A stretch of DNA of 64,000 bases, from IMG/VR virus record IMGVR_UViG_3300042940_001100, positions 58,321-122,320 of that record. One strand, 5' to 3'. Shown here piece by piece: positions 1-64,000 of this stretch. This DNA is from a virus. The position numbers and the translations under genes were made by a program. Numbering within the stretch: the stretch's first letter is position 1; the number at the start of each line of letters is the position of its first letter. Below the pieces are notes generated by a model. That model made no database searches. It saw nothing but the letters and a program-made list of their open reading frames with translations, and was not told the origin of the DNA.

Positions 1-2748
1 CCGGATCTTAATTTTTACAGCAATGTAATGCAGGCCAAGCAAGGTAAGTATGATGATGCTAAAAATAAGATAAATGACTTATATGGTAGTTTGCTATATG
101 CAGACATGAGTAATCCTGAAAACATCAAAAGAAGAGATAACTATTTTAAAGTTATAGATCAAGATATTAAAAAAATATCTGGATTAGATTTATCCTTACA
201 ACAAAATGTAGATCAAGCATTTAATGTATTTAAAGGTTTCCATGATGACAAGTACATGCCTACTGATATGGCTTGGACTAGAAAATATAAAGCAGCTGTT
301 AATAAACATGAGATGTTAAAAAACTGCACTGATCCAAAGAAGTGTGGTGATATGGTAGCTTGGAATGAAGGATTACAAGAATTAGAATATAAAAGAGAAG
401 CTTTTGCTAAAGCTGGTTTAGAGGAAACTTTAAACATGGAAGCACCTAGTTATACCGGATACTTTAACTGGAAGCCTGGAGCAATGAAGTTTGCTAAGGA
501 CCAAGGTATGAGTATTACCAAAGATAGCAGTACAGGTAAGTTTATAGTAAGAAACAAAAATGGTGAACTTATAAAAAATGGTATGGAAACTCTTCTTACT
601 ACTGTGTATGGTGATGATCCTAGAATATCAGCTAATAACTATACTAAAGCTTTTGTAAATAGAAAAAATACTATTAAGTCTACTGCTGCTATGTATGGCA
701 GTGAAGAAGAAGCTGAAAAAATGTATATCCAGAACACCATGCATACTGGTATTAAAACATTATCTAGTAAAATAACAGATCTAAATAATGGCTTTGAGCA
801 GTTGGATGCTATACAGAAAAAGCTAGAGAAGCAAAAAAAGATTTCTAGTTTAACTAATGCTGAAGAAAGATACTATCAAGAAATAGTACAGCAAAAAGCA
901 AATGTAGAAAAAACTAAGAACTATTATGACTCACAAATAAGTGAGATTCAGAATAACATGACGGATGCAGATTTAGCAACTCTTAATAGAAAAGCTGATA
1001 TTGCACAAGCTTCTGTATACTTAGATAATGATATCAAAAATATGGCTGAAGTTTTATCACATACAGATGAAGAGATTAATACTATCCAAAAAGTAGATCC
1101 TGACTATGAACATAAATTAGCTAAAAATCTAGCTAAGTATGAGAATGACTTGGGTATGATCAGAGATGCTGTACAAAGTGAGCTTAAAAAAGATGAGCTT
1201 TATTATGGTTCTTTTTTCAAAGACAGAAAAAAGGGTAAAGATAAAACAACAGACTTTGGAAATGAAGATATTATACCAGTAGAAGCTGTACCAGGTGGTA
1301 ATAAAAACTTTAATGCAATAGACCAACCAGAAGAGTTTTTTACAAAATCAGCAGCTGATTTATATTCAAAAGCTAAATCAGCAGGATCAGAAGAAAGTAT
1401 ACAAGTATTGTGGGATGTATTTAATAACGCAAAAGAAGCTGCTGCTACAAAAGAGGGTGTAGGAGCAAAAAAATATCTTCAAAAGTTTTATGGTAATAAG
1501 TGGCAGAATACAATGTTTATGAACATTACCGGTTTTAAAGCATTACTAGAAGAAAATAAAAGAAGTTCTTTTAATATGATGCATGATACTGATGATTATA
1601 TTAAGGATAAGACTAATGATGTTAGAGGTTGGGGCGATGTAGCTAAAACAAAATATAATGCTGATATGGCTAAAGCTGATTTAAAAAAGTTTTCAGCTAA
1701 CAGTGAAATAGACTATTTTCAAAGTGGTGTAAAGAGTGTACTTAACAATATGAGTGCTACAAAAGAGTACAAGTATGCTAAGTATCTTCCTAACAAATAC
1801 GGTCAGATTAATCTTACAGATGACATACCTCAAGAGTTTACTAAAGCTTATCTTAATGATAACAACGATGCTGATGTTGATGATGTTTTAGATGCGTATG
1901 GAGCAACAAAGAAAGAGTTCTATAGACAATATGTATTAGCTGATAAAACTAGTATTGAACAAGGTAAAGGTTTAACTGGTTTAGGTATGAAAGGTGGTAA
2001 AGGTATAACAAAGACAGTTAATAGTAATGATCCTGAAGATGAGTTTAACAATGCTTTAATAAGTACTACTAATCAAGGTTTTGGAAATCCTGGTGCTGTT
2101 AAAATTATTATTGGTAATGCTGGTAAAGATAACTATGATATTAATAAAGAAAGTGATCCTAATGCTTCTGGTTTTATAGCAGACTTTGCATTAAAGATTA
2201 GAAGCAGAAGTACCCCTGATAAAAAGAAACCTTTATATAGAATGCTTGCTCAGGGTATAGCTGCTGATGATGATGTTAAAAGTTCTTTTACAATATACCC
2301 TACCAAAGAAGATGTAGATGAATATTTTGGTGATTCTAAAGAAGTTAAAGAAAGTGGTGTAAAAGAAAGGATCATGAGTGAAGGTATTAGTTATGTTTAT
2401 GACAATACAAAGATTGCTTCACCTATAAGTGAGTTTTTAAATGTATCTCCTATAGAGAAACAACTTTTAAGCAAAGGCTCTTATAGAATAAGTGAGTTTG
2501 TAGAAACAGCTGGTACAGTTAAATTATCTTATGATGGTAAAATAACAACTGTAACCTCTTTATATAAACTATTTGATAATTCAGAGCAAGGTTATTCACT
2601 AAAGGAGAAGATATATGTTGTTCCTAATATTAAAAAAGTTCAAGAAGTTGTTGATCAACAAATAATTGTATTAGAAGATTTACAACAATATAACCTTAAT
2701 AGACAACAAGAGATCCGATTAGCTAACAAATCTAAAACACAAAACTAA
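1..2748 (+). CDS. Large virion/ejected-type protein, probably 5'-truncated by the window
   Basis: 906-aa ORF from 28; the frame stays open back to base 1 (PDLNFYSNV-M), so the true start is probably outside the window. First of four tightly coupled giant ORFs beside the vRNAP. Confidence 0.7.
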   Translation, partial: PDLNFYSNVMQAKQGKYDDAKNKINDLYGSLLYADMSNPENIKRRDNYFKVIDQDIKKISGLDLSLQQNVDQAFNVFKGFHDDKYMPTDMAWTRKYKAAVNKHEMLKNCTDPKKCGDMVAWNEGLQELEYKREAFAKAGLEETLNMEAPSYTGYFNWKPGAMKFAKDQGMSITKDSSTGKFIVRNKNGELIKNGMETLLTTVYGDDPRISANNYTKAFVNRKNTIKSTAAMYGSEEEAEKMYIQNTMHTGIKTLSSKITDLNNGFEQLDAIQKKLEKQKKISSLTNAEERYYQEIVQQKANVEKTKNYYDSQISEIQNNMTDADLATLNRKADIAQASVYLDNDIKNMAEVLSHTDEEINTIQKVDPDYEHKLAKNLAKYENDLGMIRDAVQSELKKDELYYGSFFKDRKKGKDKTTDFGNEDIIPVEAVPGGNKNFNAIDQPEEFFTKSAADLYSKAKSAGSEESIQVLWDVFNNAKEAAATKEGVGAKKYLQKFYGNKWQNTMFMNITGFKALLEENKRSSFNMMHDTDDYIKDKTNDVRGWGDVAKTKYNADMAKADLKKFSANSEIDYFQSGVKSVLNNMSATKEYKYAKYLPNKYGQINLTDDIPQEFTKAYLNDNNDADVDDVLDAYGATKKEFYRQYVLADKTSIEQGKGLTGLGMKGGKGITKTVNSNDPEDEFNNALISTTNQGFGNPGAVKIIIGNAGKDNYDINKESDPNASGFIADFALKIRSRSTPDKKKPLYRMLAQGIAADDDVKSSFTIYPTKEDVDEYFGDSKEVKESGVKERIMSEGISYVYDNTKIASPISEFLNVSPIEKQLLSKGSYRISEFVETAGTVKLSYDGKITTVTSLYKLFDNSEQGYSLKEKIYVVPNIKKVQEVVDQQIIVLEDLQQYNLNRQQEIRLANKSKTQN

Positions 2749-5700
2749 TGGCTGAAGAACTTTCTAACCAAGAACAAGATGCAGCTAGTTCAGAAGAATA
2801 TAAAGTATCGGTTAAACCTCCTGATTATCAAGCTCTTACAGAAAATGCTAAAAACATAGTAGCTGATATAAAAGCCGGTATGAATTTACCAGCAAGACCT
2901 ACAGCTATTGATACTTATAGTAATGTAGCAGGTAATCCTATAACAGGAAGTAATCCTGGTAGTAAAAAGGCAACATCAGGTTTAGATTATATAAATGCTT
3001 TACATAGTACTGTTCAAGCTAAAGCTGCTGAATCTATAAGTCCTTTTGCAGAACTTAGACCATATACCTATAGTGGTGATATGGATGCTAGTAAGTTTGA
3101 AAGATATTATGCAACCGGTGACTTGTATAACAAGTTAGGTTTTTCTCCGTATAGAGATAATGAATCTTTATACAACAACAACATGACCTTTGGTGATCAG
3201 TTTACAAGAGCTGCTAAACAATGGGATAATCTAGTTGGTGTTGGTTTTATGTCAGGATTAAGATCTTGGAAGACAATGTTTACTGATCCATTAGCTCCAG
3301 ATATTGAAGGAGCTAGAGATATGGAAAGATATACTTCTATAGGATCTTCTTCTGCAGGTGGACTAGGTGGATTTTTTACAAATACATTTTTAAACTCTGC
3401 ATACACGGTTGGTGTTGGTGCAAACTTATTAGCTGAGAATCTAGCATTAATGGGTGTGGGTACTGCAGTAAAAGGTGTAACTACAGCACTTAGAGCTCCG
3501 GCAATGCTTGAAAAAGCTATGGGTGCTTTTAAAAGTGCTGATGTTGTAGCAGACTTTACAAAGATAAACCCAATGGATGGTGTTCGTGCTTTAGGAGAAA
3601 CTATTCCTGAAGCAAGATCTTTTTGGAACACTATAGGCAAAGGTGCTAAGAAAGTTGGTGTTGGTGCTTTAGATATTATCAATCCTTTAGATAATACAAT
3701 AGATGCTTTAAGAGCTAAAGATTATGCAACTAACTATGCTAAAGTAGCCGGAACATTTGGTGCTTTTGCTGATGATATGTTGATGATGAAAGCTGCTGTA
3801 TCTGAAGCTAAGCTAGAAGGTGGTATGTCTAAGATCAATATAACTAAAGATCTTATCGAAGACTACAGACAAAGAAATGGTAGAGATCCAGAAGGAGTAG
3901 ACTTAACAAACATAGAAAAGATAGCTGATGAGAAAGCACATACAGTTGCTTTCTGGAACATGCCGGCCATCATGACTAGTAACAAGTTATTATATGCTAC
4001 AATGTTAGCACCACTGCGTAAAGTGATGGGTAAGCAAGTAGCTGGTACAGTAGATGATTATATATTAAAAGATAAAACCTATTCTGTTTTAGGAGAAGAT
4101 TTTATATCAAGAGCAGGAGCTGCTGTTAAATCATTAGGTAAACCAAATACTTATGGTAAGTTTGGTATGAATTATTTGACAGCAAACTTTGCAGAAGGTA
4201 TTCAAGAAAATATACAAGAAGCTTTATCAGAGGGAGCATCTCAACATGCTTTAGAGTTATTTAGAGATCCTATCAAAGCTAACTATGAAGGTTATATGCC
4301 TTACTTCTTAAAAGGTATAAAGAGTCAATTCTCTGCTCAAGGTGCTGAAACATTTGCAGGAGGTTTCTTAATGGGAGCTTTTGCACAACCTATTATGGCA
4401 GCACCTTCTATAGGTATAAGCAAAATAATAGAAGCTGCTACAACTGATTCTGTTAGAGCTAAAGAACTAGAAGAAGAAAGAGCTAAACATAAAGCAGAAA
4501 CTGCAGAAACTCTTACTGAGTTTTATAATAATACTTTAAACTATTTAGCGCCTGACTTACCTAATGCTGTAAGAACAGGAAGACTTTCTGATGATATGTT
4601 TAGTGCTGCTAGAGTTGGAGACAAATTAGGAACCATATCTGCACAAGAAGCAATTAAGAATCATCATATTATTACAGCCGCCAGAACTGGTAAGCTTGAT
4701 GTTATGATTGATAGAGCTAAGGATTATAAAAATCTTACCAAAGAAGAAGCTGTTGAGGCTTTTGGTAAGTATGGTGTAGAAGCTCAGGATGTTGATAAAG
4801 CTATGGCTCACATAGATGGTATAGTAGAAAGAGCAAAAGAAATAAAAGATGATTTTGAAGATGTAGCAAATAGATATCCTAATCCTTTTAATCCTAGTAA
4901 TTTTAGAATAGGTAGTCCTGAGTTTATAGCAGCAGCTGTTGCTAAAACTTCTTGGGATGAAGCTGCCCATAATCTTATATTTGCAAAGGCTACATTCAAG
5001 TCACACAGTAAGCGTATAGCTGATATAGCTAATACTTTCTCAAAACTATCAAGCGCTTTAGCTAAGGGAGACGTAAACCTTCTTACTTCAATGCTAAGCT
5101 CAACAACAATGACCAATGAGATCAATATGTTGAGAAAAGAGATTGCTACTCTAGATGATAGTTTACCTGAACAATCTAAGATAAAAAAACAAAAGTTAAA
5201 ACATCTAGAAGGTATACAAGCTTTCTACAAAGCAATAGAGAACTATCAGTATGCTAAAACAGATGCTGAGAAAGCTATGGTAGAAAAAAGAGCTAAAGAT
5301 GCTTTTGCAAAACATCTTAAAAACATAGCTGATAAAAATGATGTACCTGTATTTGATGAAGAATTAGATGCAGCTTTCTCTTTAATAAGAGATCATATGT
5401 TATTAAAAGATCAGCAAACTGGATTGGTTAAGAACATTAATGTGTTAATGACACCTGATAGCTTTTTCCAATTCCAAAAAAGATTATACTCTACATACGC
5501 AGAGGGTGTGTACAACATACCGGATACTATAGGTCACAATCTTGACAGACATACTTTTACTAAAGATCTTAATGATATTATAAATGATATAAGAGGTTTA
5601 GGTTTTAATATACCACAAGATGTTATTGCATCTTACTCTGATGCTTACTTTGCAGGAGAAGAGTTATTACCTTTGGTTTTCTTATTAGATAGTAATGGTG

Positions 5701-8700
5701 TTAAGATAACATCTGGTCCAGCTTTTGAAAAAGCTAATGGTATATGGAATACTTTTATAGAGCTTACTTCTAAAAAACGTAAGACTATAGAAGCTATGGA
5801 ATATGATCAAGATAACTTCTTGACTTACCCTGAAGAGCTTAAGCAGATACTTACAGATGAATACAATGATCTTTCTGATGAAATAAAAGCTGCACAAAAT
5901 CTAGAAGACTGGGCTACTGGCGATGCTAATATTGGTATAAGAAAATTATTCTTTGAAGGCAGAGCTGCTGAAACACAAGGTATAGAAGAAAGATATAAGT
6001 CTATGACTATACCAGAACTTACAACAGCTTTAGAAGAACTTGCAGAACAAGCAAAAACTGATCCTAAGTTAGATGCTAAAGTAACTGTTTTACAAGACTA
6101 CATAGCCTACCGTGCAGTAGAAGCTGTTGATATGCCTGAGAAACAAAAGCAAGCATTGAGAAATATGAAAGCTCAAGCTGCTAATACTCAGAACAGAGAT
6201 AAGGATAATGAAAAGTATATTCTTAATGGTAAAAAACTAGATACCAGGGTAACAACAGTAGTACAAGAAATACTTGCTAAAAAATATGGTCTTAGTCCTT
6301 TTAATTTTCCTAACACCGGTTATGGTAAAGAAATTCTTAAGGATCAGAAAGACATGCTTGAGCAACTTATTGAAGAGAAACAAGATAAAAATATCATAGT
6401 TAATATATGGGCTGACACTGTAAGTAATACAAGAGCTTATAAAGATAGATGGGATGATAGTAAAACTGCTTTATTAAAAGAGACACTCAAAGAAAAGTTT
6501 ACATATGAGGACTTTGAAAAAGCTGTATCTTCTTTAGCATATCAAGAATCTAAAACTGGTGGAAACACTGTGGATGAGATAGCTAGAAACTTCTTAACAG
6601 GAACTCCTATATCTAAGCCAGGTAATATGACTCAAGAGGCTTTCAATAAGCTAAGAGGTATATTAAAAGATTTAATGAATACTATCAGAGAAAGAGGAGA
6701 AATCATCTTAGCTAAAGATCTTTTTCTTAAAGGTGAAGTTATCATTGATGGTGTAAAACAAACTATTGGTGGTGAGATGGACATGCTAGTTATAGACAAA
6801 GATGGTAATCTTAAAATCTATGACTTTAAAACCGGTAGAAACTATAAGTGGGAGATGTATGGTACAGAAGCTGATGAAAAAGGCACTGATACTAAAGACC
6901 CAACCTTATACAAAAAAGGATATGGTTTACAGCTCTCTTTATATAAAAGACTTATAGAAGAACAAACTGGTCTAACAGTTGATTCTAATAAACTTACCAT
7001 TGTACCTTTCATTATAAATGTGAGCAATAATGGTATGATCAATGACATTGAGCTCAGCAATGAAGATAAGAATATTATACACGAGTATAATCCTGTAGTA
7101 GAGGAATACATACCCGTAACTAAAACTGCAGCATACAGTCCTCAACCTTTTGTTCAAGCTATAGAAGTACTTAGTGATAAGAGTAAAACAGATCCAGAAT
7201 TTGAAACAATAGGTAAGTACAGCATATCAAAACCTAGTATTGATAAAGATGGTAAAGAAATAGTAACTGTAGAAAGTACAACACGCCCAGGTAAGGGCAT
7301 GACCTATATTGTAAACACAGATGAGAATGGTTCTGTAATATCTCTTACTCCTAAGAACAATCCTAAGCAACATATAGTTAATGAAAAACTACTAGTAGCT
7401 GTTGAGATAAAAAGAAATAAGTATGAGTACAACTCACCTACAATAAACAATATAGCAAAAGATGAAGAGAAATATAACAAAGTTAAAGAGCTTCTTCCTG
7501 CTGTAACCGTATTAGAAAATACTTTAAACCTTGGTCTTGATAACAGTATAACAAGTGCTTTAAATAATCTATATGCTAACAAGCCTTTAGATAGAGCTTC
7601 TTTAATAGCTATACAACTTTGGGCAAATGGTGCTGCAAAAAGATTAGATAGTTTTTTACAAAATGAGTATAAAGATAATGCTGAGTTTACAAAAGCTTGG
7701 GAAAACATGTATCTTATAAATGAACTTGTTGAAGAAAGACTAAACACTTTAGCAGAAGAAGAAGTAGAAGAAAAGCCAGTTATTGAAGAGCCTGCTGTAA
7801 AAAGACAACCTGGTAAATCAGTAGATCAGCTTTTAAGAGAAAGAGATAAAGAGCTAAAGTTTATACAAGAAAAGAGAAAAGAACTTGGTATTGAGTTTGA
7901 TCCTTTGGATGATGTTCCTATGTCTGTTGTTATTACTATGGACAGGTTTGATAATAATCTTCCAATAGATCCTGTTGCTTTATCAGAAACATCTGACTGG
8001 TTATATAACAAGTATAAAGAGATTGATGATATGCTTTTAGATCCTAAAAGGATGTTAACTCAAGCTCAGATAAAACAATACAAAAAAGCTTTAGAAAAAG
8101 ATATAACAGCATTAGAAAACTATAAACAAGAACAATATGGAGAAAAAATCATTCAGAATGAGACTGCTAGAAGCACAAGTACCACAACAGGAGAAACAAG
8201 AGGAACAGTCTCAAGAGACAAAACAGTTGTTGAGAAAACTAGTTTTGATGAGCCTATCAAAGGAAAAACTAAAAAGCATAGAGAAGCAAAAGTAAAAAAA
8301 GCTGTAGAAAAAGCTGCAAAAGAAAATGCTGTAGTTACAACAGAAACAGAAGAAGAGTTGTTTCCTAAAGTTTATACTGTTGAAACTATAAATGCTGAAC
8401 TAAACTTACAAAGTTTACAAGAAGCTAAGGCTCAAAAACTTGAGGTAGAATACAAAGGAAACAGGTATAAAATTAAGAGAGTTGGAAAAAAATCAGTAAC
8501 TTTATATGCTCCCAACAGAGATGATGTAAACATAAAAGAAGAAGACTTAGCTAAAGAACTAACAGTAGTTGAGCCGGGAGTAAAGAAAGCAACTGTAGAA
8601 GAAACTGAACAAGTAGTAAAGAATGAAGAACTGGTTAATACAACTGAAAGAGTTTTTGAAGAGATACCTACTGACAAGACTGCTATGGACAAAGCTGTAA

Positions 8701-8741
8701 ACAAAAGAAAAGATGATTTTTTAAATAACCTTTGTATATAA
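2748..8741 (+). CDS. Giant virion/ejected protein (1997 aa) with an internal PD-(D/E)XK nuclease domain
   Basis: Gly/Ala-rich N-half typical of ejection proteins; GEMDMLVIDKDGNLKIYDFKTG...YGLQLSLY (about 6770-6945) matches RecB/Cas4-like motifs II, III and QxxxY; start overlaps the previous stop (TAATG). Confidence 0.75.
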   Translation: MAEELSNQEQDAASSEEYKVSVKPPDYQALTENAKNIVADIKAGMNLPARPTAIDTYSNVAGNPITGSNPGSKKATSGLDYINALHSTVQAKAAESISPFAELRPYTYSGDMDASKFERYYATGDLYNKLGFSPYRDNESLYNNNMTFGDQFTRAAKQWDNLVGVGFMSGLRSWKTMFTDPLAPDIEGARDMERYTSIGSSSAGGLGGFFTNTFLNSAYTVGVGANLLAENLALMGVGTAVKGVTTALRAPAMLEKAMGAFKSADVVADFTKINPMDGVRALGETIPEARSFWNTIGKGAKKVGVGALDIINPLDNTIDALRAKDYATNYAKVAGTFGAFADDMLMMKAAVSEAKLEGGMSKINITKDLIEDYRQRNGRDPEGVDLTNIEKIADEKAHTVAFWNMPAIMTSNKLLYATMLAPLRKVMGKQVAGTVDDYILKDKTYSVLGEDFISRAGAAVKSLGKPNTYGKFGMNYLTANFAEGIQENIQEALSEGASQHALELFRDPIKANYEGYMPYFLKGIKSQFSAQGAETFAGGFLMGAFAQPIMAAPSIGISKIIEAATTDSVRAKELEEERAKHKAETAETLTEFYNNTLNYLAPDLPNAVRTGRLSDDMFSAARVGDKLGTISAQEAIKNHHIITAARTGKLDVMIDRAKDYKNLTKEEAVEAFGKYGVEAQDVDKAMAHIDGIVERAKEIKDDFEDVANRYPNPFNPSNFRIGSPEFIAAAVAKTSWDEAAHNLIFAKATFKSHSKRIADIANTFSKLSSALAKGDVNLLTSMLSSTTMTNEINMLRKEIATLDDSLPEQSKIKKQKLKHLEGIQAFYKAIENYQYAKTDAEKAMVEKRAKDAFAKHLKNIADKNDVPVFDEELDAAFSLIRDHMLLKDQQTGLVKNINVLMTPDSFFQFQKRLYSTYAEGVYNIPDTIGHNLDRHTFTKDLNDIINDIRGLGFNIPQDVIASYSDAYFAGEELLPLVFLLDSNGVKITSGPAFEKANGIWNTFIELTSKKRKTIEAMEYDQDNFLTYPEELKQILTDEYNDLSDEIKAAQNLEDWATGDANIGIRKLFFEGRAAETQGIEERYKSMTIPELTTALEELAEQAKTDPKLDAKVTVLQDYIAYRAVEAVDMPEKQKQALRNMKAQAANTQNRDKDNEKYILNGKKLDTRVTTVVQEILAKKYGLSPFNFPNTGYGKEILKDQKDMLEQLIEEKQDKNIIVNIWADTVSNTRAYKDRWDDSKTALLKETLKEKFTYEDFEKAVSSLAYQESKTGGNTVDEIARNFLTGTPISKPGNMTQEAFNKLRGILKDLMNTIRERGEIILAKDLFLKGEVIIDGVKQTIGGEMDMLVIDKDGNLKIYDFKTGRNYKWEMYGTEADEKGTDTKDPTLYKKGYGLQLSLYKRLIEEQTGLTVDSNKLTIVPFIINVSNNGMINDIELSNEDKNIIHEYNPVVEEYIPVTKTAAYSPQPFVQAIEVLSDKSKTDPEFETIGKYSISKPSIDKDGKEIVTVESTTRPGKGMTYIVNTDENGSVISLTPKNNPKQHIVNEKLLVAVEIKRNKYEYNSPTINNIAKDEEKYNKVKELLPAVTVLENTLNLGLDNSITSALNNLYANKPLDRASLIAIQLWANGAAKRLDSFLQNEYKDNAEFTKAWENMYLINELVEERLNTLAEEEVEEKPVIEEPAVKRQPGKSVDQLLRERDKELKFIQEKRKELGIEFDPLDDVPMSVVITMDRFDNNLPIDPVALSETSDWLYNKYKEIDDMLLDPKRMLTQAQIKQYKKALEKDITALENYKQEQYGEKIIQNETARSTSTTTGETRGTVSRDKTVVEKTSFDEPIKGKTKKHREAKVKKAVEKAAKENAVVTTETEEELFPKVYTVETINAELNLQSLQEAKAQKLEVEYKGNRYKIKRVGKKSVTLYAPNRDDVNIKEEDLAKELTVVEPGVKKATVEETEQVVKNEELVNTTERVFEEIPTDKTAMDKAVNKRKDDFLNNLCI

Positions 8742-8745
8742 TAAG

Positions 8746-11700
8746 ATGGTTTGTGATTTAAGTAAAAATAACCTAAAAGAAAAACTAGAAAGTTATGTTA
8801 ATGCTTTACTAGTAAAGAGCTACACTAATGACCCAACTTTTGATTACAAGAAAATAGTAGACACAATCTACAAAGATGTTCTTGGTAAAAGCAATGATGA
8901 GAATCTAGCTTTGGGTATGGCTTATCATGTACCACAGATGATATTTGATCTTGTTACTGATAACAAAAAACAACTAGGTCTTAAAAATCTAATAACTAAA
9001 GGTTATGATGTTGGTGTTTTGAGTGCTGAAATAGATAAGTTAGCTACTTCTATAGATAAGCTAGGAGCTGTTGCAATACTTTTAGGTAAACCAATAAAGA
9101 GTTTAGATGAGATTGAAACATTTGTAGCTAACCAACCTACTGATCAAGCAACTATGCTATTATCTGTACCAGGTACAAGTCTTACTGTAGATACTCTTGT
9201 GTTAGCTTCTAATGCCGGATTCTTTGCTACATCACAAAGTGGAGCTGAGATAGATAAAAAAACAAACTTGCCTTTTGCATCTAAGTCTAATGAAGATGCT
9301 GCTTTCTACCAAGGAGTATTATCCGGTATAATGGCTGCTAAGAGACCTGATGATAATGACTTTAGTAAAGTTACTTTTGGTAATCATACAGGTTTTGCAG
9401 GAAGACTGATGTTTGAAAGAAGCATTCCTGGTAAGATCCGCCTAGATAGAGAAAGTCAGTTAGCTTATGAGATACTATCATTTGTACTTACTGATAGCAA
9501 GACAGGAGAAATATTATATTTTAAACCTGATAATACTATAGGTGATATTGATAATGGTAGACCTATATACCTCTTGCTTAAAACAACAAACCCAAAAAAT
9601 AAAGATTTTGAAAAGCACAAAGCTGCTATAAAAGCAAGTATGATGTCTATGTTAGATAGAACTAACATGACAGCTGAGCAAATAGAAAATGCAAAAAAAG
9701 AAGCTGATAAAGTAATCAGTAACCAACTAGAACAAATAGAAGCAGCTAAAAGAAAAATAAGATTTGGTGAACCTGTTCCTGTAGATATAACAGGAGGCTT
9801 TAAAGGGGCAACCCAAAATGTAGATAACATTGTTGGAGAGGAAACTAGAAAAAAACTTACTTTTCCTTTATCTGAGTTTGATGTAAATGACAAAGCAAAA
9901 CAGTCTATAGTATTTACTGTAGAAAATGTTAGTGGTCAACCAGAGAATCTACCAGCTATACAGTTTCCTAATGTAGATAATCTTATTAGTTTAAAGAATC
10001 CAAATAAAATAGGAGAAAAAGCGGAAGATGCTGACATCTTAAATAACATAGTAGATATACTTACACAAGATCTTAAGGTTGGTGATAAAGCTGTACCTGA
10101 TATAGACAAGGTTGACAATGTTGGTCAATACATACAATTAAAAGCAAAAAACTATACAATAGGTACAACCCTTGTAAATGGTGACCAAAAGTTAGAAATT
10201 AACTTAGGTGGTAATGTTTTAGATCTGTCTGATAAAGAAGCAGCTAGAAGAGTATTAAAAGACTTCTTGGGTAAAAATGCTACTATACATTTTCACAAGA
10301 AGAGCTATGATAAAAATAGTTATACTGCTTTTAAACTAACACCAGACAATGGTGCTTTTAATGTTAGTAAGTCTGATGAAGATTATTACAAGTTTATAAG
10401 TCCTAGGTTGTATCCTAGACTTGTCCGTGATGAAAGAACCAAACTACCTATGGTACTTAATGGTTACTTTAGATTTCAGCCTGTAGTTACAGCAAAAGAA
10501 GTTGCTGACAAAGTAGAAGAAGTTACAAAAGAAGTTGTAAAAGAAGAAGTACCTGTAACTAAAAAACAAGCAGAGGAAGACTATGATGAGTTACTACGTT
10601 CTAGATTACTAGATAGCATAGTTACTCCTGAAGAAGATGCTGAAGCAAAAGCTTGGTGGGAAGAATCAGCTTTGTCTAAAGCTACTTATAAAGATGAGAA
10701 TGGTGTTGTAAAACCTCTTTTTACTCTAAACCCATTAAGAAATGCTGTAAACTCTGAAGCATGGGCTAGCTTCCGTGACTCTGTGATTACTTTATATGAG
10801 GGTGCAAATTACTCTCATGTGTATCATGAGGCTTGGCATGCTTTTAGCCAGACTTATCTTACTTATAGTGAGAGAACTAAGTTCTATAAAGCAGTATCTA
10901 AACTTCCAGGATCTTTTAAAGTAGCTAAAGCAACTGGTCAAGGTAATATTGAACTTGTTGATGTTGAGTTTAGTAAAGCTGAAAGAAAAGAGTTAGAAGA
11001 GTTTATAGCTGAAGAGTTTAGAACATATGCTTTGAACAAAGGCAAGTTTAAAACTGAGAATGAAAAGACTAATATCTTTAAGTGGATATTTGACAGAATA
11101 TGGAAAGCTTTAAAGGCTTTAGTTGGAGGTTCAACTGCTATAAACATTTACTCTAACCCTGGATCAGAAGGTGTATTAGGTGAGATCTTTAACACTTTGT
11201 ATACAGCAAAGTCTCAAGAACAACTCCTTCCTTATGCATCTAATATTAAAAATGGTGAGTTTGGTTTATTAAACTCTGGTGTTGTTAATAAAGAACATCC
11301 TGAAGATGTGCTATCTTTATCTGAAAGCTTACTTGTAAGTAAAACTATAGATGGTATTATATCTAAAGCAACTACTGAAAAAGTACAGTCTGGATCTCTC
11401 AGTGCTGCAAGCTTGATATTCAGAAGTCCAAAGGAACTAAAGAAAGTATATGAAAAAGCTTTAACTGAACTTAGTGATAAGAGAGAAGAGTTTTTAAAGC
11501 AATTAAAAGCTTTACCTGCAGACAAAGTTGTAGAAAAAGCTGTACTTGATAATAAAATATCTGTTCTTACCAGAGCAACAAAGCCTTACATGTATGGTAA
11601 CATAACTCAGATTTTAGAAGGTACAAATGTTACAGATTCTATCATTGCTTTCCATAGACAGAACAGTGAGTTCAAAGACATGTTTGTTAAGTTTAAAATA

Positions 11701-14700
11701 AGCAAAGAAGAAGCTGTTGACTTAGATGAAGAACAACTTGAGAACAACTTAATAGGTAGAAACTTTGATGCTGGAAATAGCAGCACTGAATCTGAGAAGT
11801 TAGCTAATGAGCTTACTGTTTATATAATTAAGAGTTTACTTAAACAAAATAAAGATGGAAGCTATGTTCTTAATGAACTAGGTTTTCCTGAGCCTATAGA
11901 ATTCAAACCTTTTTGGAGAGTTATGATGGACAAGTGTTCTGGTGAAACCAGTATCATGGGTCTTTATAACAAAATAAAAACTGCAGGTAATACTGTATCT
12001 CCATTATTCAAACAGTTACTTGACAAGATCTTTAAGTTAAAAACAATATTAGATACTGATAATAAAGAAATAACTTTATCAGAAGAACAAAGTATGGCTG
12101 CCTTCATAACAGAAGGTAGTGTTACAGGTGAGATGTGGATGAAACTTGTTCAGTCTTTTAACTTATTCAGAATAGACCTAGTTAATGTAAACATTACACA
12201 AACTGATGAAGGTATAGAAGTTAAGGTTGGTAAGTCAAGTGCTGAGTATCAAAACATTATAAGAAACTGGCAATCTGCATACCAACAAAAAGAAGCTGAT
12301 AGACATACTGCTAAGAACAAAGATAAAGTTAACTATATCAATACTAAGAATGTTGTAGAAGACTACATACAAAAGAAATATAATGATGCCGGTAAACTAT
12401 TTGTAACGGTAGCTAAAGAAGACTATGTACCATTTCTTAATAGTATAGGTATTAATCTTTCTGATACAGAAGAGATTAGAGAGTTTCTTCAACCTAATGA
12501 TGTTAGATATTTAGCTGAGACTATTGTAAAAATAGATGACTATATAAATGATATAGAAAAGAACTATAAAGGTTTACAAAAAGAAGAGAAGCTAAAAGAA
12601 ATCCAAAAGATACTTTCTGCTCCTATAGATCTTTTTAGAACAGGTAAATCATTACCTAACAAAGAACCTATAACAAACAGTGGTGGAACAGTTAACAGTC
12701 TTGCTAATCTAGAAGCTAACTTCTCTGAAGAATATGCTAGTGGTATGAGACTTACACCAGATGGTGAAAAGAAATCTGTGTTTTCTTTAAACAGCACGGA
12801 TACTCAAAAGGTTAGAGCATTACAAAATGCTAAACAAAAAGGTGATCTTTCTAGTGATCATCCTGAGTTTATGCATATGAACTACTTAAACCCAGCTAAC
12901 AATCCTGAGGTTAATGGTTCTGTGTACATGAAGTCAATGTTTGATCCTTCTGGTAAAAGAATTAGTAATAATATCAACATCTTTGACTTATCTGGTTCAC
13001 AGTTTAATGTTGATAGAAAAGATGAATCTTCTACTATAGGTATTACATACTCTAAGATGAATGCTACTGATAAGTTTATATCAGACTTTATCTCAACCTT
13101 AACTGCAGGATTTATGCAAGGTATTTTACCAGGTGATAAGAGTTCTTACTATTCTTTAAAGATTGACAACATTACTACATACACTAATAAGAAAACAAAC
13201 TACTTGTTTGTAGATACTTCTGCATTCTTAAAGAATAAAGATGGTGTAAATGTAGCTGGATATGATGGTATGGATAAAACCATAGAGATATTATATCCTA
13301 AGTTAGAAGGAGAGATCAGAAGGATAGCTATGATCAAAGCTGCTCCTGAGTACTATAAAAACATAAAAGGTTTTGAAAAAGGAGAAGAGTTTACAATCTT
13401 TTCTGAAATGCTAGACTCTAAAGACAATCTTAAAGAAAAGTTAGCATCTGCTGAGTTCTTTAAGAAGTTTGCTGAATCTAATATGAGTCTTATGGACTTT
13501 TTAAATATGTCAGATAATCTAGCTTTAAAAAAGAAGATAGATGCTAACATCAAAACATACTTTGAAAAGCTTGTAAAAGAGTACAACAAAAACTTGTTTG
13601 AAAAAACCTTTGGTAAAACAGCTGTCTTACCTAATTCTATAAACAAAACATTAAGCACTATTATACTTAAAGAACTTACTGCTGATCAAATACAAGCATT
13701 AGGTGATAACTATAACTCTAATATAAAAGATGCAGCAATGATGTCTTATATGGTAAATAACTTTTTACATAAGACAGAAACAACATTGCTTCTACAAGGA
13801 GACGGCTTTCAGTTTGATCATTCTAAAGATCAGGCACCTAAGCGTACTCCAGGATCACAATCTGGTGGTAGAGTATTTGCTGTAGATAAACTTACTCAGC
13901 ATTGGGTAAACACTAAAGTAGGAAGACCTCTTGAGGAAAAACTACTTAAAGAAAATGCTATTAAAAAAGAAAATGGTAGCACTGAAGTAACAAAGTATAA
14001 TGGTATATACAACACGGCTATAATAAAAGAGAGCCAAGTAGGTTCTGTGTACTTTGAAATGTATAGAGATCTTTTCAAGAAGATGTTTAAAGAAAAAGGT
14101 CTTGAAGGTGATGCATTAAATATAGCTCTGTATGGACAAGACACGGATGGTAAAATAGGAACAGGAGCTAGAAAAGCAGATGGTACTTATGATACTTATG
14201 GCGGCAAGATGAATCCATATGCTAAGATTAAGGATGGTGATGGACAAGGTTGGATAACATTTGACTCTTACAGAATACTTAAAAGAGTAGAAGGTCAATG
14301 GAGTAATGCACAAGAAGATGCATACATGAAAATTGTAAGAGGTCAGGTTTTAGGAGCTGATGAATTATCAGATCTATTCCCTGTATACAAGCTTCAGTAT
14401 AATGGTAATTTAGCTACTGAAACTGGTAGATATCCGGTACAAGCTTTCCACAAGTTCTCTTTGTTTCCGCTTATTCCAACTGTTATAAAAAACTACCCTG
14501 CAGAACAAATGCATCTAGCAATGATGCAACAAAATATTGACTATGCATTATTTGAGTCAGGTTCTAAGAGATCTCATATAAAACCTAGTGCTGATGTTAG
14601 TGGAGATGTGATATACAACAATGGTGATACAAGTGATATCCTACCAAAAGATAAAATAAAGTTTACTAAAAATAGTGTATATGTTACATATCTTAAAAAT

Positions 14701-17700
14701 CAGACTGATGTAAACAGCACATTCAAAGAATTTTCTACATTTTCTACCCAGTTAAGAAAGTTATTACCTGGGGGATTATACAAGAATGGTTTACCTATAG
14801 ACTATAAAGGAACTAAAGCTCAATGGGATAAACTAACTGATGCACAAAAAAGAAAAGAAAGTGAGTTTCATGATCTTGTAACAAACTTTAAAGATAGTTT
14901 AGATAGACTTGTATATCATGAGTATAAAAATCTATTAGATGATTTAAACTGGACAGAAGAAGATGTTGAAAAAGCAGTAGCTAGTCCGGAAGCTATGGAA
15001 AAAATGATTACTTTCTTAATAAAAGAACTTAAAGAACAAGGCTTTAGTGATCATGAGATATCTATTCTACAAACGGATACTAACTATAACACTATAGACT
15101 TTAGTATAAGCCCTCTTGCAGCAAGATTTGAAAAACTTATAATGTCTGTTATAAACAACCGACTTATAAGACTTAAACTTAGAGGTGAGCCTTTAGTTGA
15201 GGTATCCTCAGCTTTAATGCAAAACCCTAAGTTTAGAAATGCTACAAGAGAAGAACAAAAAAAGTATAATTACTTTAGTACTAACGGTTTACCTTCTTAT
15301 ATAGTAGATCTAGCCGGCAAGAAAAACAATATAGGTTTTGGATTTAAAAGAGCTCTTAGAGAGATGGATCAAAATCTTTTCCAAACTATTTACTATGTTA
15401 AAAATGAAAAAGGTCAATATGTACCAGCTCTAGATAAGAACAAAAACAAAATTAAAATTGCTGTATACAAAACTACTAAAGATGAAAATGGTAAAGAAAC
15501 TAAGTCTTTAGATATTGAAGCTAGTCTTGACAGACTTAATGAGATGTTATTGGTAAAAGAGTGGAAGCTTGATGATGAAAACTTTAAAAAGCTAAGACTA
15601 ACAGGTGTTAGGATTCCTGTACAGGGAGACAACTCTATGGAGTTTGGTGAAGTAGTTGAGTTTTTAAGTCCCGATGCTGGTCCTATTATCATTATCCCAG
15701 CTGAGCTTGTTGCCAAGTCTGGTACTGACTTTGACGTAGATAAGATGACTACTTACTTACCATACATAACCCGTACTGGTAAGTTATTAAAAGATAACAT
15801 GTCAGAAGAAGCTTTAGAGAAAAAGATAGAAACTTTAAAAGAAAAGCTTAATAAGTATAAAAAGACTAAAGAAGCTATTGAGTTATTCAAGACTGAGAAG
15901 TCTGCTAAGTGGATGGATATAGGTCCTTCTTTTAACAAGTTTAGAAAAGCTATATTCAAAGATGTTAAAACCATGACTAATACTTTAAGTGAAGAACAAC
16001 TTAAAGCTTTAACAGGTAAAAATAGAGATATCATAAAAACTCTAGAACAACCTGGCATGGATGCTGTATTAAAGAATTTTAAAAGAGCATATAAGATCTA
16101 TAACAGTGAAATAAAAGGAGCTACTCTTGAAGATATTAAAAATGTTGAAGAAGGTTTAGCTAACATGTATGAACAAAAAAGTGAGCTAGCCGGTGTTTAT
16201 GATGAACTAAGCGATGCTCAAGAACACAAGAACAACTATATATCAGCTATTCAAAATAGATTAATAGAAGATATTGTAAACATACTTCAGTTACCTGCAA
16301 AGGCTGCATCATTACTTTCTCCTAATGATACTAATATAATTAAGCCAATTGCTGATAATATGAAAGAGTATATCCAAGAAGCTGATGATGAAACAGATTA
16401 TAGTAAGTCTTTAATTACAGGTAAGAAAGTAGCTAAAGGTGTTGTACCAGGTGTTATCTTTAGAGAGGATTATAACAATAAAAAACATCAAGAGTTTACT
16501 GTTAGTAAAGACTCCTTAGGTATTGCTGCTGTAGATAATCCTATTAATATTCTACTTAACCAAGCTGGTGCTAAGATGAATAAATCTATGGCCAGTACTG
16601 GTTATACTTGGAGTAAAAAACAAGCTAATTATGTTAAATCAAAGGATATGTTTATACCTATAGATTTAAACCTTAAGCATAACAAACTTGATGGTGCCAT
16701 ATCACTATCGCATATAATAGATACTAATGACAAACATGACATAGCTGAGGTTATAAATCAGTTAATGAATGGTTTGGTAGATGCTGGTAATGATCCTTTT
16801 GTAGCTTACTTACAGGGTAATACAGATGTAGTACCTAAGGTTTTATTCATGCTAGAAGCAGGTGTCCCTTTTGAGCATATTGCTGCTTTTGTAAATAATC
16901 CAATATCAAGAGCTTATGTAGCTGAAAAGAACAAACAGAAATCTGTTTTTTCAAAGCTTATCTATGGTTACCAACACATACCAGGTGATTCTAAAAAAGC
17001 TGTAAGAACAGAGATGTTACAAAAGATAGGTCTTAACTTTAACTTTTCACCTAGTACTTTTGCTAACTTAGTTAGTATAGAGATAAATTCTGGTAATGTA
17101 ATTGATACAGGTAACATACACGGTTTCTATAATGGTCTACAAGAACTATATGAGCCTGAGTACTTTACAGAAGGAAACTTAAATGCTATAGCTAAACAAG
17201 ATGTTGACTTATCTAATAAAGAACAAGTTGCTGGTTTCTTACAGTACTTATACATAGAAGATCTTATTAAGGACTATGATGACATGAAGAAGGCCTTCAA
17301 CCCGGATACTAACAAAGTAAGTGATTTATTCTCTAGTCAAGCTAAGATTGAAGAAGTAAATGCTGTTGCTGAGTCAAGATCTCTTGATTATGGTATTTTT
17401 GACTTTATAAGATATAAAAGTATTATTTCTCCTTTCTTTATACAGGAGCTTGCTAGAAAGTTGTTTAGTAGATTGTTTAAACTAAGAGATAGTAAAATAG
17501 TAAATGATTTTCTTCTTGATCAGACAAAGAACTACACTAAAATGACTGATATCAAAAAGACTACAGGCTATGATACTGAAACTTATGTTATAAAGTTTAA
17601 GAACTTTTTAGCACAATATATTTTTGCTAATGAGTTAAGACAATATGATCCTAAAAGCAAAACATACAAGGGTAGACAAATATCACAAGCTTTCTTAGAT

Positions 17701-20700
17701 CAAGCTAATAAAGACTTTGATGAAGAAAATTACTCTATCTATAGTAAAAGTCTTGACTCTTATAAAAGTCGTGGTCTAGCTCCTATAAACCCTGCAGCTT
17801 TTCAGTTTAGCAGAGGCTCACAAGATGGTGAAGCATATTTAAAATCTGTAGCTAAAATAAGACAAGACTTTATTGAGTTCACTCTTGAGAGAGAATACTT
17901 AAGAAGAACTGTTCCTATGGCTAGCCTTTTAAATACTAAAGAATTTGAGCTTAGAAGAACAAGACTTATTGAGACAGATCAAAGAGTATATCAACAAACA
18001 AGTACTGAATCACAAGAAGAGTATGATGAGAGATTAAACAAGATGACTTATGAAGATTATCTTGCTAACCAAGCTCTTAAAAATACTTATAATATCTGGC
18101 AGTTATTTAGATCTGGTGATAATACAATAGCTAGAGAGCTTATGGATATTATCCAAAACTATAAAGAAATAGGTGATAATACTAACTACTCTATACTACA
18201 ACAGTTTGCCCCACAAGGTATTTCCAATAGAAGTGATTTAGCCGGTATAAGTAACTTTCAACTTAAGAACTATTCTAACTTAGATGGGGGTCTTATAAAT
18301 GACTACTTTAATCAATGGACAAACTTAGCTAATCCTGGTAAGTTTAAGATACTAGGAGAGAATACACAAGCAACAAAAGCTAATGCTTATGTAAGTAACT
18401 TTTTTGCAAAGCTTCCTATCTATGCTTTCTTACAATCAGGTATGGACTCAAGCCAATTCTCTTTATCATCTGTTATGCCTTATGATAAATACAAAGAGAT
18501 AATGGAAAGAGCATCCGGTAACTTCTTAAGTAGATTAGATAAAGAAGATGCTAAGAAGATCTTGGGTGGTATAAATGAACTATTTATTATAGAGAATTCA
18601 GTTAACAGAAGTAAGAAACCACTAAGAAACAGAGGTTTATTAGTAAAACAACCTACCCTTAACTTGCCTGTAGCTAATACTAACTTATATGAGCAACCAT
18701 TCTTAAAAGAAGTTGAGCAAGATATATTTGAGATGGATACCTTTACTATGAATGGTAGAACTGTTACTATAGATGCTAATGATCCTATAGTAAACTTACT
18801 AAGAAATGGTAATAAAGATACCATATTCTTAATGAGTCCTTCTGACTTGTTTAAGTTTCAAAATACATACTTAACAGCTGATGAAGTAGATCAGGCTATA
18901 CTTGACTATCATGTAGCTACAGATAGACTTAAAGCTACAGGTAAAAAGATTGTAGTAAATGTAAACAACTTTGGTGGCAAAAAAGTAGCTAAGGTTGAAC
19001 CATCTACAGCAAACATCCCGGGTGTTGAAACTACAAAAGTGATTGCTAACCCTAAGATAATATCTGATGGTGATCTAGCAGCTTTCAAAATGGAGGTAGA
19101 TAAAAACAAAGGCACCTTACCTAAAACATTCTTTACTAATAATAACATGACTAAGTGGTTGCTTAATAGCAAGAACTTATATGACTTAGTAGATAAAGTA
19201 ACCGGTGAGATATATCTTAGAGATGTAAACCTTGAGACAGGTATATCTGAAGCTCCTCTTCCTGCTATAAAAACAGCACCTGCTCTACCTACTACTACTA
19301 CTCAGCCAGTTAATAGATTATCAGGACAAATGACAATGTCTTATGGTAAAAATAAGAGATCTGATGTTACAAGTAACACAACCTTTGATGCAATAATTAA
19401 AGGTGAAAGAACAGCTACTACAAGATATAGTAATAAAAAAGCTTTTGACTATTGGAAAAGTGCTAAGGTTGGTGATATAATAACTTGGGAATCTGCTGAT
19501 GGTAGAACAGTTGATGTTGTTGTTACAAAAGCTCTTCATCCATTGAAAGGTTCAGATAAAAATCCTGAGTCTTGGTCTAAGTTAGAAGGTTGGTCTGTAG
19601 ATTACTTTGAAAATAAAGTAAGACCAGAACTTGATAATGCATGGCAAATAGAGTTTAAACTAGCTGAACCTACACAAAACATTCAACCACAAGTTTCTAC
19701 AGATAAAACAAGACCGGTGTTTGATTCACTTCCTGGAAAATCTGCTACACCTACTATGACTTATGCTGGTATAGGATCTAGAGAAACTCCAAAAGAAGTT
19801 CTTGATCTGATGACTAAAGCTGCTAACTATCTTGATGGTTTAGGCTACACTTTACAAACAGGCTTTACTTTTAAAAATAAAGAAACAAGTTTAGATGAAG
19901 AAGGTGCAGATAAAGCTTTCTCAGATGGAAGTAAAAACAAAACTTTGTTTGGTCCTTATGGTATAAGAAAAACTATTAATGGTGTTACATCTGTTGATAA
20001 GTATAATGAAAATGTTACTGAAAAGTCCAACAGTATAGTTAAAGAAATACACCCTGCACCAGATAGATTAACACCAGGAGCAGTAAAGCTTATGGCTAGA
20101 AATACTAACCAAATCTTTGGTAAAAATCTTGATAGTACAGTAGACTTTGTATTATTCTATGCTCAAGAAACAAAAGATCCTTTAAGACCAAAAGGTGGTA
20201 CAGGGCAAGCTGTTGAAATGGCAAGAAGAAAAGGTATACCTACTATTAACATGGCAGATGCTAATTGGAGAGAACAATTAAAAGCAGCTATTGCTAATAA
20301 GTCTTCTGCTCAACCTATCACTCAACCAGCTGCTGTAGAAAAGACTCCTCAACCAGGTGATGTAGTATCTTATAATGAAAAGCCATATTTATTATGGAAT
20401 ATTAATGCTGCTGGAAAAGCACAACTTACTGATCCTGATGGTACCAAGTTTACAGGAACTCCTAACATAGACAAATTAGGTTATATAAAAACTTTACCTA
20501 AAGTAGAGTTTAACAATAAGATGTTTGTTGTAGATAGTAAGAATAAAATATTCTCATTATCTACTGGTAATGAGGTATACAAAAAAGCTGCTGAGAGATC
20601 TCAGATTCTTGATAAACTTAAGAGTTCTACTACTCAACCATCTACTGGTGTTGAAGTTAAGGAAGTTATACCTCAATATGGTGTAGTACAAGCTTCAACA

Positions 20701-21669
20701 AATCCTACTAAAGAGTTTGATAACAAATTAGTAAATGCAATATCAGACAACATTAAGAAAAATGCTTATGTTGAAAATGGTAGTAACACAGCTAATCTTA
20801 TGTTTAGTTATGGATGGCAATGGAAAGGTAATAATACCAAAAATGTTACAGGAGAAAAATTAAAAGTTCAACCAGCTCAAGTAGATTTTAATGCTACTGG
20901 TAAATTACAACCTATTAAACCTTATTATTTTTATGACTCTAAATATAATGATGGCACACCAGTACCAAACATTAAAGAATTAGATTTCTTAAAAAGACAT
21001 ATAGAAAAAACATTAGGTATTGATATGTCTAACTATGACATTGCTTTAAATAATATATATACTAAGGGTACAAAATTATATAGACATACTGATATTGATG
21101 AATCTAATACTGCTAAAGGTTATCCAGTTGTAGTATATGTATTAGGTAATGAACATAAAGTAAGAGTTGATGATAACGGAGGTAAAGCAGTAAGAGGAGC
21201 CGGTCAAATGGTAAATCCTAAAACACTTACATTACGTAATGGTGATATTTATACATTTGGTATGGATGGTAAAGGTAGATTTGAAGCAGTACATGATGTT
21301 ATTGAAGCACCAAAAACTGATTCAAGTTTTCCTCCAATTACATTACCTGATGGTACAGTTACTAGTAACTACACTGTAACTTTTACATTCAGAAGAGCCG
21401 CTGATTTAGAGCCCGAAATGCCAACTGCACCAGCTAAACTTACTACACAACCAGCTGTTCAACCTACTACTACAGATGTAGAGCCAGATATTGTAAACAA
21501 AAAGCAAGAACTACTTAAAAAGATAAATAAGGCTGTTAGACAAACAAACTTAACTGAGCTATTAGCTGAAAAAGGTTATGATGTAAAAGATATTATTAGT
21601 AACTTGGAGGCTGTTAAAACACAAGAAGACTTAAATAAAATAAACAAAATACTAGATAAGTTATGCTAA
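8746..21669 (+). CDS. Virion-packaged RNA polymerase polyprotein of crAss-like type (4307 aa)
   Basis: Catalytic DxDxD motif GTDFDVDKM (15721-15747) preceded by RIP.QG; upstream DGDGQGW motif; zincin HEAWH...EEFIAEEF (10825 onward); C-terminal accessory domains. Confidence 0.9.
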   Translation: MVCDLSKNNLKEKLESYVNALLVKSYTNDPTFDYKKIVDTIYKDVLGKSNDENLALGMAYHVPQMIFDLVTDNKKQLGLKNLITKGYDVGVLSAEIDKLATSIDKLGAVAILLGKPIKSLDEIETFVANQPTDQATMLLSVPGTSLTVDTLVLASNAGFFATSQSGAEIDKKTNLPFASKSNEDAAFYQGVLSGIMAAKRPDDNDFSKVTFGNHTGFAGRLMFERSIPGKIRLDRESQLAYEILSFVLTDSKTGEILYFKPDNTIGDIDNGRPIYLLLKTTNPKNKDFEKHKAAIKASMMSMLDRTNMTAEQIENAKKEADKVISNQLEQIEAAKRKIRFGEPVPVDITGGFKGATQNVDNIVGEETRKKLTFPLSEFDVNDKAKQSIVFTVENVSGQPENLPAIQFPNVDNLISLKNPNKIGEKAEDADILNNIVDILTQDLKVGDKAVPDIDKVDNVGQYIQLKAKNYTIGTTLVNGDQKLEINLGGNVLDLSDKEAARRVLKDFLGKNATIHFHKKSYDKNSYTAFKLTPDNGAFNVSKSDEDYYKFISPRLYPRLVRDERTKLPMVLNGYFRFQPVVTAKEVADKVEEVTKEVVKEEVPVTKKQAEEDYDELLRSRLLDSIVTPEEDAEAKAWWEESALSKATYKDENGVVKPLFTLNPLRNAVNSEAWASFRDSVITLYEGANYSHVYHEAWHAFSQTYLTYSERTKFYKAVSKLPGSFKVAKATGQGNIELVDVEFSKAERKELEEFIAEEFRTYALNKGKFKTENEKTNIFKWIFDRIWKALKALVGGSTAINIYSNPGSEGVLGEIFNTLYTAKSQEQLLPYASNIKNGEFGLLNSGVVNKEHPEDVLSLSESLLVSKTIDGIISKATTEKVQSGSLSAASLIFRSPKELKKVYEKALTELSDKREEFLKQLKALPADKVVEKAVLDNKISVLTRATKPYMYGNITQILEGTNVTDSIIAFHRQNSEFKDMFVKFKISKEEAVDLDEEQLENNLIGRNFDAGNSSTESEKLANELTVYIIKSLLKQNKDGSYVLNELGFPEPIEFKPFWRVMMDKCSGETSIMGLYNKIKTAGNTVSPLFKQLLDKIFKLKTILDTDNKEITLSEEQSMAAFITEGSVTGEMWMKLVQSFNLFRIDLVNVNITQTDEGIEVKVGKSSAEYQNIIRNWQSAYQQKEADRHTAKNKDKVNYINTKNVVEDYIQKKYNDAGKLFVTVAKEDYVPFLNSIGINLSDTEEIREFLQPNDVRYLAETIVKIDDYINDIEKNYKGLQKEEKLKEIQKILSAPIDLFRTGKSLPNKEPITNSGGTVNSLANLEANFSEEYASGMRLTPDGEKKSVFSLNSTDTQKVRALQNAKQKGDLSSDHPEFMHMNYLNPANNPEVNGSVYMKSMFDPSGKRISNNINIFDLSGSQFNVDRKDESSTIGITYSKMNATDKFISDFISTLTAGFMQGILPGDKSSYYSLKIDNITTYTNKKTNYLFVDTSAFLKNKDGVNVAGYDGMDKTIEILYPKLEGEIRRIAMIKAAPEYYKNIKGFEKGEEFTIFSEMLDSKDNLKEKLASAEFFKKFAESNMSLMDFLNMSDNLALKKKIDANIKTYFEKLVKEYNKNLFEKTFGKTAVLPNSINKTLSTIILKELTADQIQALGDNYNSNIKDAAMMSYMVNNFLHKTETTLLLQGDGFQFDHSKDQAPKRTPGSQSGGRVFAVDKLTQHWVNTKVGRPLEEKLLKENAIKKENGSTEVTKYNGIYNTAIIKESQVGSVYFEMYRDLFKKMFKEKGLEGDALNIALYGQDTDGKIGTGARKADGTYDTYGGKMNPYAKIKDGDGQGWITFDSYRILKRVEGQWSNAQEDAYMKIVRGQVLGADELSDLFPVYKLQYNGNLATETGRYPVQAFHKFSLFPLIPTVIKNYPAEQMHLAMMQQNIDYALFESGSKRSHIKPSADVSGDVIYNNGDTSDILPKDKIKFTKNSVYVTYLKNQTDVNSTFKEFSTFSTQLRKLLPGGLYKNGLPIDYKGTKAQWDKLTDAQKRKESEFHDLVTNFKDSLDRLVYHEYKNLLDDLNWTEEDVEKAVASPEAMEKMITFLIKELKEQGFSDHEISILQTDTNYNTIDFSISPLAARFEKLIMSVINNRLIRLKLRGEPLVEVSSALMQNPKFRNATREEQKKYNYFSTNGLPSYIVDLAGKKNNIGFGFKRALREMDQNLFQTIYYVKNEKGQYVPALDKNKNKIKIAVYKTTKDENGKETKSLDIEASLDRLNEMLLVKEWKLDDENFKKLRLTGVRIPVQGDNSMEFGEVVEFLSPDAGPIIIIPAELVAKSGTDFDVDKMTTYLPYITRTGKLLKDNMSEEALEKKIETLKEKLNKYKKTKEAIELFKTEKSAKWMDIGPSFNKFRKAIFKDVKTMTNTLSEEQLKALTGKNRDIIKTLEQPGMDAVLKNFKRAYKIYNSEIKGATLEDIKNVEEGLANMYEQKSELAGVYDELSDAQEHKNNYISAIQNRLIEDIVNILQLPAKAASLLSPNDTNIIKPIADNMKEYIQEADDETDYSKSLITGKKVAKGVVPGVIFREDYNNKKHQEFTVSKDSLGIAAVDNPINILLNQAGAKMNKSMASTGYTWSKKQANYVKSKDMFIPIDLNLKHNKLDGAISLSHIIDTNDKHDIAEVINQLMNGLVDAGNDPFVAYLQGNTDVVPKVLFMLEAGVPFEHIAAFVNNPISRAYVAEKNKQKSVFSKLIYGYQHIPGDSKKAVRTEMLQKIGLNFNFSPSTFANLVSIEINSGNVIDTGNIHGFYNGLQELYEPEYFTEGNLNAIAKQDVDLSNKEQVAGFLQYLYIEDLIKDYDDMKKAFNPDTNKVSDLFSSQAKIEEVNAVAESRSLDYGIFDFIRYKSIISPFFIQELARKLFSRLFKLRDSKIVNDFLLDQTKNYTKMTDIKKTTGYDTETYVIKFKNFLAQYIFANELRQYDPKSKTYKGRQISQAFLDQANKDFDEENYSIYSKSLDSYKSRGLAPINPAAFQFSRGSQDGEAYLKSVAKIRQDFIEFTLEREYLRRTVPMASLLNTKEFELRRTRLIETDQRVYQQTSTESQEEYDERLNKMTYEDYLANQALKNTYNIWQLFRSGDNTIARELMDIIQNYKEIGDNTNYSILQQFAPQGISNRSDLAGISNFQLKNYSNLDGGLINDYFNQWTNLANPGKFKILGENTQATKANAYVSNFFAKLPIYAFLQSGMDSSQFSLSSVMPYDKYKEIMERASGNFLSRLDKEDAKKILGGINELFIIENSVNRSKKPLRNRGLLVKQPTLNLPVANTNLYEQPFLKEVEQDIFEMDTFTMNGRTVTIDANDPIVNLLRNGNKDTIFLMSPSDLFKFQNTYLTADEVDQAILDYHVATDRLKATGKKIVVNVNNFGGKKVAKVEPSTANIPGVETTKVIANPKIISDGDLAAFKMEVDKNKGTLPKTFFTNNNMTKWLLNSKNLYDLVDKVTGEIYLRDVNLETGISEAPLPAIKTAPALPTTTTQPVNRLSGQMTMSYGKNKRSDVTSNTTFDAIIKGERTATTRYSNKKAFDYWKSAKVGDIITWESADGRTVDVVVTKALHPLKGSDKNPESWSKLEGWSVDYFENKVRPELDNAWQIEFKLAEPTQNIQPQVSTDKTRPVFDSLPGKSATPTMTYAGIGSRETPKEVLDLMTKAANYLDGLGYTLQTGFTFKNKETSLDEEGADKAFSDGSKNKTLFGPYGIRKTINGVTSVDKYNENVTEKSNSIVKEIHPAPDRLTPGAVKLMARNTNQIFGKNLDSTVDFVLFYAQETKDPLRPKGGTGQAVEMARRKGIPTINMADANWREQLKAAIANKSSAQPITQPAAVEKTPQPGDVVSYNEKPYLLWNINAAGKAQLTDPDGTKFTGTPNIDKLGYIKTLPKVEFNNKMFVVDSKNKIFSLSTGNEVYKKAAERSQILDKLKSSTTQPSTGVEVKEVIPQYGVVQASTNPTKEFDNKLVNAISDNIKKNAYVENGSNTANLMFSYGWQWKGNNTKNVTGEKLKVQPAQVDFNATGKLQPIKPYYFYDSKYNDGTPVPNIKELDFLKRHIEKTLGIDMSNYDIALNNIYTKGTKLYRHTDIDESNTAKGYPVVVYVLGNEHKVRVDDNGGKAVRGAGQMVNPKTLTLRNGDIYTFGMDGKGRFEAVHDVIEAPKTDSSFPPITLPDGTVTSNYTVTFTFRRAADLEPEMPTAPAKLTTQPAVQPTTTDVEPDIVNKKQELLKKINKAVRQTNLTELLAEKGYDVKDIISNLEAVKTQEDLNKINKILDKLC
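19320..19665 (+). other. ASCH/PUA-like domain within the vRNAP protein
   Basis: TFDAIIKGERTATTR...KVGDIITW matches the ASCH signature (I..G.KT.T.R...GD). Confidence 0.7.
19755..20300 (+). other. SLOG (DprA/Smf/YspA-like) domain within the vRNAP protein
   Basis: YAGIGSRETP...GAD...LMARN..QIFG...VDFVL...GGTGQAVEMA...IP.IN. Confidence 0.8.
20700..21405 (+). other. AlkB-like 2OG-Fe(II) dioxygenase domain within the vRNAP protein
   Basis: N.Y...LYRHTDIDE (HxD at 21085), L.NGDIY.F, AVHDV (distal His) and TFTFRR (2OG-binding Arg). Confidence 0.75.
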
Positions 21670-24600
21670 ATAGTTGTCCTAATGAATCCTCACAAGAGTG
21701 GAAAGACATACTAAAAGAAACCAATGGTAATAGAGAAAGAGCTTTAGAGCTATGGGAGGAAAGAGGTTTTGCTGATAATGAAGATCTTAACAGTGAACCA
21801 GAAGCAGAAAAAGAAGAGGTTCCTGATATTGATCCTGAAAAGGACACAGCTTTTGGCAAGCTTATTGGTTCTATCAAAGTTTTTGTTAATAAACAACTTG
21901 CTATTCTACAGCAAAAAGTGGTAAGGGATCAAGAAACAAAAGAAAAAAAACTACAAGATCTTATCAAAAATATAGAGGCTGCAGAAGGTGTAGATTCTAT
22001 ATACATATTTATTAAAGATGCATATAACAATGCTAACAGAGCAAAAAAACAATTAGAAGATCTTATAAAAAATAAAGATGCTTATGATAGAAAAGATCTG
22101 ATGGGTAAGATGTTAGCTATATCTGATTTTATTAATGGTTACTCTATATTAGATGAGTTAAATAATGCTGACTTAAAAGAGTACTTTATGCAAAGAGTAA
22201 GTATAAAGATACCAGAAGGTGAACTTACTCCACAACAACTTGTAAGTGCAGCTATTGCAACAAAAAATGATATAAAAGCAAGATACATAAATCAAGGTAT
22301 ACCTTTGATGGCTGACTTTTTATTAGGTTATACTACTGAGTTGGGAGCTACTATTCTTGACCAAATAGATACACTGAACAAGCGTATTAAAAACTTAGCT
22401 TTTGAAAATCTAAGTGATAAGAAAAAAGAAGAAAGAGCAAAAGAGTACCAAGATAAAATAGATAAACTACAATCTTTTTCTTTAAATAAAAAAACACTTG
22501 TTGAAGCTCTTAGAAGTTTTACCTCTGATACAGGAGTACTTAGTTTCTTAATGGATCCACTTATTAGTTCTGAAGATTCAGTTTTAGCTCTATTTGCTAA
22601 AGCGGTTAAGAGTCAACTAGAAAATGCCCGGATGAAGGATGATGATAACTTAAAATATGTAGGCAAAGCTTTTGATAATTATAAAGCATCTAACACTGCT
22701 AATAGAGATAACCCTGCAAAGTTTAATGAAGGTATATATGAAACAGTAACTGTTACCTATACAGATAAAAATGGTGAGAAAAAGACTGCAGAAAGAATAG
22801 ACTTTGTACAAAAGTATGATCAAGAAAAGTTTAAGCAAGCTAGAAAAGCTTTCCGCAAGTCTTTAGGCGAAGCTCCTAAGTTATCTGAAGTCCCTACTAA
22901 ACAGGAAAAAATAAAGCTTAAAGAATACATATCCAAGGTTGCTGCCTGGAACAGAGAAAATACAGAGCCTAAACCTAAAGAGGAGATAGACAAGATCATA
23001 GCAGCAAAAGAAAAACAAAGGAATGCTAATCTTATAACAGAAGAAGAATATAACAAGTGGAAAAAGTCTGTGATGTATACAGACAAGTTTGGTAATACTA
23101 CTTATAAAAGAGAACTATCACAACCTGCAAAAAAATATATAAGTACTAAGTGGTTAGCTATGTACGATGTTAATGATAAGCCTAAAAATAATAAGGGTGA
23201 ATATCATAAAGCTCTACTAAAAATATACTTTGAAGCACAAGATAAATTGCCGGCTTCTAAAAGAAGAGGTTTTAGAGTACCTTCTGTACCAAAGTCTGAC
23301 CTAGAAAGAGCTATAGCAAATGGCCTTATAGATCTAACAAAACAAAATTTCTCAGATGCTATTAATGTTAAAGTTTATGATCCAGAATTTGGTCTAGCTG
23401 GTCTAGGAGAAACAGAAGCAAAGTTTTTACCTGTTCACTACACACAAGCTATGAATGCAGAAAATGTTAGTCTTGACTTAGCAAAGTCAGTACTGTTATT
23501 TGCAGCAATGGCTAATAGATATGAAGCTTTAAATGAGATACACTCAGAAATATCTATGTTCCAAACTATTATAGGAGATAGAAAAATTGCTGAAACTAAT
23601 AGTAAAGGTGAGCCTATTCTTGATGCTTTTGCTAATAAGCAAGGTTATGTAGAGTACATTAAACAAAATGGAGAAGCTTATTCTAAAAAACATGTAGATG
23701 CTTTTATAGATATGGTTGTCTATGGAGAGATGCAAAAGGCTGAAGAAATATTAGGTGTTTCTCTATCTAAAATAACAAATATTGGTACCGGTATATCAGC
23801 CGTTACTACTATTGCCCTAGATGTTCTTAAAGGTGTGGCTAATAACTTACAAGGTAATATACAGTTAATTATAGAAGCTAACTCAGGAGAATTTTTTAAT
23901 AAGAAAAATCTAGCTTTAGGTAAAGTTGAGTATATGAAAGAGTTACCAGGAATACTTGCTGACTTTGGAAAGTCTTACCCTGAAAGTTTTCTTGGTCAAC
24001 TTATAAATAGATATGATCCTATGCAAGGAACATATAAAGATCATTATGGTAAAGATGTTACAGGTTCCGTAGCAAGCAAGCTATTTAGAACTAACACATT
24101 ATTCTTTAACCAGCAGTTTGGTGAACATGAAATACAAGTATCATGTATGCTTGCTCTTATGGATGCAACTACAGTTACAGCTAAGGATGGTACCCAGATG
24201 ACTTTGCTAAATGCTTATAAAAAGTTTGGAGTAACAGGTGTTGCTGAAAACACAGATTTTACAGAAAAGAAAAGACAAGCTTTACAAAATAGACTTCATG
24301 CTTTAAGTAAAAGAATGCATGGTGTTTACAATGATTTTGATAAAGGTACAGCTGGTAGATATTCTTTAGGAAGATTAGCTACAATGTATAGAAAGCATCT
24401 TGTTCCTGGATACATGAGAAGGTTTAAGTCTTTATCAATGGATCAAGAACTAGGTACTATTACTGAAGGTTTTTATAGAACTTTCTGGAATACTTTTGTA
24501 AGAGATCTTAGAGATTACAAATTTAATGTTGCACAAAATTGGTCTACATATTCAGCATTTGAAAAAGCTCAGATAAAAAGAGTAATAGCTGAAGCTACAA

Positions 24601-24992
24601 TCATTATAACATCTACAGCTCTGATTGCTATACTAATGGCAGCCGGTGATGATGATGAAGATTTAAAGAAAAACTATGCATACAACTTCACACTATATGA
24701 ATTAATCCGTATGAGAAGTGAGACTTTCGCGTATATTAGTCTTCCAGATGCATACAGGGTTGTTAAGTCACCATCTGCTATGACAGGAACTTTAGAAAGA
24801 GCTATCAAGTTTACTGATCAATTCTTCTTTACATGGGATCCTGAAGAACTAGAATTTCAAAAAAAGTCAGGTATATGGAATCAAGGAGACAACAAATCAT
24901 GGGCTTACTTCTTAAAACTTATGGGTTACTCTGGTTATAATATTAAACCAGAAGAAGCAGTAGAATCATTCAAAGGAACACTAAACAAATAA
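21663..24992 (+). CDS. Large virion/ejected protein (1109 aa) following the vRNAP
   Basis: Long ORF overlapping the vRNAP stop; helical, with a hydrophobic segment near the C-terminus; position typical of crAss-like ejected proteins. Confidence 0.7.
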   Translation: MLNSCPNESSQEWKDILKETNGNRERALELWEERGFADNEDLNSEPEAEKEEVPDIDPEKDTAFGKLIGSIKVFVNKQLAILQQKVVRDQETKEKKLQDLIKNIEAAEGVDSIYIFIKDAYNNANRAKKQLEDLIKNKDAYDRKDLMGKMLAISDFINGYSILDELNNADLKEYFMQRVSIKIPEGELTPQQLVSAAIATKNDIKARYINQGIPLMADFLLGYTTELGATILDQIDTLNKRIKNLAFENLSDKKKEERAKEYQDKIDKLQSFSLNKKTLVEALRSFTSDTGVLSFLMDPLISSEDSVLALFAKAVKSQLENARMKDDDNLKYVGKAFDNYKASNTANRDNPAKFNEGIYETVTVTYTDKNGEKKTAERIDFVQKYDQEKFKQARKAFRKSLGEAPKLSEVPTKQEKIKLKEYISKVAAWNRENTEPKPKEEIDKIIAAKEKQRNANLITEEEYNKWKKSVMYTDKFGNTTYKRELSQPAKKYISTKWLAMYDVNDKPKNNKGEYHKALLKIYFEAQDKLPASKRRGFRVPSVPKSDLERAIANGLIDLTKQNFSDAINVKVYDPEFGLAGLGETEAKFLPVHYTQAMNAENVSLDLAKSVLLFAAMANRYEALNEIHSEISMFQTIIGDRKIAETNSKGEPILDAFANKQGYVEYIKQNGEAYSKKHVDAFIDMVVYGEMQKAEEILGVSLSKITNIGTGISAVTTIALDVLKGVANNLQGNIQLIIEANSGEFFNKKNLALGKVEYMKELPGILADFGKSYPESFLGQLINRYDPMQGTYKDHYGKDVTGSVASKLFRTNTLFFNQQFGEHEIQVSCMLALMDATTVTAKDGTQMTLLNAYKKFGVTGVAENTDFTEKKRQALQNRLHALSKRMHGVYNDFDKGTAGRYSLGRLATMYRKHLVPGYMRRFKSLSMDQELGTITEGFYRTFWNTFVRDLRDYKFNVAQNWSTYSAFEKAQIKRVIAEATIIITSTALIAILMAAGDDDEDLKKNYAYNFTLYELIRMRSETFAYISLPDAYRVVKSPSAMTGTLERAIKFTDQFFFTWDPEELEFQKKSGIWNQGDNKSWAYFLKLMGYSGYNIKPEEAVESFKGTLNK

Positions 24993-24994
24993 CA

Positions 24995-25132
24995 ATGGCT
25001 AAGCAAACAGTAACAGGATCTATTAAGATCAAAGCAAAAATTAAAAGAAAAGGAATTCATGCTAAGAGTAAAACCTCTTCTAATCCTAATAGTAAGAACT
25101 ATAGGAAACCAAGAGTATCTCAGGGTAATTAA
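24995..25132 (+). CDS. Small highly basic protein (45 aa), possibly nucleic-acid binding
   Basis: Manual translation MAKQTVTGSIKIKAKIKRKGIHAKSKTSSNPNSKNYRKPRVSQGN; starts 2 nt after the previous stop; below the ORF-track cutoff. Confidence 0.7.
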   Translation: MAKQTVTGSIKIKAKIKRKGIHAKSKTSSNPNSKNYRKPRVSQGN

Positions 25133-25175
25133 AAAAAAATAGAGATACTCCCGAAGGAATATCTCTATAATTTTT
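25131..25175. terminator. Bidirectional intrinsic terminator at the convergence of the two gene blocks
   Basis: ATAGAGATA...TATCTCTAT stem, with an A-tract on the left and a T-tract on the right. Confidence 0.8.
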
Positions 25176-25557
25176 ATTTGAAAATGATCTTTGCAATATC
25201 CGGCCTAAAATACCGGTTGCTCTTCATAATCTTGCCGTCTTCTCTTAAGATAGGATTGCCATCAGCATCTAACTTACTCATGTTACTAAGGTGAATTTCA
25301 TTAAACACTTCTTCTATCTTATGTTGAAGACCGTGCTTTAGAATAGTTCCACATAATATATACAGCTGATCCCCTAAAGCATCTGCTATTTCTACCATGT
25401 CTTCTTTGTTACAAGCTTCTAAGTATTCTTCATTCTCTTCAGCCATTAATCTATGGCGTAGTTCAGCTTCTCCTGTTGTTAACAACATTGGGCCTGTGCC
25501 ATTTTTTTGCTTAAAAGCTTCATGGAAGATTTCCACTTTTCTAATTGTTTCCTTCAT
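25174..25557 (-). CDS. MazG-like nucleoside triphosphate pyrophosphohydrolase
   Basis: EENEEY...EIADALGDQLYILCG...EIHLSNMSKL...REDGKIMK. Confidence 0.9.
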   Translation of the reverse strand: MKETIRKVEIFHEAFKQKNGTGPMLLTTGEAELRHRLMAEENEEYLEACNKEDMVEIADALGDQLYILCGTILKHGLQHKIEEVFNEIHLSNMSKLDADGNPILREDGKIMKSNRYFRPDIAKIIFK

Positions 25558-25804
25558 TGTTCTTGGTTTTAAATTTTAAGTCATGTAGATAACATGCACT
25601 AGCTGAGATTAAATCTTTATATAAACCTTCTCTTTTGGCAGCTTCTTTTGTTGTATATAAATATGGATTTTCCTTACGGAGCATCTTAAGCTTAGCTATG
25701 TAATAAGAGTAAAGGAATTCTACTTGTTTTTCCTCTTGCTCACTTGATGTATCAAAATTAAACAATATTTCTTCTAAATTTACTTTTTCAGGATTTTCTT
25801 TCAT
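25541..25804 (-). CDS. Hypothetical protein
   Basis: 87-aa ORF coupled to its neighbours. Confidence 0.6.
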   Translation of the reverse strand: MKENPEKVNLEEILFNFDTSSEQEEKQVEFLYSYYIAKLKMLRKENPYLYTTKEAAKREGLYKDLISASACYLHDLKFKTKNNEGNN

Positions 25805-25807
25805 GTT

Positions 25808-26401
25808 TTAAAATATTAAATTTTCAGGAATAATTTCCTCTTTTATATAGTCAAGCATTCCATTTTTAGAGGGGTTTTCTCCATAAAAGCCTGAGCAGGA
25901 ATCAATTATTATTTCTTCCTCTCCTTCTTTTTTAATTAGTTGAAATCCATAAACATCACCCATAACATATTGATTCATGGTTGATACTTCAAGCTTTAAG
26001 TTTGCTGTAGCTTTTTTTATTACTTCTTCTGTAATTACTGATTCTTTGTATTCTTCTTTAAGTTTTTTATCTGTTACATAGATGAATCCTACTTGTCCTG
26101 AGTCCCATGGACAAGAAAAACCTTCTGTGTTAATTGTTATACCGCTGTGATCATACATAAAAATAGGTATGCATACACTAGCTTTTAATTCATTTTCAAT
26201 ATGCTCTTGCATTTCTGACCAGTTTCCGAAGTCTTCTGATGCAAAATCTACTTCATCCCCAAAATTATATCTTTTGTGGAATATTGCCATGGTGCCTAGA
26301 TTATCCCAAGACCTCGGGCTTTCCGCCCAAGTGTCTTGAAATATCTGTAAGATGTGGCCATCTTTGAGCTTGTGCTCTTCATATATATTCTTGTCATTCA
26401 T
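25808..26401 (-). CDS. Conserved phage hypothetical protein (SPRxWDNLG / YDHSG / WDSGQVG type)
   Basis: Motif-rich 197-aa ORF; function unknown. Confidence 0.7.
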   Translation of the reverse strand: MNDKNIYEEHKLKDGHILQIFQDTWAESPRSWDNLGTMAIFHKRYNFGDEVDFASEDFGNWSEMQEHIENELKASVCIPIFMYDHSGITINTEGFSCPWDSGQVGFIYVTDKKLKEEYKESVITEEVIKKATANLKLEVSTMNQYVMGDVYGFQLIKKEGEEEIIIDSCSGFYGENPSKNGMLDYIKEEIIPENLIF

Positions 26402-26402
26402 T

Positions 26403-27374
26403 TTATAAATGGTTTAAATTACCTTCACTTTCTGCCTCCTTGATAGCATCTAATAAGTCTAGTTGTTCAATAACTGGTTTATCTATTTTAATAATAACAT
26501 CTTCTTTTAAAAAAGGATTTTCTATTTCTTGAATAGGATCCTCTCTAGGGATTGTTATATTAACTATATCAGCCAGAGTGGGTTGTATGATTTGTACTAT
26601 TTCCTGTACATTCTCTGTAACCTCATTAGGTGTGTCTTCTTGAAGGACTAATGGTTGAATTCCGTACTCTTGTGTGAAAAACCAATGTACGAGTCTTTGA
26701 TGATCAAGCCAGTCTTTAGGATGTGATTTGTGTAAGCTTAGGGTTATATGATTGTATAAGGCCCATAAGCTTTTTGTGTCTGCATTATAATCAAACTTTG
26801 GTGAATGCATTTGGTGTTTGATTAATGTCAGCTGTTCTGTATTGAGTAAGTCTTCCTCAAAGTAAAGTCTTCCTACTAATTCAGCTCTTGTTTTATCATC
26901 TACTATGATTGTTTTCATAGTTTCTTTATCATAGACTAATTGCTTGTAGTATTGTTTTGCTTTACTTATCTGAGTTTGGATTGTTTCTGTTGTCTCTGAA
27001 TCTGCTGATCCTGTATGCTTTCTTCCCCAGGCTCCCATGTTGCCATTTACCATTCCATTCATGCATACAAAGACATAACCTCCAATTGCACATTTGAATC
27101 TCATTGACTTATCATATGAGTTACTCCAAGCAAACATCATTCCCATATCAGGATCATCTGAGTAATCTAAATGGTATATGCCTTGTGCTATGTTCGCGTT
27201 CTGGTTGCATCTGTAGAGCTCTTGCTTTACTTTAAACCCTTGGGTTGTTAGGTTTCTTACGGTTTCTGCTATTACAAATTCATGTGGGATTACTGTATAA
27301 GTATCTCCTTCATAAACTGGCAGAGGTGCTGCCATTAATAATTCTTTTGTTGCTGTGATTGCTCTTTTTGCCAT
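26403..27374 (-). CDS. DUF932-like protein
   Basis: IPH...NSYDKS..F...G..VFVCMNGM...RKHTG pattern; acidic low-complexity tail. Confidence 0.7.
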   Translation of the reverse strand: MAKRAITATKELLMAAPLPVYEGDTYTVIPHEFVIAETVRNLTTQGFKVKQELYRCNQNANIAQGIYHLDYSDDPDMGMMFAWSNSYDKSMRFKCAIGGYVFVCMNGMVNGNMGAWGRKHTGSADSETTETIQTQISKAKQYYKQLVYDKETMKTIIVDDKTRAELVGRLYFEEDLLNTEQLTLIKHQMHSPKFDYNADTKSLWALYNHITLSLHKSHPKDWLDHQRLVHWFFTQEYGIQPLVLQEDTPNEVTENVQEIVQIIQPTLADIVNITIPREDPIQEIENPFLKEDVIIKIDKPVIEQLDLLDAIKEAESEGNLNHL

Positions 27375-27670
27375 TTTTCTTGATTAATTAATGTTTCTAT
27401 TATTCCATAGAGAGTGGGTAGTATTATAAGCTTTTTACCAAACATCTTCTTTGTCTTTGGTGTACATTTTAAAACTTTCAATTTCTCTATCCATTCTTCT
27501 ATAGTTAGGTCTCCTTTATTCCGGTTACACTTTCTGCATGCATACACCTTGTTGTCCTTGGATAGTTTCCCACCCTTGGACTTAGGTATAACATGGTCCT
27601 TAGTTCTGTTAAGATCCGTGAGGTATTCTCTACAGTAATAACACTGGAATTTTACTGTCTCAAAATGCAT
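27335..27670 (-). CDS. HNH endonuclease
   Basis: CYYC...TKDHVIPKSKGG...N.VYACRKCNRNKG. Confidence 0.9.
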   Translation of the reverse strand: MHFETVKFQCYYCREYLTDLNRTKDHVIPKSKGGKLSKDNKVYACRKCNRNKGDLTIEEWIEKLKVLKCTPKTKKMFGKKLIILPTLYGIIETLINQEKWQKEQSQQQKNY

Positions 27671-28153
27671 TTAAAATAATGTTAGTTGATTATTTTTTGG
27701 AATGATGTTATTTATCTCCTTGTAAATCTTGTCCAGATAATAGCTTTCATCAATCTGGTAGTCTGCCCAAGATTTCTCTTCGTAGAGATTGAATATTTCT
27801 TGCATCCACTTCCCGGCTTCCAGCTGAATCTCTCTTCCATCAGACTTATTTACTTTATAGATCTTACATCCCTTTGGTGAGATATAATACCTTAGTGTTT
27901 TTTGTAGCTTTTCTCTACCTATCACCTGATCCTTTACACATACTTGTTGAAACTCCCAATCACCCTTGATTTTTACACCTGCACAATAGTCATAGATATT
28001 TCTATTTTCTTGTAAAAACTGTTCAGGTATCTTGCCTTCTACAAAGAACGCGTATAAAGCTTTAGGTATGATTAAAAAACTTTTGTTTTTATGAAGTGCT
28101 AAATTGCTAAATTCAAATAAGCCTTTACATTTTACTTTTTTTTTCTCAGCCAT
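27671..28153 (-). CDS. Family B DNA polymerase, C-terminal fragment
   Basis: Begins MAEKKKVKCKGLFEF, the KxKG motif expected right after DVNNY; ends IDESYY...QLTLF (clamp-binding-like tail). Confidence 0.8.
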   Translation of the reverse strand: MAEKKKVKCKGLFEFSNLALHKNKSFLIIPKALYAFFVEGKIPEQFLQENRNIYDYCAGVKIKGDWEFQQVCVKDQVIGREKLQKTLRYYISPKGCKIYKVNKSDGREIQLEAGKWMQEIFNLYEEKSWADYQIDESYYLDKIYKEINNIIPKNNQLTLF

Positions 28154-28784
28154 TTAATTTTATCCTTTCTATACTTATACCTCTAAAAAGTACTTTGTTG
28201 ATTTTTTGTTTATGAAAAGTTGCTAGAACATTTTTAAGACCGCATCTTTTTAGCCTTTTATAATCTAAAAGTCTATTGTTCACTTTATATTGGTATTTAG
28301 TTAATACTCTTGACAATACTTTAGCTTGTATCTTTCCTCTATTAGGTGTAGTTTTCCAATTAGCTGAAAGTTTTTGTCCATGCTCTTTTCTTATACCCTC
28401 TGACCATTCTTTTTTCAATCTACTTGATATTTTTTTTCTTGTAGACTCATGAACAATCATTTGAGAATCACTATCTGATCTTAAATTATATCCATGATCT
28501 TTACTTAAAGCATTTAAAGCATTCATCCAGAAAAGTTCCTTTTTAGCAATTTCTATCTCATCTGTAAGTACTTCTAGTACTGTATATTCAAAGTTTTCAG
28601 AACCATACTTAGTCCAAGAATTTTGTAGATGAGGACTATCAGATACTCCTTTATTTAATCTATAGTTATGTTCCCATATTCTAGCATAAATATTCATAGA
28701 TTTACCTATATAAACCTTATTATTTATTAGATTTTTAATCATATAAATACCAGCTAGATTTTTATGTTTTATATTTGCTTTCAT
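28146..28784 (-). mobile_element. GIY-YIG homing endonuclease inserted in the polB gene
   Basis: AGIYMIKNLINNKVYIGKS...R..EH...HLQNSW.KYG..NF...E...GYN; lies between the two polymerase fragments. Confidence 0.9.
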
Positions 28785-28788
28785 AAAA

Positions 28789-28820
28789 CAAATATAAAGA
28801 AATATAGTTATTAATACAAA
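28789..28820 (-). promoter_or_regulatory. Bacteroidota sigma-A-type promoter for the GIY-YIG gene
   Basis: Minus strand TTTG-N20-TATATTTG-TTTT-ATG, matching the -33 TTTG / -7 TAnnTTTG consensus. Confidence 0.7.
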
Positions 28821-28832
28821 TTTTCTTAATAA

Positions 28833-30263
28833 CTAGTATACCGCTAAGTAATTATTGACATCTTTGATAACCATCTTCTGATATTGGTCATGTTCTAAAC
28901 TGAGTTGAGTCAGTTTTTCCCATTCTTTACAGATTTCAAGATATTTTTCCTGATCTTTCTCAGGTATCATAAACTCTACACCATCTGTATTCTGCATTAG
29001 AGGAACCGATTCTGGTATACCTTCACTTATCATCTCATACAGCATCATAAGGCTTAGCTGCCCGTTGATGGTTATCTGCATGCCAAATTGAGGATCATAT
29101 AGGAAACTGTTCTCGTCTATACTTAATCCAAAGGTTGAGTTTAGGATAATCTTAAATACATAGTTCTTAGGATCTGATTTAGGTAGCTTTTTTCTTTCTT
29201 CAAAGAACCATTCATATATCTCACAAAATTCTTGCTTAGGTAGATGAGCCGGGGCCCACTTGTTTCTAATAGCTAGATTTGGATAGTATGATACAACATC
29301 AGATGATAGTATCAACATGCCATTACCGGATTCATAAACTCCAGCTTTTGTACAACCATGTACACCACCTAGACCAAAGTCTGTTTTAACTCCTTTATGA
29401 GTCAAACTATACTTAAATCCTCCTTTGGTGTTATTAGCATTCAGTATTAAACTTTGAAAGTTTTCTAATAAACTTTTAAAGGTTAAACTTTTAAAGTTTG
29501 TATAGGGTAGTATGATATCTGATATTTTGATTAGATCTCTTTTGGTTCTGAGATTCTTAAGATCATACTTGCTTATACCGGTTCCTTTGCTTAAGAAGTG
29601 TAGGAATAACTCTTTGGATATTCTTGGTTCTGAAGCACTAAAAAGGTTGATTTTGTATTCAGCTGTTAGAGTCTTGCGGAGATTGATCTGTTCCTTACTA
29701 AGCTGCATAATCTGTTTAGTAGATCTAACATCATTCTTACAGTACTCAATTATTGTATTAAGCTGCTCCTGAGAGGTTATTGACTCTGTATGGTCTATTG
29801 GCATATCTAATAAGTTTGGCCAGTCCATAGAGTATTGTATCCACTTTAAACCGGATCTCTTAGCTGGGTTATCCCAGTGATTAAGCTTGAATACATCAAT
29901 TTGCCTAATACTTAGATCTTTTTCACTAAATTCTGCAAATCTTCTTTCATCTTGACCGTCTATTATCTTTTGTGCTTGCTTGTGGATCCATCCAGCAATA
30001 TCTACAGCATTTAGTTTTAAAAGATGTGATTTGGCTCTTAGTATGTGCTCTGTAATTTGTGAGTCAAAACCTAACCCGTTAAATGATATGTGCCACTCAT
30101 CTTGTTTTTTATTTTGTTCTAGAAAATCTATTAGCTCTGCAATCTGATTTTCTAGACGACTTACTACAAATACTCTTGTTTCAGTTCCTGTATAGTGTTC
30201 TGCTACTAGAACAGTACAATCTATCAGGGTTTCGTAATCCATTACCCAATTGTCTTTAGCCAT
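28833..30263 (-). CDS. Family B DNA polymerase, N-terminal fragment (3'-5' exonuclease and palm)
   Basis: ExoI DYET, ExoII FNGLGFD, ExoIII YCKNDV, motif A DVVSYYPN, motif B KIILNSTFG, motif C NTDG; ends DVNNYLAVY-TAG. Likely start MAKDNWVMD at 30263. Confidence 0.9.
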   Translation of the reverse strand: MAKDNWVMDYETLIDCTVLVAEHYTGTETRVFVVSRLENQIAELIDFLEQNKKQDEWHISFNGLGFDSQITEHILRAKSHLLKLNAVDIAGWIHKQAQKIIDGQDERRFAEFSEKDLSIRQIDVFKLNHWDNPAKRSGLKWIQYSMDWPNLLDMPIDHTESITSQEQLNTIIEYCKNDVRSTKQIMQLSKEQINLRKTLTAEYKINLFSASEPRISKELFLHFLSKGTGISKYDLKNLRTKRDLIKISDIILPYTNFKSLTFKSLLENFQSLILNANNTKGGFKYSLTHKGVKTDFGLGGVHGCTKAGVYESGNGMLILSSDVVSYYPNLAIRNKWAPAHLPKQEFCEIYEWFFEERKKLPKSDPKNYVFKIILNSTFGLSIDENSFLYDPQFGMQITINGQLSLMMLYEMISEGIPESVPLMQNTDGVEFMIPEKDQEKYLEICKEWEKLTQLSLEHDQYQKMVIKDVNNYLAVY

Positions 30264-30308
30264 GTTAGTTTTGTTCAGTTCAGCTGTCCCCCCTATATGT
30301 TTAAGACA

Positions 30309-30338
30309 CAAAAAGGAGAGTATTTCTACTCCCCTTCT
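30309..30338 (-). terminator. Intrinsic terminator-like hairpin upstream of polB
   Basis: AAGGAGAGTA-TTTC-TACTCCCCTT; on the minus strand a GAAA loop followed by a U-tract. Confidence 0.55.
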
Positions 30339-30363
30339 GCAGCTATGGTTTTTATTTTTGAGA

Positions 30364-30792
30364 TTAAGGCATGATAATTGAAGACTTTGGTGCTTCAATT
30401 ACAACATCTTTACTTGATAAGATACTCATGTAATCAACAGTCTTTGCATTGATTGCTATTGCTTCAATGAAAGCCATGATTTCCACTTGCTCTATTATAT
30501 AATATTTCTGTAGTGTTTCTGTAGTTCTTCTTTCTTGTTTGTAGATCATAGGTTGACCATTTTCATCTTGAATAGGATGCTTTCTTTTTTCCATATCTCC
30601 ATTATCATCTAACTTTGGAAAATAGGCATGCTCTTGTTTCTTGAATGGAGAGTTAATCTCCAATACTTTTTTGTCTTTCCAGTACACAACATCTATGTAT
30701 GGACAATCTGCGGTTACAGGAATCATTCTGAAACTCTTTTCTGTTGCTGTATATGGTACAGTTATCAACATCATTGTTTTTAAGTCACTCAT
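30364..30792 (-). CDS. Hypothetical protein
   Basis: 142-aa ORF in the replication block. Confidence 0.7.
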   Translation of the reverse strand: MSDLKTMMLITVPYTATEKSFRMIPVTADCPYIDVVYWKDKKVLEINSPFKKQEHAYFPKLDDNGDMEKRKHPIQDENGQPMIYKQERRTTETLQKYYIIEQVEIMAFIEAIAINAKTVDYMSILSSKDVVIEAPKSSIIMP

Positions 30793-30809
30793 TTTATTTT
30801 GTTTTGGGG

Positions 30810-31382
30810 TTACAAATTACTATTTTTTATGCCTAGTTCCAAATTTATTATCTTAGCTACTAAGTTTTCTTTATCAAGATCCATTTCAGAACAAAGTTCT
30901 TTTACTTCTCTCAATAATGATTCTTCAACTTTTAGCATTTCTGCATACATAGAATAGTATTTTTCTGGATACAGAAAACTTTCTACATAAGCATAATTTG
31001 AATCTCTTTTACCATAAAAATTCTCAATCTTTTTCTTGTATGAATAACTAACTTCAGAATATTTTCCATTTATTAGTTTTTCCCAATCTTTTCTGTATTC
31101 TGAGAAATCAAAAACATAAGCTCCTTTATGATCTTCAAGTTGTTTGAAGTCATAAAAATGCCTATTTTTCAATAGTCTATCTTTCTCAAAATTTCTAAAT
31201 TCTAAATCATCTCTTAAATGATATAGACATATTAGTTTCATATCTTTACATGAATACTGCTCATGCCAAGATATGTAGGTTTCAATAGGGGTTACACTTG
31301 CCCCGCGTTTTATTTCCAGAATAGGATACATGAATATCCTACTTTTCTGAAAATAATTTTTGTACAAAGATTTAATAGCCAT
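30810..31382 (-). CDS. Hypothetical protein
   Basis: 190-aa ORF in the replication block. Confidence 0.7.
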   Translation of the reverse strand: MAIKSLYKNYFQKSRIFMYPILEIKRGASVTPIETYISWHEQYSCKDMKLICLYHLRDDLEFRNFEKDRLLKNRHFYDFKQLEDHKGAYVFDFSEYRKDWEKLINGKYSEVSYSYKKKIENFYGKRDSNYAYVESFLYPEKYYSMYAEMLKVEESLLREVKELCSEMDLDKENLVAKIINLELGIKNSNL

Positions 31383-31387
31383 AGTTA

Positions 31388-32422
31388 TTATAAAATTACT
31401 TGGCCTGTCTCAAATTTAAAGGGTAAATCATACTTATTATTCTTATAATGCCACTCTGCTTCTGCTAGCTTAAGATTTAATTCATTTTGCCAGTTCTGCA
31501 TTGTGGTAGGACTCACTTCAAAACAGTAGACTTGATTATACTTATCTACTACTATAAAATGAAAAACTATTTTCCAATCAGCATCAATACTATCCTTTAG
31601 CTTTTCTTTAACAAGCCTTTGATAAATTGCTGCCTGTAGATTATAGTTATAAAACTTTACGGTCTCTTCAAAGTCTGCAACAGTTTTACCAGTAGTTTTA
31701 AGATCATTGATATAAATGATTTTAGCATCAAAATCAATTTTCATATTATCTATGGCTCCTCTTAGTCCAAAAGATGAAAATTCCGCAGAGCTATACTGAT
31801 CTATAGACAGCATTAGTTCATTGTGTATTTTAGTATTATCCATCTCTGATCGGTATGTACCTAAAAGTTCAGTTGCTTTACTGTTACTCTTAATTACATC
31901 TACTGCTTCATTACATCTTTGTAGTGTTTCATTATCTATTAAATCCTTATTGCCTTTTACTTTTAAGAATTCAAAATAACTTATAGTTTCTTCTGTAATT
32001 ATTTTTGCAAATCTTTGAGCATCTGTCTTGAGTGCCTGATGTAAGTTGATCTCTTTGAGTATATCTAAAATATCTTTTCCAAAATCATCTAGAGTACCTA
32101 TTGTTCCAAAAGAACTAAGGATGTGCTCTTTGTGTTTTTGAAATACTTTATCTATAACTAGTCTTGAGTTGCCTGTGGGTAGAGTGGATGGCAAAAGTAT
32201 GAAACTTTTATCAAAACTACCATCATCAAGCAATAAATTGTGAATAACTTTTCCATCTATTAAATAACTTTCAAGTTTCTCTTCCCTCTGTTGAAGGACA
32301 TAATGTTTGTAATAGAGTTTAGGTGAGAATAGTAATTTATTTAAGCCTGAGTAACTTAGTACCAGGGGCTTACTATAAAATTCTTTCTCTAACTCTTGTG
32401 GTGTTTTTATTGTTTCTATCAT
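31388..32422 (-). CDS. PD-(D/E)XK exonuclease (RecE/ExoVIII-like)
   Basis: LSYSGL..LL..P..Y; RGAIDNM...INDLKTT...YNLQAAIY. Confidence 0.8.
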   Translation of the reverse strand: MIETIKTPQELEKEFYSKPLVLSYSGLNKLLFSPKLYYKHYVLQQREEKLESYLIDGKVIHNLLLDDGSFDKSFILLPSTLPTGNSRLVIDKVFQKHKEHILSSFGTIGTLDDFGKDILDILKEINLHQALKTDAQRFAKIITEETISYFEFLKVKGNKDLIDNETLQRCNEAVDVIKSNSKATELLGTYRSEMDNTKIHNELMLSIDQYSSAEFSSFGLRGAIDNMKIDFDAKIIYINDLKTTGKTVADFEETVKFYNYNLQAAIYQRLVKEKLKDSIDADWKIVFHFIVVDKYNQVYCFEVSPTTMQNWQNELNLKLAEAEWHYKNNKYDLPFKFETGQVIL

Positions 32423-33585
32423 AGATCTGTTAGTACTGATACACCCATTGGATCAGGTGCCGGCATTTGTACTGCAACCGGTTGTTGTACTTGTTGTGCT
32501 GCTTCTTCAGCATCTGTCTCTGCTACTTCCTTCTGGATCTCTTCTACAGGAGCTATATCAGTAAATACAAAATATTCTGTACTACCCTCTATATTATCCT
32601 TGATAACTTTTTTTGCTTCCTTCATCAGTATAGCTAGGTTAGAACTATTAAGTAATCTTTTATCCTTAAGCTTATCAATCATATCATCTATGCTTATACT
32701 ACGTCTAACTTGCAAATCAAAGAAATTAAGATAACTCTTGAAGTTAACATGTGATTTAGTATCTGAATTGTAAATCTCATTCTGATGATGATAAAATACC
32801 ATTAGTAAATACACTGCTGATTTCTCATAATCACAATTAGCCATAGCTTCCATAGCAACTTTATGATCATTATTATCACTACTTTCAAAAAGATTCATGA
32901 TTCCATCATACATTTCTTTATCTACTACACTACCTTCATTAAGTAGAGCTAATAGCGCATCAGAGTGATAAACATCTTTTCCTACCAAAGCATCCATAGC
33001 TTGTTGTTGCTCAACATTAGCTATAAAGAATACTATAGAACGATTTTCACAATTAACTAAGCTATCATCCTCATCATCATCTAAATTATCTTTCTGTACA
33101 ATATCAAGTCTATAGTTATTAAGACCTCTATCTTTAAAACCATAGTAGTCTTCTAAGTATATCACATCCTCTTGAGAGTTTGTTAGATCGGTTATTAGCT
33201 GAATATATCTTTTGTCACCTACTCTTGTAGCTTTTTTTACATAATCAAGAAAATAACTTCTATGCATTAGATGAGCATAATTATCTGTTGAATAATATGC
33301 ATTGTTTCTGTTAGCAGAATCTGGATCCATGAAAAATACATTAGCTGTTTCCTTAGCTTTTGCTATGGATAATTTATGTTTTTCACAAAAACTCTTTAGT
33401 TTAAATCTTGGAATATTACTATCCGGATAGATGAAGATGCGATCTCCAGCTGTTGGCATGTACTTTCTTGGTAATCCTTTTAAAGGACTGTTCTCAAATA
33501 TTTCTATATGAGCATAATCAATTGTATTTTCTGGTTTATGTAGTTTATCAATCATTATGATTGTTCTACCCTCCGGTTTCTTCAT
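32419..33585 (-). CDS. Hypothetical protein in the AAA/VWA cluster
   Basis: 388-aa ORF carrying the shared helical motif described in findings. Confidence 0.7.
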   Translation of the reverse strand: MKKPEGRTIIMIDKLHKPENTIDYAHIEIFENSPLKGLPRKYMPTAGDRIFIYPDSNIPRFKLKSFCEKHKLSIAKAKETANVFFMDPDSANRNNAYYSTDNYAHLMHRSYFLDYVKKATRVGDKRYIQLITDLTNSQEDVIYLEDYYGFKDRGLNNYRLDIVQKDNLDDDEDDSLVNCENRSIVFFIANVEQQQAMDALVGKDVYHSDALLALLNEGSVVDKEMYDGIMNLFESSDNNDHKVAMEAMANCDYEKSAVYLLMVFYHHQNEIYNSDTKSHVNFKSYLNFFDLQVRRSISIDDMIDKLKDKRLLNSSNLAILMKEAKKVIKDNIEGSTEYFVFTDIAPVEEIQKEVAETDAEEAAQQVQQPVAVQMPAPDPMGVSVLTDL

Positions 33586-34075
33586 AATTTTTTATTGTTG
33601 TTTTTGTTAATGGAAGATGTTCATACTTATTCTTAATTTTAAAATCTACATTATAAAATGTATTATTAAATCTTTTAGACACTGTTTCTATAATATCATC
33701 TTCTAGTTTCATATAAATCTCAGAGGTTAACCAACCTTTAGTATTACAGAATTCAGCAAAGTGTAAAGGAGTCATATTACACACAGAAAATAAAGTACTA
33801 AGATCTCTGAAAGATCTGCTAGCTTTTGTTCTTAGATTAACCATATTATTTGTTTTCCACCCAAGTTCTCTGGTCATTTTCCATAGCCAATAAATAGATT
33901 TTTGAATATCACAGGTGTTAAGAATCAGTTGGGCCATCTTGTGATTACCCTCATCATTACTTTTAAGCATACCTAATAAGGTATTATATGTTTCTTCATC
34001 CAATACCGGAGTAGACCCCCCATCTTTCAGGGGAGTTGCTACTACTGGTACATATTTTTCTATTACTTCTTCCAT
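33566..34075 (-). CDS. Hypothetical protein in the AAA/VWA cluster
   Basis: 169-aa ORF carrying the shared helical motif. Confidence 0.7.
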   Translation of the reverse strand: MEEVIEKYVPVVATPLKDGGSTPVLDEETYNTLLGMLKSNDEGNHKMAQLILNTCDIQKSIYWLWKMTRELGWKTNNMVNLRTKASRSFRDLSTLFSVCNMTPLHFAEFCNTKGWLTSEIYMKLEDDIIETVSKRFNNTFYNVDFKIKNKYEHLPLTKTTIKNYEETGG

Positions 34076-35259
34076 TATTTCATGGCTATCTTAACCACAT
34101 CGGCATTAAGCATAAGCTTTTGAAACTTTTGCTTATTTGCATTGATGATCTTCTTAATAATGATATATTTCAAATCATTAGTAAATAAATCATCTGTAGC
34201 AAATCTGATTAAGCGGTCTGTTACTTTTTGTGTAATTGTGTTATCTTCTGCATAGTTTATAGTAAAATTGATTAACCTTTGGGCTAACACACTTGCTATA
34301 TCTGCGCGATACTGAGGTCCGGCACCAATACAAGATCTGATTTCTCCAATAATATATGGTTCATTATCATGAAGTAACATATCTTTAGGAGTAACCATTT
34401 TATCCAACTTGTTATGAATAAATGTAGTAAACATAGTAGTAAAATCACCACTAGTAGTACCTTCACCTAACTGCTGAATCAAACCTAATTGAGCCATAAA
34501 ATCAGGAATAGACATTAAACTATTGAAGAACATAGTTACAGTTCTTGCATTAAGTTCTGTATTCTTTTCCATAAGTTCAGGATGTAATAACAAGAAGTTA
34601 ATACATCTGCCATCAATACCGGTCTTCTCTGCATATCTTGCCCACACAGAAACATCAAACTTATAACTTACATTGATTACACGAGTCTTTTGAGCATTGT
34701 CTAATGCTGTTACACTATATACTCCGTTATCAGGATTAGAAGTTAGAAGTATCATTGATCCTTCTGGTAATCTCCAGTTGTTGTAAGTTTGATTCTCTAT
34801 TAAAGTCATAGTAGCTTGAACAAACTTCTCAGAAGCTCTGCTATAATCATCTAATAAAAGAATGATAGGTCCTGTTGCTGATTGTACCCATTCTGGAGCA
34901 GCATGAGTCATGCGTTTCTCATTAGTTGGTTTATAACCTGCTGTGATATACTGAGGCATAATACCTTCTACTACCCATTTCTTTGTTTCGCCATCTTTGG
35001 CAATCATTTCATGTTCTTTACACGGATAACCTACTAAATCAGAAACATCTTCTAACTCAGCTAAATTTTTCCTTACTAAAGCCATACCCATTTCATTGGC
35101 AAGCTGTAATATAGTTGAAGTCTTTCCTCCACCTGCTTCACCTTCTACATTAACAGTCTGAGCTGGTAGCTTCTTACTGATTAATAATTGATTATTCTTG
35201 TGGATATAGGTTAAAAATTCTTTTAACTCTTCTGCATTTAATGCTATTTGTGCTGACAT
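34075..35259 (-). CDS. AAA+ ATPase (MoxR-like)
   Basis: Walker A GEAGGGKT, DLVGYP, Walker B LLLDD, sensor TSNP, LD.A..TR. Confidence 0.85.
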   Translation of the reverse strand: MSAQIALNAEELKEFLTYIHKNNQLLISKKLPAQTVNVEGEAGGGKTSTILQLANEMGMALVRKNLAELEDVSDLVGYPCKEHEMIAKDGETKKWVVEGIMPQYITAGYKPTNEKRMTHAAPEWVQSATGPIILLLDDYSRASEKFVQATMTLIENQTYNNWRLPEGSMILLTSNPDNGVYSVTALDNAQKTRVINVSYKFDVSVWARYAEKTGIDGRCINFLLLHPELMEKNTELNARTVTMFFNSLMSIPDFMAQLGLIQQLGEGTTSGDFTTMFTTFIHNKLDKMVTPKDMLLHDNEPYIIGEIRSCIGAGPQYRADIASVLAQRLINFTINYAEDNTITQKVTDRLIRFATDDLFTNDLKYIIIKKIINANKQKFQKLMLNADVVKIAMK

Positions 35260-35262
35260 AAT

Positions 35263-36513
35263 TTAATTTAATTTGATTACTAGACCTTGTAGATCATTAT
35301 TAATACTTGATTGAGATGACATTACCCATAATACAGGGCCTCGGCATTTGTCTGGAGCCGGTGCTTCACCATCTGTAAGAAAGATTAAGCAATTATACTT
35401 TCTGAAATTTGCATCATAATAGTCTGTAACAGGTGTAAAGCTAGTTCCACCTCTACCATGAATTTCAAGATCCTTCTTAGGATCAAATCTCTCCATGTGA
35501 TGGATAGCGCTGTCACACTGTATAACCATGATCTCAGTTCCGGTTCTATGAATATGATTCATCTCACCTAAGAACTCTTTAAGCTCATTGGTACTTACTG
35601 AACCTGAGGTATCAATTGCTACTAAGATCTTTCTACGCGTCTTGTGTTTTAAGCCTGGGTTCTCCTGAAATCTGAAGTTAGGCTTGGACCGGGACATCTT
35701 TGTGAAGGTTTTGGTACTACCTCCTACAAACCGTCTTAGGTAACCTCTCCAGTTGAACTTAGGTTCTTCAACAATAGCAATCCTTTTAATGATCTCTGCC
35801 ATCTCTCCAGGAACTGTTCCACGGCTCTTTGTAACTTGATCTGCTACTTCCGATAGGATATGCCCTGTCTGAGTCCTAATTAGCTTCTTAGTGGCTTCAT
35901 CAAGATCATCAAACTCACCCCAAGTACTGTGATCTGGAAGTTGTACTTCTATCTCACCACCACCTTTGGCTCTGATTTTTACCATTTGTCCTCCACCAGG
36001 TTGATCACCTTCTCCAGGCATAGGAATACCAACAGCACCTGCAGCAAGCATAGCATTAAGATTTGGACAATTTCCTGCTTGCTTACCCTGCATTAATTTG
36101 TCATAATAATACTGAGTACCCTTCTTTGCTTCAAGCTTTAGTTCTGGATATGATTCCGGAAGTTGTGGACCTGGAGGTAGGAAATCCTTATCTATATACT
36201 GATTGATCTCAATGTCCATTGCTATATTAGCAATTTCTTTATCTGTAAGATGATCATAATCTGTAATATGGAAAAAGGCAATATGTAGAAGCTCATGCTT
36301 CAATAAACCTATGTGTTGGTTAGTGTTTAGCTTATTCCAAAAGTTTTCATTTATGTAAAGCTGATAGTTAATACCCTGTCTACTTACACCTGCTGTTGGT
36401 ACAGCTTGATTATTCCATTGCTTGTTAAGCATAATTAGGAATAGTCCATAGAAGGGCTCCTTTAACATCAGATCTTTACTGGCTTTGGCCAATTCATCTG
36501 TTTTGTTATTCAT
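35263..36513 (-). CDS. Metallopeptidase-like plus VWA domain protein (DUF2201-like)
   Basis: HELLH zinc motif, NIAMD.EINQ, MIDAS DTSGS, GRGGT, LTDG. Confidence 0.85.
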   Translation of the reverse strand: MNNKTDELAKASKDLMLKEPFYGLFLIMLNKQWNNQAVPTAGVSRQGINYQLYINENFWNKLNTNQHIGLLKHELLHIAFFHITDYDHLTDKEIANIAMDIEINQYIDKDFLPPGPQLPESYPELKLEAKKGTQYYYDKLMQGKQAGNCPNLNAMLAAGAVGIPMPGEGDQPGGGQMVKIRAKGGGEIEVQLPDHSTWGEFDDLDEATKKLIRTQTGHILSEVADQVTKSRGTVPGEMAEIIKRIAIVEEPKFNWRGYLRRFVGGSTKTFTKMSRSKPNFRFQENPGLKHKTRRKILVAIDTSGSVSTNELKEFLGEMNHIHRTGTEIMVIQCDSAIHHMERFDPKKDLEIHGRGGTSFTPVTDYYDANFRKYNCLIFLTDGEAPAPDKCRGPVLWVMSSQSSINNDLQGLVIKLN

Positions 36514-36931
36514 AATCTTTAAGTTTTACTTTGATTTCAATACTTTCAACAAAATCCATTCCTGCAATGGTACTCTTTAAAAACTCAACATATCTTGCAG
36601 TAAAGAATTTTTTGTTCTCATCTTTATATGCAGTTTCATTACCTAAAGCCCTATAAATATCAGAAATTTTTATGTGATATCCAACAGGAATGCCTAGATT
36701 TTCTTGATATTTTAAGTGAGTATTGCATTGCTGAATCCAATTAAGAATATCACATTTTGTATTTTTTCTGAGAAAAGCAATTGCAGCAAAGTTTCTTTGT
36801 TTATCTAATGTTTTAATACAACTAAGAGCTACTTGAACATCTTCAGGTGATGAATTCAACATTTCTTTTAAATTCTTATAGCTTGCTTCATCAATTACTA
36901 GTCTTGTATCGGTAGTGTCTTTAGCATCCAT
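36506..36931 (-). CDS. Hypothetical protein in the AAA/VWA cluster
   Basis: 141-aa ORF carrying the shared helical motif. Confidence 0.65.
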   Translation of the reverse strand: MDAKDTTDTRLVIDEASYKNLKEMLNSSPEDVQVALSCIKTLDKQRNFAAIAFLRKNTKCDILNWIQQCNTHLKYQENLGIPVGYHIKISDIYRALGNETAYKDENKKFFTARYVEFLKSTIAGMDFVESIEIKVKLKDYE

Positions 36932-37245
36932 AGTGGTGTTTTTTTCTCTGTTATGTTATCCAGCCATTCTTTGGCTGATGGGATGTGATTATTACAATCT
37001 TCTTTTACGTGTTGTTCTCCTACATATCTTACATAGACCTTTTTACCGTCCTTATTGAAAAAATGTTTACCAAATACTCTTTCACACTCAAATATTCCTT
37101 CTGAGTGATGGCGGAATACTCTATGTATAGAATGTCCTACCCAAGCTTTAGTAGCATCAAACCATTCATGTATTGGTAAATAGTCTTCTTCTACGCCACC
37201 CCACTTCTTAACTGAGGATTTAGCATGTTCTGATGGATGTGCCAT
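36898..37245 (-). CDS. DUF6915-like His-rich protein
   Basis: MAHP..HA.SSVKKWGG..EDY..IH.WFD.TK...HR..RHH..GIF..E..FG...GEQHV.ED. Confidence 0.7.
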   Translation of the reverse strand: MAHPSEHAKSSVKKWGGVEEDYLPIHEWFDATKAWVGHSIHRVFRHHSEGIFECERVFGKHFFNKDGKKVYVRYVGEQHVKEDCNNHIPSAKEWLDNITEKKTPLWMLKTLPIQD

Positions 37246-37246
37246 A

Positions 37247-37669
37247 TTAATCTCCAAGAGTACCTTCTACATCAGTATGTACTGATTCTGTTACATTAAC
37301 ATAATGATCACCTTTATATTTATAATCTTCTGTAGAAATAAATATAACGCCACCACCACCATCATTGTTATACCAGTCATCTGCATTATCTGCTATACTG
37401 TATATTTTATCTTGTAATAATTCAAATAGATCATTTTCTATATCAGCTAGTACAGCATCTTCTTCAAGTTGTGGAAGGTCATCCTTATTTTCTTCAATAA
37501 CACCGCCTCTTTCTACTAGATACATTTCATCTATAGCACCACTATCACCACTACCGCTATATCTTGCATATATATGAGAGTATCCTTGACTAGCAAGATT
37601 AAATAGTACATGTGTAAAACCGCTATCTAAAGGGATTGTACAGCTTATTTCTTTTTTTTCTTCACTCAT
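37247..37669 (-). CDS. DUF6878-like protein
   Basis: YSGSGDSGAI...DWYNNDGGGG; likely start MSEEKKE at 37669. Confidence 0.65.
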   Translation of the reverse strand: MSEEKKEISCTIPLDSGFTHVLFNLASQGYSHIYARYSGSGDSGAIDEMYLVERGGVIEENKDDLPQLEEDAVLADIENDLFELLQDKIYSIADNADDWYNNDGGGGVIFISTEDYKYKGDHYVNVTESVHTDVEGTLGD

Positions 37670-38090
37670 TTTTCTTCTGTTTATAAAATGAACCAAGGAT
37701 GTTACCATTAAGATACATATCATGCTCTAATACTTCATACTTAAACTGATGCTTTACCTCTTGGTAAGTCAATTCAGTTTTGCTATAGCATATTTTGAGC
37801 ATAGTTCTCTTCATTTTTACTCCTTCTTTCTGTGCTTTTTTAAGCACTTCATTACTACTGTAATAATTGTTGTATGCAGTTTTAGCTACATGCTCATAAG
37901 CTTTCTTTCTTTTGTCTACAGGTAATTTCTTTTTACTAAGCTTCTTTTTTATAAGAGCTTGAAAGTTCTTCTTACCTATATAAGCTACTGATTTACCATC
38001 AATAACTGCTTCGATCATGTAGATGAAACCTACTGCTCCTGGCGGGATGTCTTCATCCTGGAACTGTTTACCATTGTATATCCAACTCAT
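37662..38090 (-). CDS. GIY-YIG-like nuclease
   Basis: W.YNG...GFIYMI...YIGKK...YYSS...E...Q...VL...Y.NGNI. Confidence 0.65.
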   Translation of the reverse strand: MSWIYNGKQFQDEDIPPGAVGFIYMIEAVIDGKSVAYIGKKNFQALIKKKLSKKKLPVDKRKKAYEHVAKTAYNNYYSSNEVLKKAQKEGVKMKRTMLKICYSKTELTYQEVKHQFKYEVLEHDMYLNGNILGSFYKQKKNE

Positions 38091-38200
38091 GAGTTATCTC
38101 TTTCTTGAGCATTCAATGCCTGAGTTATAATCTCATCTTTGAGTTCATCTGTTAATGTTTGAATTGGTAGGCTGAATAGCCACTTCTGAAATTCGTCCAT
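38087..38200 (-). CDS. Small hypothetical protein (37 aa)
   Basis: Manual translation MDEFQKWLFSLPIQTLTDELKDEIITQALNAQERDNS; fills the gap and overlaps the next start (ATGA). Confidence 0.55.
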   Translation of the reverse strand: MDEFQKWLFSLPIQTLTDELKDEIITQALNAQERDNS

Positions 38201-38201
38201 A

Positions 38202-39209
38202 TTACTCTGTTATTACTGCTTGTTTCATTAATTTCTCTTTTAGCATAGGAGTCAAGGTTTCCCTTACCTTGGTTAGAGTTGTATCCCTTACTGAATCTGA
38301 TAGATCTTTGGACATCTCTAGGACAACATAAGGTAAGTCATACTTCTCCTTATACTTTTTCATGGATTCTAATCCTGCTGGATCATTATCAAATAGAGTG
38401 CAGATTCCTTGATACTTATGCTTAAGTGCTGTTATTACATGCTCTTGTATCATTGTGTTTTCACTATCCGGTGCAATGGCTTCTGCATTCTTGTAACCAA
38501 GTTTTGTGAAAGCCATAATATCTTTTAATGAACTACAAATGATTAAATATGGCACCTTCATTGTAAGCTGATCCATACCTTGGATGTAATCTTGTACTTT
38601 GATGAACTTATAGTCTTTCACTAAAGGGTGATAGATTTTATAGAGTGTACCATCTTTCCGGAAGTAACCATACATGTTAGTACTTTTAATCACTTGTTCT
38701 GTGATAGAACCATCTTCTTCTTTTTGTAATTTATAGTCTGATAAAGGAGATACTTTATAAAATTCTAATAGTTTTGATCCTATATTGAATTTACTCCAAT
38801 ATTTATCATCAAAATTACTCCAAGATCTTATAGTGAAATCTACTACTTTATACTTAGACTTTTTCTTGAATTGTCTAATGCCATCATCTTTATTGTTAAG
38901 AATAAAAGCATTATAATCTTCAATAATCTTATGAGCAGTCTCACCTCTTGTAGTAAGCTTTGGCTCAGTAAGCTCCATAATTAAGTTAATTGCATCTCCT
39001 GATTTTCCTGTTGAAAAATCTTTATACTTATAAGTATTATTTGATGCATAATATATGCACATTGAGGGTGTTTTATCATTTTTATTGAACACGGACTTTA
39101 TCTTTATATCTTGTCCTGTTAACTTTTCTTGCAATTGTAAATAGTGTTCAAATATCCATTCTCTTGGAACCTCTGTTATTTCTGTAATTAGTGATTTAGT
39201 TCTCAGCAT
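38202..39209 (-). CDS. DNA primase (TOPRIM, crAss-like type)
   Basis: DKTPS...YKDFSTG..GD N-terminal domain; LIICSSLKD; LFDND.AG; KDLSD. Confidence 0.8.
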   Translation of the reverse strand: MLRTKSLITEITEVPREWIFEHYLQLQEKLTGQDIKIKSVFNKNDKTPSMCIYYASNNTYKYKDFSTGKSGDAINLIMELTEPKLTTRGETAHKIIEDYNAFILNNKDDGIRQFKKKSKYKVVDFTIRSWSNFDDKYWSKFNIGSKLLEFYKVSPLSDYKLQKEEDGSITEQVIKSTNMYGYFRKDGTLYKIYHPLVKDYKFIKVQDYIQGMDQLTMKVPYLIICSSLKDIMAFTKLGYKNAEAIAPDSENTMIQEHVITALKHKYQGICTLFDNDPAGLESMKKYKEKYDLPYVVLEMSKDLSDSVRDTTLTKVRETLTPMLKEKLMKQAVITE

Positions 39210-39269
39210 GCTTCTCTGTTAAATATTAATAATCTGGTGATTCTGTATTTTTGACATAACTGATTATAT

Positions 39270-39298
39270 AAAAGGGGAGACTTAATTGCCTCCCCTTA
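39270..39298 (-). terminator. Intrinsic terminator after the SSB-like gene
   Basis: AAGGGGAG...CTCCCCTT stem followed by U residues on the minus strand. Confidence 0.6.
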
Positions 39299-39302
39299 TT
39301 AA

Positions 39303-39977
39303 TTAAAGTTCAAAATCAGAACCTGCTTTAGAGTCTCCAAACCCTTCTACTTTTTCTTCTTTCTTTTTGCGGATATGATCTGCTTCATTGTATTTAATTA
39401 GCTTTGATACTTGTACATCATCTTTCTCAATAGGTGTTCCATCTTTAGAATACTTAGGTAAAAATAATTCATGAGCTTTGTATCCTCCGCGATTGGTGTA
39501 CTCCTTACCAGCAATACAGAATCTAAAGAATTGATCTTTAAAAGGCTTTTCTTTATTAAAAGCTGTATAGATAGATTCAATTGTAGGATGTTTATCATCC
39601 TGAGCATCAAACCATTTTACACAATCAAAACTTGTGCATAATTGTTTAAGGAATTTCATCATTTCTGAATCTCTGCTAACAGCAATACCACTTTTAGTTT
39701 CACCATCTGCAAAAGCCCATTCTGTAGCTTTTACTACACCTACTTTACCTTTATGGCGACCTAGAGATTCATTGTTTTTATCAATGAAAAATCCTTGGAA
39801 GTCATCACCTAAGTCTTCACCTTCTAGATGAAACATTACATTCAATGCTCCCTCTTTAAACTTGAATTCCTCAAGAGTTACATTATTAATTTTACATAGA
39901 TTTGTTCCTGGTTCTAATGTCTTTGACATTCCACCATCTCCACCAGTTTTGATGTTTTTTGTACTTAAGTTACTCAT
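39303..39977 (-). CDS. Putative single-stranded DNA-binding protein
   Basis: Beta-rich 224-aa protein with an acidic-aromatic tail (GSDFEL), between recombinase and primase. Confidence 0.55.
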   Translation of the reverse strand: MSNLSTKNIKTGGDGGMSKTLEPGTNLCKINNVTLEEFKFKEGALNVMFHLEGEDLGDDFQGFFIDKNNESLGRHKGKVGVVKATEWAFADGETKSGIAVSRDSEMMKFLKQLCTSFDCVKWFDAQDDKHPTIESIYTAFNKEKPFKDQFFRFCIAGKEYTNRGGYKAHELFLPKYSKDGTPIEKDDVQVSKLIKYNEADHIRKKKEEKVEGFGDSKAGSDFEL

Positions 39978-39996
39978 ATTGTTTTTTTTATTTGGA

Positions 39997-40626
39997 TTAT
40001 TTTACTTCTGTATGGGTTACATCTATTATTTCTTTGATAGTACCATCTTCATTACGCTTCACAGCTATCTCCGGGATATTGAAACTATCAGTTAACTCTT
40101 CTGTCATGTACAAACCTAATAATAGATCTGAGCCAACACGATTAGCACCTTTTGCTAAACATCTTGCATACAACATCTCTTTAGGCATCCGCTTCCAGTT
40201 ATCCTTAGTATTTAAACCTTGGCCGGTTGCATCTATCCATGTAAAAGAACAAGTTTCTTCTATACCATCTCTGATAAATACAATAGTAGTTCTTCTATCC
40301 ATAGGATTTTCTGCTATATCTTTTCTCATCTCAGTTACAGAACCATCTTTGTAAACATATACACCATCTTCTTTAGTATAGAATTTTACACCACCTTTTC
40401 TTAGTAAAGCATTAGTTGCTTTTGCACTTAAGCTTAATTTACCTTGAATAGGAATAATGTAATGGAATGCCTGCATTGTAGGAAATCCTAATTCTTTACC
40501 CATCTGCGCGATAGTGAATGCTTGCTCTACAGTTTTTATGTGAGCCGGAAGTTGTTTTGATTCAATGAGGGTTGCTAGAAAGTTTTTTAACTCTCCATCC
40601 CCTGCTACTGTAATTTCTTGTCCCAT
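39997..40626 (-). CDS. RecT-like single-strand annealing recombinase
   Basis: G.ELG...MQA...I..IQGK..L.A...FT..DA...GL..KDNWKRMPKEML.ARC. Confidence 0.7.
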   Translation of the reverse strand: MGQEITVAGDGELKNFLATLIESKQLPAHIKTVEQAFTIAQMGKELGFPTMQAFHYIIPIQGKLSLSAKATNALLRKGGVKFYTKEDGVYVYKDGSVTEMRKDIAENPMDRRTTIVFIRDGIEETCSFTWIDATGQGLNTKDNWKRMPKEMLYARCLAKGANRVGSDLLLGLYMTEELTDSFNIPEIAVKRNEDGTIKEIIDVTHTEVK

Positions 40627-41183
40627 TACTTATTTTTTATAATTATGTTTAACCATTCTTTATTGCTAACTGGTTTGTTAAGCATGATTGCTGCTAAATC
40701 ACGAATAGTCATCTCATTAAAGGGAGGATCTGTTTCCGGATTAGGTAAGCTAAAATCTAAAGCTGGCTTTAATTTAACTTCTTTTTCTGTGGTAATCATA
40801 GCCTCAGGACTAGTTTTTTTGATTACTTTGAGTTCTTCTACAGGCACTAAATATCTTATGTGTCCTGTACCTTCTGTAGGCTCTGTTTTTTCATATTCCT
40901 CTTCAAAGTGCGGGTTGAACTTCCATAAATATAGAGTTCTTTCCGGATCTTCTGGAACATTGTTTCTGTCTGTAAATTCTAGGTATACATCTTGTCCTCT
41001 GCTTATCTCACTATAGAAAAAGCTTATATACAATTCTGTTTTACCTGAAGGCCTATAGGCCAATTTAGGGATTAGTGAATAATCACTTACTCCCAATTTT
41101 TCCATTGCTGCCTTATGAAATTCTTTGATTTTCTTAAGGTTTTCTTTCTTGTCTTCTGGACTACTTACTGTTGGTATACTCAT
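40626..41183 (-). CDS. Hypothetical protein
   Basis: 185-aa ORF coupled (TAATG) to the helicase and recombinase genes. Confidence 0.7.
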   Translation of the reverse strand: MSIPTVSSPEDKKENLKKIKEFHKAAMEKLGVSDYSLIPKLAYRPSGKTELYISFFYSEISRGQDVYLEFTDRNNVPEDPERTLYLWKFNPHFEEEYEKTEPTEGTGHIRYLVPVEELKVIKKTSPEAMITTEKEVKLKPALDFSLPNPETDPPFNEMTIRDLAAIMLNKPVSNKEWLNIIIKNK

Positions 41184-42172
41184 TATGTTCTCATTCTTCT
41201 TTCTTGCTTACCTGGTGCTTCCATTTCTCCTATTTGCATCTTATGAAACATAGTTCTGAAGAAAGCAGTTCCTGTTTCTCCATTTCTGCATTTTAAAAAA
41301 TGCATAGCTAAGATTGTTGGATCTTGTTGTATTATAAATCTCTCTACACCATAATAGTTAAGCTTCTGCTTACCTGGTAGATTAAGACCTATTAAAGTAT
41401 CTGCATGTTGTAATAAAGCATCTGATCCATAAATATCAGATGGCAATATAAAGTTACCATACTTACCATCTTCATTCCTATCTGGAGCATCAATATTTCT
41501 ATTGAGCTGGCTAAGAATAATAAATGCTATTGGATACTTTCTTTTTAATGCTGTTAATGTTTTACCTAGAGCTTTCAACATGCTCATATCATCCCCGTAA
41601 GGGCTGTTATCTAGTAGTAAAGAGTGATCTAAGGTAACAATTGTGTTCTTGTAAGTTCTTTTGCCTTCTTTGTTTAAAGAAGAATGTAATAACATATATT
41701 CTTCAATAGCTTCTTTAAACTCCATTACATTACAAGATTCTTCTATTATGTCTATAGGATATTGAAGCTTTGCTTTTGCATAAGCTTTACATTTCTCAAA
41801 ATCTTCATCTGATAATTTACCATCTGCACTACATAAATACTTATAACTCTTTTCTATGTATTGAGAATACTCTCTGATAGCTGAGTTTTTACCCAACATC
41901 TCAAATTGAAATTCTAAAACTCTAAAGTTACTCAGTGGATTAAGCTTGAAAGCAGCAACTATGATAAGATCTTTAATTAAAGTTTTACCAGTTGCTGGTC
42001 TAGCTCCTATTACTGTTGTGCTATGCCATTCAATACCATCAGTAGTTGCTTCATTAAATTTTTTCCAGGGAGTTTTAAGACTTGTAATTTTGCCTGATTG
42101 TCTACCTTGTAGATAAGACAAGGATTCTATAAAGGCCTCTCTTTGAGTCTTCCACTTTGTTGGTTTGGTCAT
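41183..42172 (-). CDS. DnaB-like replicative helicase (SF4)
   Basis: GARPATGKT, FQFEM, TLDH, IILSQLNR, SDIYGSD.L.Q.AD, KCRNG. Confidence 0.9.
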   Translation of the reverse strand: MTKPTKWKTQREAFIESLSYLQGRQSGKITSLKTPWKKFNEATTDGIEWHSTTVIGARPATGKTLIKDLIIVAAFKLNPLSNFRVLEFQFEMLGKNSAIREYSQYIEKSYKYLCSADGKLSDEDFEKCKAYAKAKLQYPIDIIEESCNVMEFKEAIEEYMLLHSSLNKEGKRTYKNTIVTLDHSLLLDNSPYGDDMSMLKALGKTLTALKRKYPIAFIILSQLNRNIDAPDRNEDGKYGNFILPSDIYGSDALLQHADTLIGLNLPGKQKLNYYGVERFIIQQDPTILAMHFLKCRNGETGTAFFRTMFHKMQIGEMEAPGKQERRMRT

Positions 42173-42198
42173 GTGACTGATTTATTTTACTGGGGTAA

Positions 42199-42230
42199 CA
42201 AATATAACTTTTTACAAGTGTAAAAACAAC
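42199..42230 (-). promoter_or_regulatory. Bacteroidota-type promoter for the helicase operon
   Basis: Minus strand GTTG-N20-TATATTTG, 26 nt upstream of the helicase ATG. Confidence 0.6.
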
Positions 42231-42267
42231 TGTTTTTCACAAGTAACTGATTTATAAGTGTTAAAAA

Positions 42268-42876
42268 TTAAAAGACTTTATCAACATATTTTACATCATC
42301 ATGATCTTCTCCATTCTTTACTAATTCACAGTATCCTGCTAGATCTGATATCCATGATTTGTCTGAATCTTGCTTCCTGATGAAGTACCTTGATGTACGC
42401 GTATACTTAAATCCTTTCTTCTCTTCTTCTTCTATATAATATGCTGCAGCCTGATGAATAATTTCCCAGCCATAATCATACTCTTTAAAGAATTCTCTGA
42501 AAGCCACTATAATTTCTTTAAGTGGTGATCTTGCCGGTTTATTACTTGGCAATTTCATCCGCGGAAAGATGTTATTATACTTTTCAGCATTAGCTTCAAA
42601 GTCTTGACCCATTAATCCATTATTAGACTTTTTTATCTGTACTCCAAAGTATGAATCTATCTTACTAATCAAGCTTAAGGCTTTAGGTTCTAGCTCATAA
42701 GTAGTTTCCTTAATCCAGTGATCAACTAATAAAGCTCTCAACTCTTGATGAGTATTCATTAGAGGAGCTGTGATACCTTGATTCATAGAATAAAGTAGAT
42801 AGAACTGATTAGGTGTTAGTTTAGCTTCAGCAATATGATTAAATACTACTTGTATACCTATTTTACTTTTTACCAT
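42268..42876 (-). CDS. Hypothetical protein (possible replication initiator or helicase loader)
   Basis: 202-aa ORF upstream of DnaB; the functional call rests on position only. Confidence 0.55.
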   Translation of the reverse strand: MVKSKIGIQVVFNHIAEAKLTPNQFYLLYSMNQGITAPLMNTHQELRALLVDHWIKETTYELEPKALSLISKIDSYFGVQIKKSNNGLMGQDFEANAEKYNNIFPRMKLPSNKPARSPLKEIIVAFREFFKEYDYGWEIIHQAAAYYIEEEEKKGFKYTRTSRYFIRKQDSDKSWISDLAGYCELVKNGEDHDDVKYVDKVF

Positions 42877-43640
42877 ATGATTTCTTCATTAAATTGTTTT
42901 TTTACCAGCTCTGATGTCTTGTTGAAAATGTCATTGCAATCCCATTTTTCTAGATCTTGATATGCTGCAGATGCTGGGTGACTTGCAAATAACTTAGAAC
43001 TATCTTCAGGAACATATGTTGACCATTCTTCAGCTTTCCTTCCTAAATATATGTAAATTACATTTGGATGATTAATGCTAAGATAATCAAATAAAAATTC
43101 TAGAAAAGGTTTCCACATAGCATAGTGTACTCCTGTTTTGGTTATCTGTGTTGTAAAAGCACAGTTAATCATTAAAATTCCTTGATTAGACCATCTTTTA
43201 AGATCTGGATCCCAATCATACCCGTCTGTATATACTGTCTCATCTATAGCCTTAAAAATGTATTTAAGAGATGGTTGAGGATTATTAGTATTACTGCAAG
43301 AAAACGGTATTCCATCTGCTACAGGATATCTACTTACTTCTCTAACCATACCATCTTTACCTTCTCTTACAGTTACCGGTCCTTGAGGATAAGGATCTTG
43401 TCCAATTATGACTACTTTTAATTCATTTAAAGGGCATTCTTCAAAAGCTCTAAAGACTTGTTTTAATACAGGTGTAAATCTTTTACCTTGTTTAGCTTCT
43501 GCTAATAGTGTATTTATTATCTTATCAAAATCATTGCTGAGAATAAAACTTTTAAGCTTATCTCCCCAGCCGGATGGTTTAAGATTTTCATACAATTTTT
43601 TCTTTACTTCTTCTATGTTTATTGTTTCTAATATGCTCAT
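42870..43640 (-). CDS. ung: Uracil-DNA glycosylase (family 1)
   Basis: VFRAF...VVIIGQDPYP, A.GIPFS, PSL..I, W..QGIL.IN, HPAS. Confidence 0.92.
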   Translation of the reverse strand: MSILETINIEEVKKKLYENLKPSGWGDKLKSFILSNDFDKIINTLLAEAKQGKRFTPVLKQVFRAFEECPLNELKVVIIGQDPYPQGPVTVREGKDGMVREVSRYPVADGIPFSCSNTNNPQPSLKYIFKAIDETVYTDGYDWDPDLKRWSNQGILMINCAFTTQITKTGVHYAMWKPFLEFLFDYLSINHPNVIYIYLGRKAEEWSTYVPEDSSKLFASHPASAAYQDLEKWDCNDIFNKTSELVKKQFNEEIIW

Positions 43641-43659
43641 AATTTTTGTATATTTGCCT

Positions 43660-43962
43660 ATGGCTAAAATTAAATATGATACAATTCCACCTGATGTTAT
43701 TATAGATATTCAGGTTTCAGGAACCTTCTACAGAGGAATAGTTGATTTATTAACTATGTTAAGTAATACAGTTCCTTTGGAAGAATTTAAAGCAATTCTT
43801 GAAAAGCTTAAAGGCAACAATCCAGCTGAGTCAATGATTGAGTTTAATGTTAATATTCTAATGTCTCTTATATATGAGATTGAGAAGAAAGCTAAAGCTC
43901 AAAACAAGACTAAAGAGGAAGAGGTAGAAATACCTGATGAACCAGTTACTACCGGCAGTTAA
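43660..43962 (+). CDS. Lone plus-strand hypothetical protein (100 aa), probably leaderless
   Basis: MAKIKYDTIPP...; ATG 3 nt after TATATTTG (43649-43656); divergent from ung. Confidence 0.7.
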   Translation: MAKIKYDTIPPDVIIDIQVSGTFYRGIVDLLTMLSNTVPLEEFKAILEKLKGNNPAESMIEFNVNILMSLIYEIEKKAKAQNKTKEEEVEIPDEPVTTGS

Positions 43963-44356
43963 CATTTACCATATCTCCTAATTTTATTAAGGCTTCAATT
44001 ACAAAACCTAGGTCTTCTTTAGAAGCTTTAGCAAAGCTTTTACACTTAGTTATTACCTTACCATCTACTTCTTTTTCAAAGCAGAATCCAGATCTCATTT
44101 TAATAATATCTTTTATGTCTTCAAACTCATTACCTGTTTCTTTTGCTATTTCCCTAATACACTTGTGTATCTTAGCTAGCTGAGCTAGAGTTCCATCATC
44201 TTTGTTTGCATCAAAGAATACCTCTACTGTTTGATCTTCAACTAAGTTTTCTACAAACAGCTTATATAATTTTTCATCACTGTCTTTAGTATATACTAAT
44301 TTTCCATGTTTTTTAATAAACATTGAGGAAAACATACTATCTTTTTGCTTGGTCAT
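43949..44356 (-). CDS. NinB/Orf-like recombination protein (tentative)
   Basis: TLAQLAKIH..I.EIA..TG...E..K...K...KS...SKE.L...IE resembles the NinB family. Confidence 0.5.
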   Translation of the reverse strand: MTKQKDSMFSSMFIKKHGKLVYTKDSDEKLYKLFVENLVEDQTVEVFFDANKDDGTLAQLAKIHKCIREIAKETGNEFEDIKDIIKMRSGFCFEKEVDGKVITKCKSFAKASKEDLGFVIEALIKLGDMVNVNCR

Positions 44357-47300
44357 CTTTCTTAAATTTTTTCCAAGCAGACTTAGCAGTTTTTGTTAAT
44401 TCTTTTTCTTGAGAAGTTTTCTTAAAACGCTCTTGATTTAGAGCATGTTCTTGTTGTTTAGTTACTGGTTTTTCTTCCATGATTATTGGTTTAAGGTATC
44501 CTTTAAGTCTACATTTTTCATGTAGTATTGATAAAGAAAATTGTTATTAATAGATGATATTTCTGTATTTGCTTTTATTACTTGAGCATATAAATGAGTA
44601 TTAACAGCAGCTATGCTATCATAAGCATTGATTTTATACACATCAACTTCTGAAGGACTGGCAAATAATGACCAACCTCCTCTAATAGCTAATACAGCTA
44701 CTAGTACTTTAAAAAATTCCATTTTTATAATTTGATTTGTTTATTTTTGCACCATTCTATAGCTTGTTTTGCTATTAAATTATGTAAATTCTCAATATCT
44801 ACAGAATCAAGAGCTTTTCCCATAGCATAAAGCATAGGAATATTGTCTTGAGTAGATGTCAATTCTATATTTGCTTTTTTCCATGCCGGCATCAACCAAT
44901 CCCAAGATTTATGAAATAACAAATCTTCAGGACCATATATAGATATTTCTTCTTCTTTAATTGTATTTTTAAGAAGGTTTCTTAGAAAGCTTGGGCCTCC
45001 CATATAGTTTAATATAGCACTATTTTTCTGTAGTAATGTGTAATCCATAATTAATCATTTTTTTAAAGTTTTTTAATGTAGCTTTTCTTATAAATAAAAA
45101 ACTCCAGCATTTCTCTCTTTTAAAAGGTCTGTAATCATTAAGTGTTTTTATTCTAAGAACTAGAACATCCTCATCATAGAGAATATTTACAGGTATTTTA
45201 CCCGGTAAAGTCATTTCCCACCAGCAGCCTGACTTATCATCTAACCATTTTTTCTTCAGACCTAGTTTTTTTAATTTCTTCTCTGTTAAATTCTTCATAC
45301 TTTTCTTCTTCTATTGCTTCTTTAAGTAAAGCGTTTAATTCAATCTCAGCTAACACTTTACTATTAAGTATAACACCAAATCTATTAGCTGAATACGCGG
45401 AATAAGGAGCACATCCATCAAGATTTACCTCATCAAGATAAAATCCTAATCTACCTCCTTGAATAATCATTTTTACTACTTTATTCACTGTATATAGATT
45501 ACCTTTCTTTATCCACTTGCTATTGGGTATATCCGAAGGCTTATCTGCATCATTAATACAGATTACTTTAAATGGTATCTCCATCTTCTTTAGGTTGTTC
45601 TAAAATATGATCTTCTGGATTATAATTAGGATGCCATTGATGATCTGTTGATTCTTCAGGCACAAAATGTCCTTTTTCTAAAGCTGCTATTCTAAGTTTC
45701 TTGTGATAAGTTTCCTCATCTTCATCATGAATACTTACATTACCTTGTCTTAAAGGTATAAAGTCTTCATCACATACTCTTAAATCTACAGTTAGGAAAG
45801 TTTTTTCTGTTGTACCATCCTTAGATTTTATAATTTCAGAGCCTGTAGTTATAAACTTAATTCTTTGCTCTCCTACTTTAAGTGCTGTTACTGCCATGTT
45901 GTTGGTTTTTAATTTCTTTTAATTGTGATTTTGTAGATTTTCTTGTTTGCCACAGGCATAAGATCTATTTCTTGAACTTTTATAAGCTTGTGCTCATAGG
46001 GAGGTGGTGTTAATGTTTTAAATACTGTTTCTGAAGCACCCATATGATGATCCCAAACTTTTACCCATTTGATTTCTTTACCATCTTTGATAGTTGTTTT
46101 AAGATCATAAGGTTTAGTATTTAACATGTGTGTATATTCTTCTTGCTTAGTCATAATGTAAATATAATAGTTTTAGCTTGCTTGAACAACTTTTTCACAA
46201 TGCTCACATACCCAGAGTTTTATACCAAATCTTTTTCCTGATTTAGGTACAATCATAAAGTTATGAAAGCATCCGGTTTGATCTGGATTAGGATTTTTCC
46301 CTACTAACTTCTGAAGCAAATCTAATTGAGCATGCCATCTACCTTCTTCTCTTTCTCTAAGTTTTTCATAACAGATATCACATACATCATCTGAATGCCA
46401 TGGAGCCATTCTATTCTGTAGATTAAAACACTTAGAACATGTCCAGTAATCTTCAGCTTTTGTTGCCATATTTATTTGTTTTTACAGATTTCTATTAGTT
46501 TGTCTAGATAAGATTAAAGACTTATCTCTTTTCTCCTTTAGATCAGCAATATAGATTTGATATACTCTATGGCCTATCTCAGGATAATGAAGAAGAGCCA
46601 TTTTTTCTAATACTTGATCTGTAAGTTCTAAATCATCCAGATCTTTTTCTAGTTGAGCTTTGACATCTATCATAGCTCCTTCTAGTCCTGTAGCAGGTTG
46701 GTATCCCCACTTTTCTAAAAATTTTTCTTTTTCCATGTTATTTTATATTAGTTAGTGGATAAACTTGTAATGCTTGGTAATAGTCACTATCCATATTTGC
46801 ATCTTCACTTGCTTCTTTAAGTGCTGCTGTTACATGAAGTTTAGCAAATTCTAGTAACATCTGATCTAGAAGATTATCTTCATATTTTTTTTGAGGTTTA
46901 CCATCCCCAAGACCTTTACCTTTTATATTAACACATCCATTGGGGATATATTTGAGACGAGTCTCTTCTGCTGTTGGTATGTTATTTTCCATTGTCTACA
47001 GGTTTAGGTGTACATACATGACCATCACTCCATTTAATTCCTGGAGGAGGTGTTAATTCTGGTGAGCTGTACTTGGTACCACACTCACTACATATAAAGT
47101 TATTCATGTTAATAGTTTATTAATAATCTTTTTATTATACCTACAGCACCTGCTTTGTAAAATACAAACTCTAATGCTTTTAAATCTGCATGGGTCATAC
47201 AATTTATGTTGATCTCTACATTTTCACCTGCTGTGTGAGGGATTACTCTTATTAGCTTTACTCTATAGTCGTCTTCAACACCATAATTTCTACTTAAGAA

Positions 47301-48230
47301 CAATACAAAAGAAGAATCACTATAATCTTTAGGGTCTTTTCTGGTGTATCTACCTTCTTCTTCATTACCCTCCCAACCATTTTCTAGTAAGCTTTCATGT
47401 GTAATTTTCATATTATTCATTGTCTTGTTTGTTTAGTGAGTTGATAATATCATCTTCAGTGTTAGAGTACTTTAATCTATGTTCACCATCTTCAAGACAT
47501 GAAACGTGAGATAATTGTCTAGCCATATCAATAGCTTCCCTTATATCTTCCTCTGTGTATTTCTTATCAGCATTGTCTTCTTGGCATTTAGTGTAGCCAT
47601 CTTGAAAAGCAATATAACTTGTGTGTGCTTCTTCTGTACTATATCCATCAGCATACCTTTCAGCCAACTGTTCTATTTCTTCTTTGCTTTTCATACTTTC
47701 TAGTTGTTTGTGTTACCATCTATACTTTTATCTATAGCAGCCATTAGTCTGTTAAAGTTTTCCTTCATTTTAGTAGCGTCTTTAAAATCTTCAGCTAGAT
47801 TAGCACCACCATTTACATAAGCTAATAACATATGTTCATCTATATACCGCTTGTCTTTATAGTCTTCTTGGCATTTTTCATAACCAGCAACAAAGCCAAA
47901 TCTACCCTCCATGCCCATCATTTCTTTTTCAGCTAACTGTTCTATTTCTTCTTTAGTTTTCATATTAGTCTTGTGTTAAAGTTTTTCATCTAATAACTTG
48001 AGTATATTTAACCAATTGTGTTTGGTCTTAAAATACACTTCCATAGTTGTAGCTCCACCTTTATCATTCATTAGGTATATATCTAAACCATACAAATCTG
48101 TATCATCTTTATAAGCATAATAACCTTTAAAATCTAGTTGGTTAAATGTAAAAGCAACATAACCATCTATGTATACTTTAATCCTGCCATTGTATATGAC
48201 TAAATCATATTTGTGAGTTTTCTTTTTCAT
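44337..48230 (-). CDS. Cluster of about 14 short, tightly packed hypothetical ORFs
   Basis: ORF-track genes from 44483 to 48230 plus manually found 44337-44480 (47 aa) and 46982-47107 (41 aa, CxxC...HxC); all minus strand, abutting or overlapping. Confidence 0.65.
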
Positions 48231-48231
48231 G

Positions 48232-48528
48232 TTAGTTTTCTATTTTAGCTGTGAGACCTTGCTCTAGCAAGGCTTCACATATTGGTTTTAGTTTTTCAAA
48301 TGAGCCATGCTTAACATCACACCTACCATTATGGTGCACTATCATAGTACATTGTTCTGCTTGCTCCATAGAGTGACCACAATACTTTCTCAAACATTCT
48401 AGAACATGAGGGAAGGTATTGTAATCATCATTATAGAGGATTATTGCTTTAGTAGGGTTTACCAATTCATCTATGGCATGTTCTACTTCCTTGTCTACTT
48501 CTGGATCAAGTACTTCTAAATCTCTCAT
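48232..48528 (-). CDS. clpS: ATP-dependent Clp protease adaptor ClpS
   Basis: IILYNDDYNTF.HV...L...C.HS.EQAEQC..IVH..G.C.VK.G. Confidence 0.9.
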   Translation of the reverse strand: MRDLEVLDPEVDKEVEHAIDELVNPTKAIILYNDDYNTFPHVLECLRKYCGHSMEQAEQCTMIVHHNGRCDVKHGSFEKLKPICEALLEQGLTAKIEN

Positions 48529-49219
48529 TTCTTCTTCTTTACTTTTTTAATAAATTTCTTAAGTGCATCCCAAAACCCTGTTGCTAGATATACATCGTAT
48601 AAGTAAATACTCCGGGGAGCTACAATAAATCCTTTAATGGATTGATTCATACTTACCATATGACCATCTCTATATATCCAGCATAACCAGTAATTCTTAC
48701 TTTTTAGTAAGACATAGCCCTGAAGAGGATATTTCTTAGGGTTTTCATAGCAATAATCACCTCTAAAATCATAAAATGTTCTCATAATCCTACTTTAGTT
48801 TTTTTAATTAAAGGAAGTCTTAAATCAATCTTTTTAATAATAGTACTAAAAGCTTTTACAAAGTCATCTTGTTTTGCTAGTTTGTGATAACTGAAGTGAT
48901 GAAGAGGTACATCAATATGGGATATATTATCTCTGAATACACGTACTCCTTTTGTTTTAGAGTGTAAAGGATCTTTCTTGTTTACCTTTATTTCATGTAT
49001 GTATACTACTTCAGTATTATCACCATATTGAGTCTTTATAAATTTGATTTTAAGAAGTCTCTGAGCTTCCTTATCAGCACTTCTTTTTTGCAACTCTTGT
49101 TGTAAATTATTAGATTCTTTACCTAGCTTATATCTTTGGTTATCTAAACTTTTGATTTTAGCTTTTATTTGTTTTTCTGTTGGTTTATTCATTTGTCCAT
49201 TCAATTTTAGTTTGATCAT
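48525..49219 (-). CDS. Two hypothetical proteins (48525-48785 and 48782-49219)
   Basis: Coupled minus-strand ORFs. Confidence 0.6.
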
Positions 49220-50270
49220 AGTCTTCTAGTGCTTGTTTTACCCATGCTTCATCTACAGTACTTTTGTAACAAAGTATATGAATTGTACATTTATCATTAG
49301 GATTTAAGCGCATAAGCCTTCCTATTCTTTGTGATGCTTTTCTTTCATTACCGTATGCATGCATTATGATACCAGAGCGCAAGTTAGGAATATTTACACC
49401 TTCATTCAGCTGCAATACACAAGCAAGATCTAAGATATTACCTTTCTTGAATTTCTCCAAGTTTTCTTCTGAATCTGGATTCTTACTATGATAGCTTGCT
49501 ATTCCAAAGCTATCGGCTTGTTCTTGAGTATTAGCAAATAGAATTGTCTTATCATGCATATCCTCTAGAAGTTTCTTTGCATACTTCTCCTTTGTAGGGT
49601 AGCTCATAATTTGCTTCATCCGCATGATACTCATGATCTGTCTTTCCTTAGGACTCTTAGCATTCATTACTCTGTTAGTCCAATAATCATAAGAGGCTTG
49701 CTCTGAGGTCATCCATGTTTTAGGTGCTTTACCTGCTTTTAATATTTTTGCTTTGTTTAGTTCAAGCTCATGTACAATGATTTGATAATCATTTAATATC
49801 CCATCTTCTACAGCATCATCTGTAATATATTCATATACTACTGGAATATGTATACTAAATAATTTTCCCCTTGCTGAGTATAAATATTTTGGTGGGGTAC
49901 CTGTTAATCCTATTTTGATTCCTTTATACGCGTTTAACCATCCTGCATGTGATTCTAGTAAGCTATGCGCTTCATCTAAATACACAGCATCATAGTGTAA
50001 TTGTTGCTTTGGTAAGGACAAATAAGTTGTAAATGTGATTCTATCTAGCAGATACTCTAGGTCAAACTTCTTAGCATCATCAATCCAACTCTGAAATATA
50101 GATTTCTTTGGAGCAACAACTAAGAAGAATGATGTATCTGTGTAATGTAAATCCATATGTCTTAAGCCTACCAGAGTCTTTCCGGTACCTACAGACATTG
50201 CTGCAGTACCACCTCTTACTTTGCTTAGCGCGGTAAGAGCTTCTTCTCCAATTGTGTCTTTTGTTTTCAT
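49185..50270 (-). CDS. Superfamily 2 helicase (DExH)
   Basis: GTGKT, LDEAH, GLTGTP, LNEGVNIP, QRIGRLMR. Confidence 0.9.
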   Translation of the reverse strand: MKTKDTIGEEALTALSKVRGGTAAMSVGTGKTLVGLRHMDLHYTDTSFFLVVAPKKSIFQSWIDDAKKFDLEYLLDRITFTTYLSLPKQQLHYDAVYLDEAHSLLESHAGWLNAYKGIKIGLTGTPPKYLYSARGKLFSIHIPVVYEYITDDAVEDGILNDYQIIVHELELNKAKILKAGKAPKTWMTSEQASYDYWTNRVMNAKSPKERQIMSIMRMKQIMSYPTKEKYAKKLLEDMHDKTILFANTQEQADSFGIASYHSKNPDSEENLEKFKKGNILDLACVLQLNEGVNIPNLRSGIIMHAYGNERKASQRIGRLMRLNPNDKCTIHILCYKSTVDEAWVKQALEDYDQTKIEWTNE

Positions 50271-50476
50271 GATTTCTTAAGTTTAATTGTTATGTATTTG
50301 TATTTGTCCCATAATGCTACTTCGGCCATAGCTAGATTCTCCTCATCTGAAGAATCTAGCATAGCCTTAATAGTTTTATACTCTTCTGGAGTAATATCAT
50401 CACACATTCTGAGAACTTCTAGTGCTTGATCACACTTGTCATATCCATAAGGTCTGAATGGTATTCCTTCCTCCAT
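50267..50476 (-). CDS. Small hypothetical protein with the shared helical motif
   Basis: EEYKTIKAMLDSSDEENLAMAE. Confidence 0.6.
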   Translation of the reverse strand: MEEGIPFRPYGYDKCDQALEVLRMCDDITPEEYKTIKAMLDSSDEENLAMAEVALWDKYKYITIKLKKS

Positions 50477-50479
50477 AAG

Positions 50480-51196
50480 CTATTGTCCTGCTTTAAAAGA
50501 TACTCTATTTTTAGTCATTATACCCTTGTTTACCAAGTTTTCAAAAGCAGCTACGTATGCAGCAGCTGTTGCTTGTTGTGGTAAAGATATAACATGCTGT
50601 TGTAATTTTTCAAGATGTTTAGCAGAAGCTATTTTATAAACTCTCACTACAGCTTTAATAAAATAAGAACTCTTATAATAAGGAACCATATTACATGATT
50701 CTATAAAAGTTACTATCTCATCAGCTTTAGGATTGACTTTAAACTTTTTACCAGCTTTAATGTTCTTGATATCTACAACATCCACAGTAGAGTCAAATAA
50801 AACTAATAAACTATTAGTAATACCTAAATGATGCTTTTTTTCAAACTCTTGCAGATCTATGTAGCATTTTACACCACTTCCGGCCCAAGAATGAATGTAA
50901 TCATTCATTTTCCAACCTACTTGTTTAGCATTAAGTTCAATAATAGTCTTTTGAGGATCTGTGTTAGTAATCATATAGTAGATAGGGAGCTTTAATCTCT
51001 TACAAGCTTCTAATCTATGCTGACCATCTATAACATTCATTTCTTTATCTACTATTACAGACTTACCATGAATGTATCCAATATTTTGGATAGATTCCAT
51101 AATCTTTTTAACAAGACTTTCATTGATAGTTCTGTTGAATTTGTAGACTCCAAACTTGCTATAGTCTTTTGTTTTGTAAATTGTTGATTGACTCAT
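50480..51196 (-). CDS. ParB/Srx-like domain protein
   Basis: NR.IN...V..I..SI...G...VIDGQHRLEA. Confidence 0.8.
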   Translation of the reverse strand: MSQSTIYKTKDYSKFGVYKFNRTINESLVKKIMESIQNIGYIHGKSVIVDKEMNVIDGQHRLEACKRLKLPIYYMITNTDPQKTIIELNAKQVGWKMNDYIHSWAGSGVKCYIDLQEFEKKHHLGITNSLLVLFDSTVDVVDIKNIKAGKKFKVNPKADEIVTFIESCNMVPYYKSSYFIKAVVRVYKIASAKHLEKLQQHVISLPQQATAAAYVAAFENLVNKGIMTKNRVSFKAGQ

Positions 51197-51215
51197 TTGT
51201 TATTGTTTTTAATTG

Positions 51216-51929
51216 TTATTTGTATAAATTTTCTAGTATTTCTCTCATAGCTGTTTCATCATGAACAAGCTTTACTTCAGATTTATTTTGAGCTAACTTT
51301 TGCATAAATATTTTATGATTATAATCTACACTAGGTGATCTTCTAAATCTAATAAATGCTCTCATAAATTTAGAGTTGTTAGTACCTAAGAATGATATTA
51401 CATCTATTAGTTCAGCAGTTACTTTATCAGCATCTTTAGATGTTGCTTTAAATGTACCATCTTTAATACCATGATGAGTACTTTCTCCTAAAATTAAAGC
51501 AGAAATAGAGTAACTTAAGCCTGTTGCTAGTTTATGTGCTCTTAACTTTTCATATTCTTTGCTGCATAATACAGCATATGCATTAACATAGTCATCAAGT
51601 ATCCATTTTAAACTACAGTTATTAACTTTAGCCATCATATTTACAATAAATGGAATATCTTCTGTTTCAATAAGTTGACATTGAACAGTCTTCCAATCTA
51701 CTTTGTGAAGAGCTGCAATCATATGCTGTCCATCAATGATGTAATAATTTACTCTATGACTACCAATCTTACCTTTTGCAACTAATGGAGTTCTTAATAT
51801 ACCATTAGCATACATTGAATTAAGTAAATTAGTTACTTGTGTCATGTTTATTTTTCTATTAAAAGGTAAACATTTAAGTTCAGTTACTTTTAATCTTTCT
51901 ATTGGGTATTCTATAATATTATTTTGCAT
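51216..51929 (-). CDS. ParB/Srx-like domain protein (paralog)
   Basis: NRKIN..QV..L..SM...G...IIDGQHM..A; W.L.DYV.. Confidence 0.75.
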   Translation of the reverse strand: MQNNIIEYPIERLKVTELKCLPFNRKINMTQVTNLLNSMYANGILRTPLVAKGKIGSHRVNYYIIDGQHMIAALHKVDWKTVQCQLIETEDIPFIVNMMAKVNNCSLKWILDDYVNAYAVLCSKEYEKLRAHKLATGLSYSISALILGESTHHGIKDGTFKATSKDADKVTAELIDVISFLGTNNSKFMRAFIRFRRSPSVDYNHKIFMQKLAQNKSEVKLVHDETAMREILENLYK

Positions 51930-51964
51930 GTCTCTGTGTTTTTAATTGTTAATTATTTTTTATA

Positions 51965-52099
51965 TTATTTTTTATATAAGTTTAATGATTTCATAAGAGC
52001 ATCTACATATTTCATATTTAACTTCTTTTTATTAGAAGGTAAGATTATAAGATCATTTATGTTCATTGTATGCACTGTGTATTTTTTAGTATTTTTCAT
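51965..52099 (-). pseudogene. 44-aa ORF resembling a truncated ParB-like N-terminus
   Basis: INDLIILPSNKKKLNMKYVDALMKS versus VTELKCLPFNRKINMTQVTNLLNS in the adjacent gene. Confidence 0.45.
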
Positions 52100-52109
52100 T
52101 TTTAAATTT

Positions 52110-52529
52110 TTAAGTTATTCTTTTTATACTGTAACCTTTTTCCATAGCAAACTCTCTATGGTTTTCAATATACTCATGACAGTTGTGGCATAAGGCTAAC
52201 CACAATGTTTCATCTAATAAGTCTTCTCCAATTCTGCCTTTTTTGTGATGACATTCAGTAGAATATTTAGTACATATTCCACTAATATGTGCTTCACATA
52301 AAGGTTTTTCTTGTAAGAATATTATTCTTTTGCCTGAGTATAGTCTCTCCTCTTTAGATCTTTTCTGGGAGCGGGGCGGAATAGGCTTTGACTTAGCAGT
52401 TGGTTTAATACTAAGCTTGGCAACTCCAGTATTAGTTGAACATTGCTTACATAGCTTTACTCCGCCTTTACTCTTCCAGATGTATGATAGCTTATTGCAT
52501 CCCGCACATATCTTCTGTTTAGCTATCAT
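52110..52529 (-). CDS. Zinc-binding HNH-like protein
   Basis: CAGC...CKQC; CE...C...TECHH.KGR...WLALCHNCH. Confidence 0.7.
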   Translation of the reverse strand: MIAKQKICAGCNKLSYIWKSKGGVKLCKQCSTNTGVAKLSIKPTAKSKPIPPRSQKRSKEERLYSGKRIIFLQEKPLCEAHISGICTKYSTECHHKKGRIGEDLLDETLWLALCHNCHEYIENHREFAMEKGYSIKRIT

Positions 52530-53138
52530 AGTTTCTCTTCTTTTTTCTCAGGTTCCAGAATACTCTTCTTACCGATCAGCAAAGCATTTGGTAGTGTCTT
52601 ATTAAACACTGTTATACCACTACGTGCTTGTTGTAGTATATTTTCCTGCTTTACCAGTGACTTTAAGAGCTCTTCTTCTAAGGGATTCTCCGGGGTTAGG
52701 ATTAGTGTCAGGCTCCCATTTACTAGAAATTCTACTTGCATCTTCTTCTTGGTTTAATTCATTAAAATTCTTTGGTAATATCTTTGTTTCTATTAACTTA
52801 CTAATGATCTGTTCTTTGCTGATTTTTAGCAATTTAAAGCTCATATTGTTAACATATTCAGGGTCACCCTCTGTGCCATAATACTTTACTAAACATTTGG
52901 TTATTTCCATATCAGGAAAAATGTCTGTAAAGAGTTTATTAGCTAGAGTATTGACAATTTCTTGTTTCCATAAATTCATTATCTTTTGACTTTTCTTATG
53001 GATTTTTGTTATTCTTTTCTTTTTTTCTAGAGGCATGAGCATTACTTCATCCAATAAATAAATACTCAAGCCATATAAAGCTCTATTGTATAAAAAATTT
53101 TGGTGTTTGCTATAATAATCTTCTTTAGTTTTTTGCAT
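52526..53138 (-). CDS. Two overlapping hypothetical proteins (52526-52741 and 52620-53138)
   Basis: Both in the ORF track; 122-nt out-of-frame overlap. Confidence 0.6.
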
Positions 53139-53165
53139 GCACTGTTTAGGATTTAAGGGTTAATT

Positions 53166-53204
53166 TAAAAAAGAAAAAAGAAGGAAGATTTCACTTCCTT
53201 CTTT
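53166..53204 (-). terminator. Intrinsic terminator
   Basis: AAAGAAGGAAG-ATTTCA-CTTCCTTCTTT with a long U-rich tail on the minus strand. Confidence 0.7.
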
Positions 53205-53222
53205 TAGTTTAGTTTACATACA

Positions 53223-53684
53223 CTATAGATCAGCTACATTGCCATCAACTTCAGCATATACACTTGTTGCATAAGCTGCGCGGATATCTTCTACGTTGTT
53301 GTGTGCTACAGATATATCTTCTGCAGATGTGTTTAAAGTATAGAAAGTTTTACGGTAAATAGGTTGTGCATCTTGACAACATACTATTCCTGTTTTACCT
53401 GCTATCTTGTAATCACGCTCTGGTTGTGCTACATTAAAGGGCTCAAGGCTTTCTTTAAATACAATTCTACCAGGAAGATCTACACCTTTTGTCCATCCAA
53501 AAGACTTTAAGTCTTCTACTGTACCGTGCACTAATGCACTGATTACTCTTTTGCGGGCAAATCCATTGTCATCAATTACTATTCTTGATTGCTCAACACG
53601 GATGTGAGCCCACTCAGGATTGTTTTTAGACACAATTACTACATTGCCTGCTTCGTCTGCTGTTACTTTTACTTTGCTGTTCAT
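53223..53684 (-). CDS. Conserved phage hypothetical protein (beta-rich)
   Basis: 153-aa ORF flanked by terminators on both sides. Confidence 0.7.
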   Translation of the reverse strand: MNSKVKVTADEAGNVVIVSKNNPEWAHIRVEQSRIVIDDNGFARKRVISALVHGTVEDLKSFGWTKGVDLPGRIVFKESLEPFNVAQPERDYKIAGKTGIVCCQDAQPIYRKTFYTLNTSAEDISVAHNNVEDIRAAYATSVYAEVDGNVADL

Positions 53685-53744
53685 GATTTTTGTTTTTTTA
53701 GGTTTTACATTGATTTGATTTTGAGTAGGGGTTGTTTTAAATGC

Positions 53745-53770
53745 AAAAAACCAGGTACTCTCCTGGTTTT
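53745..53770 (-). terminator. Intrinsic terminator
   Basis: AAAACCAGG-TACTCT-CCTGGTTTT with a U-tract. Confidence 0.65.
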
Positions 53771-53832
53771 AACATTACTGATTACTATGGCCATTAGTAA
53801 TCAAGTATCTTTTGATTCTCTTGAATCAGTAT

Positions 53833-56194
53833 TTATTTAAGTATAACTATTAATACTATACAAACTGCTAATATTCCTATTCCTATATAGCAAGCATTTA
53901 AGCTTCTTTCTAGTGAATGAAGTCTAGTATCTGTAATTTCTTTATAAATTTCATATTTGTCTAGATATACAAACTTTTTCTTTTTCTTCTCATCAGGATA
54001 AATTTTCTTTAATTCATCAATGATGTTTTCTTTTTCTTCCATAATTTTTAGTTTATACAAATATACAGATTTTTTAAAAAGCCTTATCTTGTTCTTCTTT
54101 TAATTTTTCTAGAGCATCTAAGATATCTACAAAATCTTCTGCTTTTTCAAGAATGTATTCTTCTCTGATCTCTGATGTTTCTTGTTTAGCTACAGTCTCT
54201 CCGTCTTTTATCACATCATAAGCAAGTTTATATTGACTAGTTTTATAGACATTGCATTCTATAATTTGAGCCAATATGTATTCATTTTTGACACTCGGTA
54301 GGGCAGCTGTTGCTATTTTATTCATTTTCCAGCTAGGTAACATATCTAACCGGGCATATACCCAATCTTTCTCTTTATAGATAAGAGAAGGAAATACACC
54401 CATTAATGCTTTAAATAGCTGAGGTAATCCTTTTTCAGTAAGAGCTAAGTGTCCAACTATTAAGTTGGTTACAGCGCGGTCTTCACCGGATGATCCTTGC
54501 ACCATATGTTTTGAAAGCAGGCTTGCTATGTCATAAACAGTTACTTCTATGATAACTTTCTTTTCTTGATTAACACTCATTTTTATCAGTTTATGTTTCT
54601 TCTGTCTTGTGATTCTGGAGCTTCTTTAAGCTTCTCCAATACTATTTCTAGTCCTGCTATGATAGCATCTACAGGGACTTGGCCCCCATTAAATTCAATT
54701 TGTACATTGTTTGTTGTGTCATCTGTGATTTTCACTTTGATGACTGCTTCTGCTACTGTTGCCATTATCCTAGTTTTGATTTAATAATTTCTTCTACTAC
54801 TACCAAATTTTCTCTGTCCAATGACAATGTCATTCTTGTTGCATTAAGAAGCTCATGCTTCTCTAATTCCCCTGCTGAAAACAGGATCTGTAATTGTTGT
54901 AGAGCTAACTGAGTTCTCTCATACACATCTAGTTGTTTTGTTCTGGGTACATTTCCCCAAGGGGCGGGTTGTGCCATCTGTTGTTCTCTTTGTTGTTGTA
55001 AATGTAATGCAAAAGCATCAAGATCTGCTGCTGGTTGTTGACCAAACTTTTTAAACAGGCTCATGACTTGCTTTCTTTACACCAAACTCTACTCCAGATT
55101 GGCTGTTATAAATAAATCTATATCCCTCATCTTCAGGTCTAGCCCATGGTGGTACAATTTGTTTTACTAAATTACCAAAAGCCTCAGGCTCTATTATTAT
55201 TAAGAGCCTTAAGTTTTCTGGTATGTAAGGCATGTTATTTGCTATATCCCAACCAAACATCTCTAGTTGTTCTTGTGTTTCAATTACCACCATCTTCTAT
55301 TTTTATTTTAATTATTTCTTCAGCTATTGTGATATTCTCAATATCTACAGAATTGCTTATAGTAAGTATTGAATTGTATTCTTGATCTGTTATTTTATTA
55401 CAAATAATTAATACAAATAAGTCATAATGAATATAGGCTAGTCTATCACCTACTGCACGATATTCATCCATATTCCAATCCAAAACATTAATATTTGTAC
55501 ATTTTGGATGTGTGCTGAATATATGACCAATTATTGTATCAAATTTTGTAAAATCTTTTAAAGATTTATATAATGCTAGTATGATAGAAGGTCTATAATG
55601 TTTTAAAGCTTCAGGTAATTTACTTCCTGTATACCTTTCCAGAGCTTCATACTCATCTTTAGTATCTATAAAATGTCTATAACTAATCCATGCATCAGGT
55701 ATATAATCTATGTTATATAAAGTTTTTGTTATTAATGTAGATAACTCACTACCAGATACTCCTCCAAGTTGTATTCTTGGAGATATTTTGTTTGTTAATT
55801 CTCTTCTAAAACAATAGATATGCTTAGTCCAAGCTAAGACTGGCTCATTCTTTTTAATTGGATAAAATCTCTGCTTTTTATTAGCATAAGCATAACCTGT
55901 CCTAAATAAACCTATTGAGATCTTATCTTTTTCAGCATTATACAAGAAAGTAGTATAATCAGCTACAAGTTTGCCTTGATTGTTTAATGCATTAGCTTCT
56001 GCATATACATCATCACCTTTATAACCTTTTCCTCTAAAAAGAGCTTTAGCTTCTTCTAAACTTTTGTTGTCTTTATCACCAAAGCAATGAACTTCAAGAC
56101 CATCTTTATTAGTAATTTTATATGATGAATACAATAAAGGATTCATAGCAATAAGCTCTACTAATTTATCAAATTTTTCTTTTTTTATACTCAT
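53833..56194 (-). CDS. Six hypothetical ORFs (53833-54042 with a C-terminal TM helix, 54074-54580, 54586-54765, 54765-55064, 55051-55293, 55280-56194)
   Basis: ORF track plus a manually found 59-aa ORF at 54586-54765 (MATVAEAVIKVK...); TATATTTG at 54058-54065 precedes the 54042 start. Confidence 0.65.
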
Positions 56195-56218
56195 AATAGG
56201 ATTTATTAATAATTAATA

Positions 56219-56322
56219 GTGATAGAAGTGGGCTCGAACCACTGATCTTGGACAAAGTGATAACTCAAAAATACTGTAAACTTTAACCTTTGAACTGTTT
56301 TTACCTGTTAAACTATCTATCA
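56219..56322 (-). ncRNA. tRNA-like RNA with an enlarged, non-canonical anticodon region
   Basis: Acceptor UGAUAGA/UCUAUCA, U8A9, D arm GUUU-AACAGGUAA-AAAC, T arm AGUGG-UUCGAGC-CCACU; 53 nt between the D and T arms. Confidence 0.75.
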
Positions 56323-56325
56323 TAT

Positions 56326-56363
56326 AAAAGGGATTACAGGATGTAATACCTATAATCCCTTAT
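56326..56363 (-). terminator. Terminator-like hairpin immediately upstream of the tRNA-like RNA
   Basis: Minus strand AAGGGAUUAUAGG-UAUUACAU-CCUGUAAUCCCUU-UU. Confidence 0.65.
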
Positions 56364-56377
56364 GCTTAATAAAGTAA

Positions 56378-56782
56378 TTAAATGTTTGTTTGTACTGGAT
56401 CTTTAGCTGCATTACAGATTCTTGTTAACTTGTACTTAGCTTTTTCTCTTTTAATCCATCCATCATAAGGTTGAGTCCAGTCTAGATCTGCTTGAAAATA
56501 CCCATTGGCACTAGCATCTATCATTAAGAACTTCACATTACCTTTTTTGTTTTGGAATCTTACTACATACTTGTCACCTACATTGCATTCTACAAAGTAG
56601 TACTTGCGACCTTTTACATGTTCTATAGCAACTAAAGCACCATCTTTCTTCATTTTAAATATGGTATACTTAATATTCTTATCTGCTATAAATGATCCTT
56701 GTACTATAAAGTGATAAGGATCTTTTGCTGTTAATGTAGTCACGCTTAGCATGATCAACATAATTGTTACAATTTTCTTCAT
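56378..56782 (-). CDS. Secreted/periplasmic hypothetical protein
   Basis: MKKIVTIMLIMLSVTTLTA signal-peptide-like N-terminus. Confidence 0.7.
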   Translation of the reverse strand: MKKIVTIMLIMLSVTTLTAKDPYHFIVQGSFIADKNIKYTIFKMKKDGALVAIEHVKGRKYYFVECNVGDKYVVRFQNKKGNVKFLMIDASANGYFQADLDWTQPYDGWIKREKAKYKLTRICNAAKDPVQTNI

Positions 56783-56816
56783 TGTTGTTTCTGTTTTTGA
56801 GTTGATTAATAATTAA

Positions 56817-56927
56817 TTACTTAGCTAATTCAAATACTGTGATTGCTATCACAATACCTAGGAAGCCTACTCCTGCTATGGTATATCTTATGATATCCAT
56901 AGTGTCTGGTTGATTTGTTGTTTTCAT
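56817..56927 (-). CDS. Small membrane protein (36 aa)
   Basis: Manual translation MKTTNQPDTMDIIRYTIAGVGFLGIVIAITVFELAK; preceded by CAACTCAA. Confidence 0.55.
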   Translation of the reverse strand: MKTTNQPDTMDIIRYTIAGVGFLGIVIAITVFELAK

Positions 56928-56961
56928 TTGAGTTGTTTTTTGGGTTAATAATATAAAAGTC

Positions 56962-57301
56962 ACTCAGTAAGAAAGTTGAATAGACCAAGATAAAAGTAAA
57001 ACTAAAGGCAAAGACCTCCCTCTGCGTTCAAAGGCTAAGATAAAATCTAAGTCTTAATTGTATCCTCACAGAGTTATGACCTGGGCCCGTGGGCCATTCA
57101 GGTAACTCTGTTTGTATGAGGTGCTGCCAGTTTTCCCCATAGGGTAACCTGTCAAGCTTTGGTACTTTTTATACTAAAAGCCCTACAAAAAAGGTGATTT
57201 TAAGTTGCAGAAGAAGCGGTTTGTGCACCCTAAGGTGCGTTTAGTTTATATCTATTAAAAGTAGATTTTTATCATAAGTTTTAGTAACCTTCTTACCAAG
57301 T
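56962..57301 (-). ncRNA. Large structured ncRNA (340 nt) with tandem hexamer tracts
   Basis: 16-bp closing helix (57286-57301 with 56962-56977), 10-bp inner long-range helix (57207-57216 with 57016-57025), several hairpins, G-U pairs only on the minus strand, no ORF. Confidence 0.8.
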
Positions 57302-57442
57302 ATAAAGCATAAAGAATCAGGCTTATGCCCTATCTTTTCTGCACCCTTTGAATTTCTGATAGCTGTATGAGGAGTGGCATGATCGTACTCACATGAAGAA
57401 AGCTTGCCTCTGCTCTCACACTATATTTAATTTTATTGTAGT

Positions 57443-57469
57443 GTAGCCCGGATACCATAACCGGGCTAC
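57443..57469 (-). other. GC-rich hairpin just after the 306-aa gene (no U-tract)
   Basis: GTAGCCCGG-N9-CCGGGCTAC, followed on the minus strand by ACUACAAUAAAA, so unlikely to terminate. Confidence 0.6.
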
Positions 57470-57475
57470 GTAGTA

Positions 57476-58396
57476 CTAAGACTCAGGATCTAACTTCTTT
57501 AAGAAGTTGTCAATGGTATCCTGAAATCTAGGGTCAATAGAGATTCTCAAAGCAGCCGTGCTTTGTATCTCTGCTTGACGTGCAGCCTCAAACTCCTCAC
57601 GCTCCACCTTCACAAGCTCTAAATATGTAAGATACACATTCGTGTAATCAAGTCTCAATTTCTCATTGAGCTTGTTTACTTCAGCTTGTCCAAGAGCATT
57701 CTCCTTAGAGATGCGGGCATTCTCTTCAGTTACTAAGTTTTTAACCTTAGCTTTGAAGTAATTTACCCTTTGCTCATGAGTACGGTGTAAGCTGGCCAGC
57801 TTCTCATGATGAGCTAATAGCTCTTCAGGAGTATGGTGAACTTCTACCTTTACAGGTGTGCGTTCTCCATCTCTCACAGTTATCCAGTCTAATGACTTAA
57901 CCTTAGGCAACTCATTGCGTAAAGTGTCAAGAACTGAATCCTTATGAATAAACTGACCTATGTGAGAAGCGTAAGCTTCCTGCTCAAGGAACTCTGCGTA
58001 CTCAGCTTGGCTAAGCTGATCCCATCCCCACTGCTCCTGTACTAGGAGTGTAGGTTTGAATGCATTCATAGTTGGATTCTCTGGAGCATCCGTTGAAGGC
58101 ACAAACTGCCTACTTTTGATCTCTCCTAATAACCCGTCCTTGGCTTTGATGTTAGTCATCAAGAAAGCCTGAGCTGCGTGCAGTTTTGCCTTCTCTTGAA
58201 GAAGAGCTGCTAACTCTTTTGGTACCGGTTTACCTGCTACATGAACATAAGTTTCACCACTTATCTTCAATGTACGGTGAGCATTGTTAATACCTGACAA
58301 TGCTTGTGATATCATATTTGCTCTTTGAAAGCATAGGTTTGATATACTGCTAGCTTGTGATAAGCTTAAACCTGTTGTTGCGAGATTATGTCTCAT
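57476..58396 (-). CDS. Alpha-helical/coiled-coil protein (306 aa) linked to the downstream ncRNA
   Basis: Long ORF with higher GC than its neighbours; GLSLSQASSISNLC and EAYASHIGQFIH motifs; heptad-rich C-half; no catalytic motif recognised. Confidence 0.8.
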   Translation of the reverse strand: MRHNLATTGLSLSQASSISNLCFQRANMISQALSGINNAHRTLKISGETYVHVAGKPVPKELAALLQEKAKLHAAQAFLMTNIKAKDGLLGEIKSRQFVPSTDAPENPTMNAFKPTLLVQEQWGWDQLSQAEYAEFLEQEAYASHIGQFIHKDSVLDTLRNELPKVKSLDWITVRDGERTPVKVEVHHTPEELLAHHEKLASLHRTHEQRVNYFKAKVKNLVTEENARISKENALGQAEVNKLNEKLRLDYTNVYLTYLELVKVEREEFEAARQAEIQSTAALRISIDPRFQDTIDNFLKKLDPES

Positions 58397-58541
58397 AAAT
58401 GTGGGTATGGTTGCTTGCTACCAAAAAGTTTTAAGTTTGAATTGATTGTTGAGTTGATTATACCCTTTAGGTAGAGAAGCTCTAAGCCTCTCCACCACGG
58501 TTGAATGTACCGGTGAGTTCTTACGAATGAAGTATACTCAC

Positions 58542-58616
58542 AAAACCTTATGCATTGCATATAAGCCTAAGCTTATTTCATCCCCTATAGGAATCATCAG
58601 TGCAATTTAAAACTTT
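58542..58616 (-). ncRNA. Type I hammerhead ribozyme
   Basis: Minus strand AUUGCA-CUGAUGA-U-UCCU-AUAG-GGGA-U-GAA-AUAAGC-UUAG-GCUUAU-A-UGCAAU: complete core, stems I-III, cleavage triplet AUA; atypical U-U at 10.1-11.1. Confidence 0.8.
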
Positions 58617-58931
58617 AGTAGTTTAAATGTTTAAAGTTTAACTATTCTACAGTCCCCGTTTGTATATCTGTAGATTTATTGGGTAATAGTTAATGTTATA
58701 ATGCGCTTGCCTACAGGAGGTACCTGTAGACTAGATTGTTGAGGCACGCGTTCTTTCCACCAGGGCCTAGGAGTCTTACCTCCTCTTGAAGTCAATCTTA
58801 AAATGGCCGGCTGATTCTACCGTGATTCCACCTGGATTCTTTTATTATACTCAGTTCAAGGAATAAACCTTTAATCCACTGAGTATTGCTTTATAGTGTA
58901 GCAATAAACACTTGACACCGCTGTCAAAGTC

Positions 58932-59016
58932 ATAATAGTCCATAGTGTTTAGCCCTCAAGCCCCTGGGTTTCCCCTACGACTTCTTCTCAGCATGCACTA
59001 TGGTCTATTATTAAAT
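58932..59016 (-). ncRNA. Scaffold RNA repeat, copy A
   Basis: AUAAUAGACCAUAGUG-CAUGC [36 nt, GGG-GAAA-CCC] GGC-UAAA-CACUAUGGACUAUUAU. Confidence 0.7.
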
Positions 59017-59171
59017 AAGTATGCAAAAAGGATAAAAAGGCGAGACTTCTTATATTACTGCCCAACTGAGGGGACTTACAACTATTTGCAAGATTTTAAA
59101 TAAGTATTGGTAGGTAAACTGTTTATGGTCACTTATTGTTTATCTTCAGTAGGTAATGTTTTAAATGTGTT

Positions 59172-59270
59172 ATAATAGTCCATAGTGTTTAGCCTCACCT
59201 ACGATTCTGGTTAGTAGTTTCCCACAGCAGGTAGGGAGTCATTGGCATGCACTATGGTCTATTATTAAAT
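59172..59270 (-). ncRNA. Scaffold RNA repeat, copy B
   Basis: Arms identical to copy A (23 and 26 nt) around a different 50-nt interior (CCUAC/GUAGG, GUGG-GAAA-CUAC). Confidence 0.7.
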
Positions 59271-59392
59271 GAGTTCGTCCCTCTATAGGTCATATAGAAT
59301 AGGACTTGTATATTCCATAGGTGACTAACCCTACTTCTATATACCATTCGCTTCTTAAATGAGGCCCAGTCTAAGCACATCTGGGAAAGCTT

Positions 59393-60316
59393 TTAATCTT
59401 TTATTCTTTCGAGTTTATAGCCACTTTTGTATCTATTCTTTTTATCTAGTCTAAGATATATAATTTCTTCTCCGCTTCTAAGATATCTTGTAATAGTATC
59501 TGCAGAGAACATCTTACGTAATTCTTTATCCTTGGAGTTTTTGAAGAGTAATACCTCACCTGTTTTACAATTAGTAGCTTTGATCTGACCAAGATTGGTT
59601 CCGCTCTTTAGAGATCGGAACTCTTTCTCAGGAATAATACATTCAGCCTCTGTACATCCCTTCTCTATTCTCTTTACAACAGCATGGTGTTGTACATCAT
59701 AATTCTTAGAGACATATCTAGCAAACTCTTCTACATTAGTAAATCCTTTCCCATCTAGGGTATACTTTATCCTTTCTTTCTCTTGTCTATTGGCTATGAT
59801 TTCATTTCTTAATCTCTGCAAGGTTTTAGGTCCAAATCTTGTTATACCTTGAAGCTTGCCGTATTCCCTTACATAAAAGTCTCCAATGGTGTCACGTTGA
59901 TTCTTTGCATAAGAATCGTGTAATGTACTATTACAATCTTTACAGGTATTAGAAATACCTAGATACTCAGATTTATGCTTAGGAAAATGTGAATGTAAAG
60001 GTTTTGTCTCTTTACATACAGTGCATCTTCTAAAACCTTTCTTAGCTATCTTAAAGGCAAATCTCTGCTTACCTATTTCAATAACTCCTCTATTTTTAAG
60101 TCTACAATCTCTACATTTACAATCTCTTCTCTTGTATTTTTTGTCTTTAAGATAAAACTCTATAATATCTTGCTCTTTAAAACATTGGTTACATATCTTA
60201 GTCTCTTTAGTATATTTCTTCTTTTTAGACTTAATCCTTAGTTTCTTCTGATCAAGAGACATCATAGAAGGCTTTAGATCTTTATTCTTGGGCCATTGTT
60301 CTTGTGTATATATCAT
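59393..60316 (-). CDS. Multi-zinc-ribbon DNA-binding protein related to homing endonucleases
   Basis: Two CxxC...F...CxxC units (CNQC/CRDC, CTVC/CKDC) and a NUMOD1-like C-terminus; no clear HNH active site seen. Confidence 0.6.
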   Translation of the reverse strand: MIYTQEQWPKNKDLKPSMMSLDQKKLRIKSKKKKYTKETKICNQCFKEQDIIEFYLKDKKYKRRDCKCRDCRLKNRGVIEIGKQRFAFKIAKKGFRRCTVCKETKPLHSHFPKHKSEYLGISNTCKDCNSTLHDSYAKNQRDTIGDFYVREYGKLQGITRFGPKTLQRLRNEIIANRQEKERIKYTLDGKGFTNVEEFARYVSKNYDVQHHAVVKRIEKGCTEAECIIPEKEFRSLKSGTNLGQIKATNCKTGEVLLFKNSKDKELRKMFSADTITRYLRSGEEIIYLRLDKKNRYKSGYKLERIKD

Positions 60317-60466
60317 AAGTTTTTAGTATTAAGTTAATAAATGAGTCTACCTCTGAGCACATGGTAGCCAAGCTCTATTTATCTCAAACACTTTCTTATG
60401 TGTCCTTATGTGTCACATACTGACTTGACCAGCTATAGAAAGTGCATTGAGAATACCTGTAATTTG

Positions 60467-60948
60467 TTAAACACATTCTATAAAATCAGGCCATTCTTCT
60501 TCTAACTCATATATAGTAACAGCTTCTAGAGGAAAATCTTCTAATCCTAAGCCTTTATCTATATGGTCAAAAAATGCCGGTTTCATTTGTTTCTTGCAGT
60601 CATCAAGATCTATTCCTGTGAATAGCACTTCTTTAGTGCTCTTGATTCTGATTACATGAGTTGTACTCATAGTGAAGAAGCAACAGATTGTTTATATAAA
60701 TGTGTATTTAACTCTACTTGAAAATTATGTTGAATAGCTTCAAGTACATTTGTAGGTGTTTCATATAGAGTATAAAAGTTTTTAGGACTGATTTCTGGAT
60801 GCTTTAATAACTTACCAAGTCTAGCAATATCACTAATGATACATACTTTCTCTTTGTTTTCATCCGTCATGTCCGGAGCACAAGCTAAAATCTCTTCTAA
60901 CCTGCTTGGTCCTACTGATGTAGGTACATAGTTCATAATTTTTGTCAT
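60467..60948 (-). CDS. Two hypothetical proteins (60467-60670 and 60667-60948)
   Basis: ORF track; the second start is reassigned to the ATG at 60948, which follows CAACTCAG. Confidence 0.6.
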
Positions 60949-61350
60949 CTGAGTTGTTGTTTGAGTTGGATTCACACTTTATAAAGGTAGTAAATATCAC
61001 CTAATTAAAGGATAGATAGAGGAGATTTCTCTCCACTATCATCCGTGCCTACAAGATCTTATAATAGACATAAGCCAGCAACTTACTGGATATTCATCAG
61101 GTTAAGGAAATGATGACAATACCACTCGAGTGTTTTACTATCAGGCGACTACCGTTAGATAGCTGTAGGTCTCTTCAAAGACCTAACACATTCTTTACCA
61201 AATGCATAGAGCTATGATATATGTACTATCAAGGACTAAGCATTGTAATGTAACTATTGTTTTTTGAAAGACTGTTTCATCTTTCCAGGCTATTATATGC
61301 CCTATTACACATAATGTTATCATTGTGTTGAGGTTTTAGGTTGTTAATAA

Positions 61351-61566
61351 TTAGTTAGATTCATAATAGTCATTTGCTACTATACCTGCTACCCACCAAC
61401 CTATAAATAAGTTGTACAATGTGAACCAGAATGTACTACCTATACACTCACCATATGAGTAATGGTTGCCATCACCTTTAATAAACATACAGCCCATAGC
61501 TGATAGTATAAGATATAGCACAAGGTAAGTTGCTATAAATACTGCAATTGATTTTGTTGTTTTCAT
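61351..61566 (-). CDS. Small two-TM membrane protein
   Basis: Two hydrophobic segments; CAACTCAG-ATG start. Confidence 0.65.
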   Translation of the reverse strand: MKTTKSIAVFIATYLVLYLILSAMGCMFIKGDGNHYSYGECIGSTFWFTLYNLFIGWWVAGIVANDYYESN

Positions 61567-61590
61567 CTGAGTTGGATTTTAGATTGTTAA

Positions 61591-61824
61591 TTAAATTACT
61601 AAAGGTTGTTGTCTATCCTTTATTTCTAGTTGTAGAGCTTTGAGTCTGTCTATAGACCAATCATTTGCTTCAAGTAATTGTTCAAGAGTCATATCTATCT
61701 CTTCTAAACAGATCTTGTCTATCTCTTTTAGAATATTAGTTATACCCTTAATCATATTCTCTTCTTTAGCCAATAACAGTTCTAACTGTATATTTGACTG
61801 TGTACTTAAGTCTAGTTTTGTCAT
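61591..61824 (-). CDS. Small coiled-coil hypothetical protein
   Basis: 77-aa ORF; CAACTCAA-ATG start. Confidence 0.6.
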   Translation of the reverse strand: MTKLDLSTQSNIQLELLLAKEENMIKGITNILKEIDKICLEEIDMTLEQLLEANDWSIDRLKALQLEIKDRQQPLVI

Positions 61825-61962
61825 TTGAGTTGGGGTTTTAAGTTGATTAATAAATAAGTTTTAGATTTCCCGAGCAGGGATAGTGCATAACTATGTGCTC
61901 AGGTGAAGGTGATGATTAGTTCATACATTCTTCATGGTCTCTTCCTAGGTAGACCTTTGTAT

Positions 61963-62112
61963 ATAATAGACCAGAGTGTTTAGCCATGGAGCGGTCCCAC
62001 CTTCAGGAATAATAGGATTGGGATTTCCCTCCTTAATGGTACACTTTGTACTTTTAGCCTATTTGCTTATTGGCTTGACCCCTTTGACATGCACTCTGGT
62101 CTACTATTTAAT
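61963..62112 (-). ncRNA. Scaffold RNA repeat, copy C
   Basis: AUAGUAGACCAGAGUG-CAUGUC [about 100 nt] GGC-UAAA-CACUCUGGUCUAUUAU, with a compensatory U-A to G-C change relative to copies A and B. Confidence 0.7.
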
Positions 62113-62937
62113 GTATTAGATACTCTAACAAGTTGCTGGAATCAAACCAGAGCAGCCTTTACCATAACCCACTCTTCTATAGTATAGAAGCTATGAGTTA
62201 AAAATTAGAGTATACTTTATGCGTCCTATCTAACCCTCTATTAGGTTGCGGACAATAATATGTAGCCAAGGTTATTAGATGATATATACTATAGTATCCT
62301 ACAGCCAACAATGAACAAGATCATTGCGTGGAGTATATAACAGTACTCTAATAACCCTTATAGGCCAAGTTCTTAATAATTTCAAAGTGGCGGATTCTTT
62401 CTACTAACCATATATAGTAGTAATAGATATATAGAATATTATAGGGTTAGTATAGGCATAGTAGTATAGATCTTGTAGCCATATTATGACCCGCCAAAAT
62501 TTATAGGGATTTTAGGTGTTATGGGTTAATAAAGAATTGTGTATGAGGTAGTTAGCTCAAAACAAACACCCTTTCTTGTGTAATATTTACACCCACACAC
62601 AACTAATAAAGTATTATCTCCATGTCATCACAGTGTGCTTGTTCTATATATAGGGAGATGATACACCATGCTACCACCATAATGCTAACTAATTGATTAT
62701 CAGTACAAAGTTTCACAGCTCTCACATCTTTGTCTCAATTCTCTATATATAGAGAGAGACAAGAACTCACAGTTCACACACATAATCGACCTGTTGCTAT
62801 TCTACCCCCTTTGTTTAAACAATGTTTGATACTTGTACTATATATAAAGTATACACACAACCTGTACATATTACCAACTACTCTGTGTATACTATATATA
62901 TATATGTATGTATACTATATATATCTGTACCTCTGTG

Positions 62938-62973
62938 AAAAAAAAACTATACAGGTATTACCCTGTATAGTTT
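62938..62973 (-). terminator. Intrinsic terminator
   Basis: AAACUAUACAGG-GUAAUA-CCUGUAUAGUUU followed by a U-tract. Confidence 0.8.
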
Positions 62974-62983
62974 ATGTGAGAAC

Positions 62984-63319
62984 TTAGAAAGCCTTGTTCA
63001 AGTTAGCTTGGCTACTTGCTACGGCTGCATTGCTTGGGCGAGTAGAAGCTATAAGGTTATCATTGTTACCGCCTGCCTTATGAAGCATTTTGAAGGTCTC
63101 GCCTGTCTCTTCATCAGTGATATCAGAGATTACATAGTCAGGACTAATTGCTTTAGTCTGTCTAATCTCTGCTTCAATCTTTGAAGATACTGCACCAATA
63201 GGTGTACCTGCTTCATCAGTAAGGAACAATGAACCTGTCTTTGGGTTGTTAATTACTGATACAAAGATACCTTTGTTACCTAATTGTGCTACTGTTTGGG
63301 TGTTGCTGAAAGTTGCCAT
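62984..63319 (-). CDS. Hypothetical protein (111 aa)
   Basis: Likely start MATFSNTQ at 63319; followed by a terminator. Confidence 0.7.
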   Translation of the reverse strand: MATFSNTQTVAQLGNKGIFVSVINNPKTGSLFLTDEAGTPIGAVSSKIEAEIRQTKAISPDYVISDITDEETGETFKMLHKAGGNNDNLIASTRPSNAAVASSQANLNKAF

Positions 63320-63541
63320 GTGAATTGAGATATAGGTTTTACTGAGAAAACAGCAATAACTGTTTTTACCCAACTATATCACACTCAATAAAGAGTTACA
63401 CAAAAAAAACAGTTACATAAAAAAAACATAAGAGTAATGCTTGTACAGTATATTAAAGTGCGGTTGCTCCACCGGTGAGTATCCCACTACCACTCATTTT
63501 AACATATTTACACTAGTAAAAAAAAGAAGAGCCCTAAGGCC

Positions 63542-63844
63542 CTAATCTTTTACAGGTTCTGCTATCTTCTTAAGGATATAGTGAAACTCTTGGTGGAAGT
63601 CTCGGCTATCTCCTTTATCTACAGCACTATACCAATTGGTTTTGTCTATGATAAACAAAGACTTAACATGTAGATACAACCAATCTCTGTAATCCTCATC
63701 AGAGGTTAAATGCTTACAAACAGCACTGCCTCCGAATGTTAGACATAATTGTACATTACCTCTAACACCTAAGTCAAGGTATAGAACACGGTCATGGTCT
63801 CCGCCATAACAAGTATATTCTTTAGTTATTATTGCTTTAGTCAT
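63542..63844 (-). CDS. Hypothetical protein
   Basis: 100-aa ORF. Confidence 0.65.
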   Translation of the reverse strand: MTKAIITKEYTCYGGDHDRVLYLDLGVRGNVQLCLTFGGSAVCKHLTSDEDYRDWLYLHVKSLFIIDKTNWYSAVDKGDSRDFHQEFHYILKKIAEPVKD

Positions 63845-63915
63845 AGTTGTTTAGTTTTAATTGGTTATCATCATAGTAAAGAGTTAATATAAAACATAAG
63901 AGTATAGTATATGAG

Positions 63916-63945
63916 AAAAAAAGAAAGGGGCTATATGCCCCAATC
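63916..63945 (-). terminator. Intrinsic terminator overlapping the stop of a partial ORF
   Basis: GGGGC-AUAUA-GCCCC-UUUCUUUUUUU; an ORF (...EEEIREIENEEDYYYGDWGI*) enters from the window end and stops at 63931. Confidence 0.65.
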
Positions 63946-64000
63946 TCCATAATAATAGTCTTCTTCATTTTCTATCTCTCTTATCTCTTCCTCTAAGAAG

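Follow-up and report, generated by a model that had tools for sequence, protein, structure and literature searches.

The locus described here lies on the minus strand of a 64,000-nt stretch of viral DNA (positions 58,321 to 122,320 of IMG/VR record IMGVR_UViG_3300042940_001100), referred to at its full length as the window. It comprises a hammerhead with a leader, a gene for a 306-aa protein and a structured RNA that carries two arrays of U-rich hexamers, and all sequence features reported in an earlier note on this DNA were recovered in their places and on that strand. From 5' to 3' on the minus strand, the features are as follows:

58554-58606, minus: type I hammerhead motif, core and stems, predicted cut at 58560/58559, U-U at 10.1-11.1
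58469-58553, minus: conserved leader past the hammerhead, three hairpins (GUGAGU/ACUCAC, CGGU/ACCG, GGUGGAGAGGC/GCUUCUCUACC), from the alignment
57476-58396, minus: gene for the 306-aa protein (ORF, homologues, predicted structure)
57443-57469, minus: GC hairpin immediately 3' of the stop codon, without a U run
57350-57442, minus: clade-specific spacer with a small conserved hairpin, from the GC hairpin to the RNA
56957-57349, minus: conserved structured non-coding RNA (profile and covariation evidence)
57307-57342, minus: P1 hairpin with an inner 2-bp helix and conserved GCAYAAGC tip (covariation)
57287-57302, minus: 5' strand of the closing helix P2 (covariation)
57207-57216, minus: 5' strand of helix P3, conserved ACCGC in front (covariation)
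57125-57154, minus: irregular helix P4, conserved A-G and G-A mismatches, variable tip (covariation)
57064-57122, minus: inserted branched hairpin, ACAGAGUUA/UAACUCUGU, CCUG/CAGG and GGCC/GGCC (alignment)
57029-57053, minus: tract 1, G followed by four hexamers N-Y-U-U-U-G (period-6 profile)
57016-57025, minus: 3' strand of P3, between the two hexamer tracts (covariation)
56980-57015, minus: tract 2, six hexamers, near-invariant GUCUUUG first and invariant CUAU last (period-6 profile)
56961-56976, minus: 3' strand of P2, then GACUUUU (covariation)

No relative of either the protein or the RNA has been described. The protein family itself is large (2409 relatives, counted as clusters, among 5959 candidates scored) and is spread over phage contigs of 100-365 kb from lake, estuary, marine, sediment and wastewater samples. 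The modelled protein consists of helices and two beta hairpins (AF2 mean pLDDT 86, pTM 0.79) and is without a recognisable family or fold: the hits in Pfam, PHROGs and NCBIfam were all weak and far under threshold, PADLOC had none, a PDB sequence profile reached only E 0.6-0.8, Foldseek returned nothing from the PDB at E<=0.001, BFVD returned the protein's own family only, ESM Atlas gave no usable match, and the best hits of a wide VIA-align search (Z 7.7) were generic helical bundles. No nucleic-acid-binding relative by fold was present among the Foldseek PDB, BFVD and VIA-align matches, no nuclease fold was found by Foldseek on the PDB or by VIA-align, and a search for longer, fused forms of the protein found none (weak evidence). 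The earlier note had recognised no named family for either part, and this is borne out by Pfam, PHROGs, NCBIfam, PADLOC, PDB and Rfam searches, none of which gave a significant match.

The same note had proposed that the protein oligomerises on the RNA with one subunit per hexamer. When two copies were modelled together the homodimer prediction was symmetric and scored 0.54, against 0.00 for the best control, a level reached by 20 of 30 proteins solved as one-chain pairs and by one of the 23 whose solved structure is a single chain, calibration counts that hold only roughly because the prediction used an alignment built for this analysis. The dimer runs agreed in at least 94% of contacts with a partner pLDDT of at least 87, and the modelled interface is isologous, both copies using the same residues, which implies a dimer closed on itself and neither a ring nor a polar filament. 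A symmetric dimer of this kind does not support one subunit per hexamer. The family is also acidic (median pI 5.91, median net charge -6), an uncommon property in an RNA-coating protein, and one that weakens that part of the proposal.

Immediately behind the stop codon the non-terminating GC hairpin (57469-57443) is present as first described; it carries no U run, and compared by eye it covaries in eight clade members, the stems having changed yet still pairing in L081, L082, L083, L084, L085, L087 and L088. The spacer that follows is found in the window, L081-L085 and L088 and is missing from L087 and most of the family; in most loci the RNA starts about 10 nt or less past the stop codon. The RNA had initially been drawn as a 340-nt element, a size that needs revision because the conserved RNA begins earlier, at the covarying hairpin 57342-57307, which lies outside those bounds; the element is therefore about 390 nt in the window, and its length across the family is 271-422 nt. 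It occurs as a single copy in its own genome. An HMM matched it in 148 of the 160 loci carrying the protein gene, 114 full-length copies were collected, and the alignment used for covariation and repeat counts contains 71 non-redundant copies.

Comparative analysis indicates that this RNA is real, folded and absent from the RNA catalogue searched. Its MFE is -113.2 kcal/mol (z = -5.0), with none of 100 shuffles folding as well, and compensatory changes were seen in all 36 counted base pairs of the 71 copies, as well as in all 37 pairs predicted by RNAalifold. Over the 36 pairs 95.4% of cells are paired, compared with 70.4% in shuffled columns (0 of 500 shuffles reach the observed value) and 42.8-53.2% when partner columns are slid by 1-3, and the covariation score is 0.836 versus 0.319 for shuffled and at most 0.194 for slid columns. 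The two long-range helices proposed from the single sequence hold up throughout: the 16-bp closing helix P2 (57302-57287 / 56976-56961) has changes on both sides at 16 of 16 pairs, with 94.3% of cells paired, and the inner 10-bp helix P3 (57216-57207 / 57025-57016) covaries at nine of nine counted pairs, with 97.7% of cells paired. P1 has 9 + 2 pairs, all with both-side changes (94% and 100% of cells paired), and P4 contains three covarying pairs with 17, 24 and 19 double changes and two positions that are non-standard in 58 and 68 of the 71 sequences. The smaller hairpins pointed out in the same place (ACAGAGUUA/UAACUCUGU, CCUG/CAGG and GGCC) are present at 57122-57064, but they belong to an insert that is found, apart from the window's clade, in only a few other sequences. 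A search of the 64-kb window with Rfam 15 gave no match at gathering scores and nothing relevant at E<=10, and so assigned the RNA to no family; GOLLD, Hatchet, tmRNA and tRNAs were recovered elsewhere in related loci, which served as a positive control. Pairing of CAAG in the P1 tip with the UUUG units is permitted by the sequence, and since both sides are invariant the alignment provides no evidence either way.

The hexamer tracts are the best conserved part of the RNA (blastn matches in more than 35 loci). Both are gap-free and of fixed length, four and six hexamers respectively, in all 71 sequences, so that the phase within each tract is retained, and no pairing partner was found for either, in agreement with their first description as apparently unpaired. 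Their period-6 logo is N-Y-U-U-U-G, the repeating unit reading G-N-Y-U-U-U-G; the consensus originally given, RNYUUW, is the same repeat shifted by one register. In hexamers 1-5 of tract 2 the U at 6-nt steps is kept in 64-70 of the 71 sequences, and the sixth hexamer has an invariant A. The 14-nt gap between the tracts, by comparison, is not constant, with four lengths in the 71 sequences (counts 32, 28, 10 and 1), and this variable spacing rules out a single continuous 12-unit register over both tracts. A coding origin of the period was likewise rejected, there being no ORF of at least 40 aa over the tracts and the variable bases falling at positions 1-2 of 6 rather than at every third. Nor do the tracts pair with each other through AGAC of tract 1 and GUCU of tract 2: the A becomes U in 8 of 71 sequences while the partner column stays U in 69 of 71, hence there is no covariation between them. 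Across 26 independent close pairs the variable repeat positions differ at 25/520 sites (4.8%), the fixed repeat positions at 22/1014 (2.2%) and the rest of the RNA at 358/5575 (6.4%); the variable dinucleotides are not hypervariable. In the available part of 10.64898/2026.10.21.760802 the periods given are 5, 18 and 60-79 nt plus a small number more, and 6 nt is not among them.

That the RNA and the protein gene belong together, as the earlier note had supposed, is evident from both directions, and the pair is almost obligate. Among relatives with at least 450 nt of downstream DNA the RNA follows the 306-aa gene in 138 of 140, the two loci with enough DNA and no detectable RNA being L031 and L045. 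In the reverse test a scan of viral contigs with the RNA pattern gave 117 loci, 74 of them with an HMM-confirmed RNA; 4 of these 74 lie less than 200 nt from the locus edge, and the gene is upstream in all 70 copies with room upstream, ending no more than about 600 nt from the RNA in 69 of the 70. At the remaining locus (L170) the gene is 4,957 nt away, beside a partial RNA hit only, and the other 43 loci were chance pattern matches with neither gene nor RNA. As a flank control, the 306-aa protein family was present in 41 of 41 non-redundant loci with full 3-kb flanks, compared with 8/41 and 7/41 for the next families. The pair is retained despite a gene inserted between its members in L054 (+1470 nt) and L083 (+718 nt).

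The element is expressed, being present in RNA libraries. A 373-nt contig (depth 19) from a lake metatranscriptome lies wholly on 56967-57338 and a 377-nt contig (depth 13.9) from a second run lies wholly on 56965-57338, both with no loose ends, these two best contigs coming from two lake runs of one study; a marine RNA run contributed a 221-nt contig on 57092-57278. Such contigs cannot give strand, ends or abundance. Parts of the protein gene are covered in an estuary RNA run (X19), while the lake runs X17 and X18 have no contig over the gene and none of the four RNA runs has one over the hammerhead, missing cover that in neither case is evidence of absence.

Since the RNA follows the gene in nearly all relatives, the two probably work as an RNA-protein pair. 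We read the locus as a two-part phage module, made up of a dimeric helical protein and an RNA encoded behind its gene and most likely acting as a ribonucleoprotein, and give this reading a probability of about 0.5. Gene and RNA would be transcribed together, because most relatives leave no room for a separate promoter, and a cut would then release the RNA from the message's 3' end, which in the window would leave the GC hairpin as the 3' end of the mRNA; the RNA itself would end at or just past the 16-bp closing helix, although the terminator-like U run behind that helix, present in 25 of 70 copies, does not account for the 3' end in every member. In the window phage and some close relatives the hammerhead would also cut about 160 nt upstream of the gene. 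Within the RNA (~300-390 nt) the scaffold P1-P4 may fix the geometry of the two single-stranded arrays, one with four N-Y-U-U-U-G hexamers and one with six, so that a protein surface that binds single strands could dock on them at many points; for this surface the partner protein would be the first candidate and host OB-fold proteins the second. The size of this protein-linked RNA and its exactly 4 + 6 phased U-rich units in a covarying scaffold speak for a defined particle and against a loose regulator. The module sits near a genome end, in a variable region rich in RNA genes, and from this location it probably acts during host takeover or in conflict between phages.

A known parallel to such arrays is TRAP, a small beta-sandwich protein that forms an 11-subunit ring and acts on a leader, recognising phased GAG/UAG triplets at a 5-6 nt spacing in single-stranded RNA, with free spacer bases. 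In both cases the unpaired RNA carries short conserved motifs with even spacing, seen here as the period-6 profile. The protein at the present locus, in contrast, is helical, 306 aa long and predicted to be dimeric, and the arrays lie in a closed scaffold downstream of the gene.

The arrays might instead be read by the host: the most probable of the alternatives, though one we regard as unlikely, is an RNA that soaks up OB-fold proteins of the host as a decoy or sponge, namely cold-shock proteins or ribosomal protein S1 through its S1 domains. Each hexamer would take up one small domain, so that about ten are titrated, while the 306-aa protein would assist in assembling the RNA, protecting it or delivering it. 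The near-invariant first unit of tract 2, GUCUUUG, an instance of the repeating unit G-N-Y-U-U-U-G, coincides with the preferred site of Bacillus subtilis CspB, 5'-GTCTTTG/T-3', as given in the available text of PMC1904285, and CspB has been crystallised with GUCUUUA (PMC7825780, available text). The same text describes six base-binding subsites per cold-shock domain, which fits the 6-nt step, a footprint of 6-7 nt being compatible with contiguous hexamers; the phage has no cold-shock domain of its own, whereas control genomes including Bacteroides have one. The likeness is one of sequence, and because these domains show limited sequence selectivity, according to what is available of PMC7825780, the 7-mer match is a weak argument. 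Sponge RNAs moreover usually vary in repeat number, which is fixed here in 71 sequences, and titration leaves the necessity of the accompanying gene unexplained. There is also no clue to the host, the six matches in a genome collection all being metagenome-assembled bins with no isolate among them; a phage collection gave no blastn match.

An improbable reading is that the RNA has no function in trans and is a cis-acting 3' untranslated element of the 306-aa gene (a stabiliser, terminator or regulator). Its start so close behind the stop codon in most loci would suit this, as would a T run of at least 5 after the closing helix, found in 25 of 70 copies and in 4% of background windows; scans for terminators (3 sites versus 1.7 expected) and sigma-70 promoters (7 versus 7.3) were uninformative. 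However, an element of 270-420 nt in which four or more helices covary and numerous unpaired bases are conserved goes far beyond what a terminator needs, it has been kept at 718 or 1470 nt from the gene, and the RNA-library contigs cover the element alone, a weak hint in the same direction.

We consider it equally improbable that the RNA acts without protein, in the manner of GOLLD or ROOL beside tRNA genes, the 306-aa gene being a fixed neighbour or a folding helper. GOLLD and ROOL form RNA-only assemblies (PMC12286853, available text). The neighbourhood is indeed rich in RNA genes: within 3 kb, 15 of 40 loci have tRNAs and four have Hatchet ribozymes, and GOLLD, tmRNA and a group I intron each turn up at a single locus; in L007, GOLLD follows the RNA at a distance of about 1.3 kb. 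Like GOLLD (RF02032) and ROOL, the present RNA is large, conserved and structured, comes from uncultured lake phages and lies among tRNA genes, but it has no match to these models, is smaller, and has U-rich repeat arrays and an obligate protein neighbour. Near-absolute pairing with one protein family while other neighbours change argues against an RNA that works alone, and the unpaired U-rich arrays would resemble protein sites more than RNA-RNA contacts.

Very improbable, in our judgement, is an RNA guide that works, like VIPR, by a gapped code: the fixed UUUG would be clamped and the variable dinucleotides would read a target. Repeat-register RNA recognition would then have been invented independently, with no RAMP protein involved, and UUUG would be clamped by copies of the helical protein so that ten dinucleotides face a conserved host or rival-phage sequence; if this is true, VIPR would be joined by a second family of noncontiguous RNA guides. 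The backbone of Cas7 advances 6 nt per 35-kDa subunit, a geometry that the step seen here would match. VIPR, composed of the RAMP protein Vipr and the vrRNA (10.64898/2026.04.26.720920; 10.64898/2026.04.26.720927), is compared here from main text and abstract. On that basis both systems are phage-encoded and minimal, with one protein gene and an adjacent non-coding RNA; both alternate short fixed motifs with variable dinucleotides (GGY/NN in vrRNAs) over about ten repeats, and both have self-cleaving ribozymes nearby in some members, some VIPR types having hammerhead-interspersed arrays (10.64898/2026.04.26.720920, main text). The main text equally brings out the differences: the repeat here is 6 nt with UUUG (N-Y-U-U-U-G) and not 5 nt with GGY, and the NN of VIPR are hypervariable whereas the variable positions here differ less often than the rest of the RNA (4.8% vs 6.4%), which argues against a VIPR-like programmable guide. 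VIPR often has several RNAs of ~100 nt, each a tract and a tail, while each genome here has one RNA and no array, the RNA being a large closed scaffold of 271-422 nt with at least four helices. The protein, too, is acidic and predicted to be a closed dimer, with no RAMP chain among the listed Foldseek and VIA-align matches (best Z 7.7) and nothing from PADLOC.

Finally, a type III toxin-antitoxin system, in which the RNA neutralises a toxic protein as the earlier note had considered, is most unlikely despite the tight linkage of a protein gene to a short-repeat RNA, since the defining ToxIN layout, with tandem antitoxin repeats of ~36 nt upstream of the toxin gene, is absent (the repeats here are of 6 nt, inside a scaffold and downstream of the gene), PADLOC gave no match and no nuclease fold was found.

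To return to the module of protein and RNA that we favour, no earlier description of the pair was found in the literature outside supplementary material, and it is probably an undescribed phage RNA-protein system for which the function proposed above is a candidate one. After CRISPR, OMEGA, bridge RNAs and VIPR, new obligate RNA-protein pairs of mobile elements are worth testing for programmable or host-takeover activity, and this pair, being compact (~1.3 kb), expressible and pull-down-ready, is directly testable.

The hammerhead at the head of the locus proved to be a feature of some closer relatives of the window. Its position and predicted cut (58560/58559) are as the earlier note gave them, its elements following in the order AUUGCA / CUGAUGA / stem II / GAAA / stem III / UA / UGCAAU, and five variants with covarying stems are now available (the window, L082/L083, L085/L086, L090 and L001/L002/L092). 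The core CUGAUGA..GAAA..UH is kept in five of five, stem I is either AUUGCA/UGCAAU or AUUGCC/GGCAAU, and stems II and III differ in every variant and always pair (five sequences, by eye). Judged by its core sequence and stem covariation, the hammerhead is genuine, and in a structural scan it was the sole such structure in the 122-kb genome. With type I hammerheads (Rfam clan CL00010) it shares the core, the three stems and an open stem I. It differs from them in that 10.1-11.1, a G-C pair in three of the variants, is U-U in the window and the L001 type, and in that the Rfam cut-offs are not reached: the Rfam hammerhead models gave no match on the window at E<=10, and the L083 copy scored 21.1 bits on HH9 against a cut-off of 52. 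The locus thus adds hammerhead variants missed by current Rfam models. Self-processing of the transcript, which had been suggested as part of the system, does not extend to the family as a trait: the hammerhead occurs in these five variants only, L084 and L087 lack it, and another ORF stands between it and the gene in L001 and L090. The leader past the hammerhead is conserved in the window, L083, L085, L090 and L001, and inspection of their alignment by eye shows compensatory changes.

The minus-strand stretch 57349-56957, directly behind a gene for a 306-aa protein, is a real conserved structured RNA, and the module of gene and RNA is widespread in uncultured phages. Inspection of the locus confirmed the features that the earlier note had reported, which are laid out as follows.

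58620 to 56950, minus strand, locus in order: hammerhead-like motif, leader of about 160 nt, 306-aa ORF, GC hairpin, about 500 nt without an ORF of at least 40 aa
58396-57476, minus strand: the 306-aa ORF, from ORF reading
57349-56957, minus strand: the structured RNA
RNA, 5' to 3': P1 hairpin (conserved GCAYAAGC tip), P2 5' strand, variable hairpins, ACCGC, P3 5' strand, small hairpin, P4 (variable tip), tract 1, P3 3' strand, tract 2, P2 3' strand

Homologous loci were collected in a tblastn-confirmed scan of viral contigs, which returned 80 loci (protein identity 44-64%), and in a metagenome scan, which returned 80 further loci (identity up to 92%). The DNA past the stop codon is conserved across them, and the hexamer tracts are its best conserved part. 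An HMM profile of the RNA made from 12 copies matches 148 of the 160 loci, including 138 of the 140 followed by 450 nt or more of sequence (all but L031 and L045), and the RNA usually starts no more than 10 nt past the stop codon. There are 114 full-length copies of 271-422 nt, and the phage's own genome carries one. RNAalifold analysis of 71 non-redundant copies predicted 37 pairs, all with compensatory changes. Counted over 36 of these, paired cells make up 95.4% of the observed alignment, against 70.4% after shuffling (0/500 shuffles as high) and 42.8-53.2% when slid by 1-3 columns, and the covariation score is 0.836 against 0.319 and at most 0.194, respectively, controls that are not probabilities, the structure having come from the same alignment. 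The margin is large and all helices counted contribute. The irregular fourth helix, P4, adds three strongly covarying pairs, together with an A-G and a G-A pair that are non-standard but conserved. The window copy also folds more stably than 100/100 shuffles (z = -5.0). The two long-range helices proposed from the sequence correspond to P2 and P3 and covary, whereas the proposed length of 340 nt becomes about 390 nt here because P1 had been missed. A run of at least five T follows the closing helix P2 in 25 of 70 copies, compared with 4% of background windows, so P2 may double as a terminator in part of the family.

Both hexamer tracts are gap-free in 71/71 sequences, and the information content along them follows a 6-nt period. 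With N-Y-U-U-U-G as the consensus unit, tract 1 consists of a G and four units, and tract 2 of six units, beginning with a near-invariant GUCUUUG and closing with an invariant CUAU. The inter-tract distance takes four lengths (32, 28, 10 and 1 sequences), and the hexamer phase claimed previously is therefore held within each tract and not across the two. As had also been proposed, the period does not stem from a reading frame, there being no ORF of at least 40 aa over the tracts. The CAAG of the P1 tip (57321-57328) is complementary to UUUG units in 57053-56980 if G-U pairs are allowed; both sides are invariant, so this contact gives no covariation signal either way. An invariant GGU before P1 (57345-57343) could likewise pair with the ACC of ACCGC before P3 (57220-57218), and C to U variants in the alignment would, by eye and uncounted, retain G-U pairs.

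The link between gene and RNA was also examined in reverse, by scanning viral sequences for the tract 2 pattern. This returned 117 loci, of which 74 carry an HMM-confirmed RNA; the other 43 have neither RNA nor gene and matched the pattern by chance. The protein gene lies upstream of the RNA in 70 of the 74 and ends within about 600 nt of it in 69; in L170 it is 4,957 nt away and the RNA match is only partial, and the four RNAs without a visible gene are all closer than 200 nt to a locus edge. To control for simple synteny, all ORFs of at least 50 aa were clustered across 41 non-redundant loci whose 3-kb flanks were complete. The 306-aa family alone reached 41/41, the next families occurring in 8 (an antisense ORF within the 306-aa gene) and 7, so the flanks are highly variable and the gene-RNA pair is constant. 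The pair is retained even where a gene is inserted between its members (L054, L083).

Neither the RNA nor the protein belongs to a known family, in agreement with the earlier note. Rfam 15 gave no match at gathering scores in the whole window and nothing relevant at E<=10 over 56300-59400, and the protein has no family match in Pfam, PHROGs, NCBIfam or PADLOC and no sequence relative in the PDB. Its AF2 model is confident (pLDDT 86, pTM 0.79) and combines long helices with two beta hairpins. A Foldseek search against the PDB found nothing at E<=0.001, the sole BFVD match is an uncharacterised member of the same family, and the wide VIA-align search reached a top Z of 7.7 with generic helical bundles. 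The family is acidic (median pI 5.91), and no longer, fused forms were found. Modelled as a homodimer, two copies scored 0.54 (best of three controls, 0.00); 20/30 proteins solved as one-chain pairs and 1/23 solved as single chains reached the mark of 0.54, counts that are only rough here since our own alignment was used. The runs share at least 94% of contacts, with partner pLDDT of at least 87, and both copies use the same residues, which gives a predicted closed symmetric dimer. Conservation is highest in residues 204-229 (NYFKAKVKN); this segment lies with its basic patch just outside the listed dimer interface and is a candidate nucleic-acid contact. Invariant or near-invariant histidines (145, 151, 187-188, 197, 204) are at or beside the predicted interface and could be a metal site.

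The interpretation put forward in the earlier note, in which the protein would assemble on the hexamers of its RNA, is supported in part. We give a specific RNA-protein particle a probability of about one half, and consider unit-by-unit reading of the hexamers by the partner protein clearly less probable. A rival reading has cold-shock proteins as the readers of the hexamers: the near-invariant GUCUUUG equals the preferred site published for B. subtilis CspB (PMC1904285), and cold-shock domains are described as having six base subsites, but also low selectivity (PMC7825780), which keeps the proposal a rival reading rather than a finding. The gene-RNA pair also recalls VIPR, the phage system of RAMP protein and vrRNA, in whose description fixed motifs alternate with variable dinucleotides in a phage RNA adjoining its protein gene, hypervariability of the dinucleotides being the defining property (10.64898/2026.04.26.720920). 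Across 26 independent close pairs, differing sites amount to 25/520 (4.8%) at the variable repeat positions, 358/5575 (6.4%) in the rest of the RNA and 22/1014 (2.2%) at the fixed repeat positions. The variable positions therefore behave as ordinary sites under weak constraint, drifting without the turnover expected of programmable spacers. With dinucleotides that are not hypervariable, a 6-nt unit, a single copy, a large scaffold and no RAMP protein among the listed fold matches, membership of VIPR is rejected; with low probability, the module could represent a fixed-target version of VIPR-like logic.

The stretch is present in sixteen lake-water DNA runs, and small parts of it in four metatranscriptome runs. 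Two lake RNA runs of one study yielded one contig each: one of 373 nt at depth 19, which aligns in full to 56967-57338, and one of 377 nt at depth 13.9, which aligns in full to 56965-57338. Identity is about 96%, and neither contig has unaligned ends. A 221-nt contig from a marine RNA run falls on 57092-57278, and an estuary RNA run gave contigs on the protein gene, from relatives. These contigs, which tell nothing on strand, true ends or level and come from libraries that can contain DNA, hint at the accumulation of a discrete RNA close to the predicted size.

A strict hammerhead pattern recovered five distinct variants (window, L082/L083, L085/L086, L090 and L001/L002/L092), all keeping CUGAUGA, GAAA and U-H. 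Stem I changes from A-U to C-G on both sides, and stems II and III differ wholly in sequence among variants with pairing retained; three variants have the usual G10.1-C11.1, and the window and L001 type have U-U. Rfam cut-offs are not reached. The hammerhead does not accompany the module throughout: it is absent from L084 and L087 (protein 82% and 78% identical) and from more distant loci, and in L001 and L090 another ORF separates it from the gene. In 4/40 loci a Hatchet ribozyme lies 0.4-1.5 kb upstream of the homologous gene, on the same strand (73-82 bits, cut-off 51):

L020:2493-2629, Hatchet ribozyme
L077:1734-1871, Hatchet ribozyme
L074:1444-1580, Hatchet ribozyme
L051:1323-1457, Hatchet ribozyme

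Differing classes of self-cleaving ribozyme therefore occur upstream of the module in different phages. In this phage, about 1 kb upstream of the gene (58397-59392, minus strand) holds no ORF of at least 60 aa. A 160-nt contig of lake RNA run X18 falls on 58747-58900 and extends past the end of the compared stretch, and a separate sequence-only note placed a three-copy stem family at 58932-59016, 59172-59270 and 61963-62112. The next upstream gene (59393-60316, minus strand, 307 aa) matches endonuclease VII, HNH and Lar-like PHROGs (E 1e-8, residues 92-143).

The window makes up the right half of a virus record of 122,320 bases, and about 6 kb separate the module from the right end of that record. 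By hand count, 11/16 records of 100-130 kb, including this genome, have the gene no more than about 13 kb from a contig end, against about 3.6/16 expected if its position were random, which suggests a near-terminal, possibly early-injected region, contig ends being possibly different from true genome ends. ARAGORN found no tRNA or tmRNA gene in the whole record, unlike many relatives, in which tRNA arrays flank the module: tRNA genes lie within 3 kb in 15/40 loci, all on the same strand, and in some (L024, L134, L069) begin 20-50 nt past the new RNA. Two loci carry other structured RNAs.

L007:5528-5942, full-length GOLLD RNA (306 bits), about 1.3 kb downstream of the new RNA
L007:4274-4461, group I intron
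L008:5491-5879, tmRNA

A species-genome collection gave six matches, every one a metagenome bin with a bacterial label (Omnitrophota, Paceibacterota, Gammaproteobacteria and others), probably phage contigs binned with cells; one of them, L282, is a contig of 362,763 bases.

Follow-up and report, generated by a model that had tools for sequence, protein, structure and literature searches.

Phages commonly carry repeated hairpins in the gaps between their genes. The RNase III sites of the T7 early operon are a few such hairpins, intergenic, similar to one another and each containing an internal loop, and the intercistronic hammerhead ribozymes of phages likewise serve as RNA punctuation of operons. 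The elements analysed here are comparable to the T7 sites as intergenic look-alike hairpins with an internal loop, but their near-invariant lower stem bears an upper part that varies freely in sequence and length, and they possess a GAAA loop paired with a receptor-like motif, cleavage being putative in their case; from the hammerhead ribozymes, whose role as punctuation they are proposed to share, they differ in having no known catalytic core and in matching no Rfam ribozyme. The Correia elements (CREE/NEMIS) of Neisseria and the ERIC/REP-type repeats are inverted repeats co-transcribed with neighbour genes, as is proposed for the present family, and passages of one report describe binding of the Correia element by RNase III with ensuing cleavage or protection (PMC2649163). 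Correia elements are high-copy and have a conserved core, whereas the present elements occur in one to three copies per phage, have unrelated interiors and gave no real copy in the bacterial genomes scanned. The PeSL of T4-type phages (see also PMC4122927) is described in excerpts of one paper as a sigma-70-like promoter joined to a terminator stem-loop (PMC2839356); PeSLs and the present elements have in common that short conserved motifs bound insertions, deletions and replacements in a plastic early region, for the PeSLs according to the same paper (PMC2839356), but the elements show no promoter or terminator signature and their fold is far more elaborate.

The locus lies in a 64,000-nt stretch (the window) of a 122,320-nt virus record. 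The phage, from lake (fresh) water, is provisionally called crAss-like from its layout, one DFDxD motif and two divergent gene arms. A tblastn search with the first 2000 aa of a giant ORF returned no match, the polymerase fragment found only distant matches to mixed phages, giving no taxonomic placement, and the giant ORFs matched the PHROGs only in a DprA-like stretch. The elements would be located at the early, mostly non-coding end of a crAss-like genome, a type of region that makes abundant RNAs in phi14:2: the passages on this one crAss-like phage describe highly transcribed long early intergenic RNAs, with function unassigned, that remain abundant late in infection, and early promoters without a common motif (10.1101/2020.03.07.982082). 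The phi14:2 early region itself gave no model match better than E = 1 and is devoid of comparable repeats. Direct reading confirmed the three dispersed elements of the original prediction in their positions, basal stem (P1), internal loop and the changes specific to copy C:

58932..59016, minus strand: copy A (model R1, 93.5 bits)
58996-59011 (RNA 5′ arm) with 58932-58947 (RNA 3′ arm), minus strand: P1 of copy A, with A·A mismatch
58991-58995 (CAUGC) / 58948-58953 (GCUAAA), minus strand: receptor-like loop of copy A
58969-58972, minus strand: GAAA loop of copy A
59172..59270, minus strand: copy B (model R1, 105 bits)
59250-59265 with 59172-59187, minus strand: P1 of copy B
59245-59249 / 59188-59193, minus strand: receptor-like loop of copy B
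59218-59221, minus strand: GAAA loop of copy B
61963..62112, minus strand: copy C (model R1, 87.9 bits), with branched interior
62092-62107 with 61963-61978, minus strand: P1 of copy C, 16/16 paired, with one G·U and a two-sided U-A to G-C change
62088-62091 / 61979-61984, minus strand: receptor-like loop of copy C
62024-62027, minus strand: GAAA of copy C, within GGGAAAUCC

The architecture consists of a 16-position closing helix P1, near-invariant in sequence, a 3×4 internal loop above it in which the core of the 11-nt GAAA receptor is retained, then helix P2, which is short, and a spacer of unconstrained sequence and length, followed by a GAAA-capped hairpin. In A and B, P1 comprises 15 pairs and an A·A mismatch; in C this position has become A-U, one A-U has become G-U, and one U-A is replaced on both sides by G-C. 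The internal loop of all three reads GUG-CAU-GY / GC-UAAA-CAC, enclosing interiors of ∼36 (A), ∼50 (B) and ∼101 nt (C), of which the first two have GAAA-capped hairpins and the third carries GGGAAAUCC. As direct repeats (families D1/D3) the arms extend over 58929-58954 / 58991-59020 in A, 59169-59194 / 59245-59274 in B and 61960-61985 / 62087-62116 in C. Within the window, the 11-nt and 12-nt arm cores are matched exactly only at the three element sites (3 of 16 and 3 of 14 matches, respectively, at up to two mismatches), the remainder having one or two mismatches each, as expected by chance, and exact cores in the full record are again confined to the three elements.

GAAA/11-nt receptor modules are at home in the P4-P6 domain of group I introns, in RNase P and in tectoRNA; passages of one study assign the receptor core to C2-G10, U3, A8, A4-A5 and U9, with two peripheral steps that accept some substitutions (10.1101/2022.12.15.518780). 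The CAU/UAAA loop keeps this core in canonical order (C2-G10, U3·A8, the A4-A5 platform and U9), with a GAAA hairpin on the same RNA. Among the 18 usable copies of the family described below, GCUAAA is invariant, having been forced by the search pattern in 13 of them, and the CAUG strand is present in 16; L171a has CACG, and the copy in contig L165 lacks the strand. Unlike the known modules, the elements replace the G6·U7 wobble by A·C, in 16/16 CAUG-bearing copies and likewise in L171a, and their closing pair, canonically C1-G11, is G-C in 14 copies, G·U in three and mismatched in one; the passages on receptor substitutions in the study just cited do not include this A·C plus G-C variant (10.1101/2022.12.15.518780). 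Further differences are that the loop-receptor distance, one helical turn in the known modules, is variable here, with docking putative, and that the RNA carrying the module is an intercistronic hairpin of 90-165 nt rather than a large ribozyme. In 14 of 17 distinct interiors there is a GAAA loop closed by two or more pairs (shuffled sequences: mean 1.47, maximum 6 in 2000), often as GGGAAAC, compared with 0/17 on the opposite strand, and L165, the only copy without the CAU strand, also has no GAAA. The proposed association of GAAA loop and receptor-like internal loop has thereby gained in substance. The interiors, which had been considered unrelated, indeed offer little alignable sequence, only A with L169 and B with L170 (55/55 nt identical), but nearly all of them share the GAAA-capped hairpin.

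The element reads as an RNA of the minus, gene-sense strand, since wobbles, closed GAAA loops and receptor core all favour that strand. All five wobble pairs (one GU, four UG) are formed on it, and folding is better there (z = -5.4, -4.9 and -6.35 for A, B and C, with 0/200 shuffles as good) than on the plus strand (z = -3.9, -3.4 and -3.95), in agreement with the strand originally proposed. The further covariation that had been anticipated for the basal stem did not come to light: 11/16 pairs of P1 are invariant, both two-sided changes belong to copy C, five copies have a U·U mismatch, and the A·A mismatch is conserved in 14/18 copies. P1 is thus, on sequence evidence, conserved as sequence and barely covarying. 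This weighs against the processing module favoured below, as do the U·U mismatches: a plain processing or stability hairpin would need neither the invariant pairs, nor the conserved A·A, nor the loop-receptor pair, and some sequence-specific reader is therefore implied.

The family extends well beyond the window and comprises 20 copies on 17 records (14 contigs from metagenomes, two from IMG/VR and the window's own record), two of the copies being cut by contig ends; the 17 copies from outside the window, spread over the 16 further phage or metagenome records, bear out the family status claimed from the three alone. The three virus records searched whole have 3, 1 and 1 copies. Apparent invariance of the 3′ arm is inflated, as the pattern that retrieved 15 of the 20 copies demanded this arm exactly. 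In IMG/VR, a 15-mer pattern gave at least 114 stretches, with one real by the two-arm check among the matches listed, and a 19-mer pattern five, two of them real; two-arm cores spaced by 30-60, 61-91 and 92-122 nt gave 23, 11 and 16 stretches with 2, 0 and 0 real copies, and these scans (gaps 30-122 nt) yielded no members with diverged outer arms. The metagenome scan returned 21 stretches, resolved into 14 real contigs and seven chance matches, and the scan of bacterial genomes two stretches with no real copy. Positions 58600-62600 matched none of 50,697 phage records (megablast, blastn). Comparison with Rfam and the search for relatives had both been called for in the original prediction: across the window Rfam 15 has no match at gathering threshold, and over 58400-63000 no match at E up to 10 covers the elements. 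Literature searches of limited scope found no paper describing the element. The family, ∼100 nt in size and amenable to testing whichever of the functions considered below applies, is uncatalogued in Rfam. Its unusual feature is the combination of a stem conserved like a protein-binding site and a loop-receptor pair of the type usually met in large ribozymes with a free-form spacer, the arms being letter-perfect in contigs L160 and L170, whose neighbouring proteins are 29-60% identical to those of the window's phage.

No ORF of at least 45 aa spans any of the 20 copies. In three contigs the stop codon of the upstream gene is the first of a TAA-TAA-TAG series lying within the 5′ arm, only 5 nt separate the end of the upstream ORF from the stem in L158, and in seven contigs the next ORF starts 13-37 nt past it; this tight packing holds more for the relatives than for the window copies, whose nearest upstream ORF is 127-876 nt away. 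In 12 of 13 contigs, all but L165, neighbour ORFs supported by homology are encoded on the same strand as the element. We tentatively favour, at somewhat less than an even chance, a co-transcribed intercistronic module for RNA processing or stability that is also a recombination joint. In this proposal, the elements would be co-transcribed within a leftward, minus-strand early operon and act as punctuation marks between cistrons; the long helix, locked by the loop-receptor contact, would be cut by a host double-strand-specific nuclease and/or would halt exonucleases, and each adjoining message would thereby gain defined, protected ends, as with the T7 sites and the hammerhead-like motif nearby. 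The form of the element (16 positions, then loop, then P2) is compatible with a putative RNase III site, which would be cleaved within a helix of about two turns. Against this, the phage has no RNase III match; the same search finds one in the Bacteroides control. The processing handle appears to be the most plausible part of the original reading, and the element resembles mRNA punctuation of a new kind, not a payload carrier. If it is a processing or protection signal, it would provide a handle on how early messages are shaped without host-type terminators.

Excision as stable, trans-acting small RNAs is possible but rather unlikely; P1 would then be the handle for a protein or nuclease, and copies (those of the window, or those on either side of one gene) would dock by GAAA and receptor into an RNA-RNA assembly or present decoy or guide interiors. 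Loop and receptor co-occur, L165 having lost both, the motifs are ordered 5′-(U/C)AUG(G/C)...GAAA...(C/G)CUAA(G/A)-3′, which we take to be the order of tectoRNA hairpins, invariance of the P1 sequence implies a specific reader, each phage record has 1-3 copies, and the early intergenic RNAs of phi14:2 noted above set a precedent for abundance late in infection. Against this, the 5′-side distance from receptor to loop, counted by hand from interiors and folds of 11 simple members, is not fixed (12, 16, 17, 18, 18, 20, 20, 22, 22, 23 and 23 nt), and because of this spread a rigid tectoRNA-type self-dimer with fixed helical distance, the self-assembly originally envisaged, is disfavoured. The decoy or guide payloads likewise lack support: blastn-short comparison of 18 interiors with the whole phage gave only 10-19-nt matches at chance level (E ≥ 0.029, non-self). 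Independent small-RNA genes are not supported, as copies wedged between ORFs, with a stop codon abutting the stem, have no space for a promoter or terminator of their own. A conserved partner protein was not found; a phrog_15656-like ORF without Pfam family adjoins copies in seven contigs but has no blastp homologue in the window's record. That the family is nature's counterpart to designed tectoRNA is decidedly unlikely: modules on one early transcript or on different ones (A, B and C together, or two copies bracketing one gene as in L171) would dock and loop out or bundle cistrons in control of stability or translation, with hypervariable spacers tuning the partners. Docking between copies, if real, would add a natural example, of which there are few, to programmed RNA-RNA assembly.

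The runs listed for the locus include none of RNA. Strain variation, read from four runs of DNA contigs, brings in an explanation at the DNA level. The well-supported joint 61962>62255 (side 146, X24) removes copy C together with the adjoining non-coding stretch:

62113..62254, minus strand: non-coding stretch of 142 nt, 5′ of copy C in the RNA sense, lost with C in some strains

By eye, this stretch contains a T-arm-like hairpin; ARAGORN predicts no tRNA or tmRNA gene in the window. Weaker joints begin at 58929 and 59022; sides of only 22-34 letters at 80% likeness make the first three joints weak. A joint with short sides, 59376>60475, indicates that a gene between copies C and B, 120 nt from B, is absent in some strains:

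59393..60316, minus strand: HNH / endonuclease VII-like free-standing endonuclease gene, 307 aa (phrog_1035, 1e-8; phrog_2255, 1.7e-4)

The arms might accordingly be read as terminal inverted repeats or binding sites (MITE-like, recognised by a homing endonuclease or recombinase, or an attC-like boundary), with the RNA fold as a by-product. Conservation of the arms as sequence with little covariation, their appearance as islands of identity within diverged flanks, the indel and replacement polymorphisms starting at them, the optional endonuclease gene and the gene bracketed by two copies in L171 are all in line with this reading, which we nevertheless consider unlikely: copy number is low, the interiors are unrelated, unlike the copies of one transposon, wobbles and GAAA hairpins are all on the gene-sense strand, the GAAA hairpin of copy A and L169 differs by a compensatory, two-sided change (G-C to A-U), a symmetric DNA site would have no need of the conserved asymmetric CAU/UAAA loop, and the neighbours scanned include neither a transposase nor an integrase. 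A MITE/Correia-type repeat, expected in many copies with a homologous interior, was rejected from the copy counts and the two alignable interior pairs; inverted repeats are present, and AT-rich palindromic ends mask any TA duplication. Retron, integron and CRISPR repeat were dismissed, the scanned neighbours including no reverse transcriptase, integrase or Cas gene and the repeats being inverted, not direct; an invertible promoter would call for longer interiors than the 36-101 nt observed, and the strand-specific wobbles also speak against it. In the preferred reading the arms, being identical in diverged phages, would double as homologous-recombination joints exchanging interiors and small neighbouring genes, a role partly shown by the strain joints and by the mosaics: L170 has interior B within A-type flanks, and L169 has interior A with a B-type 3′ flank.

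The same boundaries recall PeSL-type regulatory cassettes, repeated motifs that, in the passages available, flank small optional genes and mark replacements in a plastic early region (PMC2839356); the elements do bound indels and replacements between related phages. They would then be early-region promoters and/or terminator hairpins, and the likeness to loop and receptor would be coincidental. A separate conserved block upstream of copy B bears on the promoter part:

59355..59376, minus strand: second conserved block upstream of copy B, 22/22 nt identical in L153, L163 and L169

It belongs to a ∼65-nt block common to L153, L161, L163 and L169, in which these four contigs, but not the window, have TTGACA-N18-TTTAAA, and it coincides with a strain joint. 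The scan for sigma-70-like promoters, outside of which Bacteroidota-type promoters fall, found 19 matches where 18.0 were expected, the level of shuffled sequence; none of three terminator-like sites lies on an element and no U-tract follows P1, so that a cassette of promoter plus terminator was rejected. With 14 of 17 GAAA loops against 1.5 expected, coincidence is hardly credible, and the lack of a common motif in the phi14:2 early promoters, as excerpted above, also counts against this highly unlikely explanation.

One neighbouring feature would fit the processing module:

58555..58624, minus strand: hammerhead-like self-cleaving motif (RF03152, 19.4 bits, E 0.4, below threshold)

This putative ribozyme shares the strand of copy A, lies ∼310 nt downstream of it and may mark the transcript of copy A as processed. 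In the window and in L157 such motifs are situated 82-310 nt downstream of elements on the same strand, and stems II and III of the L157 homologue differ in sequence yet stay complementary.

As originally predicted, the window carries three dispersed copies of one element, and a repeat search found its two arm families at the following places.

58932-59016, minus strand, copy A
59172-59270, minus strand, copy B
61963-62112, minus strand, copy C

The 16-position basal stem (P1), its A·A mismatch in copies A and B, the CAU/UAAA internal loop and the GAAA caps can all be read directly, as can the peculiarities of copy C (a two-sided change, the repaired mismatch and a G·U pair). Exact arm cores occur only at these three copies, both within the window and within the whole 122,320-nt virus record. 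The minus-strand folding z-scores of A, B and C are -5.4, -4.9 and -6.35, compared to -3.9, -3.4 and -3.95 on the plus strand. The Rfam search suggested with the prediction matched the elements to no family, and ARAGORN (tRNA/tmRNA) called nothing at them.

Pattern scans of IMG/VR revealed two further copies, on contigs L105 and L119, whose flanks resemble the window in neither protein nor DNA outside the element. A covariance model, likewise suggested at the outset, was built from these five copies (A, B, C, L105, L119); when the three records were searched in full, it returned only the same five. The collection scans were exact-pattern scans, and that of the metagenomes, whose pattern demanded an exact 3′ arm, picked up 21 stretches, comprising 14 contigs with 15 copies (two cut by contig ends) and 7 chance matches. 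No further copy came from IMG/VR when wider gaps were allowed (27 stretches), nor from 185,579 bacterial and archaeal genomes (2 stretches). In total, 17 records, all of them phage-like, carry the 20 copies of the family. These are not independent samples: A and the copies on metagenome contigs L169 and L157 are one interior lineage, the interior of B recurs in the copy on L170, and several element contigs carry near-identical genes in common.

In an alignment of 18 sequences, 11 of the 16 P1 pairs and the 3′ loop strand GCUAAA are invariant and the 5′ strand CAUG is kept in 16 copies, the exact-3′-arm search pattern biasing that arm toward identity. Two-sided changes affect two P1 pairs, both from copy C; there are one G·U and one U·G wobble, one outer pair is a U·U mismatch in five copies, and 14 copies are mismatched at the A·A position, which is U-A in three and A-U in one. 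The observed level of covariation was reached by 23 of 500 column shuffles, so that P1 is conserved as sequence, with weak support from covariation. Further covariation in homologues, beyond the compensatory change in copy C from which selection on minus-strand structure was proposed, is not supported. Past the short helix P2 lie interiors of 34-106 nt, of which only A with L169 and B with the identical L170 can be aligned.

The wobbles, the GAAA hairpins and the folding scores agree on the minus strand as the RNA strand, in line with the prediction. The wobble cells (5/5) all fall on the minus strand. Of the 17 distinct interiors (L170 is left out because it duplicates B), 14 have a GAAA closed by at least two pairs, and none has one on the complementary strand; 2000 dinucleotide shuffles averaged 1.47 such interiors and never exceeded 6. 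Copy A and L169 are distinguished by a G-C to A-U exchange in the helix beneath the GAAA loop. The sole copy without the CAU strand, on contig L165, is also among the three without a closed GAAA.

In standard receptor numbering, the internal loop reads G1 C2 U3 A4 A5 A6 / C7 A8 U9 G10 C11. According to passages of 10.1101/2022.12.15.518780, GAAA is contacted through C2-G10, U3·A8 and the A4-A5 platform, with U9 supporting the platform; replacing the 1-11 pair by another Watson-Crick pair costs 0.5-1.5 kcal/mol, and substitutions of the 6-7 step have effects from almost none to >2 kcal/mol. The likeness to the 11-nt GAAA receptor noted earlier thus holds for all core letters but not for two peripheral steps (1-11 and 6-7), and the exact variant does not appear in those passages. 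The loop may be a candidate member of this receptor class, the co-occurrence of GAAA being a stronger argument for it than the loop letters. Large ribozymes have a loop-receptor tertiary motif that is, judged by sequence, also present in the element. The receptor-to-loop distance on the 5′ side varies from 12 to 23 nt among 11 simple members, which argues against a rigid dimer with fixed helical spacing. A simple hairpin does not explain the invariance of P1, the kept A·A mismatch and the loop-receptor pair, which together imply a specific reader or an RNA-RNA contact. The same three features would suit trans-acting or assembling RNAs, a possibility that we regard as unlikely, and the guide or decoy payloads once envisaged for the interiors find no support in a comparison of the interiors with the phage genome.

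Regarding gene context, none of the 20 copies is spanned by an ORF of at least 45 aa. The upstream gene stops at the first of the in-frame TAA TAA TAG in the 5′ base of P1 in three contigs (L157, L162, L171) and 5 nt ahead of the stem in L158; the next ORF starts 13-37 nt past P1 in seven contigs, leaving no space there for a separate promoter or terminator. Homology-supported neighbour ORFs lie on the strand of the element in 12 of 13 contigs, the exception being L165. Around the window copies the non-coding stretches are longer, and the upstream ORF is 127-876 nt away. Further long non-coding stretches with many local hairpins are found at 56780-57480 and 58600-58925 (minus strand). A consensus scan, run without Bacteroidota promoters, gave promoter-like sites at shuffle level and no terminator-like sites on the elements. 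A promoter and terminator stem-loop cassette of the kind known from T4-type phages (PeSL) would fit the shuffling of the element only, and we consider it very improbable. A phrog_15656-like gene (~215 aa) adjoins copies in seven contigs, two copies bracketing it in L171; matches to phrog_15656 had E-values of 1e-14 to 3e-16 in 5/5 proteins tested, and blastp revealed no homologue in the window's record.

phrog_15656-like protein genes
L105:5200-5847, minus strand
L157:304-990, minus strand
L158:3756-4337, minus strand
L162:3-659, plus strand
L163:1-207, plus strand
L169:3-581, minus strand
L171:5618-6262, minus strand

Hammerhead-like motifs are found downstream of two members.

58555-58624, minus strand, type I hammerhead-like motif ~310 nt downstream of copy A (RF03152, 19.4 bits, below the Rfam threshold)
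L157, ~82 nt after its element, minus strand, homologue with the CUGAUGA/GAAA core and stem I kept

Stems II and III of the homologue differ in sequence from those in the window and are still complementary, which suggests that this strand is transcribed and processed; the early transcript probably does self-cleave at the motif. Tight intercistronic placement, co-orientation, a hammerhead close by and no sign of promoters or terminators together point to a co-transcribed module acting in cis on the early message. It would be a processing and/or exonuclease-blocking site between early cistrons, which we tentatively favour as the most likely reading. By analogy, the closest counterparts in function would be hairpins that recur between the genes of phages and bacteria, of which T7 RNase III sites are an example. 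The element lacks the defining features of these sites, of Correia elements (PMC2649163) and of PeSLs (PMC2839356), likewise repeated intercistronic hairpins of bacteria and phages, respectively, where such features were checked. No description of it was found in the literature searched, a sequence look-up turned up nothing resembling it, and it matches no Rfam family.

Alongside a cis-acting processing or blocking site, the arms would act secondarily as recombination joints. They are identical in L160 and L170, where neighbour proteins are 29-60% identical to those of the window, and interior B recurs in L170 at 55/55 nt, beside a 306-aa protein at 60% identity. Mosaics combine interior B with A-type flanks (L170) and interior A with a B-type 3′ flank (L169). 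In other lake samples, contigs join positions of the window directly: joint 61962>62255, well supported in X24, removes copy C together with a further 142 nt, at a microhomology of 6 nt, and short-sided joints in other contigs are 58929>59164, 59022>59355 and 59376>60475.

59355-59376, second conserved non-coding block (3′ 22 nt kept), coinciding with a strain joint
59393-60316, minus strand, HNH/endonuclease VII-like gene (307 aa), absent across joint 59376>60475
62113-62254, minus strand, non-coding stretch lost with copy C in some strains

The HNH protein looks like a free-standing homing endonuclease, and its gene is apparently missing from contigs of three lake samples (joint with short sides). 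The second block, ~65 nt long in L153, L161, L163 and L169 and partial in L105, is located 85-390 nt upstream of elements, and four contigs show it in the form TTGACA-N18-TTTAAA, able to fold into a 9-bp stem. The stretch at 62113-62254 contains a T-arm-like hairpin (CUGG-UUUGAUU-CCAG) and an 8-bp palindrome, and ARAGORN called no tRNA in it. Four runs gave no single-letter variants inside the elements, which is not significant with 10 variant sites in 3.8 kb. A DNA-level site would fit both the arm invariance and these indels; set against the strand-specific GAAA and wobble pattern and the unrelated interiors, it appears quite improbable.

A 122,320-nt IMG/VR virus record, rated complete and 'linear', ends with the 64 kb of the window; the record has plus-strand genes at 3-83 kb and minus-strand genes at 83-122 kb. 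The two changes of gene strand coincide with turning points of the cumulative GC skew, which places the element copies 2-5 kb into the leftward arm, adjoining the point of arm divergence. A giant-ORF block includes a 4307-aa ORF with one DFDVD motif, which 10.1101/2020.03.07.982082 ascribes to the virion RNA polymerase of crAss-like phages; because no nucleotide or protein similarity search placed the phage taxonomically, its crAss-like nature is only what we infer. The sequencing runs containing the stretch are 24 lake-water DNA runs and 0 RNA runs. The further long non-coding stretches at 56780-57480 and 58600-58925 are richer in G+C (0.38 for 58600-59392) than the window (0.33), and the early end of the phage genome seems unusually rich in structured RNA.

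Separately, several small minus-strand genes have a repeated leader of ~30 nt ahead of their start codons (repeat families D2, D5, D7 and D8).

56796-56951, minus-strand genes, leader
60940-60972, minus-strand genes, leader
61334-61357, minus-strand genes, leader
61553-61593, minus-strand genes, leader
61816-61860, minus-strand genes, leader

These genes may have the leader in common as a region for translation initiation or as a promoter region.
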